Source of the DNA: Octopus vulgaris
Taxonomy: Eukaryota
DNA: 64,000 bases
Reading direction: 5' to 3'
Assembly (NCBI GenBank): GCA_951406725.2
Contig: OX597820.1
Coordinates: 104,098,001 to 104,162,000 of the forward strand
How positions within the stretch are numbered: position 1 is the first letter of the stretch; each line of letters starts with the position of its first letter. The notes below the pieces were generated by a model. The model was not told the origin of the DNA and did no database searches. It saw only the letters and a program-made list of their open reading frames with translations. This document shows, piece after piece, positions 1-64,000 of the stretch. The translations under genes and the position numbers were made by a program.

Positions 1-1352
1 TTTTTCACCCAAATTCTTTCTTCTTGTACATTACCGACCATTCTATTGTCACTTGTAAGAATGTCGTCTCGTATTCACATAATACAATCTCATGCTCCTC
101 CCTAACCTTCCACACATCGACGTCATGCACATGCAACCTAGAACCTTTGCATCAAATTTATTCAACCTTCTTGAACAGCAACCTCGAAAACATTCTCCCA
201 GATGTCTTCTTTAATGGGACTCCTTCAACAGTACAAATATGCAATCATTTCATTTCTGTCCAGCAAATTGTCTGTCTCACTCTTCGCAATCTTGGATATC
301 ACGCAATTATAGTCCTCAGGTTTGCTGCGAAGGTTAGACCTCACAATCGCCGATAAAAATCTCCTAGAGATTCACACATAGAAAATAATTATGCCCCAAA
401 GACTATTCTTATTCTTCTTCAGAACTACCACACCTGCATCTGATATGGTACTAATCCGACGTCCAAAAGAAACTCATCATTTGATTGGCAAATATTCACT
501 CACCAAATATTCGCTCTGAAGCTTCAATCTAGCTCACAAACGTTCTCTTCTATCATTTTGAAAATCCTTTTGATTGCATCTACAACAAACTTTGTGCTTC
601 CCAATAAAGTGAAGTTTTGGTGTTCATCCTTTGATTGGACCAATATGAGGACGCTACACCTCAACTAGACATTGAGTATTTAAGCAGAAACCACAGCAAA
701 CATTACTGGAGCAAGCTGTTCTTGCTCTTTCTTCAAACATTATTGAATCATAACAGAAATGGTATTTTTACTTGTTCTGTTCGTTTCAACGCATAAAGTA
801 TTTTTATTGCAGCAAGATGTCAAGTTGCTCTCTATCATTTCTGTCAGGTCACGTATATTCTCTTAAATTTTACCACAGCGGTATTTTTTTTCATACTACT
901 TCACATGAAATTCAAAAAGAACTTTAATGAAAGAACATGTCATTGTGTTTTTAATTAACAATGTTTTAATTGAATTCGTTTTTTACTTTTTACCAGTGTG
1001 AATTACTCTCATTTAAATCCTGTAATTACTAACATATAGAGGTAAACATGTCCTGCTCACCAAAAAAACAAAAATCCTATCACCTCCACCTGAGAATGGT
1101 GATACATCTTATAACTTTCACTGTGTCTTGCCCCACTCCGGGTTCCACACTGACCAATGTACTAAATCTTTTCGTCATGACACTACAATTCTCTGTCCAT
1201 GTTGTTTTCTGTAGATGTCAATTACGAGATGTTGAAATCAAACGTTGGCTTTTTCAATTTCATCAGTTTGAAAAGTAAGCCAGGCAGAAAACTTCAGTTG
1301 TGGTTTTTGTTTTTTGTTTGATAGTTGTTCAATTATTTTTATATGATTTCAG

Positions 1353-1510
1353 ATGAACAAGGATCACCTATTGATGAAAATCTTGTGGATGCTATTCTTC
1401 TTGGAACAAAGAGAATAGGTCATGGCTATGCCTTAGTAAAACATCCAGCACTCTTAAAATTAGTACAGAAACGAAATCTTCCGATTGAAGTTTGCCCTAT
1501 ATCCAACCAG
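1353..1510 (+). CDS. ADA2: Adenosine deaminase 2 / ADGF (CECR1-like), internal exon
   Basis: tttcag| acceptor and CAG|gtacgt donor. Encodes (D)EQGSPIDENLVDAILLGTKRIGHGYALVKHPALLKLVQKRNLPIEVCPISNQ, with the RIGHG and IEVCPISNQ motifs of ADA2/ADGF. Confidence 0.95.
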
Positions 1511-1862
1511 GTACGTAACCTGTGCTTCATTTTTTGGAGGGTGGGGGTCAGTGATACATGAATTTCATTCTCTCATTGTAAAGATAAAATGATTTTGTGG
1601 AATGTATTTTTCTAATACAAACGTCAGTATCTATAGTCTTTTCAAGGCGTCACACAGATATTGATTATGTATACGGTAGCCATGGTCATGCCCTCTTTGA
1701 CTAGCAAGAATGTAGATAGAGAAAGAGGGGGAGGGTGGGAGAGAGAGGGGGAGAAGGAGGGAAAGAGGTTGAAGGAGCGAGAGAAAGATTTGTACTATAA
1801 GTTTTTATAAATCAGAAACAGAAAAAGAAACACGTATCATTGGTAACAGGGTGGGTATATTA

Positions 1863-2204
1863 TTATTCATTTCTGCTCTAGGCACAAGGCCCGAATTTTT
1901 TTAGGTGGGGGGCAGTCGATTAGATCGACCCAGTACACATCTGGTACTTTATTTATCGACCCCGAAAGGATGAAAGGTAGAGTCGACCTCGGCGGAACTC
2001 AGAACGTAGCGGCAGACGAAATACCTATTTCTTTACTACCCACAAGGGGCTAAACACAGAGAGGACAAACAAGGACAGACAAACGGATTAAGTCGATTAT
2101 ATCGACCCCAGTGCGTAACTGGTACTTATTTCTATCGATCCCGAAAGGATGAAAGGCAAAGTCGACCTCGGCGGAATTTGAACTCGGAACATAGCGGCAG
2201 AAAG
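1863..2204 (-). mobile_element. Two adjacent SINE copies (family A)
   Basis: Repeated cgaaaggatgaaagg..gtcgacctcggcggaa core, shared with 4226-4455, 12601-12860 and 13580-13997. Confidence 0.85.
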
Positions 2205-2664
2205 TTAAGAAAGATCCTTCAATTAAACAAATTGTCAAGATTGTAGATAATTCTTCTTTGGCAAAAGGCATCCAACCCTTGTGTTACGATTGAGTTAATT
2301 AAACCGAAAATCTTAAACTTTTATCTAAAGTACCAAGCGTTACTAAAATCTGTGAAAAATAGAAAAGGCCCGGTATATATATATAAAAGTTTAAGATTTT
2401 CGGTTTAACTAATATATATATATTTAGCGTTACTAAAATCTGTGAAATATATATATATTAGTTAAACCGAAAATCTTAAACTTTTATATATATATACCGG
2501 GCCTTTTCTATTTTTCACAGATTTTAGTAACGCTTGGTACTTTAGATAAAAGTTTAAGATTTTCGGTTTAACTAACTCAATCGTAACACAAGGGTTAGAT
2601 GCTTTTGCCAAAGAAGAATTATCTACAATCTTGACAATTTGTTTAATTGAAGGATCTTTCTTAA
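2205..2664. repeat. 460-bp nested palindrome bounded by TTAA
   Basis: ~220-bp arms are near-perfect reverse complements; each arm has its own internal inverted repeat. Confidence 0.95.
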
Positions 2665-3273
2665 GTACATACTTTTCTTTTTCTCGTTGAAATAAAACAC
2701 GTCCTTGTAAGTTGGCAAAACTCTCTCGCTAAGATTACGTGGAGTACCAAATGCTGGGCATTCATTATCATAACGTGCTATTGATTTATGAGTCATCACT
2801 AAATGTATACAACACTAAATTTAACACGATCACTAATTTTAATACACTGGCCTAAAGTCAAGGTACAAAGCAGAAAACTTCACACACGTACGACTTACGT
2901 CCACGCGCAACGACCATTGCAGCAGCACTGGAGACGCGTCCACATTCCCGTTCTCTTTATAGTCAATACGGAATCTCAAGATATTAATCAATTCTATTGG
3001 AACTTAATATGCAACCTCTTGAGAATACTATATTTACTGTTTTGCATTCTACTATATAGAAATATGTATTCGTTACGACTTATAATCCATGAAATCCAAA
3101 ATTCAACCAAAAGTAGCGATTTTTAAAATTTTCTGTTGCGTTGCAGAACCTGAAAAAATATTTAACCGCAAAAGTTTTTTCTACACCGTTCTTTTAACTC
3201 TAATTCGCAACAAAATATCGATTCTTGGTTACCAATTTCGAAAGTTGTATTTTTCCTTCCACCCTAATATATA

Positions 3274-3527
3274 TATATTAATCGAAGTGTACAGTTTTAT
3301 ATATCCATTACAGACGGTCTTATCGATTGGTTTCGCACTAAGGGTTCAACGGAGTGTTAGGTAGCAGTCCAATAATGCAATCCTGCGTTTTTCAGAGTGC
3401 CTTCTCTGAAAAGCGCAAGGTTACATAATTGGACTGTTACCTAACACTCCGTTGAACCCTTAGTGCGAAACCGATCGATAAGACCGTCTGTAATGGATAT
3501 ATAATGCTATACACTTCAATTAATATA
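3274..3527. repeat. 254-bp hairpin, probable inverted Penelope-like LTR pair
   Basis: ~124-bp arms with 6-nt loop tgcctt; hammerhead-like motif at 3403-3483. Confidence 0.85.
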
Positions 3528-3588
3528 CCCGCTCAACTGACAAATATACGATTGCCTTTTTCCTGACTTACGGATTCTTAGACGGCTA

Positions 3589-3628
<40 letters not shown>

Positions 3629-3726
3629 TACGTATGTATGTATGTATGTATGTATGTATGTATGTATGTATGTATGTATGTATATGTGTACAAATTTGTG
3701 TTTATTTTATTTTGTCTTCTTGTTAG

Positions 3727-3929
3727 GTATTAGGTTTCGTGCATGATCTGAGGAACCACCCAGCGAATTATTTAATTGCAAATAATTACCCGGTGGTCAT
3801 CAGTAGTGACGACCCAGCTGTCTGGCAGGCATCTGGATTGTCTCACGACTTTTATTTAACTTTTATGGGGATGGTTTCCATGAAAGCGGATCTTCGAGTC
3901 CTAAAGCAACTTGCAATCAACTCCATCAA
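3727..3929 (+). CDS. ADA2: ADA2/ADGF exon with the SSDDP motif
   Basis: tgttag| acceptor, phase 0 matching the previous exon. Encodes [67 protein letters not shown](K). aa|gtaagt donor. Confidence 0.95.
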
Positions 3930-4225
3930 GTAAGTTTTCCGTTTATTAGTTTGTTTGCTTCTTTCTTTCTTTCTTTCTTTGTACTATGTTTATCATTTAA
4001 GGAATCATAGAAATCTTAAGAGAGTTGTTATTTTGATATGGAGAATGTAATACCCATAAATAAAGAACAGCTCTCCCTGTTTAGAACGCTAATCTTTACA
4101 AAATAAGGTTACAAAGATGAACGAAATAGCGAAAAATAAGGTTTCTCGTCCCAACACACCTGCAGCCTATATCGAACTTACTACACTTCAAGCGAATGGT
4201 TTAAATCACACAACCACTTCGAAGT

Positions 4226-4455
4226 ATATTTATTTCTTTATTGCCCACAGGGGGCTAAACATAGAGGGGACAAACAAAGACAGACAAAGGGATTAAATCG
4301 GTTACATCGTCCCCAGTGCGTAACTGGTACTTATTTAATCGATCCCGAAAGGATGACAGGCAGAGTTGACCTCGGCGGAATTTGAACTCAGAACGTAACG
4401 ACAGACGAAATACCGCTAAGCATTTCGCCCGGCGTGTTAACGATTCTGTCAGCTC
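4226..4455 (-). mobile_element. Full-length tRNA-derived SINE (family A)
   Basis: Minus strand has an A-box-like head, B box gagttcaaattcc and tail caataaagaaat; flanked by ccactt(c/t)gaagtatatt duplicates. Confidence 0.85.
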
Positions 4456-4589
4456 CCCACACTGCCACTTTGAAGTATATTACGACTGCTCAAATAATTT
4501 TCAGAATTAAAAATTTAAACTGAGATCTGCGTGCTGATTTCTAAACTCTATAGACGCAGAGCTAGAAGTACAAAACACAGAATAGAACG

Positions 4590-5490
4590 CAAAATGAACA
4601 GTAAAAGTGTCGTAAGGAGGAAAGTGTGCATAGGCACGTCGTGTTGGTGAATTTCAGGAAGCATGGAAGTTTTCATGGTGTGGTGAGGATAACTTTCATG
4701 CAGTGGGTTCCCAGATTGCGAATTGGGAAATGGCTTGTAGATACACAGGTTAGCTGTGAATACTCAATAAGCCTTACCAAAAGGCAACAAGATCATAGGT
4801 TGCCCTTTGGTAAGGTATAGCACTCGCAAGCAACCCTATCACTGGAATATACGATTGTAGTAGGGAATGGAATGCAAGAGACAAAATACTTTGTCTTTGG
4901 ATTTCTTCCCACTTTGCAGAACAAATTACTTGGTCTGGGAAACCCGTCAGTTTGACTGGCACTGCAATCGTCTATAGGATCTGTGACCATAGAGAGAAAT
5001 TAGCAATCGAAAGACAAGTTTGACCATATTATGGTGGGGGAACTTTCGAAGGATGCAATGTTCTGACAGCTAACAACCAACGTAACCAGTTTATTCAGCT
5101 GCTAGACGCTTTAGCGTGTCGATGCTCAGAGAAACAATACATTCAAGATGTGGTGACTGACAGAAGGTATTCGTCTGGTTGCAAGTCTCTGGATAGCTTC
5201 CAGTAGATCAATATTCTGGACAAGATGGGAATTCCAGACAATACTTGAGGTAATGAGAACAGAAAGAAATTTTTTGACAACCATCGGGAAGAGAAAGCTT
5301 CAGTATTTTGGGCATGTTTTCAGAGCCCAGAACTTCAGTACACACGTGTTGGAGTGAATAGGAAATAAGGAGAGGAGAAAGCACTGATTGGATGACATCA
5401 AAAAATGAGCCTCTGTTTGAATGCATAATTATGGCCAGTGGTAGGAAGTGTTGGAGAGAGACGCATAGACATAGCAGAAGAGGAAACTAC
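4590..5490. mobile_element. Degenerate LINE 3' fragments (minus strand 4590-5200; RTE-like plus strand 5240-5490)
   Basis: Plus-strand KLQYFGHV ... WMT remnants typical of the RTE C-terminus; heavily decayed. Confidence 0.45.
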
Positions 5491-5949
5491 TGATTTCTTT
5501 TTGATGAAAGGATAAAAAATTCTATAGTTTCAGCGGATGAAAAGTGTTGTGGTGTTCAGATCAACACTAACGATGATTTCAAAAATTCCAAAATGGCTGC
5601 TGATACCCTATCATGAAAGTATTTACAAATCGCAACTGTTTGAACCACGTGATAACATTTACGCAGTTATATGTCAGAAGTGATAAGCTGTAACGGAGGG
5701 GGAGAGCAAAGCAATATGCAATTATATCCATCAAAACGAATACATTTATTTGGCTTAGTTCCAAAAATAGTACTTTTGTGTATTTGTTAGAATCTATTTA
5801 ATTATTTGTGAGGAAGTAATATGCATAATTTCCTTTTTACCGTTGCTATTTTATGACACTGGTTCGTTTCCATTAAAAATATATTCGTGAAGTAAATGCA
5901 GTTGAAACATTTTGGTTATTTGTATGTGAGTGTTTGTGTACTCCTACAT

Positions 5950-6106
5950 TACACATACACACACACACACACACACACATTCGCATGCACATATGTATGC
6001 ATATTCTTATACATAGACATATATACATATATGAATGCATGCATATCCGCACTGACACATATATATTATATATACATACACAAACACAATGTAGGTGGAG
6101 AACTAA

Positions 6107-6161
<55 letters not shown>

Positions 6162-6530
6162 CATACATACATACATACATACATACATACATACATGCAT
6201 ACATATGTATGCGAGTGTGTAAATATAAATATATAGATAGATGTACACACATACACACACACATAGGGAGAGGGAGGGTGAGAGATGTAGGGAGAGAGAA
6301 AAACAGAAGGAAAGTAAATAAGGAAAGAGAGAAAAGGGAAAATATGAACGAAAAAATGAAAAATATGGGAGAGTAAGACAGGGAGAGCAAGGAGAGAGAA
6401 GGAAATAGTGCAAAAAAGAGAAAGGGGTAGGCAAAGGAGAGGCGATACAGGTAGAAAAGTGTAAGGAGCATATATTTAGCTAATTGTAGCAGTGTCTATG
6501 TAATACACACACACACACACACACACACAC

Positions 6531-6583
<53 letters not shown>

Positions 6584-6680
6584 TACGGACGCATATATCT
6601 ATATACAGGCATATATGTACGTGTACATGTGTGTATGTGTGCGTCTGTGTGTGTTTGTACAGATGGATAGATAGACAGAC

Positions 6681-6743
<63 letters not shown>

Positions 6744-6762
6744 CAGACAGATATAGATATAC

Positions 6763-6819
<57 letters not shown>

Positions 6820-6910
6820 CGCATATATCTATATACAGGCATATATGTACGTGTACATGTGTGTATGTGTGCGTCTGTGTGTGTTTGTACAGATGGATAG
6901 ATAGACAGAC

Positions 6911-6975
<65 letters not shown>

Positions 6976-6978
6976 GAT
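5950..6978. repeat. Compound microsatellites (CA)n, (GATA)n, (CATA)n, (TA)n with a ~130-bp local duplication
   Basis: gacgcatatatctatatacaggc...gatagacagacagata occurs at ~6588 and ~6818. Confidence 0.95.
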
Positions 6979-9021
<2,043 letters not shown>

Positions 9022-9516
9022 GAATAACAAAACATTTGGCATTATGCGAAAAACATTAAATCTAAACAGTCATAAACAGAGACGTTATAATAAAAAGATA
9101 AAGTCTATTACTGCTCTTTCTAGCTTAGCCAAGCATGTGGATCATGATATTGAGTAAGGATTCCATAAGCTAAGCATACTATCATCGGAGAGAGAAAAGT
9201 TGGAGAATATAAAAATGAAGTAGATCCCCAATCGAAGATATTAGTACGAATACCTCCGATTGGGGATTTTTTTTATTTCTACATTTACCGACTTTATTTT
9301 TAAAACAATGTCTGGAAGAAGGCACAATGTAAGTGCGCACCTCTGATGCATGTCTGATCAAGTGCCGCTCTAATCACTAAAATTGCAAACTTTACGTAAA
9401 TTTTCACTTCAAATTTTTGCGTAAACTGCGCCGTTGCAAGCAGACTTGGTACAAAAACAACTGTAACGTATCATTAAAATTGTGTTAAAGAATTTCTTTG
9501 ACTTCTTATTATTTGG

Positions 9517-9630
<114 letters not shown>

Positions 9631-9649
9631 TACATATACATAAATATTT

Positions 9650-9811
9650 CTCTCCTTTTTTTTTCTCTCCTTGTTTCTTTCTGTGTTCCTTTCTGTAGAA
9701 GAGCGTAGGCTCGAAACGTAAAATACTTTTTCAGTTCCTGAGCGTTATACTAATACATCTGTCTGTTTTCTACACCACCTGTTTTCGTCTTTTTTTTTCG
9801 TGAATTCTCCC
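9650..9811 (+). repeat. Dispersed repeat (second copy 52615-52795), Penelope-LTR-like
   Basis: ctttctgtagaagagcgtaggctcgaaacgtaaaa ... cctgagcgttatactaatacatctg present in both copies. Confidence 0.7.
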
Positions 9812-9899
9812 TATATATATATATACATGCAAACATACATAAATACATATACACACACATATACATATACATACATACATACATACATACATACATACA

Positions 9900-9993
<94 letters not shown>

Positions 9994-10521
9994 GAGAGAA
10001 AGAGAGAGATTGATAACCAGTGCATTTACAATGTGTTACACTATATCTGGCATCTATGTGTGTGTGTGTACTACATGCACACAATATTTACATATTTCTT
10101 AATCTACACACTTCCTGCTTTTCCTTTTTCTTATTCATCTACCAAGCTGAATATTTATTATTTATTTATTTTATTTTATTTTATTTTTCACTCATTTGTC
10201 AATTCATTTTTAGCTTATTTCATTTTAACTGTTTTATGCATATATGTATATGCATGTAAGCGTGTATGTATGTATTTATGTATGTATGTATGTATGTATG
10301 TATGTATGTATGTATGTATGTGTGTGAGTATGTGTGTATGTATGTATGTATGTATGTATGTATGTATGTATGTATGTACGTATGTGTCTGTATGTGTATA
10401 TGCGTGCAAGAATGGATGTGTGTGCATGTGTGCATGTACGTATGTATATATGTGTGTATGTATGTATGTATTTATGTATGTATGTATGTATGTATGTATG
10501 TATGTATGTATGTATGTATGT

Positions 10522-10852
10522 ATTGGACTCATGAGTCATCTTCATAGTCATAAAGCGAGACAGATGAGTGACAACCTGGCCACTGGTGGTGGTGCTACAC
10601 ACCATACTAATCATATCTGTCGGGCATGTGGAAGAGAGTGTAATTCGGCAGGAGGACTTAAACGACATGCAAAAGTACATGAAGCCCAGTTACAACTACA
10701 GTCGGCTATTACCAGTAAAAGTTTTTTGTTGCCAATTTTGTACAAGACATTGTAGATCTTTAGCTGGGCTAAAAAGTCACATTCGATCACAGCACCAATA
10801 ACAGTTAAGCTTCGTGCAATGGCCATACTCGATAACGAGGGGGCAGCCATAA
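10522..10852 (+). mobile_element. 3' end of an RTE-type LINE with tandem C2H2-like fingers
   Basis: IGLMSHLHSH, CRACGRECNSAGGLKRHAKVH, then a frameshift and CQFCTRHCRSLAGLKSHIRSQH*. Short 3' UTR ctcgataacgagggggcagcc followed by (ATGT)n, embedded in (TATG)n. Confidence 0.7.
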
Positions 10853-10942
10853 TGTATGTATGTATGTATGTATGTATGTATGTATGTATGTATGTATGTA
10901 TGTATGTATGTATGTATGTATGTACGCTAACTGCGTATCATT

Positions 10943-11582
10943 ATGGAAGATGAAGACGTTTTTGTTCGGCCTGACGATGAAGGGCCTGTTGAGTCTGCAA
11001 CAGCTGTGGGATAGACAGAGGACGCTTAGGTTGAGAGCCAAGAGTCTCAGAACCTGTGGCCCCCACCTGGAGGACTACTTTGTCCTTACATTAAAGGATA
11101 TGAAGAACTCCAAAATCCTGTACTTCCGGTTCGTCATGTGTTGTTAGCCCAAGGATTCCACCATCAAGTGATAAAGTTTGAGCCTCTACAACTTGAAGTC
11201 GCATATCAAGAGGAAACATCCAGCGCATGCCATTCAGTTTGAAGGGAGGATCAAGGCCGGCTCTTCTCGTGGGAAACACAGGCAATCTTCTAGTAGTAGT
11301 GCCAGTGGCCATTCGTCGCAGCGATGTGCAAAGAAAGCTCGCCAGCCAAGCATTCGTTAGGCGTTTGCCTAAAGCGCTGGCACTGGCGTCCGTCGGTCAA
11401 TGTTGGACAGAAGGATTGTAGACCTGTTTGTCGACAACAGGTTACCGCTGCATGTAGTGGAGTAACCCGCCTTCGTCGACCTGATCAAGACGTTGAACCC
11501 CAGCAAGACGTCGATGTCCCGCCGCACCTTGGGCAGGATGATCTTGGCTAGCCATAAACAGCTGGAGGAGTATCTTAAAAGG
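10943..11582 (+). pseudogene. Degenerate hAT (Tol2-like) transposase N-terminal fragment with BED-type finger
   Basis: NLWPHLEDYFVL...FVMC*PKDSTIK**SLSLYNLKSHIKRKHP resembles the Tol2 PWPYLREFF...SNLRKHIERMH region; multiple stops. Confidence 0.7.
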
Positions 11583-12600
11583 TATTTATAAATTAACATT
11601 ATACAGGTTTATTAGATTATTAATAAGGCGTACTTCATATTTCTTAATTTAATTTAATTATTTAATTATTTATTAAATAAATATTTTTTTCAAAAATTTA
11701 TGTAATAAAATGTATAATAGCGAACTGAAATAAATGTCATAATACATAATATCCGGTGTATATATATATTCCACTCATGATTGAGTCTGCAGAGTCAAAA
11801 CCGCAGTCTCTAATGAAATAACAAATAAACGAACTTTTAGTTCTGAACTTATTAGAATTCCGACCTTCATTTCATCCCCCATCTCGGTTATTCATCCGCC
11901 CCGCAACCCGTCATCTATCAAAAGTTTATTAACAAAGCTTTAAATTATAAGCAATATTTCCATACGGTTATAAGATACTGCTATCAAATGTCCTATCTAC
12001 TTTCTACCCGCGAAAAATTGTACAAAGCACGTGCTCACAAAAACCATAGCAGTTTGTGTGGAGATGCAGATGAGAAGCTAGATTTCTCTTTTTTTTTTTT
12101 TTAATAGGCCTTGATTAAACTCTGCGCCAATTATATATCATTCAACCACGGTGGTGGTTGAATATATTCTTAAGTCCACCATTTCGTCAATCGCAGCAGC
12201 TTCCAAGCTTCACCACTAATTCAGTTCTCGACTAAATTGCAAACTGTTAATAGTTTTAAAGAGGTCACCTCCTCAGCATAAATAGTTTGAGATTTGGTTT
12301 AGTAGAAAAAAAGTTACATCAAAATGTCAAACCTCAAGTAGGCAGTAAGGCAGATATTCATCTTCAATTAATATTATTTTTTTTTAATTTTAAATTAAAA
12401 GTGTATTTTTCTTAGGCTCAAATGATAGAAAATGCATGAGAAATTCAGAATCATTAGTCGCATTGAACAAAAATCAGTAGAAAAACAGTTATGAGGTAAA
12501 ATGTTACGAAATTTAATGTCAGTAAGTAAGGAAGTAAGAAGTAACGCTAAGGCAATAAGAATAAAGAATATATTTCTAAAATGAATGTTTTCATTCGAAG

Positions 12601-13200
12601 ACGGTGAGCTAGCAGAAACGTTAGCGCACCGGGCGAAATGCTTAGAGGTATTCGTCTGCCGCTACGTTCTGAGTTCAAATTCCGCCGAGGTCGACTGTAC
12701 CTTTCATCCTTAAATTAAGTACCAGTTACGCACTGGGGTCGATGTAATCGACTTAATCGGATTGTTTGTCCTCTCTGTGTTTAGCCCCTTGTATGTAGTA
12801 AAGAAATAGGTATTTTGTCTGTCATTATGCTTTGAGTTCAAAATCGCCGAGGTCGAATTTGATGAACAGATTATTCAATTATTTTTTTTCTTTTTAACTA
12901 AACACTTGAAAAATTCAGATACTGGTAGAATTTGTCACATAGAACAGGGTTTATTCTTAATGTTTTTGGCAAAATTTTGTATTTTAGAAGCGGTATTTCG
13001 TCTGTCTTTACGTTCTGAGTTCAAATTCTGTTGAGGTCGACTTTGCCTTTCATCCATTTCGGATCTATTCAATTAGACGTACAGATTATTTAATTAATTT
13101 TTTTAACTAAACACTTTCAAACTTCCGATACTGGTAGAATGTTTCATATAGAACAGGGTTTACCCTTAACGTTTTTGACAAAATTTTGTATTTTAGAAGT
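12601..13200 (+). mobile_element. SINE family A copy followed by a ~210-bp tandem duplication of SINE and MITE fragments
   Basis: 12601-12810 is a full SINE; 12810-12990 is similar to 12992-13200. Confidence 0.75.
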
Positions 13201-13579
13201 TATTTCGTCAGAAGTTACGGAGTGACAATGGACTAATTCGTGTTTGATAAGTGTCAATACACGAAACTTATGCGGTCACTTAGTAACTCGCAAGACACGG
13301 CACCTCAAATGAGTGGGGCTCTAGTATTAAAGCAGGTGGCTTTGTGTCCGACGTTGAGAGGTAAAGGATAATAGAGGATCATGAACAGTTGTCTTGCTGG
13401 AGAAGAGAAAGATGGCTACTCCAGCAGCAAAGAGAGAAAGGAGGGCAGAGATAAGGTGATAGGGCGTCAGTGTGTACTCTTAAGGTACAAGAAGGTAAGT
13501 ATGAGAGTGAATACGAATAGAGGGTAAAAGGGGGATGACAGATGGTCAGATTGCAAATGTTATACAGCCAACGAATATA

Positions 13580-13997
13580 TATATTTCTTTACTACCCACA
13601 AGGGGCTAAACACAGAGGGGACAAACAAGAACAGACAACGGGATTAAGTCGACTACATCGACCCCAGTGCGTAACTGGTACTTAATTTATCGACCCCGAA
13701 AGGATGAAAGGCAAAGTTGACCTCGGCGGAATTTGAACTCGGAACGTAATAGCCAACGAATATATATATTTCTTTACTACCCACAAGGGGCTAAACACAG
13801 AGGGGACAAACAAGGACAGACAAAGGGATTAAGTCGACTACATCGACCCCAGTGCGTAACTGGTACTTAATTTATCGACCCCGAAAGGATGAAAGGCAAA
13901 GTTGACCTCGGCGGAATTTGAACTCGGAACGTAACGACAGACGAAATACGGCTACGAATTTCGCCCGGCGTGCTAACGTTTCTACCAGCTCGCCGTT
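13580..13997 (-). mobile_element. Tandem SINE family A pair
   Basis: Two near-identical ~170-bp bodies separated and flanked by agccaacgaatatata. Confidence 0.9.
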
Positions 13998-14657
13998 TCT
14001 ACAGCCAACGAATATATAGGTGCAGTCGTAGCTTTGTAGTAAAACTTTTACTTCCTAATCCCAAGGTTCCGGGTTCAGTCCCTCTGCATGGCACCTTGCG
14101 CAAGTGTCTTCTACTATAGTCTCGGGCCAATTAAACCCTTGTGAGTGGATTTGGAAGATTAACCAACATGTTCACTTTAAAGAAATCAATATATTATAAT
14201 CAATATATCACTATCAATATATTATATTAAAGTCGATGTAAGAGGTGCGGTTGTGTGGTTAAGAAGCCTGCTTTGCAATCGCGTGGTTTTGGGTTCAGTC
14301 CCACTGCGCGACGCTTTGGCAAAGTACCTTCTATTATAGACGGAAAGTGCATGGAAGTTCATCGTATCGTGTGTGCATGTATATGTGGGGTGCGTGTGCA
14401 TGCGTGCGTGTTATGTGTGTGTGTGTGCGTGTGTATGCATGTATGTATGTTTATGTATATTTGTGTTTGTCCCGCATCACCGCTTGACAATCGATGTCGG
14501 TTTGTTTATGTCTCCGTAACCTAGCCGTTCGGCAAAAGAGTAGAATAAATACGAGTCTTTAAAAATAAATACTGGGGTTGATTTGTTCAAGGAAAACTGT
14601 TCAAAGAGGTACCCCCAGCAGGGCCTCATTAATGCTATTATACTTGGGTCTTTTTAG

Positions 14658-14811
14658 ATTTAGTTCCCTTCCAGCTGCTGAACGAGAAATAGCTCTGGAG
14701 GACTGGAAACAGCGATGGAACAATTTCATCACTCTGGCTATCTATTACCTGGACGAGAGTAAAAGACGAGGTCCGGTCACGGAAGAAAGTTTTCTCGACC
14801 ATGTGAATCAG
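14658..14811 (+). CDS. ADA2: ADA2/ADGF C-terminal helix exon
   Basis: tttttag| acceptor, phase 2 completes the Lys codon. Encodes FSSLPAAEREIALEDWKQRWNNFITLAIYYLDESKRRGPVTEESFLDHVNQ, with the WKxRWxxFI end motif of ADA2. Putative CAG|gtattc donor. Confidence 0.88.
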
Positions 14812-14834
14812 GTATTCTATATGAATGCTTTAAA

Positions 14835-14836
14835 TA

Positions 14837-14887
<51 letters not shown>

Positions 14888-15260
14888 CTCTCTCTCACTC
14901 TTTCTCTTTCTTTCCCTTTCTCTCTCTTTTCTTCTATCTCTCTTTTCCTCCCTCCCTCCCTCTCTCTATCACTTTCTTTCTCACATTCTCTTTTCCTCCC
15001 TCTTTCTTTCCCGTCTCTTTCTTTCCCTCGCTCTTCTTCTCTGACCCCGTCCCTCTTACCCTTTCACTTTCCTTCTCTCTCTTCCCCTTCCTCTAACTCT
15101 TCCCTCTCTACCCCTCGCTACCATCTTTCTATTCCCTCTCCTCATCTTTTCCCTCTCTCCTCTTTCCTCTCCATTCTCTCTACCCTCTCTTCTTTTCCTG
15201 TCCCTCCTTCTTTCCCCTCTCTTATTCCTTCTTTTTTCTCACTTTTATCTCACTTTTTTA
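14835..15260. repeat. (CT)n and polypyrimidine low-complexity tract
   Basis: Directly visible in the last ADA2 intron. Confidence 0.9.
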
Positions 15261-15494
15261 TTGCGTTTGTATAACTTCTAATATATATCCAATACGTTAA
15301 CTATCAAGGACAACAAATTTCCAGAATTGGTAGTGTCGGTGAAAATGTCTTTTCGATCTAATGTCAAACCCCATTCGTTCTCTCTTCCGAATTTAATAAA
15401 TTATACTACAAGTGCTGAACTCCAGTAAATGCAAGTCTTTGTGTTTATGTAAGAAAGTAATATGCTATCAGCAATCCAATGGTTAATTTACATA

Positions 15495-16016
15495 CCGTGA
15501 ATCCTCGAGTATAATCCGCATTTTTTTCCCAAAATTTAAACGTCAAAATTCCTAGTGTGTACTATATACGAGGTTAAAAATGAAAAATATTTTCTAAGCA
15601 ATGTCCGAGACTCTATTTGCAGTCTGGCAATGTTTATTCAGATGCATTTTGTGATGTCGGGCGCGAAAATACCTTAAGCTAAGCCTGAAAGCAATGAAGT
15701 CATAAAAGAATCATCCATAACTTGCAGTAAGCAACATTTATTAAAATAAAAGTATTCAGAACATAGAATAACATGTAACAAAAACAATTTGCAAACATAT
15801 TTACATTCTCATATAACAGTTAAGAACATCACCATTATTGTATTACGCATGCGCGGAAGTGTTTGTTCGACTAGGTGCTGCTGGCTTAATTACGCACGAC
15901 TCAAGTTAGAGAAGGGGTGCGTATTATACACAAGGTTTAGGTTTTTCAGAAGTACAGCCCCCTAAAAATCCCCTGTGTATTATACTCTAGGGCGGACTAT
16001 ACTCGAGGATTTACGG
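15495..16016. mobile_element. Tc1/mariner-pogo type MITE
   Basis: TIRs ccgtgaatcctcgagtataatccgc / gcggactatactcgaggatttacgg, flanked by TA on both sides. Confidence 0.85.
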
Positions 16017-16038
16017 TATATTTTTTCTAATTGTCCAG

Positions 16039-16080
16039 GACACGTTCAGAAGCGTATTCAGAGAATCATTCAATAAGTAA
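16039..16080 (+). CDS. ADA2: Probable terminal coding exon of the ADA2-like gene (DTFRSVFRESFNK*)
   Basis: ttttttctaattgtccag| acceptor with a branch-like ctaat, phase 0 matches the 14811 donor, TAA at 16078-16080. No homology support. Confidence 0.55.
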   Translation, partial: DTFRSVFRESFNK

Positions 16081-16099
16081 TATATGTATCTGTCAATGA

Positions 16100-17790
16100 G
16101 CTAAACAATCGGCCAATCAACAAACCAGTATATGAACCAATCAAAGAATTAGCAGATCAACAAGCCAATGAGTTAAAAAGCCAACTAATTAACCAATCAA
16201 CAAACTAACCGACCCACCATTCAACTTGCTTATGTCCCAACCTATTATATAATCAAATAACCAATCAGAATATTACTAGCCAACGAACTAACTAGGGAAT
16301 GTACCAAATTATCAACCAAGCAACCAATTGATTTATATGCCAGTTAATGAACCTGTTAGACACGAACTCAAAATAGGTATCATCTAATGAACTAGCTAGC
16401 CAATTAGAGAACCAGTCAACCAATGTACAAGGCAACGAACCCTCAAATGTTAATATTCAATGGGCCAACCGGTCAACCAAAGTATATGGCACTCAAACAA
16501 ACTGACCGACCAACCAATCAATGGATCAATCTACCAATCAACCAATGTACACGCCAACCAACCAACGAATGTAACATCCAATAAACCAACCAAAATATCT
16601 ACTAGTCAATGAACGAACCAATCAACCAACTAACCAACTAACCAATGCATAAGCACCGCGTAACCAGCCAACAAATATAATATTTAATGAACTAATCAGA
16701 CAAACAATCAAAATATGTACCAGTGAACGAACTAAGCAACGAGCCGATCAACTAACCAATCAACCACCAACCTATATAACAACCAACCAATCAACCAACG
16801 AGCCAATCAACCAACCCACCAAATAACCAACCAACCAATCACCCATCCAGCCAATCAACCAACCAGCCAAACAGCCGATCAATCAACCAGTTAACCAACG
16901 AAACAAACGGACAATCAACCAAACAACTGTATCATCTAATGAACCATCCAACACGTGTAATAGTCAATGAACTAACCAGCCAATTGACTAACCAATGTAC
17001 CAACCAACAAACCTATGTGCGAATAAACCAGACAACCTACCAAAATATGTACCAGTCAATATACTAATCAAACATCCATGCCCCCAGCCAACCAATCAAC
17101 CAGACAGTCAAATACATCGACCAATTACTGAACTAATTCATCATCAAAAATATCTACCAACCAACCAACTAACTAGCCGTCCCAGATATCGCCAAAGCAA
17201 CACATTAAGCAGTTAACCATACGACCAATCAACTATCAAACCAAACAATCAGGCAACAAATGAAGTAAAGAAGACTTCGAAGATAATGGATAAGATCAGT
17301 TGTGAAAAGTTTAACAAGGTTAACAACTCTTTCGTCTTCAATTCTCTGTTGAAAATTAAGGGATCAAAATATCGGATAGCACTTCGTAAAATATCGATAA
17401 GTTTGGTTACAGTAAAGTAGTCAAACATCGATATTCTTGGAACTATTATTTTGACTATTTTTTGGTGATACAGACCATGACCAATCCCATAGGCAGTAAC
17501 CAACCAATAAGCCGATATACCGACCAATCTGTAAGCCAATCAATTAACCAATAAGCCGATATATCGATCAACCAGTAAACTAATCAATTAGACAACAAGC
17601 CGATAAATCGATCAATCAGTAAGTCAATCAAGTGTCAATCGACCAATAAGTGAACGAACAAGCCGGTGAACCGATCGATTGGTAAAACAAACAATTAAAC
17701 AAGCCAATAAATGAATAATCAGTAAACCAATCAGCTAACCAACAAGTCAACAAATCGATAATTTTGTAAATCAATCAATTAAACAACCGT
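16100..17790. repeat. Degenerate (AACC/AATC)n low-complexity array downstream of the ADA2 stop
   Basis: accaa/aacca/atcaa units over ~1.7 kb, interrupted at 17250-17475. Confidence 0.85.
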
Positions 17791-18611
17791 ACAAGAATTC
17801 TTAGAACAGAAAAAAAAACCTACCAATTTATCTCTCGACTAATTATCAATCAATCGCATTAAGGTTTTACCAGAAAATAAAATGTTTTAAAAATACTTAA
17901 GGATTTTTAGAGTATGTCTACCACGTGTTGCATTGTTAGTGTTTTTTTTACCATGGTCTCGAGCCAATCCAATCTTTGTGAGTTAAGTCAGGTAGACGGA
18001 AACTGTTCGGAAGTCCGTCGGATGGATTATACCAGTAATTTAGAAGTCAATCTTGTCTCGCTTGTTGTTAAGAGTACACGTGTCAGAGGAATACTCCGCC
18101 AAATACACATTATTTCGGTAAGTAGATAGCTCAGTCGGTCAAACAAGTACAGCCAAGTCGCAAACCGCTAGAAATCTATGAGCGCGCGCGTATGCGTATA
18201 TGTACGTGTATGTGTATATTTGTGAGTGTGTGCATGCATGTATGTGTATGTGTGAGTGTGTGTGCTATTAAAGGCACGGCATATAATCAATGAGTTAGAA
18301 ATCCAGCAATTCTATTGCACTCCAAAATACATGACGATGGTAGGAATGAGAAATGGTGTTATTATGCGGATAACTCAATGTTACAGGTGTTTATGCTATA
18401 ATGGTCATAGAGTAAGGATAAATAGTGTCTTGAAGGAACAGCTAATTTTTTAAATAATAACACAAAATTGATTTTACAATATCATGATGTAATTGTCACT
18501 GAAACACGAGTAAATATGTTATAGGTAAATCACTTCACGTTATATTCTGTCCTATACTATTTATATATGTACATATACACATACATACAAACATACACAT
18601 ACATACTTTTT

Positions 18612-18830
18612 TACCCTTTTACTTGTTTCAGTCATTTGACTGTGGCCATGCTTGAGCACCGCCTTTAGTCGAGGAAATCGACCCCACGACTTATTCTTTG
18701 TAAGCCTAGTACTTATTCTATCGGTCTCTTTTGCCGAACCGCTAAGTTACGGGGACGTTAACACACCAACATCGGTTGTCAAGCGATGTTGAGGGGAGAA
18801 TCACAGACACACAAACGTATACACACACAA

Positions 18831-18905
<75 letters not shown>

Positions 18906-19056
18906 TACGACTGGTTTCTTTCAGTTTCCGTCACAAGGGTTTGGTCGGCTCAAGGCTATAGTAGAAGACACATGCCCAAGGTGCCACGTAGTGGGACTGA
19001 ACCCGGAACCCTGTGGTTGGTAAGCAAGCTACTTACCACACAACCACTCCTGCGCC
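18612..19056 (-). mobile_element. tRNA-derived SINE family B with internal (TA)n
   Basis: Head ggcgcaggagtggttgtgtggtaag..ggttcagtccc; reverse complement of 38292-38665. Other copies near 14018, 14243, 25220, 44012 and 55620(-). Confidence 0.85.
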
Positions 19057-19118
19057 TATGTATTTTTGCTGGCACAAGAGGTTTAAGGACGGTAGAGAGG
19101 AAATTATGAGAGGTGTAG

Positions 19119-19175
<57 letters not shown>

Positions 19176-19179
19176 GTCA

Positions 19180-19678
19180 GAATATCAGAACTGGTTGAAA
19201 AAATTCGCAATTTTCTGAATGAAGATTGTCATATGCCTATAAAGAACAATTAGCATACAGCCTGGAGTCGGTGTGGTAACAGTACACAGAATTACTCCTG
19301 AAGATCTGAACATGTGCAAAAATCTATGCAAATTTGTTTACATGGTCCTAAATGACGAGTTTCTGTGTAACCAACTATTTGACAGAGTAAGGCATCAAAA
19401 CTGTCCCTCAATCTTCCTACAGCCCAGACCTTGCTCCCTGTGACTTTTAATTGTTCCCCAGGTTGAAGGAGAACCTCAGAGGCAGTTGTTTTGAAGATGA
19501 AAGAGGTTGTGACAAGGGTCCTGGACATCTTCACTTTGGGGGGCTTCCACGGAGCTGTCATGGAGTGACTGGAGCGCTACAAGAAGAGCATTGAAATCAG
19601 AGGATTTTATTCCGAAGGAGATTAAAGTAATCTACTTTTCCCCTGAAAAAATCTGAAAATTTCTGGATGCACTTTGTA
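19180..19678 (+). mobile_element. Degenerate mariner transposase fragment and right end
   Basis: Around 19400-19500 reads SYSPDLAPCDF*LFPRLKENLRG, the mariner YSPDLAP motif. Confidence 0.75.
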
Positions 19679-20370
19679 TGCATGTATATGTGTATATATG
19701 AGTGTATGTGTGCTTTAGTGTGTGTGTTCCTGCTTCCTTGTCTTGACTTAGCACGCTTAGTGTAAACGGATGTCAGCCTCATACAAGTGCTGTTGTTCAT
19801 TTACTATCTTTGGTGAAATTATCACTGGCCATTGTACCGTTTGTGTTTGAAAGACCAAGTTAAATATTTTCTACTTGGAAACAGGTGAGTGCACGGGACA
19901 GGAAGCGCATCCAGCCGTGGAGATTCTGATCCAATGAATTTTATCTGACATGCGAGACCTTATGTTGTTGTTGTTATAATTATCTTATCATCTAGTAATG
20001 TCGCCACCGTTTTTCATTTTTGATACATTTGTCTAAGCATATTAACTTCGTATGCTTGTGTTAAAATACAGTGTTTGACGCTCACATGTCTTTACACAAT
20101 TTTTGAAAGAGATGATTGTTTCTTCAGGATACAGCTTTAATAAAGTTGACCACTTTAATATTCACGACAAAGAATTCATCAGGAAAAGTTCTGGGTGCAA
20201 GTGCTTCACGATGAAGAATGAAGAGTGTATTTTCGACTGTACAGACCTCTACAAACGAGTCTCATGCAAACTAATTTTCCTAGAAAAGAATTGTAGCTGC
20301 CTGGAAATTTTGTAAAACGCTTTACGGAATTACAAAATTGTCTTTCAGCTTTATGATTATTGTTTAGTGA

Positions 20371-20690
20371 AGGCGCATGGCTTAGTCGTTTGGGGTATTC
20401 AGCTCACACTCGTAAGGTCGTCGGTTTGATACCTGGTGGCACTTTGTGTCCATGAGCCAGACACTTTATTTCTCGTTGATCCAGTCCACTCAGCTGGCAA
20501 AATTTCCTGTATTTCCAAGGGCCAACCTGGTCACATTCTGTGTCACGCTGAATCTGTCCGAGACTATGTTAAAGGTAGACGTGTCTGTGGAGCGCTCAGC
20601 CACTTGTACGTTAATTTTACGAGTAGGCTGTTCCGTTGGTCGAATCAGCTGGAACCCTAGTCGTCGTAACAGACGGTGTACCAGTTGGAC
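20371..20690 (+). mobile_element. tRNA-derived SINE family D (diverged)
   Basis: ggcgcatggcttagtcgtt A box and ggtttgatacc B box, followed by a non-tRNA body. Confidence 0.65.
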
Positions 20691-22174
20691 TATTGCCTAA
20701 AACGAACAAAGATTATTAGCTTCGAGCTCTGGGCGATATCAATGGTTTCATACAGTTAAATGGCAAACACAGGAGCAGCTCTTTTTTGATGTCGAGAAAC
20801 ATTTCGACAGTCCTGTCCTGGGCCGTGTTGTTTGACAGAGTAATGTGCGAAAGTGTATTTGCACAATCCTAACCAAAAACTAGTTCCGATGCTGGCAATA
20901 AACTCGGCTAGATGAGAGTCACTCCTGTATCATAACTTACATTAGGGTTCCTTGCAATCAACAAGATCAGTTCATAATATACTTCGGCAAAGGCAGTGAG
21001 CTGGTAAAATCGCCAGAGTGCTGGGAAAATGCTTTGCTGTATTTTTTCCGGCTCTTTACATTCTGAGTTCAGATCTAGTTGAAGTCAACCTTGCCTTTCA
21101 TCTTCAGTGGGTGGTAGAGGCAATGAAATAAAGCATTGACGTGGGGATTAGAAACCTAACCTCTAGTTAACCGGTCGGATACCACGAGCGAACCTCTATA
21201 GTTTCATGTGATCAGTCTCTTAAGCAAACAATCAGCGTGAAAATGTTGTTTTCTAGGCTGTTCTTGTATCCTATAAAAAGCAGTTTTGGTGCCTGAAGTC
21301 TTTGCAGAGTGTTGAAAGGCGGTTGAGCGATATTTTCCTCTACTCTTGCCATCTGAGGGTTCCAGACATTTTTACAGAAGGCCAACGCAGACGCCCTAAG
21401 ACAGACAGCTAAGGACCTCTGTTGCCACGGAGATTTGCACCGTGTAATTCGTATATTTTGACCCGACTGCATATTACCACACAGATAGCTTTCTGTAATT
21501 TCAGAACGATTGTCTCTCCCCCAGTACGTAATTATTAATATTGTTAATTGTAAATGGCCAACAACAAATACCCTTGTGTCTGTTAAATAAATATTTCATA
21601 ATAAATAAATATTTCAGTTAAATGTTCGTAGGTTTTGCTTTCGTTATTATTCACGCAGCCAACGAAATATATTTTCGTTTTACCAACCCCAAACAACAAA
21701 TGTAACGTTATCAATCAAGTGGTGGAATTGTTGTACTGACTAGCTTCCTTCCCGCAATATTTCAGACTTTGTGCTTGTACATGAAACAATACTGCAACAA
21801 GTTTTGATGAAATAATCAACTTCTGTCCATCTCAGTAACGTCTAAATGAAGGCACTTTCGATTAAAAGAATTCATTAGTTTTACCAGTTAAAGCAGGATG
21901 TCAGCTGACGTTCTGTGTGAATGGAGTCGCATTACATCATTGCTCAGAGTCTTATGAATTATTACGCATCGGAGTGCTTCTACATCAGGTTTCTAGTGCA
22001 ATACAGATACAAACCGAATATAATTTTCAAGATAATTTCTTTCATTTGCACTTGTTTAGATTAATTTTTTATAAAATTGGTACGGAAAACCTAGGGAAAT
22101 GGTTATGGGTGAACATATAGAATAAATAAAATTTTGAAACGCATACCACAAAAGATTGGGATGTGCTTGCTTAA

Positions 22175-22705
22175 AGAACCATCCAGAAGGATAGATATAT
22201 CATTGAGAATAGATTTAGCTGGTGGTCTTCTTATTTTTATTCTAGCTTTTGGTGAAGCAGAAGAGGTTAGAAAGGGTCAAGTTGTGAAAACAATATTTCG
22301 GCCTAGCTAAAGGCATCTGGAAAATGTAAACCTGCTGTCAGAGGAAAACCATTGTTCCACCATGGGAACAGTTCTGTTAGTTTAAATTTCGCTATGGTGG
22401 ATCGAATCCACTTCATGAATGCAAGATTCACTACATATATATATATATGCATAACTACAGATTCCTGCAACACCCCGATTTTGGGTGATCATAATTTTCA
22501 GAAAAATAGATATTTTCAAATGAAATTTTCTACGAATATGTGTTATATCATGTAGATTCCGAATATAGAAAACTTATTGGGTGGGAAATTTCGGAAAGTT
22601 CACCGGCGTCCACTTCAATTCGTCTTAACTTTCAAGAAAATAGCAATTTTTTAATGAAATTTTCTACAAATATACTTCGGACTATGTAGAACTTTTTTAA
22701 TTACA

Positions 22706-22738
<33 letters not shown>

Positions 22739-23515
22739 GTATGTGTGTGTGCGTGCGTGCGTGCGTGCGCGTGTGTGTGTGTGTGTGTGCGTGCGTGTGT
22801 GTGTGTGAGAGTGAAAGCGGGGGAGACTAGAAATCTACGGATGCACAAACGCACAAAACGGAGAAAATGAAACAAATATGGACGACTTGTTCCAAAACAC
22901 CCCCGAGTGGGGAACGGTCCTCAAAAGTAACCGGCAATGGTTTTCCAAACAAATTCCTATGTTCTCGGAATCTACATAGTCCGAGGTATATTTGTAAAAA
23001 AATTCATTAAAAAATTGCTATTTTCTTGAAAGTTAAGACGAATTGAAGTGGACGCCGGTGAACTTTCCGAAATTCCCCCCACCCCCACCCCTCCTAAAAT
23101 ACTTTACCCTATAAGTTTTCTATATTCGGAATCTACATGATATAACACATATTCGTAGAAAATTTCATTTGAAAATATCTATTTTTCTGAAAATTATGAT
23201 CATCCAAAATCGGGGTGTTGCAGGAATCTGTAGTTTTGCATATATATATATATGTAGTGAATCTTGCATTCATGAAGTGGATTCGATCCACCGTAGCCAA
23301 ATTTAAACTAACAGAACTGTTCCCATGGTGGAACAATGGTTTTCCTCTGACAGCAGTTTTACATTTTCCAGATGCCTTTAGCTAGGCCGAAATAATGTTT
23401 TCACTACTTGACCCTTTCTAACCTCTTCTGCTTCACCAAAAGCTAGAATAAAGATAAGATGACCACCAACTAAATCTATTGTTCTCAATGATATATCTAT
23501 CCTGGATACCTCTTT
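22175..23515. mobile_element. Foldback element with ~500-bp inverted arms
   Basis: 22187-22690 is the near reverse complement of 22970-23505; mirror ORFs 22352-22555(+) and 23133-23336(-). The spacer contains (GT)n. Confidence 0.9.
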
Positions 23516-23558
23516 TGTGTTTAAACGTACATGCATTTATATAATATATATATATATA

Positions 23559-23858
23559 CTAGCAGTATCGCCCGGCGTTGCTCGGGTTTGTAAGGGAAAT
23601 AACTATATAAGCATTTATAGAGAGTTACTTCCCTTATATTAACCGAGCGAAAATGCATTAAAAATGCGGAAAAATTATGGTAAATTTTCTTTTTAATCGT
23701 AGACTCATCGTAGACGCGCGCTAATACCCAAAAGGGCTCGATATGAATCACGACTATAAGATACCCGCTTTTGGTTTAACTGCACCGCAAAATGTGGGAG
23801 TAGTTAGGAATCTAAATCGTAGGAGACAGACACACAACTTCACTTTTATATATAAAGA
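23559..23858 (-). mobile_element. Non-autonomous Helitron
   Basis: Minus strand begins A|TC and ends with hairpin CCCGagcaacgcCGGG then CTAG|T; no TSD. Confidence 0.8.
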
Positions 23859-24112
23859 TATATATACATTGGCCTGCTCGCTTAGCCAGCGGTGTGGCGT
23901 CATTTGAAGGCTAAAACAATGCGAAACGCATTGTGACCAGCGATGTGGAGCAACATCTGATAGCCTGGTCGGTCACGGTGATATATATATACATGTGCGT
24001 ATACGCTCCCGTCCCCAGGTATTACTGTCGTGAGACTCAAGACTCACGGGGCCTTTTATTCGGTTCCCATACGATATAAGTAACCGAAATCATAACATTT
24101 CACCAGTATGGG

Positions 24113-24647
24113 ACGCGACATTTTTCCCACGAGAGTTCCAGACCCCAGTTATGAATTCATTTGCATATAACCAATCAGAGCTCAACTACCAAACTAATTT
24201 ATGAGCGTATAAGTGATAAGGTCACTTGGATAAGGAAATGACCATGCTTCTTTTCCCTTTTAAGAATGCTTGTCGTTCTTGTTCCTGTTTCAACCTTGGC
24301 TGCCCCTGCGTAGTTATTTGTGTTGTTGTTTATTTTGTAAAGTAGTAAGGGGAGAGGGTTGCTAGCACATCACCCTCTGCCCACATTTTTCCCATCCACA
24401 TCTTTACCACATGGGGCCCTAACAAAATCCGATAATAGGCATAGATGCAAACCTATCTTATTGCAAGTCTCCTTCTAAAATCAGGCATAACCTGACGATC
24501 GGTTGATTTACAACACCGTTCTTCGTCTTCAGTTTACTTGGTAGTGTGTTTGTTAGCTTGACAGCAAGGTCAAGGTGAGCTCTGATTGGCTGTATGCAAA
24601 TGAGTTCGTTACTGGGGTCCGGAACTCTCGTGGGAAAAAATCCGCGT
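24113..24647. mobile_element. MITE-like element with ~72-bp TIRs carrying octamer and CCAAT motifs
   Basis: 24113-24184 is inverted at 24576-24647; each arm has ATTTGCAT/ATGCAAAT and CCAATCAG. Confidence 0.7.
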
Positions 24648-24705
24648 ACGAGAATCGAAAGTACGATCTACATATGTACGTATATGAATGTGAGTATGAA
24701 TACAT

Positions 24706-25150
24706 GGATCTTTTCGGTTTGACCGGCATTTTTTTTTTAATAATTTCCACGTAACTAAACACTTTTAAACTTCGTATACTGGTAGAATGTGTTTATAAAA
24801 CATCTTTTTGTCTTGGCTTTATTGAGAAAACTCTATGGTTTGTAAGGTATTTGTTGTTATTTTTCTTCAATTTCTGCAATTTCAACCAATCTATGACGTC
24901 TATTGAGGTGAAAACATTATGTGCCGTATGCATATGTCCCTCGTTTAAGAAACAGATTGGGTTTATTTACATTTGTGAAGAAAAAAAAGATACCCTTCCC
25001 CCCACACCTAACCCTAACCCTGACTAACCTTAACTAACCCTAACCCTAAAACAGATTGAAATGTAATAGATCGATACTAGGGTCATAATTATGGGTGACA
25101 ATTTCATATGACACCGCTAGAAAAAACTGCCGTTCACACCGAAAAGATCC
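24706..25150 (+). mobile_element. GGATCTTTTC-TIR MITE (Merlin-like) with internal (CCCTAA)n
   Basis: TIRs ggatcttttcggtttgaccggca / tgccgttcacaccgaaaagatcc; 8-bp TSD gaatacat; telomere-like repeats at 25007-25048. Confidence 0.85.
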
Positions 25151-25156
25151 GAATAC

Positions 25157-25187
<31 letters not shown>

Positions 25188-25376
25188 CACACACGCACGC
25201 GCAATACACACATCTATAAGCGCAGGTATGGGTGTGTAGTAAGGTTTTCTTCCCAACCACATGATACCGGGTTCAGTCCCATACGTGATACCTGGGACAA
25301 GTGCCTTCCACTATAATCTCAGTCCAACCAAAGCCTTGTAAACGGATTTGTTAGACGGAAACTGAAAGAAGCTCGT

Positions 25377-25421
<45 letters not shown>

Positions 25422-25845
25422 ATGTGTCATTTGTCCCCCATCACCGCTTGACAACCAGTGTTGGTATGTTTACATCCCCGTAACCTAGCTGTTCGGCAAA
25501 AGAGATCCGACAGAATAAGTGCCAGTCTTTAGAAAAAATGTACTGAGGTCGATTTATTTGATTAAAATTCTTCGAGGCGGTGCCCCAGCATGGCCGCAGT
25601 CTAATGACTGAAACAACAGAAAGACAAAAAATATATGCATATGTATATAAATATTCTGTCATTGGAATTAGTGTTTCCATACATAAGCTCAGAAACAGTG
25701 GGGTGCAAGCGCACCCACTAAAATTTCCGTGGGGCAATGAAAACGCTTTGAACATCCTCCTAAAAAGCGAACGAGCGTATAAACATTTTTGGATTGATTT
25801 GATACATTAATTTTTCATTATTGGATTTATCTGATTTGATTAATG

Positions 25846-26373
25846 GGATCTTTTCCTTTTGAACGGCAGATGTCAACACAATTTCTAGTTAACTAAACAC
25901 TTTTAAACTTCGTATACTGGTAGAATGTGTTTATAAAGCATCATTTTCTCTTAGTTTTATTGAGAAAATTCTATAGTTTGTAAGATATTTCGTCTGAAAA
26001 TTTGAGCATTTCGGCAATTTTAACCAATCGATTACCTCCATTCAACTAAAATCATTTGCTGCGTCTAAAACTGAGACAACATCCTGTAACTAACCCTAAA
26101 CCTCCCCTCTAACCCTAACCCTAATTTTTTCTTTCTTAATTGTTAAATTAATTTAATTCCATTGCTTTAGTTTTTTTTACACGCGTAACAATTAAATTAA
26201 TTTAACAATTAAGAAGAAAAAATTAGGGTTAGGGTTAGTTACAGGATGTTGTCTCAGTTTTCTCAAGAAAGCCAAGAGAAAAAATGTTTTATTTTGACAC
26301 ATTCTACCAGTATACGAAGTTTTAAAGTGTTTAGTTAACTAGAACTTGTCTGCCGTTCAAAAGGAAAAGATCC
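25846..26373. mobile_element. Related GGATCTTTTC-TIR palindromic MITE
   Basis: TIRs ggatcttttccttttgaacggcaga / tctgccgttcaaaaggaaaagatcc; internal CCCTAA and TTAGGG arms; flanked by the 20-bp direct repeat tttatctgatttgattaatg. Confidence 0.85.
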
Positions 26374-26589
26374 TTTATCTGATTTGATTAATGTACAAAT
26401 ATAATAATAATTATCATTATACCTGCGTTTGTTTTGATATTAAGACAGAAAAAAATCAGCCGCATTATTAAAAATTTTGAACCTGGGTTTGTACCTTCTA
26501 AGAAAATTTCGTTCTCTCGCCTCTGCTTCCATATTTAATGTGACAAATTCTATAACTATAATTAATAGATAAACTCTATAATTAATTGT

Positions 26590-27059
26590 GGATCACCGCT
26601 AGAAAAAACTGCCGTTCAAACCGAAAAGTTCCCGAGGGACATATTCATACGGCACAGAATGTTTTTTTACCTCAATAGAAGTCATTGATTGGTTAAAATT
26701 GCAGAAATTGAAGGAAAAAAACAACAAATATCTTACAAACTATAGAATTTTCTCAATAAAGCCAAGAGAAAAAGATGTTTTATAAACACATTCTACCAGT
26801 ATACGAAGTTAAAATTTTTTAGTTACCTAGAAATTATGTTAAAAACTGCCGTTCAAACCGAAAAGATCCTGTCCCTCGTTTAAGAAACTCATTGGGTTTA
26901 TTTACATTTGTGAAGAAAAAAAGATACCCTTCCCCCCACCCATAACCCTAACCCTAAAACAGATTGAAATGCAATAGATCGATACTAGGGTCATAATTAT
27001 GGGTGACAATTTCATATGACACCGCTAGAAAAAAACTGCCGTCCAAACCGAAAAGATCC
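26590..27059. mobile_element. Rearranged copy of the 24706-25150 MITE
   Basis: Three TIR ends, left half inverted, outer 8-bp TSD ttaattgt. Confidence 0.85.
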
Positions 27060-27559
27060 TTAATTGTCCCCTATCAAACATACTCACACAAACTTTTATT
27101 TCTAACTGGAGATAAAATGCGTCTACTATCAACTCATTTAAAGCATATTGAAAGCGGTGGAGGGAACATAGACACACTTTCCTCTTTAGAAATTCGAACA
27201 TTAATTTCGAATTCACTGTTCACTAGCGATATAAATATAAATGCATTCAGCTCCAAAAGCCAGTATAGAGTTTCTCTCATGGTATCTACCACAGTATAGT
27301 CTGTTCTAACAAGAACATTCACGTTCCAGTGAGGATAAATAATAACTTTATGTGTGTGTGTGTAATTTACTTTTCCTACGTTGCATTCTCTGATATTACT
27401 GCCAGACTGTTGATAGAACAGTAAATAAATACGCACCGTTAAAGTTTCGTCCTCATCATATTTCAAAGAGAACGTCTTACCAATCAATGTGTGCTTAAGA
27501 AGAAAAAAATTACTTTTGAAACAAACAGTAAGAGACGCATCTAAATTTTTTCTTTCTTT

Positions 27560-28900
27560 TTGTTATTCTTTCATACATATATAATTAGATTTAAACTTTA
27601 TAATTTGCATAAAAGAAATATAGAACGCTAGTGATGAGGTAAGTAAGAAAAGAAGCATAATAAAACTGATGTTCAAAGTATATCGTATCAAATTTCTTCC
27701 TCAAGACTTGACTCACAACTGTCAAGAATAGAGAGTTTTATTGAGAGAAGGGCGAAGGCGAGGGGTGAGGTGGGATGAGAAGCGAAGGGAGTTCAGTTAA
27801 GCAAGGGAGTTAACTCTCAATGCTTCCTCTATTTCCACACAACCTAGGTGGCTGTTATCAGCTAATGTTGTGGCGATCCACTGGTATTTCTGTCTATAAA
27901 GATCGAAAGGTCGGTCGAATATTATTTTGACCAGGACCGACTTCTTTATTTTCCAAGCCTTTAATATTTTCATCGTAGGTAAGATAACTATTTTGCCTTG
28001 CTATAGCCTTTTTTTACTCTTAAAATAACGCTGCTTGAAGCTGGTTAATATTGTCTTACATTTCTTGCTGCCTCAGTATTACAGAGGTGTCCACCAGCTA
28101 TTGGCATGGTGACCGCATTCAGCTACATACACAAACATCATAATGGCTTACTAATTCGTCTTCCTTTTAACTTCTATTTTTGAAATGTCCATTACATTAT
28201 AGCTATATTATATTCATAACAGAAGTGGGGGAAGAAATATTGTTGGTGAAGATATTAGTGAACAATCTAAGCGAGAAAGATCTAGCCTGTTTAATTTCTT
28301 GGTTAAAATTATAGAATTCACAACGTATCTTTCCTTTTCTTTGTGTAATTTATATAGTTGAATAATTTATTGATTAATGATTAATTCAGAACTGTTAAAA
28401 AATTATATATGTATATTTAAACCAAGTATGGACTTCGAAAAATAAGATACAGCGAAATAAGGGGAAAAAAAGTTCGCACTCTTTTTTTTTCTATGTTCGT
28501 ATTCTGTTTTAAGCATATGATTATGATGTTATGAAAATATAGAGGTATATATTTTCTGATCGGCCAAATTTCATCTATTTGTTATTAAAGCTAACATTTC
28601 TAGCTATACTTTCGATTATTAATCATGTAGATAACTATTATTAAGCTCAGTTGTAATGCTTACTCATGCTTAGCTCATTAAAACACTACTTACGAATGCA
28701 TCAATTTAGTGTCGTTCCGATGTCTTACCATTTTATCATGGATATTAAAATAGCCAATTATATCTGACCATCTTCTGTACATTATATTTGATGTATAATT
28801 TTTTTAATTGTTTTTATAAACGGCAAGATATTTGTTGAATTGCAATAAAAAAAAATGACACTCCCGATTCTCTCGTCGATGTAAAGGTAAGATGACCTGT
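27560..28900 (+). promoter_or_regulatory. Candidate KIF3B promoter and first non-coding exon region
   Basis: Repeat-poor, CpG-retaining DNA with a G-rich box at 27745-27790 and strong donors AG|GTAAG at 27639, 27979 and 28887, just before CpG depletion begins. Confidence 0.4.
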
Positions 28901-31900
28901 TGGGTCAGAATATTGATTTCTTGCAAAGGCACAAGGCCTCGCCTTTATAGAAGGAGAATATAAATTGCAATGTTTTGATGTTCGTTCCCTTTTAGGAATA
29001 TTTCTAATATATTTCAAGTAAAATGAGAATTGAAAATGGGATTCGAACTGTTTATCGGGAGTCTATCGTTAATTCGACTTCAGGAATTTGTAATCCAGCT
29101 TAAAATTCATTTGAAAGATCATCGTCAAACGAGAACGTCGAAGTTTACATGGGTGTTGATAATCTCTGATAATATTTCTGACCCAACTGTTTTGATTCAG
29201 ATGATGTATTTAATCATTCTAGGAGATAAGCTTATTAATAACGGACGGTAATTAATATTTATGTTTTAGCTGTCTTCAATTGTATAACATTTATTGCTTA
29301 CTTGAAAATTATTCTGATAATAATATCTTATTAGTAAAGAAAAACAATATTTCGCGATGTATTTTTTGTATATAGATTTTTAAATGTACGAGAATATTCT
29401 TCAATATTTCTTTTCATTTTTACTAAACGTTTTGTTTGTTATTTTGGAAGGTTTTTGCATTTTTATTAAGGCAAAAATAATTCATTTTGAATGGATATTT
29501 TTAAAAATTCAGGTTAAAAGATTTGTGCCACTTTTTCATCTAAAAATAAAAATTGTTTGTGTGTTCTGCGAGATATAAGGAATTACTGATAATCGAAACT
29601 TGTAACACGATTAGCTAACTAAATTTGTTATTAATATAAAGTAGTTGATTTTCTGAACTGGTATTTAGTGCCTTATTTTATGTTCTAAGTTCAAATCCAA
29701 GTCTACGTTACCTTTTCATCCTTCTTGGGTCCATAACATTAGTATAAATTATACTGTCACCATAGTTTGTGATCTTTTGTCAATTTTAAAAATCCCTACT
29801 AACATTTTAAGATGCTACCAAAGCCTTGCATTTTTGAATTTTCTCGTTTCAAATTCTTGTCAATAATGTAAATTAATTATAAGTCTCCTCTTCGGCTTCC
29901 CACAGCTTGTGGAAAATATGACTAATAAACATTATCATCCACCTCTACCAGTTGATTAAATCAACTGTTCGGGGAAAGGGATAGATGCAAATTCAAAACT
30001 GATTAACCAATTTTTTAAATGTTGCATATTGACTAATGATAAGGACAATTCTTCACTTTACAAAGCACAAAAACAATCTTATTTGCTCATTTTTTTTTTT
30101 TGTAATACATTCTAGTGATCTTTCTTTGAAACCATATTCTTATCAGAGGTTTTTTGTTATTTTACAAAACTGTCATATACTCTAGCTGTAATCTGTTGAT
30201 ATCTACATACGAAACAGAAACTATTGTGGAATATTGGTTGTTATGTTTTTTTAAACGTTGTCTGCAGTCACTTCCTTCCTAAGCCATATATCTTGATGAA
30301 AAATTAACAAAAAATACACGTTATCAATTTTATAGTACCATTGAACTGAAGCTTTTTTTCTGTCCCTTGAATTGCTTAAGATTAGTCCATAAGTCAGACC
30401 AAATCCATAATCAATGACTCCTGCCACCATACACTTTTTATTTTTTCCAGACATAGGCAAGGCTGTTTGATTAAGAAGTTCACTTCCCAACTGTATGGTT
30501 CTTTTGGTTCAGTTCCACTATGGCATCTTGGTGGATTTGGTTGCTGGAAACTGAAATGAAAAAAAAATTGTGTGTGTATGCATGGGGTAGGGTGCTTGTA
30601 TGTGTATGGGTGAGTGTGCATGTTTGTATCCCTTTGCTATCATATGATAGTTGTAAAGTGTGTGTATCACTGTCATACAAGTAGTGATCTTCATTTCTGG
30701 CCTTCTGTAAAATCACGTCCAACCAAGGGGAAGTATTGCATTGCTTGGAAACAGGTGAGGTTTGGTGATAGGAAGAGCATCCAGTTATAGAAAATTTACC
30801 TTACCCAGTTCTATCAGATCCATGCAAGCATACAAAAATGAGCATTAAAACAATGATGATGATGTCGCCTTCCTTTATAAAACAATAAGATGTGACTTGC
30901 AAGAGATTTGGGCTCTATTTGTTGCTTGTCAGACAACCAAATAGCGGCTCCTCTCTGGTTTGTCATTTTTGGCTGTTATCACCACAGCCAGAGAAGGAAC
31001 AAATGGAGGTGACATAAGACAGAGGGTGCGCTTGTCAGACAACTTCTCTGGTGCTGATGCTTGATGAAATGCACCCAATTCACAATATTCTAAAGCAGTT
31101 TTTTTCCCTTTGATAGGCAGGGCATCCAGCTGTTTAATAAAAATCATACCAAGATAAAAAAAAAATAGCAGGAGCACAGCTGACATAAAACAGAAGAGGG
31201 ATGCTGTAATCTTGTCTTGGTGGTGATGACCTCTTGACTACAACAAAGATGTCTAGTTTCCATTGTTAGTGCATGTCCTTGATAAACAAGGACTGTGATA
31301 AGTAGCAGGACACTGCGATTGGTGCCAGCAAGGAAAAGTTGATGTAAGAGAATTATACCAACATTCTCAACAACTTTATCCCAAATCCTCTCAAATCATG
31401 CACTTCATTTTTTTTAGTTACTTCAGTAATCTACACCAAAATGTTTTTCTATAGAATTCCTTCAAGTAGTTTCTTTAACTCTGAAAAAAGCCCCTGACTT
31501 TCTCACTTAATGTATTATCATATTAAACATAGGCCCTATGTGTATGTTTTCAATGTTGCAACAGTTATTTGTTATCCTAGATATTGATTGCTCTGTGTTA
31601 ATTTTGATTTGCTTACTATACTTGATCATTGATTATTCTGACTTTATGTTGTCATATCATCACCCTTCGCTGAAGTCATCAACCTCAGTGATGTCAATAA
31701 GTACAGCTCTTCTTCACTCATTTATTTCATCCCACACATGCTGCTAGTGCAAAAACGAGGTCTTCCACAATTCTTAATTTTTTACACCATTTAATTTTGT
31801 CATCTCTTCACACACCCCTGACTGACACATAGATATTCCTGTTAGCCTTGATCCCTTTCTCATCTCCATTCATAGCTTCAGGGAAAATGTTACCATCTCT

Positions 31901-33052
31901 GCATCTATCATTTAGTGTGACCATTGTCCCATCTCATTTACACACTACATAAATACTACACTATGACTACCACCCTTCCCTTATCTCATGGTACTTCAAG
32001 TCCACTAACTGTTCAGATCTCCACCAATTCTATGATAAACTATCTCTGACAACAGAGACAACTAAGTAGTTGACTGAAATCATCAATCATATTTCTCCAC
32101 ATCCCACGCATTCCAAAATATAAATGATTCACACATACATGTGCTGTGGCATTTTAGATGAAAAACATGACCTACGACACTTGGAGTGGATAGCTTTAAT
32201 CTTCTACTGCAGATAATGTATTTGTCCTTGATATCATATCTTGCAAGCTCTTATGCTTCTCAAACTGCACTTGATTCTTTTGGTCACCTGCCAAAAGGGT
32301 TTCTCCTGACATTTTGGGAATTCTCCTTTCTTCCATTTCTCAACCATATTCTGTAGGCATCATTCCATAGAAAAATCCTATACACTTGCTGTTTGCTTTA
32401 TATCTATTTCTACACAGCACACTCTGGGTAAATTTCCTGCAAAATTCTCTCTCTTCGTTCCCCCAGGTTCCCCCCACCTGTACATACACACCTAGCACTA
32501 ACAAATCTTTGGAAACTTCAAATCAACAATGCCACCAACTGTAACAGTGTTTTCCCCATTGCCTTCAAACAATGTGCTCCACAACTGGTCCTTATCATTT
32601 CCAAACACTTTAACAGGCTACATTATGTTCCTTTCCCCAAAAAGAGCGACCTCCTTTGATTCCACCAACTTTTGATCTGTTGTTCCCTCTTCCAGCATCT
32701 CAAAGATGGTGGAGACAGTCACAAACAGTTACCTCTCTCCTCGTCACCTCATCATTTTCTTTACTTTCCAAGCTGGCATGAATTGAGCAGATTGTTATGA
32801 TCCAACTCACTTTTTCTTTGGAGTCACTACTCTCATAGGTGCATCAGAATACCACGTATTGCTCATATGTTCCAGCTGGATTATTTTTTTCTTACAGCTA
32901 CACACATTTCCTAGCATCAATCACTTTACATGGTGTATTGGATGCATTTTATTGTGTCACTTACAGTTCACTGTACTGTTTCAAAGTAAATATAACCCAA
33001 AGATTTGACAGGAAAGAGCAAATAGAAAGTAGTGAGTGTTAAACAGGGTGAT

Positions 33053-33357
33053 GGAGGCACATGGCCTAGGGGTTAGAGCAGCGGACTCGCGGTCGAGGGA
33101 TCACGGGTTCGAATCAAAGACCGGGTGATGTGTGTGTTTATGAGCGAAACACCTAAGCTCCATGCGGCTCCGGCAGAAGGTAATGGCGAAACTTCTGCTG
33201 ACTCTTTCACCACAACTTTCTCTCACTCTTTCCTCCTGCATCTTGCAGCTCACCTGCGATGGACCGGCATCCCGTCCAGGTGGAGAACCTATATGCCAAG
33301 AAACTGGGAAATCAGCCCTTACGAGCCAGGCATGGCTCGAGAAGGAACAAACAACAA
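33053..33357 (+). mobile_element. Young tRNA-derived SINE family C
   Basis: A box tggcctaggggt, B box ggttcgaatc, (AAC)n tail, TSD aaacagggtgatgg. Confidence 0.85.
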
Positions 33358-35090
33358 AAACAGGGTGATGGGCTGTAAGGGGAGGGAGTAATGTGTTGGA
33401 CAGTGATTGGTGCATGTTGGTTGGTGGTCAGGTGATTGAATATAAACACAGCATGAGCAGTGTGATGGGATAGCAGTAAAGATGAGTAATGGATAGTGAT
33501 AGAGATAAGCAATGGTATATGGAAGTGGTGGATATCAATGTAAAATCACTTAGTTGTAGAGAGAGAGAGAGACAGTGTGTGATGGCTAAGAGAAATAGAC
33601 TTGTAAGAGGGATTGTAGAAAAGATGTGGAGTGACAGAACCTTAATATGCTGGCAGCATTTGGGAATAGGGAAGATGGTAACAGAGAGGATAATAAATGG
33701 AGACTTGACAGGAATATAATGGGCAAAAGATCCACTGTAGATGTAACTCCTCTGACACCTTGAATTCTGCTCCTTCTTTAAAAATCACTAGTTTAGCTTT
33801 AGTAAAACCATATCTCCTAGTAAAACCATATCTGTGACCTGCTCTTCTGAGGCACTTGCTATTGAGCCCTCCTCATTTTTCAGAAATTTGGTGAAAACTG
33901 TAATTGTACTTTACATCAGAAAAGAATTCAACTGTGACTGGCTTGTAAATCTCCAAGACAAACTCTGCATATGGGCTTCATTTGTCTTATGTCTCTTGAG
34001 CTGGAGGCTTCCTACCAGATCACACCATCATGGCATATACTAATGGGGCTCTATCTGACCCATGCTTTGTCAACTCTGATGTACTCTAAGGCTCAAGTCA
34101 CTTGTCTTTCCTACTGTCATCCATATTCAGCCCAACCATTTGACCCTGTCCTTTCTCCTCAGACATCAGTCATCTGAAATACATTCTCTGTTCATGTTTT
34201 TCCTGATGTTCAAGAATATTAACTCTTTTGTTCTTATAAGGACTCTTAGATGTAAAGGCCATATATTCCCCCCTTTTCTCCAGAATAAACTGTTAAAAAA
34301 AACATAATTTGCCAAATTACTATTTTCATAAACTTGAACAGTTATAGACATATTCTGTTCTCCAAAGACAGGGAAAACTTTGGAAAAGAAAATATTTTAG
34401 ATTCTTTAAAACTTTACTTGAAAGACAAAGCAAATTCAATTTAATTCACTAATTTCCACAAAATGAAATACGGGACACTTTTATAAGTTAGTGTCTTCCC
34501 CTCTCTTGCAGGTAAAGAAAGCTTTAGTTTAGTGATTAGCATAATAGTGCAACTTAGTACCAGCTTCTTATAATGCATCAAATAAAATATTTAAGTAAAT
34601 ACTATTCATACCTCATCTTCTGTAGAACCAAGACAGTTGACTCGTTTAAGAAGACGGTGCATCTTCTGTGGACTAATATGAAAAACGTTACAAAACAATG
34701 TAGCTCATCAATCCTAGATTGATTTAGCTCTTTTCCACAAACAGAAACACTGGGGAAATGTGTTAAAAGCTATGTTTGTATTTTATCTTCTTTTGTCCAG
34801 TTATTTTATGGATTGAAGTTTAGCATACAAAATGTTTCAGAATATTTAGTCAGGGAAAATATGATGTTAATTAAATTCTAGTTGTTAACCAAAATGAAGA
34901 TCTTAATGAACAGATTCTTGTACCAGACTTGGGTTTTTCTGATATCAAGATCTTCATTCGCTTTCTCTCTGGTAGCAAGCTATATTAAATAACTAGGAAT
35001 GTTGTTTTTCTTTCTCAAAACTCCCTTACATTTTTTTTTATGTGTTTGTATAATATTTTCTTACTGGCTGGCCATCAATGAAGTTTAAAA

Positions 35091-35309
35091 CCCTTTCATT
35101 ACTGTATTTATTTTGAGATGCTCTGTTTCATTCAATTATTTTAGATATAACAACGAATTTAATAAAATAACTTAGTTATCATTAAGCTAGTGTTAGGAAC
35201 ATAAATTGCAACTAAGGTTTGGTGGTATATTTTAATGCAAAACTTATGAAAACAAGACATTTGTACTACAGAGCCAGAGCCAGTTTTGGCTGGGTTGGTA
35301 ATGAAAGGG
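35091..35309. mobile_element. piggyBac-type MITE
   Basis: ccctttcattac / gtaatgaaaggg TIRs with TTAA on the right; homologous to 41111-41328 in the opposite orientation. Confidence 0.75.
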
Positions 35310-36651
35310 TTAAACATTCTAACCACTAACTCCAGACATCTTAATATCTGTCACTATCTGGGTTTAAACTCTTGAGACAGATGTCACTGCGAGTTTCCAA
35401 TCTTTCTCAACTCTACACATTCTTCTAGCCAACAGTAATCCTGTGTAATATCCTCTGCACCTCTATATTACTTACTTGTAATTATGGTAGCATTCACCCA
35501 GGGTGGGTTGAGCTGGCTCTGACCAACAAGTTCACCACATCCGATGGTCGGCCCCAAAAATCTAGCTGTCGAATTTGACAAGTGCTCCACTGGCAGAGCA
35601 AACACATCAGATAGCATGAACACCGTAGCCATAATCGTCATACACTGTTCAGATATAGATTTCGTGTTTGGAGTTTCAGTGGGAATATAAGTTCACATGT
35701 CGTACCCAGTTACATGCACACACACTTTGTGGTGGTGTGATCCATAGTGCACATCTTGCCATCGATTATCAACTGTCTCAGAGGATTTGCTGACCAAGTC
35801 ACCTCCGATTATTAGAGTAGATGTAGCCTTGGTTTGAAGTTAGTTCTAGAGACATGTTTTAACAAAAGCTAAGGGATGCCTCATTTTCAGTGGTCTTCCA
35901 GCACACTGGACACCAACCTGGAATTTCTGAGAGCCCATGCAATTGCTAGATAGTCATTGAATTTACACTAGGTTCGTCTGTCCTTTTGACAGATCTTGTT
36001 TTCAGTCCTGTGGACATAGTTAAGCAAGTCTAGAAGGGATACCATTTTAGTAATGGATGACCCAAACATGCAACAGGTTGTACTGGATTCCATGTTACCT
36101 GTAGCACTCATGCGAAAACTAACAAGTGACCTGACACTATACCTCTATATCATTTTAATTCTTTCTTATTTTCATCTTCATCAAGTGACAATGATACAAT
36201 ATCATTTCAGCTACAGCTACTTTACACTCATGCATGGTTCATTGCTAGATTAATAGGAAAATTGTAAATTGACAAACCATCATCATCCTCTTTCAAAATC
36301 TACCTTCTCTGTTGGCATTGGTTGGACAGTACCTGTTGTACTGTCCAACCAATGACAGATTGGAGAGCTGCATCTTACTTGTATGTTTCGTTTTTGGCTT
36401 AGATTATAATACTGAAGGCTCTTCCTAATCCTGACTACTTTACTGGCTGTACTGGGTGCTTGTTTTTTCCCTTTTTTTCCATGGCACTGGCACAAGTGAG
36501 GTCACCATGTAGTTTGCATGTAAGTAGAATTATAATAGAGAGAAAAATGGTAAAATTTACAGAGATGTTGCTAAAATCAGCTGCTAGACAAAGCAGTTGA
36601 CCATTTTAAGGAGACCTCATCATATTGATCTACAATGCTTAACCTCAAGAC

Positions 36652-36904
36652 CAGTGGTTCTCAATCAAGGTCCATATAACCCTTGGTGGGTCATGTAAGA
36701 TTTTATTGTTAAAATTTATGTGCAACAAGCTGGTTATATTTCTACAAAACAAAATATTTTGAATTTCTTTTATACAATTCCTAATAATATTCAATCATAA
36801 AAATATAATAGTTTTTACACATCAAATGACTATGAAACCTCTACTTTCTTGTATAAAATAGGAATTAAAGGGGTTCATAGGCAAAAAATAATTGAGAACC
36901 ACTG
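36652..36904. mobile_element. hAT (Charlie-like) MITE
   Basis: TIRs cagtggttctcaat / attgagaaccactg; TSD not clear. Confidence 0.7.
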
Positions 36905-37354
36905 CCCTAGGTAGTCATTTGTTATAGTGTGACCCTGGTTTGCTCTGCTTAAGCAGACCAATGTAGCAAAGGTTTCCAATTAGATATTCCAGGATGATCT
37001 ACATTTCTAGCACCATGTCTAACAATTATCATTGACATATGATCAGCATTGGGTCACAGTCTTTCCTTCGGTGGACATAGCATTTTAATAGTTCAAGCAT
37101 CTTCTTCATTATTTAGTTTGCATAAGCATCACAGTTGCACCCATGCTGGTGCACTGCTTGCTTTGCAGCATAAGGGGAATCTAATTTGATCTGTGGTTGA
37201 AATATTTTATCTATACGTTTCCTTATAATGATGTATGAAGATGTATTTTCTAACCTGTAATTTTTTTTTGTCTATTTTCTATTGCAGGATTATGTATTGC
37301 AACTGTGATTCTATACTGCGATAACATTCTAATTGAAAGACTCCATCCAACAAA

Positions 37355-37357
37355 ATG
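37355..37357 (+). CDS. KIF3B: KIF3B-like start codon at the end of a mostly untranslated exon (37288-37357)
   Basis: Strong acceptor ttttctattgcag| at 37287. caaaATG|gtgaat; phase 0 splicing to 42521 gives [16 protein letters not shown], resembling the KIF3B N-terminus. Confidence 0.75.
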
Positions 37358-38291
37358 GTGAATATTTATTCTTCATTTTCAGTTATCCATCTTTTACAGT
37401 TGTTTTGGAAAGGGCAGATACAGCCATCTTCATAAAGAAGATTGGGGTTTGGTGATACATGATAAATTTAGTAGAATAATTAAGGAGCATTTAGTAGTTC
37501 CTTGCATGATAGATTTAGCAGAATAATTAAGGAGTACTTGATGGCTCCACATTAGAGTTTAAAATTGTTCTGATGTCCACTTTTCATCATCATCATTTAA
37601 CATCCACATCCCATGGTAGTATGGGTTGGACAGTTTGACAGGATCCGGTGGGTCAGTGGACTGCATTGTACTCCAGTGTCTGCTTTGGCATAACTTCTAC
37701 AACGTGATGCTCTTCCTTACACTGTCCACTTTACAGCATGTCCTGGATGCATTTTTGTGCCACCAAGGAGCTATGAACCCCAACTGAAGTGGGACTAAAG
37801 TATGGTGTAAGGGCACAGAGCAGGTTTCTTGCTATAGAGGAGCTACTTGACTTCTCACATTTAGAAGAAAGGGTGAGAGTGATTGGGTGAAGTTGGAAAA
37901 AGATAAAATAATAGTAATGTCGTGACTATAAACCAGATGTGTTAGGAAAAATTATTAATTGAACTATTGATAATCAGCTAAGCCATATCTGTTTTATTGA
38001 ATACTTTGCATAAAACAATTATAATTCTTACCTACTATGATGATTTTCCTAGCAGATCATTACAGCAAACTTTATCAAGAATAGACCTTGCAATCCAAAG
38101 ACTTGTTACCCTGTGAAAGATTTGTTTAACTTGGTAAGGCCAAACAGCAAATCAGGCAGTCACGAACAGAAGAAGAGTAAGAATAGGAAATGGAACATGT
38201 ATGACAAACTAGTAGAGTATTAGAAAGGATAATAACCTTGTAATAGAATTTGAATAGCCGTGTCAGAGAGTATCTAAATGCAGAAACTTTA

Positions 38292-38429
38292 GGCGTAGGA
38301 GTGGCTGTGTGGTAAGTAGCTTGCTTACTAACCACATGGTTCTGGGTTCAGTCCCACTGCATGGCACCTTGGGCAAGTGTCTTCTACTATAGCCTCGGGC
38401 TGACCAGAAACTGAAAGAAGCCCATCGTA

Positions 38430-38460
<31 letters not shown>

Positions 38461-38665
38461 GTTTGTGTGTCTGTGTTTGTCCCCCCAACATCGCTTGACA
38501 ACCGATGCTGGTGTGTTTGCATCCCCGTAAGTTAGCAGTTCGGCTAAAGAGACCGATAGAATAAGTACTAGGCTTACAAAGAATAAGTCCTGGAGTCGAT
38601 TTGCTTGACTAAAGATGGTGCTCCAGCATGGCCACAGTCAAATGACTGAAACTTGTAAAAGAAAA
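38292..38665 (+). mobile_element. tRNA-derived SINE family B
   Basis: ggcgtaggagtggctgtgtggtaag A box, ggttcagtccc B-box-like, tail atgactgaaac..taaaag. Confidence 0.85.
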
Positions 38666-38874
38666 GGCAAAAAAAGACTATTATTGTCCACCATAGCTCC
38701 ATAGATTCATCCCCAGTGATATTTTGGAAATGTTATTCACATTAATGGATTACAGATCTCTGTGAAAATAACAACACAATTTAAATTCAAAACACTAACA
38801 TTAATTTCATCATTAATTTATCAAAAATGTTTTTAATTTTGTTACACTAATTAAAATTAAGCTATTATATTTAA

Positions 38875-39077
38875 CCTTTTTGTTACCATATTTCTGTTAA
38901 AATCTGCTGCTTTTGTTTCAGTTAATTTTGAAAATAATGAAGAATTTAGTAGGATAACTTTGTCTTTATTAAGTTATCATGAAATTTTGATTGGAGGTTC
39001 TAATTTAGATCACTTTAAAACAGGAAGTTTGTATCGTAGAACTAGGGTTAGTCTCAAGTGGGTTGGTACCAAAAGGG
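38875..39077. mobile_element. piggyBac-type MITE
   Basis: TTAA|cctttttgttacca ... tggtaccaaaaggg|TTAA. Confidence 0.75.
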
Positions 39078-39119
39078 TTAATTATACTATTTTAATTAAT
39101 TTAGCAAACTAACGAGCTA

Positions 39120-39490
39120 GCCTTCGTGCGGATGGCGCGTTAAGCACACTATTCGATCGTGATCGTTATCGCGTCACCTTACTAGCACTTGTGCTGGTAG
39201 CACGTGAAACATTCGAGCGAGGTCATCGCCAGTGCCACTGGACTGGCTCTTGTGCAGGTGGTACGTAAAAAGCACCATTTGGGCGTGGCTGTTGCGAGCA
39301 CCACCAAACTGGCCCTTGTGCCGGTGGCACGTAAAAGCACCCACTACACTCTCGGAGTGGTTGGCGTTAGGAAGTGCATCCAATTGTAGAAACTCTGCCA
39401 GATCAGATTGGAGTCTGGTTCGTCAGACCCCAGTCAAATCGTCCAACCCATGCTAGCATGGAAAGCGGACGTTAAATGATGGTGATGATA
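39120..39490 (+). mobile_element. Short retroposon sharing the RTE 3' tail (other fragments near 48945-49085, 52950-53120(-), 37590-37760(-), 45135-45300(-))
   Basis: cactctcggagtggttggcgttaggaag ... catggaaagcggacgttaaatgat matches 48420-48584. Confidence 0.75.
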
Positions 39491-41110
39491 TCACCTCTCC
39501 AGAACATTCAGCGATGGTGTTTAGTGTTGATGAGGAAGATGATTCACTATTTCTGTAAGTCTTTTCAATGAGATGGACAGATGCAATGTACTGCACTTAA
39601 TGACTTCGTTACTTTGAAACTACTGACCTAAAATATATCACATTTCTGATGTAAATACTAACTGTGGTTCAGAGACCTAACTGGGAAAAGTATGTCAAAT
39701 TATAGCATTTTAAAGATCTTTTATGCTGCCAACTACAGAACTAATTGGTGGCAGTGATATTTTCAGTGCCAATAGTGTTTTTAATAAAAATCTATGATGA
39801 GCTAAAACTTATTATGTAACTGTAATAGAAGGCAGTGAGCTGGCAGAATCAGTGGCTCTTTGCATTCTGAGTTCAAACACTGCTATAGTTAACTTTGCTT
39901 TCCGTTTTCTCCTGATTGATGAAATAAAGTACCAGTCAAGTACTGGCAATTATGTAATTGACTTGCCCCACCTCCTGCTAAAATTGCTGGCTTTGTGCCA
40001 AAATTTGAAACAATTTAGCCATAAGTTCATCCAGAAATTGAACAAATTCACACTCAAAGTGGTTGGCATTTGGAAGGGCATCCGACTATAAAAATGATGC
40101 CAAAACTAACATCGCCTCTGCTAGTGCCATGTAAAAAGCACTGAGTCCACTCAGAGTGGTTTGTGTTAGGAAGGGCATCCAGCTGTAAAAACCCAACAAT
40201 ATGGCCTTAGGTTCAGTTCCGTTGCACAGCACTTTATATAAGTGTCTTCTACTATAACCTTGGGCCAACCTAAGCCTTGTAAGTGGATTTGGTAGATGAA
40301 AACTGAAAGAAGCTCATGATAAAATTTACCTAGAACTTAAAGATGTTTGCAATTAAATCTTTAAAAAGTACCATAATTTTACATAATGATATAGATATAT
40401 ATATATATGCCCACCTACCTGCTCTCCTGCTTGCCAGCATGGAAAACATATGTTACAGGAGGAGGAGGTAGGGCGGCAAAGCCAATGAACAACCCATTCT
40501 TCCGCACAAAACCAATAAAAAAAAAGCATTTGTTATCTCTGTGAGCTCAAGCCTAAAACCATTACATAATGATTACAAATATTGTATCTGATAGCCACTC
40601 CTTCTCAATAGCTTTTGATTTGAGCATAAGCTTTAGCTATCTTATTGATCTCCACAACAGTATATATACTTTTTTGAATTATTTCCTAAAAGAGAAAATA
40701 ACAAAAACATCTGCAATTTAGGAATAGGAGAAAACGTATTATAATATAAAAGTATGTGTTGTTTTTGCTGATGTAAAATGCATTAAAATAAAACACAGTA
40801 AAATAATTATTATTGTTATTAATTACTGGTTTATAGGACACTAAATTGGCAAAATCGTTAGAACATTAGGGTGCTAAGGTAGCTGGATCATTATAGCACT
40901 TGATGATCTGAGCACAAATCAAGTATTAGGAGCAGTGCTATCAACTGACACCTTCTACTCAAAAACTGCTGGCCCTGTGCCTAAACCAGAAACAACAGAG
41001 ATCAGATCTTATTGGTATCAGTTTTACCATTCCTTTGAATTGCTAAAATGCCAATCACTATACACTGAGGTCATTTTAGCTAGTTATCATGACATCAATA
41101 ACGACTTTAA

Positions 41111-41328
41111 CCCTTTTGTTACCAACCCAGCTGAAACCGGCTCGCTCTGAGTACAAATGTCTTGTTTTCATAAGTTTTGAATTAAAATCTTCCACCAAAC
41201 CTTAGTCACAATTTATGTTCCTAACACTGGCTGATTGATGACAAAGTTATTTTACTAAATTCTTTGTTTTGTTTAAAGTAACTGAAAGAAACACAGAGCA
41301 TCTCAAAATAAATACAGTAAGGAAAGGG
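41111..41328. mobile_element. piggyBac-type MITE
   Basis: TTAA|cccttttgttac ... gtaaggaaaggg|TTAA. Confidence 0.8.
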
Positions 41329-42520
41329 TTAAGCATTTAATGATAAAACAAAGAATCTAAACCTCCAACTAGGTGTACTGCTGAGAGTTAATATTGCCAT
41401 TATCATCATCTTTTAACATCCATGCTGACATAAGTTAGACAGTTTTATAGGATCCAACAGGCCAGAGGACTTCATCATACTCCTGTGGCGTCTACAACTA
41501 GATGCACTTTCTAATGCCTACCACTTAAAAGAGTGTACTGGGTCCTTTTTTTTTCCATGGCACCAACACCAGTGAGGTTTCTTTGTAGCTTACATGATTT
41601 TAGATCTCCTTTACCCAAGTGGGACAATAGTGGGGAGGGTGGCAGTTGTATGTTAGTTAATGGAGAGGTTAAAATATGCAAAATGAAACAGGAACAGATT
41701 TCTTAATGTAGAGGGGATGCATGGCTAATGACATTGTACAAGAGTGGGTGGGAGTAATCGGGGTGGAGCTTGACAGAGATAAAGACGGTGGTTGCAATGT
41801 GTCAGGGGGTGAGCCATAAGGGTCAATATATAGTCTATTATTACTGCATTTTATAGAATTATTGTTGGTTTGATGTGAAACGTCCTTTTAATATTCCTTA
41901 GTCATCGATGGCATTCATGCATGACAGCTTAAATATTTCCATCAAAGTTGGATTTGATGATAATTCCATCTACCATGTGAAAGGAAGATTCACTTACCAC
42001 TTTTAATGTTATAAGAGCATGAATAAATGCCATTTCTGTAAATTAAGACCTAACTGGAATTTAATAATACTTGAATATACTATATAGAGTTCTGTCTTTT
42101 TGTGTGTGTGTGTGTGTTTTAATTAAATGAAGATCATATTTTATCTTTTTTGTAATGACATCTTTAAAGATATCATTTTGTAATGATATCTTTAATGAAA
42201 AAATAAAGTGCTGAAAAATAGTACATACATTGGTTAAAAATCTGCTTTAGAACCATGGTTAAAAGATAGCTATGATTTCCCCCACCTGATGTCTTTTACA
42301 TATTTAAGTACCCCACTTGTAATGTAAAAGCAAGAGGCTGGTTAACATATGAGATTTGAAGTCTGGTATTTTCAAGAAGTTTTGTTCTGTTGATATATAT
42401 TTGATGTTTTCAGCTGAACTGTTTTTTCTGCAGGTCATTATAAATGTATTCTCTAATTAAACTATATGTGTATAATGGGAACTGGTTCAATTTGTCAATT
42501 TAAAATTTGTTTACTTTCAG

Positions 42521-42600
42521 TCCAAATCTGCGGAGTCTGTGAAGGTTGTTGTGAGGTGTCGCCCCATTAATGACAAAGAAATCTCTGATGGCCATGAAAG
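42521..42600 (+). CDS. KIF3B: Kinesin-2 motor KIF3B-like exon
   Basis: tttcag| acceptor; [26 protein letters not shown](R); ag|gtcagt donor, phase 2. Confidence 0.93.
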
Positions 42601-45331
42601 GTCAGTATAAGTGTACTTAACTCCTGAAATTCAAGTGAATTCACCTGGAATGGGAAATAAAGTTACATAAACTTATGCTAATTTGGGGTAAATTTTAGAT
42701 AAATGTTTAATGAATTCATCAATGGTTGAAGACGGCACACTTACATTGCTATTGGTCGTTTCATATATCTCTCGTTTCATCTAGTACTCTGACTATTTCC
42801 TATTCTATTTACTTGTATTTCCTGCTTCTTCAATGATGATACAGTAGAAGACGTCTGGAATAAATGAAAACTGTCTAAACAGTTGTTTGATTAGCACACA
42901 TCTAACATTTTAAAACAGAAAGGACAGTGTCATCATAGATATAGAGAAAGGCAGAATGAGGAAAGTTGTAATAACTTTGGTCGAATATTTACTAAAAACA
43001 AAGCTAAACAATTGGAATGAGTGTAGACTAGTTCATGATCCATTGTTAATTTATGGCAGTATTTTGTTCCTGGGTTTCTGCAGCCAGTTTTGATTCCTGC
43101 TTAAAATGACCTTGCTATGTTAATACTTTGGGAAAGGCATAAATGTCAAAGGTTTCTATTTCTTGACTGTCATTAAATCTAAAATCTGATACTATGATTT
43201 GTGGGAAACTAGAATTTAGATGTATGTAAACAGAAAAACAGAAAGCTGGAGATTTACATTTTTTTTTTCTCCTTTGCCAAGTAATTGAGAAGCCTGGAAT
43301 GTTTAAAGTTGTAAGATTATGTTCTCATGTGACTCTGGAGCAAAAGCATGTCTAAAATATCCTGGGGGCACATACCGTCAGTCAGTGTGAAAAGAAAGAA
43401 GTATGGAAATGTCATGATAATAAAAAAAATGCTAACTGGAATAACAGAAACCCTATCTCTAATATAATGAACATAGGATATATATTTTAGAATTCAGTGA
43501 TAAAAGGAGTGGAGGAAATTCTCAGGTCTCTTAGGGATTAATTGGTAAAATGCAGAAAGCATCATGGTTTGTTGGTATTATATCTCACAGTCATTTATCT
43601 TATCATGTTGCCTAGCAAGGTTTTATCTCTAACAACTGGCACACCAGCAGCAGTAGCAGCATTTGCTGTAATAGAAAGGCTGTTGGAAATTAGGGAATTA
43701 AATAATGCTAATGTTTCGAGGCTTTAAAGCAAAGTTAATGCAGAACAGAAGAATGCTGGGTGAGATGCAGTTTTGGTTTGTATGATAACATGGAACTACA
43801 TTTCTCTGGTAAGACAACAAAGAAGAGCAGAATTTATTCAAGAACAAAAACTTTGTTTTGCTTTTTCTCTTATTTATTTATCTAAATTTTTTTGGTTTTT
43901 GAACAAAAGATATTTTCAATTAAAGTCTTGTTTTCTTTTGTTACGGGGTAGTCAGATGTCAAAAGATTTGTAAAAATTTTGATCATGTATAAAGATTCTG
44001 TAATTCTATCGGCATGGGTGTGTCTGTGTGGTGAGAAGCTACATGGTTCTGGGTTCAGTCCCACTGTGTGGGATCTTGTACTTTAGCCTTGAGCCGACCA
44101 AAGCCTTGTGAGTGAACTTGGTAGATGGAAACGGAAAGACACCTATTGTGTATGTATGTATATATATATATATATATATATCTTTGTGTCCCCATAACTT
44201 AGTGGCTCAGCAAAAGAGACCGATAGAATAAGTCCTAAGCTTACAACAAATAAGTCCTGGAGTCAATTTGTGCGACTAAAACTCTTGAAGGTGGTGCTCC
44301 AGCATGGCCGTAGTCAAATGACTGAAACAAGTAAAAGAAAAATGAAAGAAAAGGAAAAACCAAGGTTGGCAATGAACTCTGTGAGGAATTTAATGGACAG
44401 CTACCTGCAATGACTTTGTGCTTGCCTTCTTTATCAAAACCCTTGAACAGCAATCCTTCTGGATCCATTCCCTGCCCACACACTTTCTAAGACCCAATCT
44501 TCAAAAAGCAATTCTATGAAGGAGTTACTATGTAGTTACACAACATGCTAAAAATAGTAGTCAAATAACCCTCATATCACACCCTACTACCTTAGGGAAA
44601 GAAAAATGCATTCAGTGATGCTGTCCTCAATATCCTATGACTGAAAAAAAAAAGACTTGGTTAACACTTTTAATCATAGGTTTGCTCAGTCATGAATTTC
44701 CTGGGGCTAAACAAGAACATACGAATATGGAAGCTAACCATCACCTACATCCTCTTACCAGGTGTAGAAGAATCCTACAAAAGCTATGGGAAGTGGCCTT
44801 TCTTCATAAACTTAAATGCAAAAAGAAAGCTACAAATAACAGTTTTGCATTAATTTAATAGGAAAATGAAAGATAAAGCTAGGTCCTGTCGAATTTGAAT
44901 TCAGAATTCAAATTCTACTGCCAGTCCTCAATTGTTTCCAAGCAAATTAATAATCCCTCTGTCTGTCAAGCAACAAACAATCCAGATGTGACTAAGTGGA
45001 AAGCTGGCACCAAATCTACATTGCTTGTGTGAACAGTAAGGTGGCTTTTGCTTGCAATCAGTAAATGCACATGAAGAAGAGTGGGGGGGGAATATGAATT
45101 CATTCACACAGTGTATGTGAGAGAGAGGTGTATATCATCATCGTCACCATTTAATATCCATATTCCATGTTGGTTTGGGTTGGACAGTTTGACAGGATCC
45201 AATGGGTCCAAGGACTGTACTGTACTCCAGTGTCTGTTCTGGCATGGTTTCTATGGCCAGATGCCCTTCCTAATGTCAACTAATTTACACTGTGTACTGG
45301 GCAGTTGAATGACATCTTGTGGTAGCTTAAA

Positions 45332-45396
<65 letters not shown>

Positions 45397-45399
45397 ATA

Positions 45400-46395
45400 T
45401 AAAAAATCAAAACAAAAAATGGAACAAGAACATAACAAGCGACAACAAAACATTCAAACAATAGGTAATACAAACAAGGACAGGTCATTCAGACCTTTCA
45501 GTCTTCAGTCGAGAAGCAGATTGTCTTTGCAGTTTCGGCTGGTTAATCTCAAGACTGCTGTAATCTGCCCCCCCCCCACCGGGGGTATCTAAGCTAAGAG
45601 CACTAAATTCTTTGGAAGAAAGCAAGCGAATGTATATGGAAATAAGGACAAAAAAAAAACGGAGAAATGGTACACAATTACAAATACAAACAACAGGTGT
45701 CATTTGACTAAGGACAAATTAAATGAAGCTGGTGTGTGTGGAAGTGAAGCCTTACAACAGTAACATAGAAGATGCATGGGAAGAAATAAGAGATGCTACA
45801 CTGATGGTAGTCAAACCAAGAAAGAAAAGTCAGGCTTGGCCGAACAGTGGTCACATGGAAAGAGAGGAGAGAGGTAAGGGGTAGAGGGATTGAAGAATTA
45901 GGAAGGGACGAGAAAGGGACAGGCTGAGGTAAAGGAGGAGGGAAAGTCATGAGAATGAAGAGAGTGCCAAGAAATGTGAGAGAGGGTGGGAACGAGAAAA
46001 AGAAAAGTAGAAGGAATGAAGAAAGTGTGAAAGGGGCTAAAGGAAAGAGTAAGAGTCATACAGAATTTAGATATATATATATATATATATGTACTTAGAT
46101 ACAGGAGACCAAGAGTGTACGTTCACTGCTGTATGTATATATAAAAAGTCAAAACAAAAAAAAATGGAACAAAAACATAACAAGTGACAATAAAACATTC
46201 AAACAGTAGGTGATACAAAAACGGACAGGAAAAAACAAAGACAGGTCATTCAGAGCTTTCAGTCATCAGTCGAGAAGCAGATTGTCTTTGCAGTTTCAGC
46301 CAGTTAATCTCAAAACTGTTCTAATCTGACTGGCCCCAAGGAAATCTATGCTAAGAGCACTAGATTCTTTGGAAGAAAGCAAGTGAATCTATATT
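45400..46395 (-). mobile_element. Element bounded by ~240-bp diverged direct repeats (LTR- or pseudo-LTR-like)
   Basis: 45400-45640 is similar to 46145-46395; purine-rich interior on the + strand. Confidence 0.65.
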
Positions 46396-46480
46396 TATGT
46401 GTGTGTGTGTATATTGCCTTCCCTATCCCACCCCCACCACCAATACTGGATATCTCTATCTTATCACCATCTACACCAGA

Positions 46481-46535
<55 letters not shown>

Positions 46536-47279
46536 TCCACCATTTCCTGATGTCTCTTCTTTCAAACCCTCCACCTCACTGGCTGTTCTCTATATACTAA
46601 CTGCACTCCTTCTCTCTCTCTTTCTCCTGGGACAAATGCAACTAGCTCAGCTATCTTTTGTTTCATTCCAGATATCTTTCAGTTTCATTCTGTCTACAAA
46701 TTTGTCATCACCATTACCAAATGTCTCTTCTCTCCATCCCCCTGCTCACCAGTACTGTTCTCTATATTACCTGCATTCTCTCTCTCTCTCCTGGGACAAA
46801 TGCAACTAGGTTAGCTGCCCACCTACTTAACCAACTATCTTTCATTTTGTTCCGTATAGAAATATGCCAACAACTACCCAGTAATTTTCCATGCGCATAT
46901 CAAGTGAAGGAGAAAGTTAATGGGCTGTGTGTACTTGTGTGTATGTATGGATGAGCTTGTTTCCTCTCTTTCCTGTCTGCAACACCTCCCTCACTGGTGG
47001 TACCCTCCATCATACCTGCAATCCCCTCCAGTTTAGCTGACTCCCTTCTTAATCTAACACTGGAATATCCATATTTGCAACACTGCTTAAATTTACGGTT
47101 TTTTGGGGGCGTTTTTTTATGCCATAATGCTTATACTTACAACACCGATAACGCATACTCCTACTTCCAGTAGGGACAACATTCTTAACTCTCTTGAATA
47201 TTTGAATGATGTCAGGTCGGAAGTGAGAACAAGTGAAGCATACCTAAAAAACGAACATGACAACTTTACTCTTCTTTTC

Positions 47280-48581
47280 AGGCACTGAATAACATCTCCC
47301 CTCCCCAAGCCTCACACCACATTCCTTTCCCGGTTTTCAGAGTTGGCACTGTCAATGTAGGCACACTGAAAGATAGGTCTAGTGAGATTGTAGAGATGCT
47401 TGAAAGGAGACGGGTTGATGTATGCTGCATACAAGAGGTAAGATGGAGAGGAGCTTCAGCTAGGGTCCTCACAGGCAAGACACATAGGTATAAAATCTTC
47501 TGGCAAGGTAACATGGATGGAGTAGGGGGTGTAGGCATACTTCTTGTGGAGAATGGGTGGATAAGGTCATATAGGTTGTCAGGGTATGCAATAGGTCATA
47601 GAGTTTGTCAGGGTATTCCTAACTACATAGTTGATAGCTTCCACTGTGACCAAGTCTGCAGTGGGGGTGGATGCTCAGAGAGTGTTACCACTAGAATAAA
47701 ATAGCCTGGGCAAAGTTCAGAAAGCTTCTACCCCTTCAGAGTGAAAGGTAAATTGTATGATGAATGTGTGCGAACTGACATGCTTCACAGCAGTAAAACA
47801 TGGGCTGTTGAAGACATGCGTAGGCTCAAAAGAAATGGAGCTAGCATGATCTGCTGGATGTGTAATGTCAGTGTGCTCACATGACAGAGTGTAAGCGCCC
47901 TGAGAGAAATGTTGGATATAAGAAGCATTGGATGTGGCATGCAGGAGAAATGTTTGCATTGGTATGGTCATGTACTATCTTCTTGAGGATAGTACATGGT
48001 TGCGGAAAGCTGTGTGAAGAAGTGTCACTCCCAAACAGTGGAAGGAACCTGGGGTAGAGGGAAACCCAGGAAGACATGGGATGAGGTGGTGAGGCATGAC
48101 CTTCAAATGTTGAGCTTCACAGAGGCAATGACAAAAGACTGATACCTCTGGAGATATGCTGTGACTGAGAAGACCCAGAAAATAAAGTGAGCTCTCAGCT
48201 GTAACCTACACCAGTGTTGCATAATCAGCCCACTCAAAATTACCTTGGATTGTAGGGCGACATGCCATGCTTGAGGAGACCTATTGAGTCAAGTACATCA
48301 AAATCAAATGGAAATTATAGTTGTGATCCCCATGCCAGTGGCATGTAAAAAGCATCATCTGAACATGGCCGATGCCAGCGTCGCCTTGACTGGTTTCCAT
48401 GCTGGTGACACGTAAAAAAGCACCCACTACACTCTCGGAGTGGTTGGCATTAGGAAGGGCATCCAGCTGTAGAAACACTGCCAGATCAGACTGGAGCCTG
48501 GTGCAGCCCCCTGGCTTGCCAGACCCCAGTCGAACTGCCCAACCCATACCAGCATGGAAAACGGATGTTAAACGATGATGA

Positions 48582-48584
<3 letters not shown>
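47280..48584 (+). mobile_element. Internally deleted RTE (BovB-like) LINE
   Basis: APE start FRVGTVNVGTL...RRVDVCCIQEVRW...GVGGVGIL, joined near 47620-47650 to the C-terminal region ending GRGKPRKTWDEVVRHDL. 3' UTR ends gttaaac(gat)n. Confidence 0.8.
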
Positions 48585-48629
<45 letters not shown>

Positions 48630-48635
<6 letters not shown>

Positions 48636-48888
48636 GTCTGGGGAGAGTCATTTTTTTTTGTGCCTTATAATTTAACACACTCACCAGTAAAATTTCCACT
48701 TTTTGTTTTTATTTTCCTAAAATTTTCATTGCATCTTGCAACCTTTTCAGTAGTCTTGACTATTGGAAAGGTTGCAAGACGCAACAAAAATTTTAGGAAA
48801 ATAAAAATAAGAAACAATTGGAAATTTTACCGGTGAGTGTGTTAAATTATAAGGCACAAAAGGAAAATGACTCTCCCCAGACACAACA
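48630..48888. repeat. 259-bp hairpin, probable inverted Penelope-like LTR pair
   Basis: Arms meet at agtc-tt-gact (48756-48757); hammerhead-like motif next to the centre; (TA)n flanks. Confidence 0.85.
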
Positions 48889-50367
48889 GAATATGCTTCA
48901 ACACACACTCAAATAAAGAATCTTGCAAATGAAATATATATATATATTCGGAGTGGTTGGCGTTAGGAAGGGCATCCAGCTGTAGAAACACTGCCAGATC
49001 TGACTGGCCTGGTGCAGCCTTCGGGCTCCCCAGACCCCAGTTGAACCGTCCAACCCATGGAAAGCGGACGTTAAATGATGATGATACACACATATCCTCA
49101 TCATAATCCATTTTCCATACTGGCATATGTTGGACAGCTTCACAGGAATTGGCAATGCCAGGGACCTCACCAGGTTCCATAGTCTGTTTTGGTTTGGTTT
49201 CTACAGCTGGTAGCCCTTCCTAACACCAACCTCTTTACATAGTATACTGGGTGCTTTTTTATGTGGCTTCATCAGCAATGCTTTTTATGTGACACCATCA
49301 CCGGTGCTTTTTATATGGCACTATCACTGGTGCTTTTTATGTGGCACTATATCTCTATTCATGTGCATACATACACACACACTCACTAGGCTTCTTTAGT
49401 TTCCATCTACCAATTTCATTAGAAAGTATTGATCAATCTTTGGCTATAAAAGAGTACATCAGCTGACAGCATGCCCACGGTGGAACCAAACCTGTAACCA
49501 TGTAGTGAACTTCTAAGCCACACAGCTATGCCTTAGCCTGGAAACTGTGTGAAGCCTGTTGCATAGGCATTCAGTTGAGTGAATAACTGAATGCTTCTCA
49601 GTGAAACTAACAGAGGATCCCTCGTAGCTGTAAACACTAACAAGGTCGGTCTGACTTGCTTATGTGTCAACTAGTAAGACTGATATTAATTACGCTGCCA
49701 CTTGATTTGTTGTTGAACAAGCTGAGACAAGTGTTGTTTAAGAAGAAAACAAAAAGGAAAACTCTTGGTCTAACACTTCATATTAAAAGAGCTTATGTCT
49801 TTCCTTAAACTTGCAACTTAATTATTAACTGAGTGCTAACTATGTACTATATTTAGCTAAATTTTATGAGAAGGTAAAGAACACACTTGAACTAAAGGCA
49901 CAACAGTGATTATTGCAGAATTTGAAATCTTTACCTTATGCTAGCATCTGTCTGGCAATTTTTAACTTTAATGTAGCAATAAGTAGTGGGTTTTTTTTTT
50001 CTTTTCATATATATATATATATTTGTAAGTTTACTATGATGCCTTGTCCAGTTATGGTATCTTAGCAGTAGAAATGGTATTGAGTCTTTGATGAGCTATT
50101 AAAACCTCAACATTATAAGGGAAGGAAAATGTGAAGTGTCGATGGTCATACCTTTCCCAGTGATATTGATAATGAGTTGATGATAGATTAGAGGTTGGTT
50201 GTTGCAGTGGGTGAGTCAGACAGGGAAAACAGCAAATGTGAGCTGAGTTGAAGCAGTATTGGGTAGTTAATCTTTGGTTTTTAAATTGTTTGGTGTGGAT
50301 GCATGCTGAAAATGATAACCAGCCAACTGCTAGTGCATATCTCTCTCTCTCTCTCTCTCTCCCTCCT

Positions 50368-50425
<58 letters not shown>

Positions 50426-53259
50426 CCTCCCTCTCTCTCTCTTAGGTAGGTAGGAAAATTGAAAGAATACTTGTCTGCATTTTATGGTCACCCAAAATAA
50501 TTATCAGATGTTCAGTGCATGTTACCAAATCATTATTATGATTTTGGTAAGTAAGCAGTGTGATGGTTGAGTGTCATACTCTGATTTTCATATTAGGTTG
50601 GTAATGTTTAGGATGTTTTATATGACTTTTGAAGGTGTGCAAAAGAAGGTGATGGGTCACTTTGATATTAATTTAACTGGATTTTTGTTTGGCTTTAAGG
50701 GTGATGATTTTTTTTTTTTTTACTAGTTTCTTGGTACAGCAGAATCATCACTGTTGATGTGTGTGTATGTGCTGGTGTGTCTCCTTGCCTTGACATCATG
50801 CAATAACTGTAAAGGAGTGTTACCATCATATAAGTTTTGGTCATCCCCAGTCATTTATGGAAACAATATCTGGTCATAGGGAAATATTACTTCATTTGGA
50901 AACTGATGAGGATTGATGACAGAAAGAGCAACCTGCCATAAAAAAATTTACCTCAACAAATTCTGTCCTACCTCTGTATGCACAAAAAGGTCGGTGTTAA
51001 AGTGGTGGTGGTAGCATTGCTACCACCACCACTTTATTCTCCACTTTATTGACAACCGTCAATGCTACCACCACCACCACTTTAACACCCACCTTTAACA
51101 CTTTTGTTGAATGTATTATACTGCACTGTGTTGGTGATTTGTAATGTTGAGTTCTTGTAGCTATTGTGTCTGTGCTGTTGTATCAACAATAAAAGTCTGT
51201 TTCATAGAAGTTATACAAGTTTAGCTCAAGGTATTTAGGTTACATGAGGAGGAATGAAGTTTTATATTATGTACATAGGAGTCTAGTTTGTTTTGTTATT
51301 GAAGTACCAGCTGGTTGATTGTTAATTTACAAAAGCATGACATACTTGAGCTTTGGGTAAGCCTGCTGGTCTGAAATAATTTTGTCAGCACATGCTGTAA
51401 TTGTATGGTCTGGCAAGCAACTTTCAATCCAAGAGATTAGCAACAGATGAAAAATATTGGTACGTAGCTAAGCCAGCAAGTCCTTATGTCAGGCATGGTC
51501 GAAGATTTTGCTCCTGTCAAATACAAAAACATTGCTCTTTCCTTGAGGACCATTGGTTAGTGACATAGTTGTGTAGGACATTAGTAGATCTGGCTCTGTC
51601 CATGGCAGCTATGTTGCAGTCAATGAGTAAAAGAGAATCAAAGTGATGATGAAAATGACTGATTAGGAACCGAAGTCTTGAATTTCAAATGCAGCTCATT
51701 GGAAATCTTTAATGTATGTCATTGACCAGAGAAACAGCAGTAAGACTTTACTTCCATATAATGGTAAAGACAATGAAACCATTAAGCAAGGACTCTCCAC
51801 ATAATTGCTTAACCTGCTAGAAATAGTTCTCCTCAAATCACACACATCTTTTTTAAAAAATGATTGGATGGTCATAGCTGGAATACATTGATCATAATTC
51901 TTAGTCGCAGTTAATTTTAAGCAAGACAAGATCAGCAACTAAAACGAAAAAAAAAAAATGCAGTACAGCATTTAGTTCCACATTTTAACTTTCTGTATTG
52001 AAATTCCACCAAGCTCAACTTTGCTTTGTATTTTTCTTGGACTGATTAAATTGATGACCTGTTGCTTCAATTGACTACATCATTCTTTTATGAAATTGGT
52101 TATTGAGCCAATGTAAACATAATATAAAAAAAAATAGTGTGAACTATGCTGTCAAACCTGTTGTGCTAGCCTTGAAGGTATCACTTTAGTTCAGCCAAAT
52201 TAGGAATTTTAAGCTTGTTAAATGGGTGAGGAAAAGGAATAACTATTTACCTTACAGAGTATGTTCGAGTAATTAGCTTTTGCATTGATAGAAAAGTCTT
52301 GTTGCCTGCACGGGCTCAAATTTTTACAGCTGCTTGATTAAAATCAATACTGTATTTCTTGAAGTTAATATTCTCCCAACCACCCACCATGAATCTAAAA
52401 AGCTAATCTAAATGAGGAATATTGATTCATTTTAATTCGGTTTTTTTTTTTTTGGCAACTAGTGCATGTCTTCTTTGGGGGTTTTTTGTTTTGTTTGTTT
52501 GTTTGGGGGGCAAGATATACAGTCATTTAACTTGGCATCAGTGTATTACTGGTATTTACCTCTGAGTGACGAATGTCAGAGTTTACTGCAATATAATTTA
52601 GCCATAATGATGATGAAGGATCGTTAGCCACGACACATTTTTTTGTCTCCTTGTTTTTTCTGTGTCCCTTTCTGTAGAAGAGTGTAGGCTCGAAACGTAA
52701 AAGACTTTTTCTATTCCTGAGCGTTATACTAATACATCTGTTTGTTTTGTACACCACCTGTCTTCGTCTTTTGTTTTTTTTGTAAACTCTCCCTATTAAA
52801 AATAAACATTTAGTTTGATGCTTTGTTGCACTTAACATCAACAAAGACTCCAACTATTTTTTGACATGAGAACCTCTTGGCTACACTATCTACAAAATAA
52901 ATGTATATGTTCTGTTTATAGTTCATTTTGCACCAAAGGCCATCATTATTATCATCATTATTTAGTGCCATGTAAAAAGCACCCAGCATACTCCATAAAG
53001 TGATCGGTGTTGGGAAGGGCATCAAGCCATAAAAACCCTGCCAAAACAGGCACAGCAGCCTGGAGTAGTCTTCTACCTGGCTGGCTCCTGTCAACCGTCC
53101 TACCCATGCATGCATGGAAAACAAACAAGTTCAACATTGTCTTTCATCCTTGTGGGATCAATAAAATAAGTACCTGTTAAGTACTAGAGCCAATGTAATT
53201 GATGTACTCTCTTCCCTGAAATTGCTGGCCTTGTGCCAAAAATCTGAAACCAATATAAT

Positions 53260-53291
<32 letters not shown>

Positions 53292-53299
53292 CACACACA

Positions 53300-55070
53300 C
53301 ACGGTCATAATGATAGTGCATGCATATACAGCTGCGTGCGTGCGTGCGCACCTACACGCGAGTACTGTCCAAATCCCCGACCAATCACATACAGCTAGCT
53401 GGCATTCAATTGGCGTATCAAGTTTTGGGCATTTTGATTGGGTTTTGGATAGAAAATTCACAAAAAAGTCACTTCTATTGATTTTTTAATGACTTTGCAG
53501 GGTGACTGGAAATATAAAGATGTGCACGACCACCCTTGGACAGTTTTGAATGACCATAGAAAGTGCGAGCTCTCTAACTGAAAAATTGTGGATTTGTATA
53601 AAGGACACGCACACAGACATTTTGCCGTTTATATATAGAGAGATAACTGAGAAATATGGACGTTCAAGAAATTGTGTGAGATCCATTCATAAAGCAATTT
53701 GTCCATTATTTCCAACTAATACAACCCTATGTGCAGTCAATCAACCTACTAGAATCCTGGAATCTCACTCTTCTATTTCAAAATGGAAAACACATTGGAT
53801 AATACTCTCCTAGGTATATATCTTAAAAGAAAAAAGGTGGGATTGTCATGGTTAAAACACTTTTTGATCATAGATCTGCTTAATGTTAGTAATGCCCTGT
53901 GTTAAACAAGAACTCCAGCTCTTATCCAAGTTTACCAGCAATGTCATTCAGGCTGGCAAATTGGGTAGTGAGCAGGCAGAAGGTAATCTCTTATTATAAA
54001 AGGCAGATTTTATCTGCCTCCCTTTGTCTCTTATAGAAATCTACAATATAGGATTTCTTCAATTACAATTTACCTAGCATTTTTAAGAGTAGAATAAATC
54101 GGGTCGTGCCAGGTCCAGTTTTTAAAATTTCAACCCCAATTAAGCAAAATTTAGAGAAAACTCACATTGTGGTGTGTAAGTCAAGTGCTTTTCTTAGTGT
54201 GGGCTACAGCACACACACACACACACACAAAAACGGAGCGATCTGCTTCACTCACGCTATCACCCTAATTTCTACTCCTTTCTCTTTGCAAGTGTGCAAC
54301 GATTAAAGTGAAACTATTTCTATAAAACGAGAGAAGTTTACCTTAAACCACTACTCAAAAAAAAAAAAAACAGCAAACAGAAACAAATAAATACATAACG
54401 ATTTACTCCTCACACAATTTCTTCAATTACAGTTTACCTATGATTTTTACAAGTACTTCCATTCGGTCATGCCATACAAAATTTCTTTCAATTTCACCCC
54501 CAATTAAGACAAAATTCGAGAAAACTCAATATTTAAACATTTCACTCCGAAAGCATTGATGTACATGTGTGCGTGCGTGAGTGTGTGTGTGTGTGTGTGT
54601 TTGATGGGATGTGCGACACAGAAAGTGTGGTGTGTAAGTGAAGTGCTTTTGTTAGTGTGTGTAAAGAGACAGAGAGAGTAATGTTGTGCTGTGTACCTAA
54701 AGCACGCGCACACACACACACAAGCGGAGCGCGAACTTCAAAAGAACTTTGCGCGCTATCTATCTGGTTTGCCATACCTCACGCATACACATACATATAT
54801 GACAGTGACAAACACAAACGTTTCAAACAACTACATACACTCAAACACACACACACGTGTGTGTTTGTTATTAGTAAAAAAGGCGCCAAACACAACTCAC
54901 TTCTCATTCGAACACATTTGCAAAAACACACCGACGGTCGGATTGCCATAACAATACAGAAAAGGTAAATTGGTTTTTAATTTACTTTCTGTCGTTAAAT
55001 TTTGGTAGTATTAATTGGCGAGCGTACTTCTGTTGTCAATTGTTGACAGAAAGAAATTGTAAGCTAAGAA
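53300..55070. mobile_element. Two divergent Helitron-like 5' portions (minus-strand head at 53643, plus-strand head at 53987)
   Basis: A|TC-initiated heads tctctctatatataaacggcaaaatgtctgtgtg and tctcttattataaaaggcagattttatctg; internal diverged repeat 54050-54165 vs 54415-54540. Confidence 0.55.
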
Positions 55071-55095
55071 GGTGTGTGTGTGTGCATGTGTGCAT

Positions 55096-55131
<36 letters not shown>

Positions 55132-55235
55132 GAAGTGAAGGATAAAAATATTGCAAGAAGTGGACAGATGTACATATATACATCCATACATACATGTGTG
55201 TGTGTGTCTGTATGTGTATTAATGTGTGTGTGTTA

Positions 55236-55593
55236 TCTCTATATAAAGCTGAAGTTGTCTGTGTGCGCCACGTTTGGTAACCTTCAACTAACACTATCTC
55301 CTCTGAGACCCTGCGGTGCAAGTTGACCAAAATTGAGAGTATGATAGAAGAAGGGTTGCTCTTCCTTCCGTAGAACATAAAATTCAAATCGGACCATGTT
55401 AACACCAAAAATTATTCACATCAAAAAGCTGCTTTTTTCTATGAAAATCCCGATTTTTTACGATTTTTTCACTGTTGTGTCGCCACTTTTCGGTATATTT
55501 CGACCAGAAAAATGTTCACAAAATTTTTACTTTTCAAAATTACAATTCCAGCGGGTCGAAACAAACCCGAGCAACGCCGGGCGATACTGCTAG
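55236..55593 (+). mobile_element. Non-autonomous Helitron with the same 3' end as 23559-23858
   Basis: A|TCTCTATATAAAGCTGAAGTTG ... ACAAACCCGAGCAACGCCGGGCGATACTGCTAG|T. Confidence 0.8.
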
Positions 55594-56707
55594 TGTAAAA
55601 TATTTAAATCTTTCTTTTATCTTTCACTTGTTTCTGTCATTTGACTGTGGCCATGCTGAAGCACTGCCTTAAAGGGTTTCATTGAACAAATCAATCTCAG
55701 TACTTATTTTTAAGACTGGTACTCGTTCCATCAACTTCTTTTGTTGAACTCCAAAGTTTCAGGGATATAAACAAACCAACACAAGTTAGCAATGGTGGTG
55801 GGGACAAACACAGACACATACATATATACAACAGGCTTCCACACAGTTTCTGTCTTCTAAATTCACTCACAAGGTGTTGGTCGGCCCAGGGCTATAGTGG
55901 AAGACATTTACCTAGGGAACCACTAAGGTAATTTTTTCTTTTTCTTTTTTTTTTGAAATGGAATCTTCCATGCCTGAGTTACCTCATTAGTAAAATTGAT
56001 AATGAGAAAATAAAATGCTATATTTATCTCTATTGTTTGTAGTTTTTCTTTTTCTTATGTGACAGCTAATTGATGTAAATTTGAAATAAACTACTCAACA
56101 CAGTTAACAAGACTTGATGGGATAGCTTCACTGTCCCTGTTTGATTCCTATCTGAATCCGTTAATGAAAGTGGCAGCTGGCCAAATTGATAAGGTGCCAG
56201 CCTACTGATTGAACATTAGGTTGATGGTGTTTGCATCACTTCACTGTATTTCTGACAAAGATGTTTAACTGCAATAGATATTAACTGATGAAATACAGGT
56301 CTGTATTGTAGATAGTAGTCCCTCTCTCTCTCTTTCTCTTCATTTTGGCAGTAGTAAACTTACCTCCTCATGATGCCTATGAGGCATTTGAAAGGTAAAT
56401 AGCAGAAAAAATTCAACAAAACCCTTATTTGTGAGTTAGATATTTTTGTGTGGTACTGGCAAAGAATAGAATGTGGAACAGTGACTGCCTGTTTGGTCAA
56501 TACTGTAACTCATTTTATTTCACTTCATAACACAAAAGCTTTATATATATATATATATATATATATTTAGTTAGAGGAGAGAAAGGTCAACACCTATGAA
56601 AGTTAGTGGCTTTGTAGGACCTCTAAGATTTGTAAGAGGGGAGGAGGAAGTTATTTTCAGTCTGGAGACTGTGGCTCAACTACTTGCAGCAGAGTGGACT
56701 TTTTTAA

Positions 56708-56929
56708 CCCTTCAGCATTTAAACTGACCATGTCCAGCCCAGGCTTTCTACCTGTTTTTTTTTTTATGTTTAAACCAGCCAGATCCAGCCTTTCACACCT
56801 ACCCTATAATGTCATTCTAAAAATAAACAATTGCATCATTGAAATCTCAGAGCTATGAGATAATGCATGATTAATTTGAAACAGTGTGCATAAATAGGCC
56901 TTGCATTTAACCTGCTGAATGCTAAAGGG
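56708..56929. mobile_element. piggyBac-type MITE (second family)
   Basis: TTAA|cccttcagcatt ... aatgctaaaggg|TTAA. Confidence 0.8.
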
Positions 56930-58134
56930 TTAAAGACACTTTAGGATCAGGTAGTGGTGTTAAACTGGATTATGTGAAAAGGAGTGGTTCTTTCAGTGGC
57001 TTTCAGACATTTGCCATCTACCAAATTTCAGTTAGATCTTGGTTAACCCAAAACTGGGGCAGAACAAACTTTGCCCAAAGTGTTGTGCAGTGGAATTGAA
57101 CCCAAAGCCATGCAATTTCAAAACAAACTTGTTAATCATACAGCCTTAACTGTGACCAGTGTAGATGATTTATCATCACCATCATCATCTTAACATCCAT
57201 TTTTCTGCTCTTGCTTGAGGCAGGTTTTTCTACAACCAGATGCCCTTCTTGTTGCCAACACTCTCCTGTTTCCAAGCAAGGTGATGTTTCTCCCATGGTC
57301 AGACATGTTTACTTGGAATATTGCAATTGAGTCACAGCACTTGTGTGATGGTGATGCTCATTTTCATCTATCACAAAATATCATGACAAGGTGACACAAG
57401 CATGTACACACATACACACACACACATACAATCAGTGGGATTCTTTCAGTTTCCATCTGCCATATCTACCCACAAGCTTTGGTCAGTCCAAATCTAAAGT
57501 AGAAGACACTTGCCCAAGGTGCCACTCAATGGAAGTGAACCCAAAGCCAAGTAAACATCTTAATCATGCAGCCATCTCACATTTCCCCATTTTTCTTTAT
57601 AAATATGGTGCTTTATGACTAAACCAATGAAATATCATTATTTAATGCTATCTTATTATGGTAATGAAAGTGGCAGCTAACCAAATTGATATAGTGCCAA
57701 GCTATTGGTAGAACAGTTTGTATTGCTTCACTATAACTCTGTAAAAGAGGATTAACTCTTGGCGATGCAATAAATCTCGCAGAAATGTCATAGTTTATGT
57801 TTGTCAATTGTTTTGACTCAGCCAGACACTCTTCAATTACAGTCTCACTTTAACCTCACATCCCTGTGGCATTTACAATTAAATTATCAAGATAGTTAAG
57901 TGTTTTTGTTAGGAACACATTGTGATGCTAGTGGGAGATAAATATAGAATATTGCTTCTCAATCACATGGTTTTGAAATAAGTCCCACTGCAAGGTTTCT
58001 TGGGCACGTCTCTTCTACTGTAGCCTCAAGCTGTGCAAACCCTTGTAAGTGAATTTGTTGACAGAAACTGAACAAAACCTGTTGAGTGCATTTATATATC
58101 TTTCTTTGTGCTTGTGTCTCCTTGTCATGACTGT

Positions 58135-58424
58135 CAGGGCTGTGGAATCAAAACAAAAAACTTCGACTCTGACTCTTCTACTATTGGCACCTTTGACTCT
58201 GACTCCTCTTTATGTAATCAACTGATTGTGATCTACATATCTCATAAAGCATATGCACACGCTTGTACTTTGTGTAGTCCTATTTGTTATAACTGGCTTA
58301 TATTAAAGAATAAAGATATTGTGAGTTGGAGTCAGTATAGTTTTACTGACTCCAACTCCAGCTACTCCTTAATCCCCTTAATTGTTTCCGACTTCGACTC
58401 CACAAATCCAAATCCACAGCCCTG
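58135..58424. mobile_element. MITE with CAGGGCTGTGGA TIRs and gactc(c/t) subterminal repeats
   Basis: cagggctgtgga / tccacagccctg with repeated gactct/gactcc units. Confidence 0.7.
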
Positions 58425-58984
58425 GTTGTAAGCAAGTGTCACAACATTCAAGCAGTATCTTTCATTTGCAATCTTCCATGTGAGCACATCCAGTTTGGGG
58501 AAATATCAACTTTCTTGGTGACAGGTATGGGTTGATGACAAGAAAGACATCCAACTATAAAACATCTGCTTCAAAGAATTCTCTCCGATTCATGCAAGCA
58601 TGGAAAAGTGGACAAAACCAATAATGATGGGGATGATGGTTCTTTGGTCAAGTGAATCAACACAAGTTTCCTACTTTAAAGTATGCATTTAATTGGAATA
58701 TTTGAGATGGGAGAGAGCTTTATCTGCACTAAACTCCAACAGCATATCATTTAATGATGCAGACCACACACCACATACAAATTCACAACATATTGTTGTG
58801 CATTTTTTATTTTTCTTGACACTTTTTTTTCCTTTCCAGTCTTTCTGTGATATTCTGAAAATTAAATTCTTCAACTCTGGTCCCTTGTACCTAGTGCCCT
58901 TTATGGATGCATATGGCTTCTTCTTTTCCAATGAATTTTTGTAGCACTTTGGATAATCTGAAAATCTCTTCTCAACTTATTTAA

Positions 58985-59810
58985 CCCATTAATGGATCAA
59001 TTATTTTGATATGGCTTTTCATTTCAGAGCATATTTTTTTTCTTCTTTTTTTAATTATACACACTGTGTTAATTACAAAAAAAGTGTTTTTATCTTGTTT
59101 CCTTTATTTTTTATTATAGAAATTAAAATGTACTTTTACTCATCTGGATTTAAATGAGTTAACTTGGACATGGAATAAAAATACATATAACTTAACTATC
59201 TTCGATTTTTTATAAGGAAAAGTTTTTAAAACTGAGATAGACAGTTTATTTAGAATGATAATTTTTAAAGCAAGGAGTTACACGCAAAGTTATCTTGCAG
59301 ACATCACACATGTATCTGCATTCTCTTCAATCTTCTTTCCTTTAGTGTCTCTCTTCTCTGCACATTTTGCACACTGTCTTGTAGGGGTCTTCTTCTTATC
59401 ACTTGGTGGTATTTCCATGGGAAAGTGACCAGCTGGGGCAAATCTTGTTGGATGTGGGATCGATGATGGTCTTCTTGGTTTTGTGGGAGGCAATAAGGGC
59501 CTATATTTTTCAGTAATCTTGGTGATTATTTGCATTCTAAATTTCAGCAGTTTCATAGCAGAAGCTGAAGTTTCCAAAGATGCTTTATACAAAACACAAG
59601 CATTCCAGATAGCTAAATCCATCAAATGAAAAAATACTTTTTTTTTTTAAACAACACAAGTAAATTCGTGATTGCTCAAAAATGAAATGACACAAAACAA
59701 ATAAACTTGTTTGAGTGCTAAAATTAAAAGTTAATTAAAAGTATACTTGTCTGGTTCTAAAAAGATACATTTATGATGCACGAGTAAACTCGGGATAATC
59801 CTTTAAGGGG
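58985..59810 (-). mobile_element. Internally deleted piggyBac with transposase C-terminal remnant
   Basis: TTAA|cccattaatggat ... atcctttaagggg|TTAA. Minus strand reads FFHLMDLAIWNACVLY...LKFRMQI...HFP...RQCAKC, then a frameshifted Cys-rich domain. Confidence 0.85.
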
Positions 59811-59921
59811 TTAAAACCTCTTCAGTTTTTTTTTTTGCTGTTTTAGATTTTTTTTAAAATTTGCCTTTTATTATTATTTATTCAGTGATATTAAGGTTTC
59901 TTATTTACTGTTTTATTGCAG

Positions 59922-60029
59922 AGTTGTTGACATGTACCCCAACAGGGGAGTCATTGAAATCAGAAACCCAAAATCTGTTCCTGGGGATGTGCATCGGACA
60001 TTCACATTTGATTCTGTCTATGACTGGAC
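59922..60029 (+). CDS. KIF3B: KIF3B-like exon
   Basis: ttgcag| acceptor; VVDMYPNRGVIEIRNPKSVPGDVHRTFTFDSVYDW(T); ac|gtgagt donor; phases consistent. Confidence 0.93.
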
Positions 60030-61712
60030 GTGAGTAGTAATGATGTATTTAAATGTTTTATGAAATGTCTAATGTTTCTAGTGAGCATCGAGATAAGACT
60101 TGTTCATAATAAATTTATTAAGGAATTTAGGAGACCACCTCTTTTTATTCCAGACTTTGAAACATTTACACTGAAGCTCAGAACTGTATCCCTTTGGGAA
60201 TGTTTGTATTACCAATAGCTTAGTTCTCATTGCAGAATTTAATTCTACTTCTAACTTAACTGTACAAACATTTAATCATGGTAACATGGAGGTAGTCTTA
60301 TCATCATTCTAAGTATTTATTTCACTTGACTAGACACAAGGTAAATTTTTGTAGGGTAAGAAAATTAGTTTGTTAAATTGTTGATAAAAAAAAAATATGA
60401 CTGGTATTTATTTTATGAACCTTTCATATAGTAAAGTCAATACCAGTAAGATTTTAACTCTGGTCTTACAAGTGTAAACCTGAAGTGTGAAAGACATTTT
60501 GTCTGCCATCTCTGTATTCACTCTATATTCTTTTCAAATATTATAAAAAGTTATTGATAATAAATCTGTGGTAAATGTGATATCATGGAAAATAGCTTAG
60601 CTAAGATCTTGTTACAATCTGAGCATTGTGTTCCTCTGTGTTAAAAGTATTGTGAAGAGTTATTAAACTAACGTGTAAATTATATTATACTTGCATTGAT
60701 ATTTAGGTGCTTTTATCTTTAGTTATCAACCACACTAATAATTACTTTTAACCATTTTAATGCCCAAGACTACTCTTACTAAAGTGTTCATATTTTAATA
60801 AAAATTTTATTAGAACATAATATCATAAGATTTCAGTTGGTGAACACCTGTACAATATCTCAAAACAGAAAACCCTTCCAATATCTTGATTATGTTGAAA
60901 ATTAATTCAAACATAAGCAGTATAATCATTAGAAATATAATCACAGAAGAGTTAATAATATAGACTTTCTCTAACAGTAAAGACAGATGAAGACAGTAGG
61001 TTCATGTAAGTTGATCTGATCAGCATTGCTCTATGACAATACCATTTAATAGTCTGATATTTGTCAGCTGAAGAGGGAAACTATATGTGGTTGCTTAACC
61101 CTATTGATATCAACTTACCTAGGATCACTCTTAGTTTAAGATACAAACTTCATACTTTAAGGAAATCCAAATTAAAACCTTCCATCAAAATTTCATGTCA
61201 ATTTTTTTTATTCCAAGCACCAGCTTAATGGTGGAGGTTATTTGCTAAATTCTTCATTATTTTTCAAAATTAATTGAAACAAATGCAGTACATTTCAAAG
61301 AAATGTGGTAACAAAAGGATTAATTTGCTTAAAATAGTGAACAAATTTCCCTCAAATTACACTTTATTATCTTTGAAAAGAAAGGGACACATCACATAAA
61401 GAAGTTGTATGCACTAATTGATAAAAAGCAGGATTATCACAACTGAAAGATTTTTGATCATAGGTCTGCTCAATCAGGATTGGTCAGGGGTTAAACAGCA
61501 AGCTGATATTTTTCCTTTTAACAATTTGATGAAACTAGAGGAATATTAAATGATGTTGATTGAGAAAACAGACTACCAAGGTCAAATAGGTTGAAATATG
61601 TAATTTTAGAATGACTGATATAGAATGCTATATTTTCATAATACACAGGAATGGCAATGATAAGTTATCGAAATATGCATGACTTAGTTTATTTCATTGG
61701 TTCTATTTTCAG

Positions 61713-61837
61713 TTCTAAGCAACGGGATCTTTATGAGGAAACATTTCGTCCTCTTGTACAATCTGTACTTGAAGGTTTTAATGGAACAATATTTGCTTAC
61801 GGTCAAACTGGCACTGGAAAGACATTTACTATGCAAG
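61713..61837 (+). CDS. KIF3B: KIF3B-like P-loop exon
   Basis: [41 protein letters not shown](G), containing the kinesin P-loop GQTGTGKT; canonical splice sites. Confidence 0.96.
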
Positions 61838-63756
61838 GTATGGCCATTGAAAATTTTATATATTTATGAGGCTCTTTGTACTTTTGTGTGTGTATGTGCT
61901 ATTAGTTAATCAGAGAGGTAGTACCCGAAGATATTTGCAGGCCTTTCTAAGCCAATATGGTACGATCAATATGGCGCTGAAAGTCAGTTTGAAAATTTGT
62001 AGGTCAGCATCTGAAGTTGTTAAGGAGAGAACTTCCAGAGTGTGCAGTTCTGGAATAAAAGAGGACTGAAGTATTTAGTACAATGTTTATGAGGAGAGAC
62101 AATGTGTTGGATGAAAGGCAAAGTCGACCTCTGCGGAATTTGAACTCAGAACGCAGCGGCGGATGAAATACCTATTTCTTTACTACCCACAAGGGGCTAA
62201 ACAAAGAGGGGAATGTGAGGTACAAGACCGTTTCTTTATGTGTATTATTTTTGCACTGCTTTTGCAGATTCCCATGACTGTCTGTCGGCATCCAATTCCA
62301 TTATTACGAATTTGAATTGGGAGCTTGAGTCATAGTGAATCTTTCATTAGCTGATTACACAACTATGGACACCACCGCTATGCATGCATTGCAATTACTC
62401 TCTTGATAGAGCTTGATGATCCTGACCGTTGATCCTGCTCAGCATCAATGTAGAAAGCACCATTGGCTCAGTTGAGCTCTTCCACTACCTCTTCACTATC
62501 CACCATGTTGTAGTCCTGTGACTTCACCTTATCTTTGGTAGGGTGGCTGAACAGGTGCTATGCTTTGTCAAAGGGCAGTCCGTAACTATGCAAGGCACGA
62601 TCATCACTCCATGAAGTATTTTCGATATACACACATTCCATATGTGTGATGATTGAGTCTTTTTCTGGTAAAAAAGACATGCTATATTGGTTCCGTGACA
62701 GTGCAGATAATTCAGAATGACCAGTGAGTCAACTTTTGTGTTGACAAGAAGACTTGTCTTCATTGAAGTCATTAAGTATGGTAATAATAATAAGATTATT
62801 GTATGTTGTGCTTTGGTGCTCTGCAGCTCATTTGGAAAGGTTAAAAGAGAGGACAGAAAGCAGCCATAAGTAAAGAAAGGCAATAATGATAGCCAAAAGA
62901 TATGTACAGAATAAAACATAAAAAGACAGGAAGGTGAATAGTGCAATTATTGTATAGTTATGGGTGCATAGTAATGTCTGGTAGAAAAGACCAAATATGT
63001 ACCAAGGGGAATAACCATTGGAGTAATGTCCTCAGAGCAGGGCAAGTGGTAACTGAGCAAAGCTAGAAATTTAGAGCCAGAATAACTAAAAGGTGTTGCT
63101 GATATCTAAATGGGGAAATAGGTGTAAATTTTGCATATTCTCAGTCTCGACCTTTCACAGCAATATTTGTAATATAGAATGTTGTCTGGACATCAACAAT
63201 TGACTAAAGATATATGAGAGATTTTGTGATTTATAGATTAAGATTGTGGTGTGCATGATAATAGGTGAGAGGCAGAATCCAGGTTTAATTGAAGTTCAGT
63301 GTGTAGAAGAGCAGGAATTTTTTAGCAAATAGATCTTTCTTGGTATTTAACGTTTGTATATCTTAAATTTTGATTGAGAAAGAAAAAAAATACCATGATA
63401 CGTGTTGTTGCTAATAATTTCTACATTGATCCCAGTAAGTGGTTGTTAGTAGCCCGTAGAAGAGCTTCTTGAAACTCTATATTTGCTGGAGCATTGGTCA
63501 TGAACTTGGGAAAAGAGGATATGGAATTAGGCATCTGCTAATAAAGTTAGCAAGGAAAGGGATTGTTGGGTCACTTCTATAGATTTTGTGTTCATGTACT
63601 GGAGTCAGCCTAAGTTAATATATTGAGTTCATAATAAGTGTTTAATTACTTTAAATTTCTGGAACACTAAAAAATAACTAAGTGTTACAAGTATTTCAGA
63701 TGTATATACATATGAGAATTTTAAAAGGTTGATTAAATTGAATTTTCTTTTTTCAG

Positions 63757-63881
63757 GTGTTAAAAACGACCCAGATATGCGTGGTGTTATTCCAAATTCT
63801 TTTGAGCATATTTTTCAACACATTTCACGTTCTGAAAACCAACAGTATTTAGTGAGAGCTTCATATCTCGAAATATATCAG
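63757..63881 (+). CDS. KIF3B: KIF3B-like exon (gene continues beyond the window)
   Basis: [41 protein letters not shown]. The [20 protein letters not shown] segment matches KIF3B/KRP95 rather than KIF3A. Confidence 0.95.
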
Positions 63882-64000
63882 GTTTGATTCATGTTTCTTC
63901 ATCTTTCTGATTAAAATAATGGAAAGCTTTAGCTGTATCTTCCTTCTTTGAGTTTCTATCAATACTCATTTGTAAATCTAGTTACCTTAGACTTGCTTTT

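What the first reader, a model, noticed from the sequence alone, without database searches (positions are those of the whole stretch)
3274..3527. Long intronic hairpin whose centre abuts a hammerhead-ribozyme-like motif
Seen: a 254-bp hairpin whose right arm reads TCT-CTGAAAA-(GCGCAAGG..CCTTAGTGC stem II)-GAAA-CCGATCG-ATA-AGA at 3403-3483. This is type I hammerhead order, with stem I TCT/AGA, a palindromic stem III and an NUH triplet; the core has G8 replaced by A. Known: Penelope-like element LTRs carry minimal type I hammerheads with palindromic stem III that act as dimers, and often form inverted LTRs. Inference: this is an inverted ribozyme-LTR unit encoding the motif on both strands, 200 nt upstream of an ADA2 exon.
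Basis: partly seen in the sequence, partly recalled or inferred. Interest (0 to 1): 0.75.

Follow-up and report, generated by a model that had tools for sequence, protein, structure and literature searches.

The report
Decayed inverted Penelope-type ribozyme end
This intronic hairpin is two back-to-back copies of the end repeat of an old, abundant Penelope-type jumping gene whose family carries a hammerhead self-cutting RNA motif, but here the motif is mutated in both copies and predicted to be locked in the hairpin, so it is likely an ordinary inactive relic.

Summary
The hairpin and the hammerhead-order motif are real (arms 3274-3397 and 3404-3527, 91% complementary). The arm is the terminal repeat (pLTR) of an old, high-copy Penelope-like element of the Hydra clade. 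Walking upstream in other copies reaches an RT plus GIY-YIG reading frame, and one copy has the repeat at both ends. Most family copies keep a complete type I hammerhead core (35 of 59). An inverted tail-less copy abutting a tailed copy in a TA repeat is the family's common layout (12 of 29 tailed copies) and is described in print. At this locus both arms have lost G8 and G16.2 and most of helix I, and folding puts the motif in a 124-bp duplex, so cleavage is unlikely (untested). One small oddity: the arms share eight derived changes, probably from local arm-to-arm copying (moderate support). There was no covariation within the family, no Rfam hammerhead hit and no RNA data. The scan has noted the same kind of element on other DNA of this genome. 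Verdict: new member of a known kind, low interest.

The parts
3267..3273 (.). (TA)n run at the left edge, likely the target site
   Evidence: sequence; 25 of 59 family copies end at the same place in a TA run
3274..3397 (-). Left arm: inverted, 5'-truncated, tail-less pLTR copy with a decayed hammerhead (G8A, G10.1A, G16.2A; helix I 5' strand cut to 2 nt)
3398..3527 (+). Right arm: 5'-truncated pLTR copy, including the apparent loop 3398-3403
3398..3405 (+). Remnant of the helix I 5' strand (8 nt of a 16-nt strand in the family); 3 contiguous pairs with 3481-3483 remain
   Evidence: alignment A1, pair table
3406..3412 (+). Hammerhead core C3-A9 with G8 replaced by A (3411)
   Evidence: G at this place in 52 of 59 family copies, A in 4
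3413..3466 (+). Extended helix II with a nested tip hairpin; predicted to form only when the left arm is absent
   Evidence: pair probabilities 0.65-0.89 alone, 0 with the left arm
3467..3480 (+). G12-A15.1, quasi-palindromic helix III and NUH triplet; G16.2 replaced by A (3478); family cut site would be 3480/3481
   Evidence: cleavage untested
3438..3504 (+). 67-nt stretch with one arm difference and 6 of the 8 shared derived letters; likely conversion tract (mirror 3297-3363)
3528..3587 (+). 60-nt family tail, present on this arm only; in long copies it leads into the element's 5' region
   Evidence: 14 of 59 copies carry it; L124 and L125
3588..3686 (.). (TG)n/(TATG)n microsatellite at the right edge
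1353..1510 (+). Upstream exon of the host ADA2/ADGF-type gene
   Evidence: PF00962 E 2.1e-8; boundaries
3727..3929 (+). Downstream exon of the host gene
   Evidence: PDB 3lgd E 7.7e-22; boundaries

Best explanation
This is a fossil insertion of a Hydra-clade Penelope-like retroelement, made of two 5'-truncated copies of its hammerhead-bearing end repeat joined head to head in a TA repeat, and its ribozyme is likely dead. Shown: the arm is the family's pLTR; the layout (inverted tail-less copy abutting a tailed copy) is the family's common one; both arms carry G8A and G16.2A and lack most of helix I. Inferred: the element's RT and GIY-YIG nuclease made both copies in one insertion event at the TA target; the copies then decayed; copying between the arms (template switching or gene conversion) spread about six changes across the central 67 bp; in the ADA2 pre-mRNA the sequence would be a long passive duplex removed with the intron.
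For: 1431 first-look candidates for the arm in the genome, best others 88% identical. RT, CxCx5C linker and GIY-YIG homology ends about 550-580 nt upstream of the arm in the longer copies; 26 of 64 arm-bearing loci hold it, 24 on the arm's strand (22 distinct places; many of these loci were fetched by walking towards the frame). L124 has the repeat at both ends of the frame. Hydra motifs RWKA, SDKT, CxCx5C, CxxC and CxH are present (definitions). Core intact in 35 of 59 copies, with N7 the most variable core position. The family majority and copy L066 fold by themselves into the three-helix junction. 16 of 29 tailed copies have an inverted partner, 12 of them within 18 nt and tail-less, as described in PMC8557442 and PMC3846280. 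Forcing the hammerhead fold here costs about 116 kcal/mol. The arms' shared 20-mer occurs only here in 2.8 Gb.
Against: No cleavage assay, so 'dead' rests on sequence, folding and recalled knowledge that C3-G8 is needed. No covariation within the family: score 0.152, reached by 204 of 500 shuffles. No Rfam hammerhead hit. Pfam finds nothing in four old-family fragments or in the intact sister frame and only a sub-threshold GIY-YIG in P0001. Clade placement is by motifs and by-eye likeness, not a tree. The conversion step has mixed statistics: p about 0.017 for the low-difference stretch, 0.07 for the scan-corrected label test, 0.20 for runs. Other inverted pairs also share up to 7 derived letters.
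Confidence: 0.88

Rival explanations
1. Same element, but the arms are alike because both were copied late from one already-mutated template (an aged copy mobilised in trans), or because a single copy was later duplicated by fold-back; no conversion took place.
For: Eight shared derived letters fit one mutated source; 10 of 1706 unlinked pairs share 6 or more rare letters, so such relatives exist in the family. Only 40 of 1431 candidates were scored, so a source could be missed.
Against: No other place has the shared 20-mer within one mismatch. Arm differences avoid the central 67 nt (p about 0.017), which a single late event does not predict. The one-sided tail and TA edge match insertion-time anatomy.
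Confidence: 0.3
2. The locus is a working or conditional intronic ribozyme that cuts the ADA2 pre-mRNA or an antisense RNA, as a dimer or after A-to-I editing of 3411.
For: The motif is in sense in a host intron; helix II still folds in the isolated right arm; metazoan PLE hammerheads are proposed to act as dimers (PMC4209133).
Against: G8A and G16.2A in both arms, helix I cut to 3 contiguous pairs, all helices at probability 0 in the hairpin on the + strand. The two motifs are on opposite strands, so they cannot form the tandem dimer in one RNA. Even intact PLE motifs cleaved weakly in vitro.
Confidence: 0.04
3. The hairpin is a foldback DNA transposon (MITE) or a miRNA-type hairpin, and the hammerhead look is chance.
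For: Long terminal inverted repeats in a TA flank; the top Rfam hits are miRNA models.
Against: Rfam hits are far below their thresholds (46 of 100 bits). Most copies are single arms with ragged 5' ends that run into an RT frame. The full core is the family majority.
Confidence: 0.02
4. The hairpin is an assembly artefact (fold-back read).
For: Palindromes are a known long-read artefact (recalled).
Against: The arms differ at 11 sites. A 147-nt contig of run X7 crosses the centre with 100 and 47 letters on the two sides, and a contig of the same length and span is in X2 of the same study.
Confidence: 0.01

Closest known systems
Hydra clade of endonuclease-positive Penelope-like elements, nearest Hydra-1_Obim of Octopus bimaculoides (Craig et al. 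2021, PMC8557442; passages and supplement rows read)
   Same: C-terminal GIY-YIG, RWK and DKT motifs, CxCx5C linker, CxxC and CxH, (TA)n preference, sense hammerhead near the 3' end with the same first core half and a palindromic helix III. By eye the proteins agree over long stretches.
   Different: The hammerhead listed for Hydra-1_oBim has a 7-bp helix II with an 8-nt loop; this family has a 54-nt helix II and a long helix I. Two 11-12-nt words of this family are absent from that supplement. Hydra-1_Obim is listed as having no pLTR, whereas L124 and L123 show pLTRs here. This locus has no reading frame.
Inverted 5'-truncated pLTR plus optional tail of Penelope elements, e.g. Pen2a_Av (Arkhipova et al. 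2013, PMC3846280; passages)
   Same: Head-to-head inverted pLTRs, with a short tail on one of them only.
   Different: Here the whole insert is only the two truncated pLTRs (314 bp), the tail is 60 nt rather than 30-40, and no target duplication can be read in the microsatellite flanks.
PLE hammerheads of metazoans (Cervera and De la Pena 2014, PMC4209133; parts 1-2 of 4 read)
   Same: Type I order, G10.1-C11.1 pair, palindromic 15.2-16.2 region, large helix II, mostly single motifs from truncated elements, some pairs on opposite strands.
   Different: The family motif has a 3-bp helix III, no clear extra nucleotide between 9 and 10.1, and a longer helix I than the minimal motif. This copy has C3-A8, which is neither the canonical pair nor the U3-A8 variant.

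Membership tests
EN+ Penelope-like element | RT plus GIY-YIG frame linked to the repeat | tested here: met
   Family level: 26 of 64 arm-bearing loci hold homology to P0001, RT motifs. This locus and window have no frame.
EN+ Penelope-like element | pLTR at both ends of the frame | tested here: met
   L124 has the repeat upstream (with tail) and downstream of the frame; L125 has a 5' copy plus an inverted part.
EN+ Penelope-like element | Inverted 5'-truncated copy and one-sided tail | tested here: met
   At this locus and in 12 of 29 tailed copies within 18 nt.
Hydra clade | RWK, DKT, CxCx5C linker, CxxC and CxH motifs | tested here: met
   Regex hits in 2, 4, 17, 19 and 18 of 62 old-family loci; a few linker and DKT hits are noise.
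Hydra clade | [quoted passage not shown] | tested here: met
   Read by eye in the translations; no formal scan.
Hydra clade | (TA)n insertion preference | tested here: met
   25 of 59 copies end in a TA run, 14 run into the tail, 20 neither.
Hydra clade | RT phylogeny places it in the clade | not tested
   No reference Hydra proteins were held as sequences.
Neptune/Nematis clades | CX2-5CxxC linker and CCHH motif | tested here: not met
   The linker is CxCx5C and there is no CCHH.
Type I hammerhead (family level) | Conserved core and three helices | tested here: met
   Core intact in 35 of 59; 85% of cells paired against 32-41% for slid partners (structure derived from the majority, which favours it); majority MFE is the three-way junction.
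Type I hammerhead (family level) | Compensatory changes in the helices | tested here: inconclusive
   None above shuffles within the family. A sister family and Hydra-1_oBim keep the core with different paired helices (by eye).
Type I hammerhead (this locus) | C3-G8 or U3-A8, paired 15.2-16.2, helix I, accessible fold | tested here: not met
   C3-A8, C-A at 15.2/16.2, 3-bp helix I, pair probability 0 in context.
Type I hammerhead | Self-cleavage after H17 | not testable with these tools
   Needs a bench assay. Copy 5' ends do not pile up at the cut site (2 of 29 within 5 nt).
Non-LTR retrozyme | Non-coding tandem monomers of 150-400 nt with one hammerhead each (definition recalled; PMC7229834 seen only as a listing) | tested here: not met
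   Copies extend into a coding frame; no tandem array at this locus.

The most novel reading that the evidence does not exclude
The hairpin is no longer a neutral relic: arm-to-arm copying keeps it as a long duplex in the ADA2 pre-mRNA, where it is an A-to-I editing substrate that affects splicing or RNA level. At the extreme, editing of A3411 to inosine would restore the 3-8 pair and gate cleavage, an editing-switched ribozyme.
Probability: 0.04. Interest if true: 0.7.

Novelty: new member of a known kind. Interest (0 to 1): 0.2.

Why it matters
As a locus it matters little: it is one decayed copy among more than a thousand. It shows that long intronic hairpins with hammerhead-like centres in this genome are a standard footprint of Penelope-like elements and should be filtered as such. 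The family has some use. It adds a Hydra-clade element with clear pLTRs and an unusually large helix II, next to a young sister family with intact frames, which gives material to test PLE ribozyme activity and how inverted insertions form. Both are open questions in PMC8557442 and PMC4209133.

Tried and rejected
Rfam: no hammerhead among 20 hits on 2800-4000, nor among the 150 listed of 195 hits on 15 loci (45 not seen; microsatellite noise dominated). RNAalifold on A1 gave only 4 weak pairs. Pfam was blank for 4 old-family fragments and for the 727-aa sister frame. My first clade reading, Neptune, was dropped after the definitions. A pile-up of 5' ends at the cut site, suggested by L124, was not found: 1 of 29 at 3481, 2 of 29 within 5 nt. 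Only contigs were laid (X2, X4, X5, X7; X4, X5, X7, X8; 5 of 24 runs). No cover of the hairpin centre in X4, X5 or X8, which shows nothing either way, so the left arm is not established outside study P2. No tree and no direct alignment to Hydra-1_Obim were run, which leaves the clade resting on motifs. Paper searches: 'Penelope-like, hammerhead, octopus' gave only PMC8557442; the four passages of PMC13282606 seen mention Penelope-like elements but the text has no 'hammerhead', 'ribozyme' or 'Hydra'; I found no held paper measuring G8A, so that point is recalled. These searches do not cover Repbase, Dfam or subscription journals, where the family may already be named.

Full report
Observation. 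The window holds an inverted repeat at 3274-3397 and 3404-3527, 91% complementary, folding at -193.4 kcal/mol, z -28.6. The arms differ at 11 of 124 sites. The motif parts lie at the stated places. The hairpin is in a GT-AG intron, 1511-3726, of a + strand ADA2/ADGF-type gene. A contig of run X7 crosses the centre, and a like contig is in X2 of the same study, so it is not an assembly artefact. Run X4, labelled as another organism, holds 3446-3566 with 2 differences in 121 letters, so the right copy is likely shared with a related species; its left arm was not seen.

What the arm is. A genome search gave 1431 first-look candidates, 40 scored, the best others 88% identical. Copies have ragged 5' ends: of 28, 17 stop within 50 nt upstream of 3404 and 9 run on at least 120 nt. 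Two steps of walking upstream reached a broken frame with RT motifs, a cysteine linker and a GIY-YIG region. Its one database relative is an intact 803-aa protein, P0001, with a weak GIY-YIG match. Of 90 loci, 64 hold the arm, 47 the frame and 26 both; in 24 of the 26 (22 distinct places) the arm lies downstream on the same strand, about 550-580 nt from the frame's end where no deletion intervenes. Many of these loci were fetched by walking towards the frame, so the counts show linkage, not frequency. L124 has the repeat at both ends of the frame, the upstream one running through the tail into the 5' region. The arm is therefore the pLTR. The motifs RWKA, SDKT, CxCx5C, CxxC and CxH are those that define the Hydra clade (PMC8557442, passages). 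That paper's supplement lists Hydra-1_Obim from an octopus, with a (TA)n preference and a hammerhead. Its protein agrees with this family's by eye, but its hammerhead differs, so it is a relative and not the same family. The host is probably an octopus (inference).

The family's hammerhead. In 59 copies (chosen by likeness to the arm, so biased towards it) each core position is conserved in 52-58 copies except N7 (A 42, T 11), and 35 have a whole core. Helix I is long, and its 5' strand lies upstream of 3404. Helix II spans 54 nt. Helix III is a quasi-palindrome. The majority sequence folds into the three-way junction (-31.2 kcal/mol, z -2.2 against mononucleotide shuffles), and so does copy L066, but most decayed copies do not (helices recovered in 4-25 of 50). 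On alignment A1 (50 of the 59 copies plus both arms; 9 with gaps or off-family 5' parts left out) 85% of cells pair, against 32-41% for slid partners, yet covariation is at shuffle level (204 of 500), as expected for copies decaying from similar masters. Rfam found no hammerhead. Independent support comes from a young sister family with intact 727-aa frames, which has a hammerhead in both pLTRs at the same position, with the same core and different paired helices, followed by a TA run or a similar tail.

The layout is common. Among 29 tailed copies, 16 have an inverted partner upstream; 12 lie within 18 nt and all 12 lack the tail. Among the first 28 copies, 5 had an inverted partner. This matches the inverted 5'-truncated copy and one-sided tail described in PMC8557442 and PMC3846280, and the opposite-strand motif pairs in PMC4209133. 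Here the left arm ends in TA, the right arm carries the tail to 3587, and the apparent loop is element sequence.

This copy is likely dead. Both arms carry G8A (3411) and G16.2A (3478). C3 is unchanged, so this is not the U3-A8 variant of PMC4209133. Only 3 contiguous pairs of helix I remain in the right arm, and the left arm has also lost G10.1. Helix II forms in the isolated right arm, but with the left arm present all helices have probability 0, and forcing the fold gives -77.4 against -193.4 kcal/mol (+ strand folded, the - strand is inferred by symmetry). That G8 is needed for catalysis is recalled. Cleavage was not tested, and copy 5' ends do not pile up at the cut site.

One oddity. The arms share 8 letters that differ from the family majority, 6 of them rare; 10 of 1706 unlinked pairs share as many rare letters. 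A 20-mer holding four of them occurs only in these two arms, within one mismatch, in the whole genome. Six of the eight lie in a 67-nt stretch with one arm difference (p about 0.017), but the label tests are weaker (0.07 and 0.20). Sixteen other pairs are 73-88% identical and share 0-7 derived letters, against 91% and 8 here, so this pair is the top of the range, not a class apart. Arm homogenisation by template switching is a known process (PMC8604942, abstract start only). I rate in-place copying at about two to one over a late copy from a mutated source.

Mechanism. Shown: family identity, layout, mutations. Inferred: one RT/endonuclease insertion at a TA repeat made both truncated copies; decay and partial conversion followed; the RNA would be a passive duplex in the intron. 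The role of the intact family ribozyme, likely processing of the element's RNA as proposed in PMC4209133, is untested.

Novelty. Hydra-clade elements with hammerheads are published for an octopus, and the inverted pLTR layout is published. Notes of this scan on other DNA of this genome describe the same kind; they are unchecked and not counted as support. New member of a known kind; interest 0.2.

Noticed in passing
L123:1587-5030 (G000:C1:194225500-194231500) and L091-L120: Young Hydra-type sister family: 150 scored matches, many at identical score, several with 727-aa open frames, often as -/+ pairs a few kb apart. It has a hammerhead in both pLTRs with a very short helix II. Likely recently active and a better substrate for cleavage tests.
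   Followed up: partly
L127, L128, L130, L132, L142, L143, L144; L008, L022, L024, L030: 5' ends of arms in inverted pairs cluster about 22-28 nt upstream of 3404, just after a CAG that could be a splice acceptor or the pLTR start. Part of the pile-up at 3382 is an artefact of the reference copy used.
   Followed up: partly
window 2264-2425 / 2445-2606: A second, younger hairpin (162-nt arms, 98%, TA-rich centre) in the same intron, 670 nt upstream; by eye the arms extend to about 2210-2660. No convincing hammerhead core and no match to the two Hydra families.
   Followed up: partly
window 22208-22582 / 23106-23480 and 24764-24914 / 26664-26814: Further long inverted repeats (375 nt at 97%; 151 nt at 93%); the first looks like a foldback element.
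   Followed up: no
window 1870-2200 and 4250-4460: Several copies of a common SINE-like repeat in the ADA2 introns (label recalled, no call).
   Followed up: no
L141 and L124: One copy starts exactly at the family cut site (3481 equivalent) and one about 4 nt upstream of it; not enriched over 29 copies.
   Followed up: yes
window 3298-3377, runs X2 and X7: Contigs of study P2 differ from the window's left arm at 3 of 80 letters, one apparently matching the right arm, so the arm is polymorphic.
   Followed up: no
window 3481-3489: Three of the shared changes turn this stretch into a perfect 9-nt mini-palindrome, possibly a second, local template switch.
   Followed up: no
L046:2318-3003: A short VWC-like coding stretch present twice in tandem, downstream of a family copy (domain label recalled).
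   Followed up: no

What the first reader, a model, noticed from the sequence alone, without database searches (positions are those of the whole stretch)
48630..48888. Second, unrelated hairpin with the same architecture (fold-back point just 5' of a hammerhead-like core)
Seen: combining both arms gives CTA-(C/T)TGAAAA-G-GTTGC-aaga(t/c)-GCAAC-GAAA-ATTT-TAG, with stem I CTA/TAG, a 5-bp stem II and palindromic AATT stem III. The right arm runs on to an AATAAA and (TA)n. The sequence is unrelated to 3274-3527 but the geometry, the A at core position 8 and the (TA)n flank recur. A U3-A8 pair would be a compensatory version of the C3-G8 core pair. Inference: a recurring class of short ribozyme-centred palindromic retro-insertions, made by fold-back during reverse transcription.
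Basis: partly seen in the sequence, partly recalled or inferred. Interest (0 to 1): 0.75.

Follow-up and report, generated by a model that had tools for sequence, protein, structure and literature searches.

The report
Two-armed Penelope retrotransposon end fragment
This hairpin is one decayed copy, among thousands, of the end repeat of a Penelope-type jumping gene, pasted in as a head-to-head pair; its predicted self-cutting RNA motif carries an already described variant, so it is largely ordinary.

Summary
The locus is a 5'-truncated insertion of a Penelope-like retrotransposon (PLE) family with at least 3,399 copies. Longer copies carry the same end on an RT + GIY-YIG ORF, whose start codon lies in the right arm (48867). 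In 90 copies taken by position, 69 have an inverted arm. Its outer end is fixed about 56 nt short of the 3' end (the PLE 'tail'), and 41 of 69 show target duplications (mode 12 nt). The family core is U3-A8, published for PLE hammerheads. The A8 at 3274-3527 is not its family's state (G8). Inner ends do pile up 0-17 nt 5' of the core, and a third family looks similar, but a sister family's hotspot lies about 60 nt away. So the hotspot is likely the RNA's 5' end, not ribozyme action. The inverted arm is usually the longer one, which argues against plain fold-back of one cDNA and fits two priming sites. The scan has reported this architecture elsewhere in this genome. Side find: a related family with a natural G3-C8 core.

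The parts
48630..48761 (-). Inverted copy of the pLTR, from the inner priming site (about -56 from the element's 3' end) to about -198
   Evidence: Self-alignment; outer end at -55 to -67 in 62 of 69 inverted arms
48758..48935 (+). Forward copy: pLTR plus tail, to the family's fixed 3' end (this copy has a short deletion in the tail)
   Evidence: 3' end within 8 nt of the fixed end in 83 of 90 copies
48752..48761 (.). Junction AGTC-TT-GACT; GACT (48758-48761) fits both arms because the element has a local palindrome AGTC-AA-GACT 5' of the core
   Evidence: Sequence, coordinates, family column counts
48760..48796 (+). Minimal type I hammerhead-like motif, right arm; family core U3-A8; this copy has A6>G and G12>A, predicted inactive
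   Evidence: stems I and II appear in the MFE fold, z -2.4
48717..48753 (-). Same motif in the inverted arm; C3.A8 mismatch and G10.1.U11.1
   Evidence: Only hit of my descriptor scan (stem II >=5 bp) in the window
48867..48935 (+). Start of the PLE ORF (MTLPRHNRICFNT, then frameshifted in this copy); the ORF start overlaps pLTR and tail
   Evidence: copies that run on into the ORF
48889..48935 (+). PLE 'tail', present on the forward arm only
48584..48629 (.). (TA)n target, left side; no TSD can be read in it
48934..48947 (.). (TA)n target, right side

Best explanation
This is a decayed, 5'-truncated insertion of an endonuclease-positive Penelope-like retrotransposon, made of a forward end repeat with tail and an inverted copy of the same repeat, likely written by the element's own RT/GIY-YIG protein priming from both nicked target strands. 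Shown: family size, link to an RT + GIY-YIG ORF, two fixed outer ends about 56 nt apart, target duplications, (TA)n targets, a U3-A8 family core, and an inner-end hotspot 0-17 nt 5' of the core. Inferred (about 0.6): the enzyme makes a staggered cut of about 12 nt; one nick primes at the tail end and the other at the inner site, as shown in vitro for an anole PLE (PMC11167929); both cDNAs run toward the RNA 5' end; they are joined through short microhomologies such as AGTC/GACT, with snap-back of one cDNA possible as part of the joining. Inferred (about 0.55): the hotspot is the transcript's 5' end, which lies a short, family-specific distance upstream of the hammerhead. The hammerhead is a passenger at the junction. 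It is predicted to cut weakly and only as a dimer or with protein help; both motifs in this copy are predicted dead.
For: Copy number: 3,399 exact matches to a 27-nt tail motif, control 0. The same end lies downstream of GIY-YIG/RT ORFs, with an inverted copy ending at -56 upstream (L082, L083). Pfam GIY-YIG 28.7 bits vs cutoff 22.6. A sister family has an intact 1,309-aa ORF, 61% identical over 672 columns. In the 90-copy sample: 69 with an inverted arm, 62 of 69 outer ends at -55 to -67; duplications of >=8 non-simple nt in 41 of 69, against 3 of 21 one-armed copies and 12 of 300 shuffled flank pairs, with 18 of 44 at 12 nt. Hotspot -185 to -204: 29 of 37 forward and 23 of 34 inverted arms that reach it end there, against 4-29% per 20-nt bin between -85 and -184. 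Young sister family (70 copies): outer end exactly -56 in 22 of 37 loci with an inverted hit; inverted longer 20, forward longer 3, equal 5; most junctions overlap by 2-6 nt; L257 and L272 have both arms ending on the same base with no loop. Literature: inverted pLTR + tail + TSD (PMC3846280, PMC8557442); U3-A8, bulge after A9, opposite-strand pairs 100-700 bp apart (PMC4209133).
Against: No RNA 5' end was measured. The cap-G test is inconclusive: 10 of 17 pooled, but 9 of 9 in the similarity-ranked loci and 1 of 8 in the positional sample. The longer inverted arm is also what self-priming on an antisense template predicts (PMC3846280 Discussion). Arms of one insertion are more alike than arms of different insertions (young 1.0% vs 2.7% mismatch; old 8.2% vs 10.8%); this fits one source RNA but equally fold-back or gene conversion. 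The RT call rests on motifs: Pfam RVT_1 is only E 0.008, below cutoff, and the intact sister ORF had no Pfam hit at E<=0.1. A weaker pile-up at -145 to -164 (13 of 53 forward, 15 of 52 inverted) overlaps the predicted cleavage site as well as the AAAATTTT palindrome. Later deletion at palindrome centres could bias arm lengths in the old family.
Confidence: 0.85

Rival explanations
1. Same element, but the second arm is made by self-priming: one antisense strand (antisense RNA or first-strand cDNA) folds back at a local palindrome, and the endonuclease later trims one arm to leave the tail.
For: Proposed in PMC3846280 (Discussion). Local palindrome at the hotspot. An antisense strand would carry the loop, giving a longer inverted arm, as in most copies. 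Arms share variants.
Against: Forward arm longer in 17 of 69 old and 3 of 28 young copies; zero-loop junctions L257 and L272; one-armed copies stop at the same hotspot; in vitro RT starts at both tail boundaries on sense RNA (PMC11167929). A cDNA primed at the 3' end and folded back cannot give an inverted arm longer than the forward arm.
Confidence: 0.25
2. The hammerhead itself sets the fold point (cleavage or RT arrest), defining a ribozyme-centred class.
For: Hotspot just 5' of the core in this family; in a third family 6 of 9 opposite-strand motif pairs lie 23-25 nt apart; secondary pile-up near the predicted cut site.
Against: The main hotspot is on the wrong side: cleavage would be about 30 nt 3' of U3, and RT would meet the structure from its 3' side. 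In the sister family 0 of 45 forward arms and 3 of 22 inverted arms end in the 40 nt around the core start; its cluster is at -260 to -299 with the core at -216. Hammerhead mutants did not change insertion in vitro (PMC11167929).
Confidence: 0.07
3. An independent non-autonomous ribozyme retroelement (retrozyme-like) copied from a small RNA circle.
For: Most copies are about 200 nt and lack the ORF body; animal retrozymes are linked to PLEs (bioRxiv 10.64898/2026.07.22.740005, passages).
Against: The sequence is continuous with the RT-EN ORF on both sides in long copies and contains its start codon; 5' ends are ragged, not unit-length; no tandem monomer arrays stood out in the loci printed, though I did not scan for them.
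Confidence: 0.04
4. An ordinary DNA MITE with terminal inverted repeats.
For: Palindromic shape; TA flanks.
Against: 21 of 90 copies have no inverted arm; arm lengths vary; one arm has a 56-nt tail; duplications are 8-18 nt rather than constant; link to RT.
Confidence: 0.01

Closest known systems
EN+ PLE insertions with inverted pLTR and tail (Adineta Pen2a/Pen2, PMC3846280; scheme in PMC8557442 Fig. 2 legend)
   Same: Inverted 5'-truncated copy at the 5' end, tail on one side only, TSD, pLTR containing the ORF start, palindrome at the inverted junction.
   Different: Tail about 56 nt (published 30-40), duplications around 12 nt (published 8-10); most copies are pLTR-only.
Minimal hammerheads of metazoan PLEs (Cervera and De la Pena 2014, PMC4209133)
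   Same: Short helix I, unpaired base after A9, G10.1-C11.1, palindromic 15.2-16.2, U3-A8 variant (Schistosoma Cercyon, about 1,300 hits), opposite-strand pairs.
   Different: The bulged base is G, whereas the supplement's consensus has H; N17 is U.
Poseidon of Anolis carolinensis (PAc), PMC11167929
   Same: Two RT start sites bounding the tail, AT-rich targets, hammerhead near the ORF start.
   Different: This family has a CX4CxxC linker, absent from Penelope/Poseidon; the ORF starts about 100 nt 3' of the core rather than at stem II.
Neptune/Nematis clades of PLEs
   Same: C-terminal GIY-YIG with CCHH, CX2-5CxxC linker, (TA)n targets.
   Different: DKG motif reads DKS; clade not fixed by a tree.

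Membership tests
EN+ Penelope-like elements | Single ORF with RT followed by C-terminal GIY-YIG endonuclease | tested here: met
   665-aa open frame in L081 with YVDD and GIY-YIG motifs; Pfam GIY-YIG above cutoff in L082, RVT_1 weak at E 0.008; intact 1,309-aa sister ORF
EN+ Penelope-like elements | CCHH motif with two cysteines between GIY and YIG | tested here: met
   VIYSIRCIEGACKDMNMTYIGET, then EH and HH downstream; definition from PMC8557442
EN+ Penelope-like elements | pLTRs in direct and inverted arrangement, containing the ORF start | tested here: met
   L241 has the repeat 5' and 3' of the ORF region; L082, L083 have inverted 5' copies; ATG at 48867
EN+ Penelope-like elements | Tail extension on one end only | tested here: met
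   62 of 69 inverted arms end at -55 to -67
EN+ Penelope-like elements | Target-site duplication | tested here: met
   41 of 69 vs 12 of 300 control; not readable at the window locus, which lies in (TA)n
EN+ Penelope-like elements | DKG motif N-terminal to RT | tested here: inconclusive
   Reads DKSG; other clades also modify it
Neptune/Nematis clade | CX2-5CxxC linker before GIY-YIG | tested here: met
   CTNDNCMVC
Neptune/Nematis clade | RT phylogenetic placement | not tested
   No reference PLE sequences were fetched; no tree built
Minimal type I hammerhead (PLE type) | Core with Watson-Crick 3-8 pair, GAAA, UH, helices I and II | tested here: met
   Met at family level; not met by either arm of the window copy
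Minimal type I hammerhead (PLE type) | Covariation across related families | tested here: met
   ORF-homologous families show U3-A8, C3-G8 and G3-C8, with different paired helix I and II sequences
Minimal type I hammerhead (PLE type) | Self-cleavage | not testable with these tools
   Needs an assay
DNA MITE | Constant TIRs at both ends and constant TSD | tested here: not met
Animal non-LTR retrozyme | Non-coding unit-length monomer in tandem arrays, circular RNA | tested here: not met
   Continuous with the ORF, ragged 5' ends; circular RNA not testable

The most novel reading that the evidence does not exclude
One PLE lineage in this genome has tried three Watson-Crick versions of the hammerhead 3-8 pair (C-G, U-A and a natural G-C in more than 6,000 matches), showing selection on the catalytic core. 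Its short two-armed insertions record in vivo two-site priming, with both cDNAs stopping at a capped transcript start just upstream of the ribozyme, so transcription starts of extinct PLE families could be read from junction hotspots.
Probability: 0.35. Interest if true: 0.5.

Novelty: new member of a known kind. Interest (0 to 1): 0.2.

Why it matters
As a locus it is a dead repeat. As a family it gives counts that bear on an open point of PLE biology, how inverted pLTRs and tails arise: two fixed priming sites, a stagger of about 12 nt, an inverted arm that is usually the longer, and a family-specific 5' stop. The cross-family 3-8 covariation supports selection for a working hammerhead fold in PLE RNA, whose role is still unclear in print (PMC8557442, PMC11167929).

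Tried and rejected
Rfam scan of the window: no hammerhead family at E<=10, only miRNA-like hits from repeats and hairpins. Cap-derived G at the 5' stop: suggested by the first loci, not reproduced in the positional sample; left inconclusive. An intron from GTGAGT to CCCCAG inside the pLTR: dropped, since the ATG homologous to the intact sister ORF lies before that AG; splicing was not tested in this family. RNA evidence: the run search, done with the young sister family and not this one, listed no holder on record as RNA; four guessed-RNA contig sets showed no start sites and no GT-AG joint, which is uninformative. No small-RNA or A-to-I reads were available. tblastn of the sister ORF against the window gave no hit at E<=1e-3. 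Single-motif folding is weak: z -0.8 to -2.4 for five motifs, and in two of them (L317 and the left arm) helix I does not form. One row of the alignment had wrong coordinates and was ignored. Literature searches for a natural G3-C8 core (supplement search, one of its files not searchable; Perreault 2011 section 8) found only engineered G3-C8; figures and most subscription journals were not visible, so novelty there is not established. Other palindromes in the window were looked at only briefly.

Full report
Observation. The window is G000:C7:104098001-104162000 of a 2.8-Gb genome; earlier scan notes call it an octopus, which I did not test. The palindrome at 48630-48888 is real: 87% over 276 columns in self-BLAST, 112 of 122 aligned arm positions identical, with the centre AGTC-TT-GACT at 48752-48761. 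The right arm has A6>G and G12>A; the left arm has C3 opposite A8 and C11.1>U. G12>A and C11.1>U are the two products of decay of one CpG (column counts).

Family. A DNA search gave 1,916 candidates, 40 scored. A 27-nt tail motif has 3,399 exact matches, control 0. Longer copies continue upstream through a CA-rich stretch into a GIY-YIG coding region. Longer loci show RT motifs plus GIY-YIG, a forward repeat at the 3' end and an inverted repeat ending at -56 at the 5' end (L082, L083). Pfam GIY-YIG passes its cutoff in L082; RVT_1 in L081 is weak, E 0.008. In L210, L221 and L227 the repeat runs on into the ORF. The ATG at window 48867 starts MTLPRHNRICFNT, homologous to the N-terminus of an intact 1,309-aa ORF of a young sister family, which is 61% identical to L081 over 672 columns; that ORF had no Pfam hit at E<=0.1.

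Positional sample. Of the first 100 listed tail matches I analysed 90 loci; three were dropped as second matches inside a locus already held, and the last seven were not fetched. Four loci (L110, L111, L115, L146) have identical arm coordinates and are probably duplicates of one insertion, so n is slightly inflated; ends come from BLAST and are good to a few bases. Coordinates count from the 3' end; U3 is at -187. An inverted arm is present in 69 of 90; its outer end is at -55 to -67 in 62 of 69; the forward 3' end is within 8 nt of the fixed end in 83 of 90. Non-simple duplications of 8 nt or more frame 41 of 69 two-armed copies, 3 of 21 one-armed copies and 12 of 300 shuffled flank pairs; 18 of 44 are 12 nt. 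(TA)4 or longer follows the 3' end in 18 of 90. This excludes a MITE and matches the PLE pattern in PMC3846280 (passages, Discussion) and PMC8557442 (passages).

The fold point. Of arms that reach -185, 29 of 37 forward and 23 of 34 inverted end within the next 20 nt, against 4-29% per bin between -85 and -184 (Fisher p about 1e-16 and 1e-13). But one-armed copies stop there too, and only 10 of 69 two-armed copies have both arms ending there. In a third family, found through the ORF N-terminus (39% identity), 5' ends appear 12-18 nt before helix I in the ten loci printed, and 6 of 9 opposite-strand pairs among the first 100 listed matches are 23-25 nt apart. In the young sister family (70 loci from the first 73 listed; three ends of full-length elements skipped) the core is at -216, no forward arm of 45 and 3 of 22 inverted arms end between -200 and -239, and the cluster is at -260 to -299 (7 of 42 forward, 9 of 16 inverted), with a second forward cluster at -100 to -119. 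The offset is family-specific and on the 5' side, whereas cleavage would be about 30 nt 3' of U3. I infer that the hotspot is the RNA 5' end, helped here by the local AGTC-AA-GACT palindrome that offers microhomology. The cap-G test was inconclusive: 10 of 17 pooled, 9 of 9 in similarity-ranked loci, 1 of 8 in the positional sample. A weaker pile-up at -145 to -164 overlaps both the predicted cut site and an AAAATTTT palindrome and cannot be assigned.

How the second arm is made. Fold-back of one cDNA primed at the 3' end gives an inverted arm no longer than the forward arm. Observed: inverted longer 36, forward longer 17, within 10 nt 16 in this family; 20, 3 and 5 in the young family, where arms are mostly 95-100% identical to the reference so later deletion is less likely. 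Young junctions mostly overlap by 2-6 nt, and two have both arms ending on the same base with no loop. The outer end is exactly -56 in 22 of 37 young loci with an inverted hit. This fits priming from both target nicks at two RNA sites, as shown in vitro for PAc, where both strands are cut and extended, the tail is the stretch between two RT starts, and hammerhead mutants do not alter insertion (PMC11167929, parts 1-2 of 4 read). Self-priming on an antisense template (PMC3846280) also predicts a longer inverted arm and stays a live rival. Arms of one insertion are more alike than arms of different ones, which does not separate the models.

The hammerhead. The family core is U3-A8 in 57 of 60 arms and 90 of the first 100 listed of 3,026 matches. 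PMC4209133 (parts 1-2 of 4, supplement passages) already reports U3-A8 in Schistosoma PLEs, the unpaired base after A9, palindromic 15.2-16.2, low in vitro activity as dimers, and opposite-strand pairs 100-700 bp apart; PMC3088659 (section 8) reports natural U3-A8. The motif sits 5' of the ORF start in related families with different but paired helices: C3-G8 in the sister lineage (canonical CUGAUGA in L327, A9>C in the young copies) and G3-C8 in the third family, 93 of the first 100 listed of 6,424 matches. The 3274-3527 family is canonical: 21 of 27 arms from 24 of 28 loci read CUGA(A/U)GA and 2 have A8, so the shared A8 is a coincidence of that one copy. I did not link that family to an ORF.

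Known or new. The architecture, the motif class and the U3-A8 variant are in print, and the scan has reported the same layout on other DNA of this genome (seen after my reading was formed). I file it as a new member of a known kind, Neptune/Nematis-like by its CX4CxxC linker, clade not tested by tree. What is added is quantitative (hotspot, arm asymmetry, 12-nt stagger) and the side observation of a natural G3-C8 core, for which searches found only engineered examples (PMC3884650, passages; PMC11167929); an earlier scan note mentions G3-C8 in a phage (unchecked by me). The bioRxiv preprint 10.64898/2026.07.22.740005 was seen as passages only and its supplements are closed; they could bear on the retrozyme rival. 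Interest 0.2.

Noticed in passing
L322, L336-L345 (e.g. G000:C4:22956248-22957180): PLE family with a natural G3-C8 hammerhead core (GUGAACA), a 7-8 bp helix I and a palindromic AAUAUU helix III; 6,424 motif matches, 93 of the first 100 G3-C8.
   Followed up: partly
L236, L237, L238 (e.g. G000:C15:42991500-43000500): Young sister PLE family with many intact ORFs of about 1,310 aa containing an Asn-rich insert (as described for Adineta PLEs), tandem units of about 4.6 kb, 1,787 tail matches, strong (TA)n targeting (57 of 70), and an A9>C core change absent from older relatives L326 and L327.
   Followed up: partly
L237, about -276 from the tail end: The sister family's 5' stop cluster lies just upstream of CAAAATGGC, which resembles a YY1-type promoter motif (recalled, not tested).
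   Followed up: no
window 3274-3527 (forward arm runs on to about 3590): Palindrome of a different repeat family with canonical C3-G8 core, long helix II, two common 3' end points and TA or CA flanks; PLE-like layout, ORF link not tested.
   Followed up: partly
window 2205-2664: 460-nt near-perfect palindrome (96%) with nested internal repeats and TA runs; no match to the four PLE end repeats tested.
   Followed up: no
window 22188-23503: Long inverted repeat, arms of about 500 nt at 92%, around a (GT)n-containing spacer.
   Followed up: no
window 26067-26261: AT-rich hairpin whose arms carry TAACCC/GGGTTA telomere-like hexamers.
   Followed up: no
window 48400-48583 and 48948-49085: Two copies of another interspersed repeat ending in (GAT)n flank the insertion; the insertion sits in the (TA)n that follows the first.
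   Followed up: no
L089, L101, L107, L186, L308: Junctions with nested short templated inversions or duplications, suggesting repeated template switching during joining.
   Followed up: no
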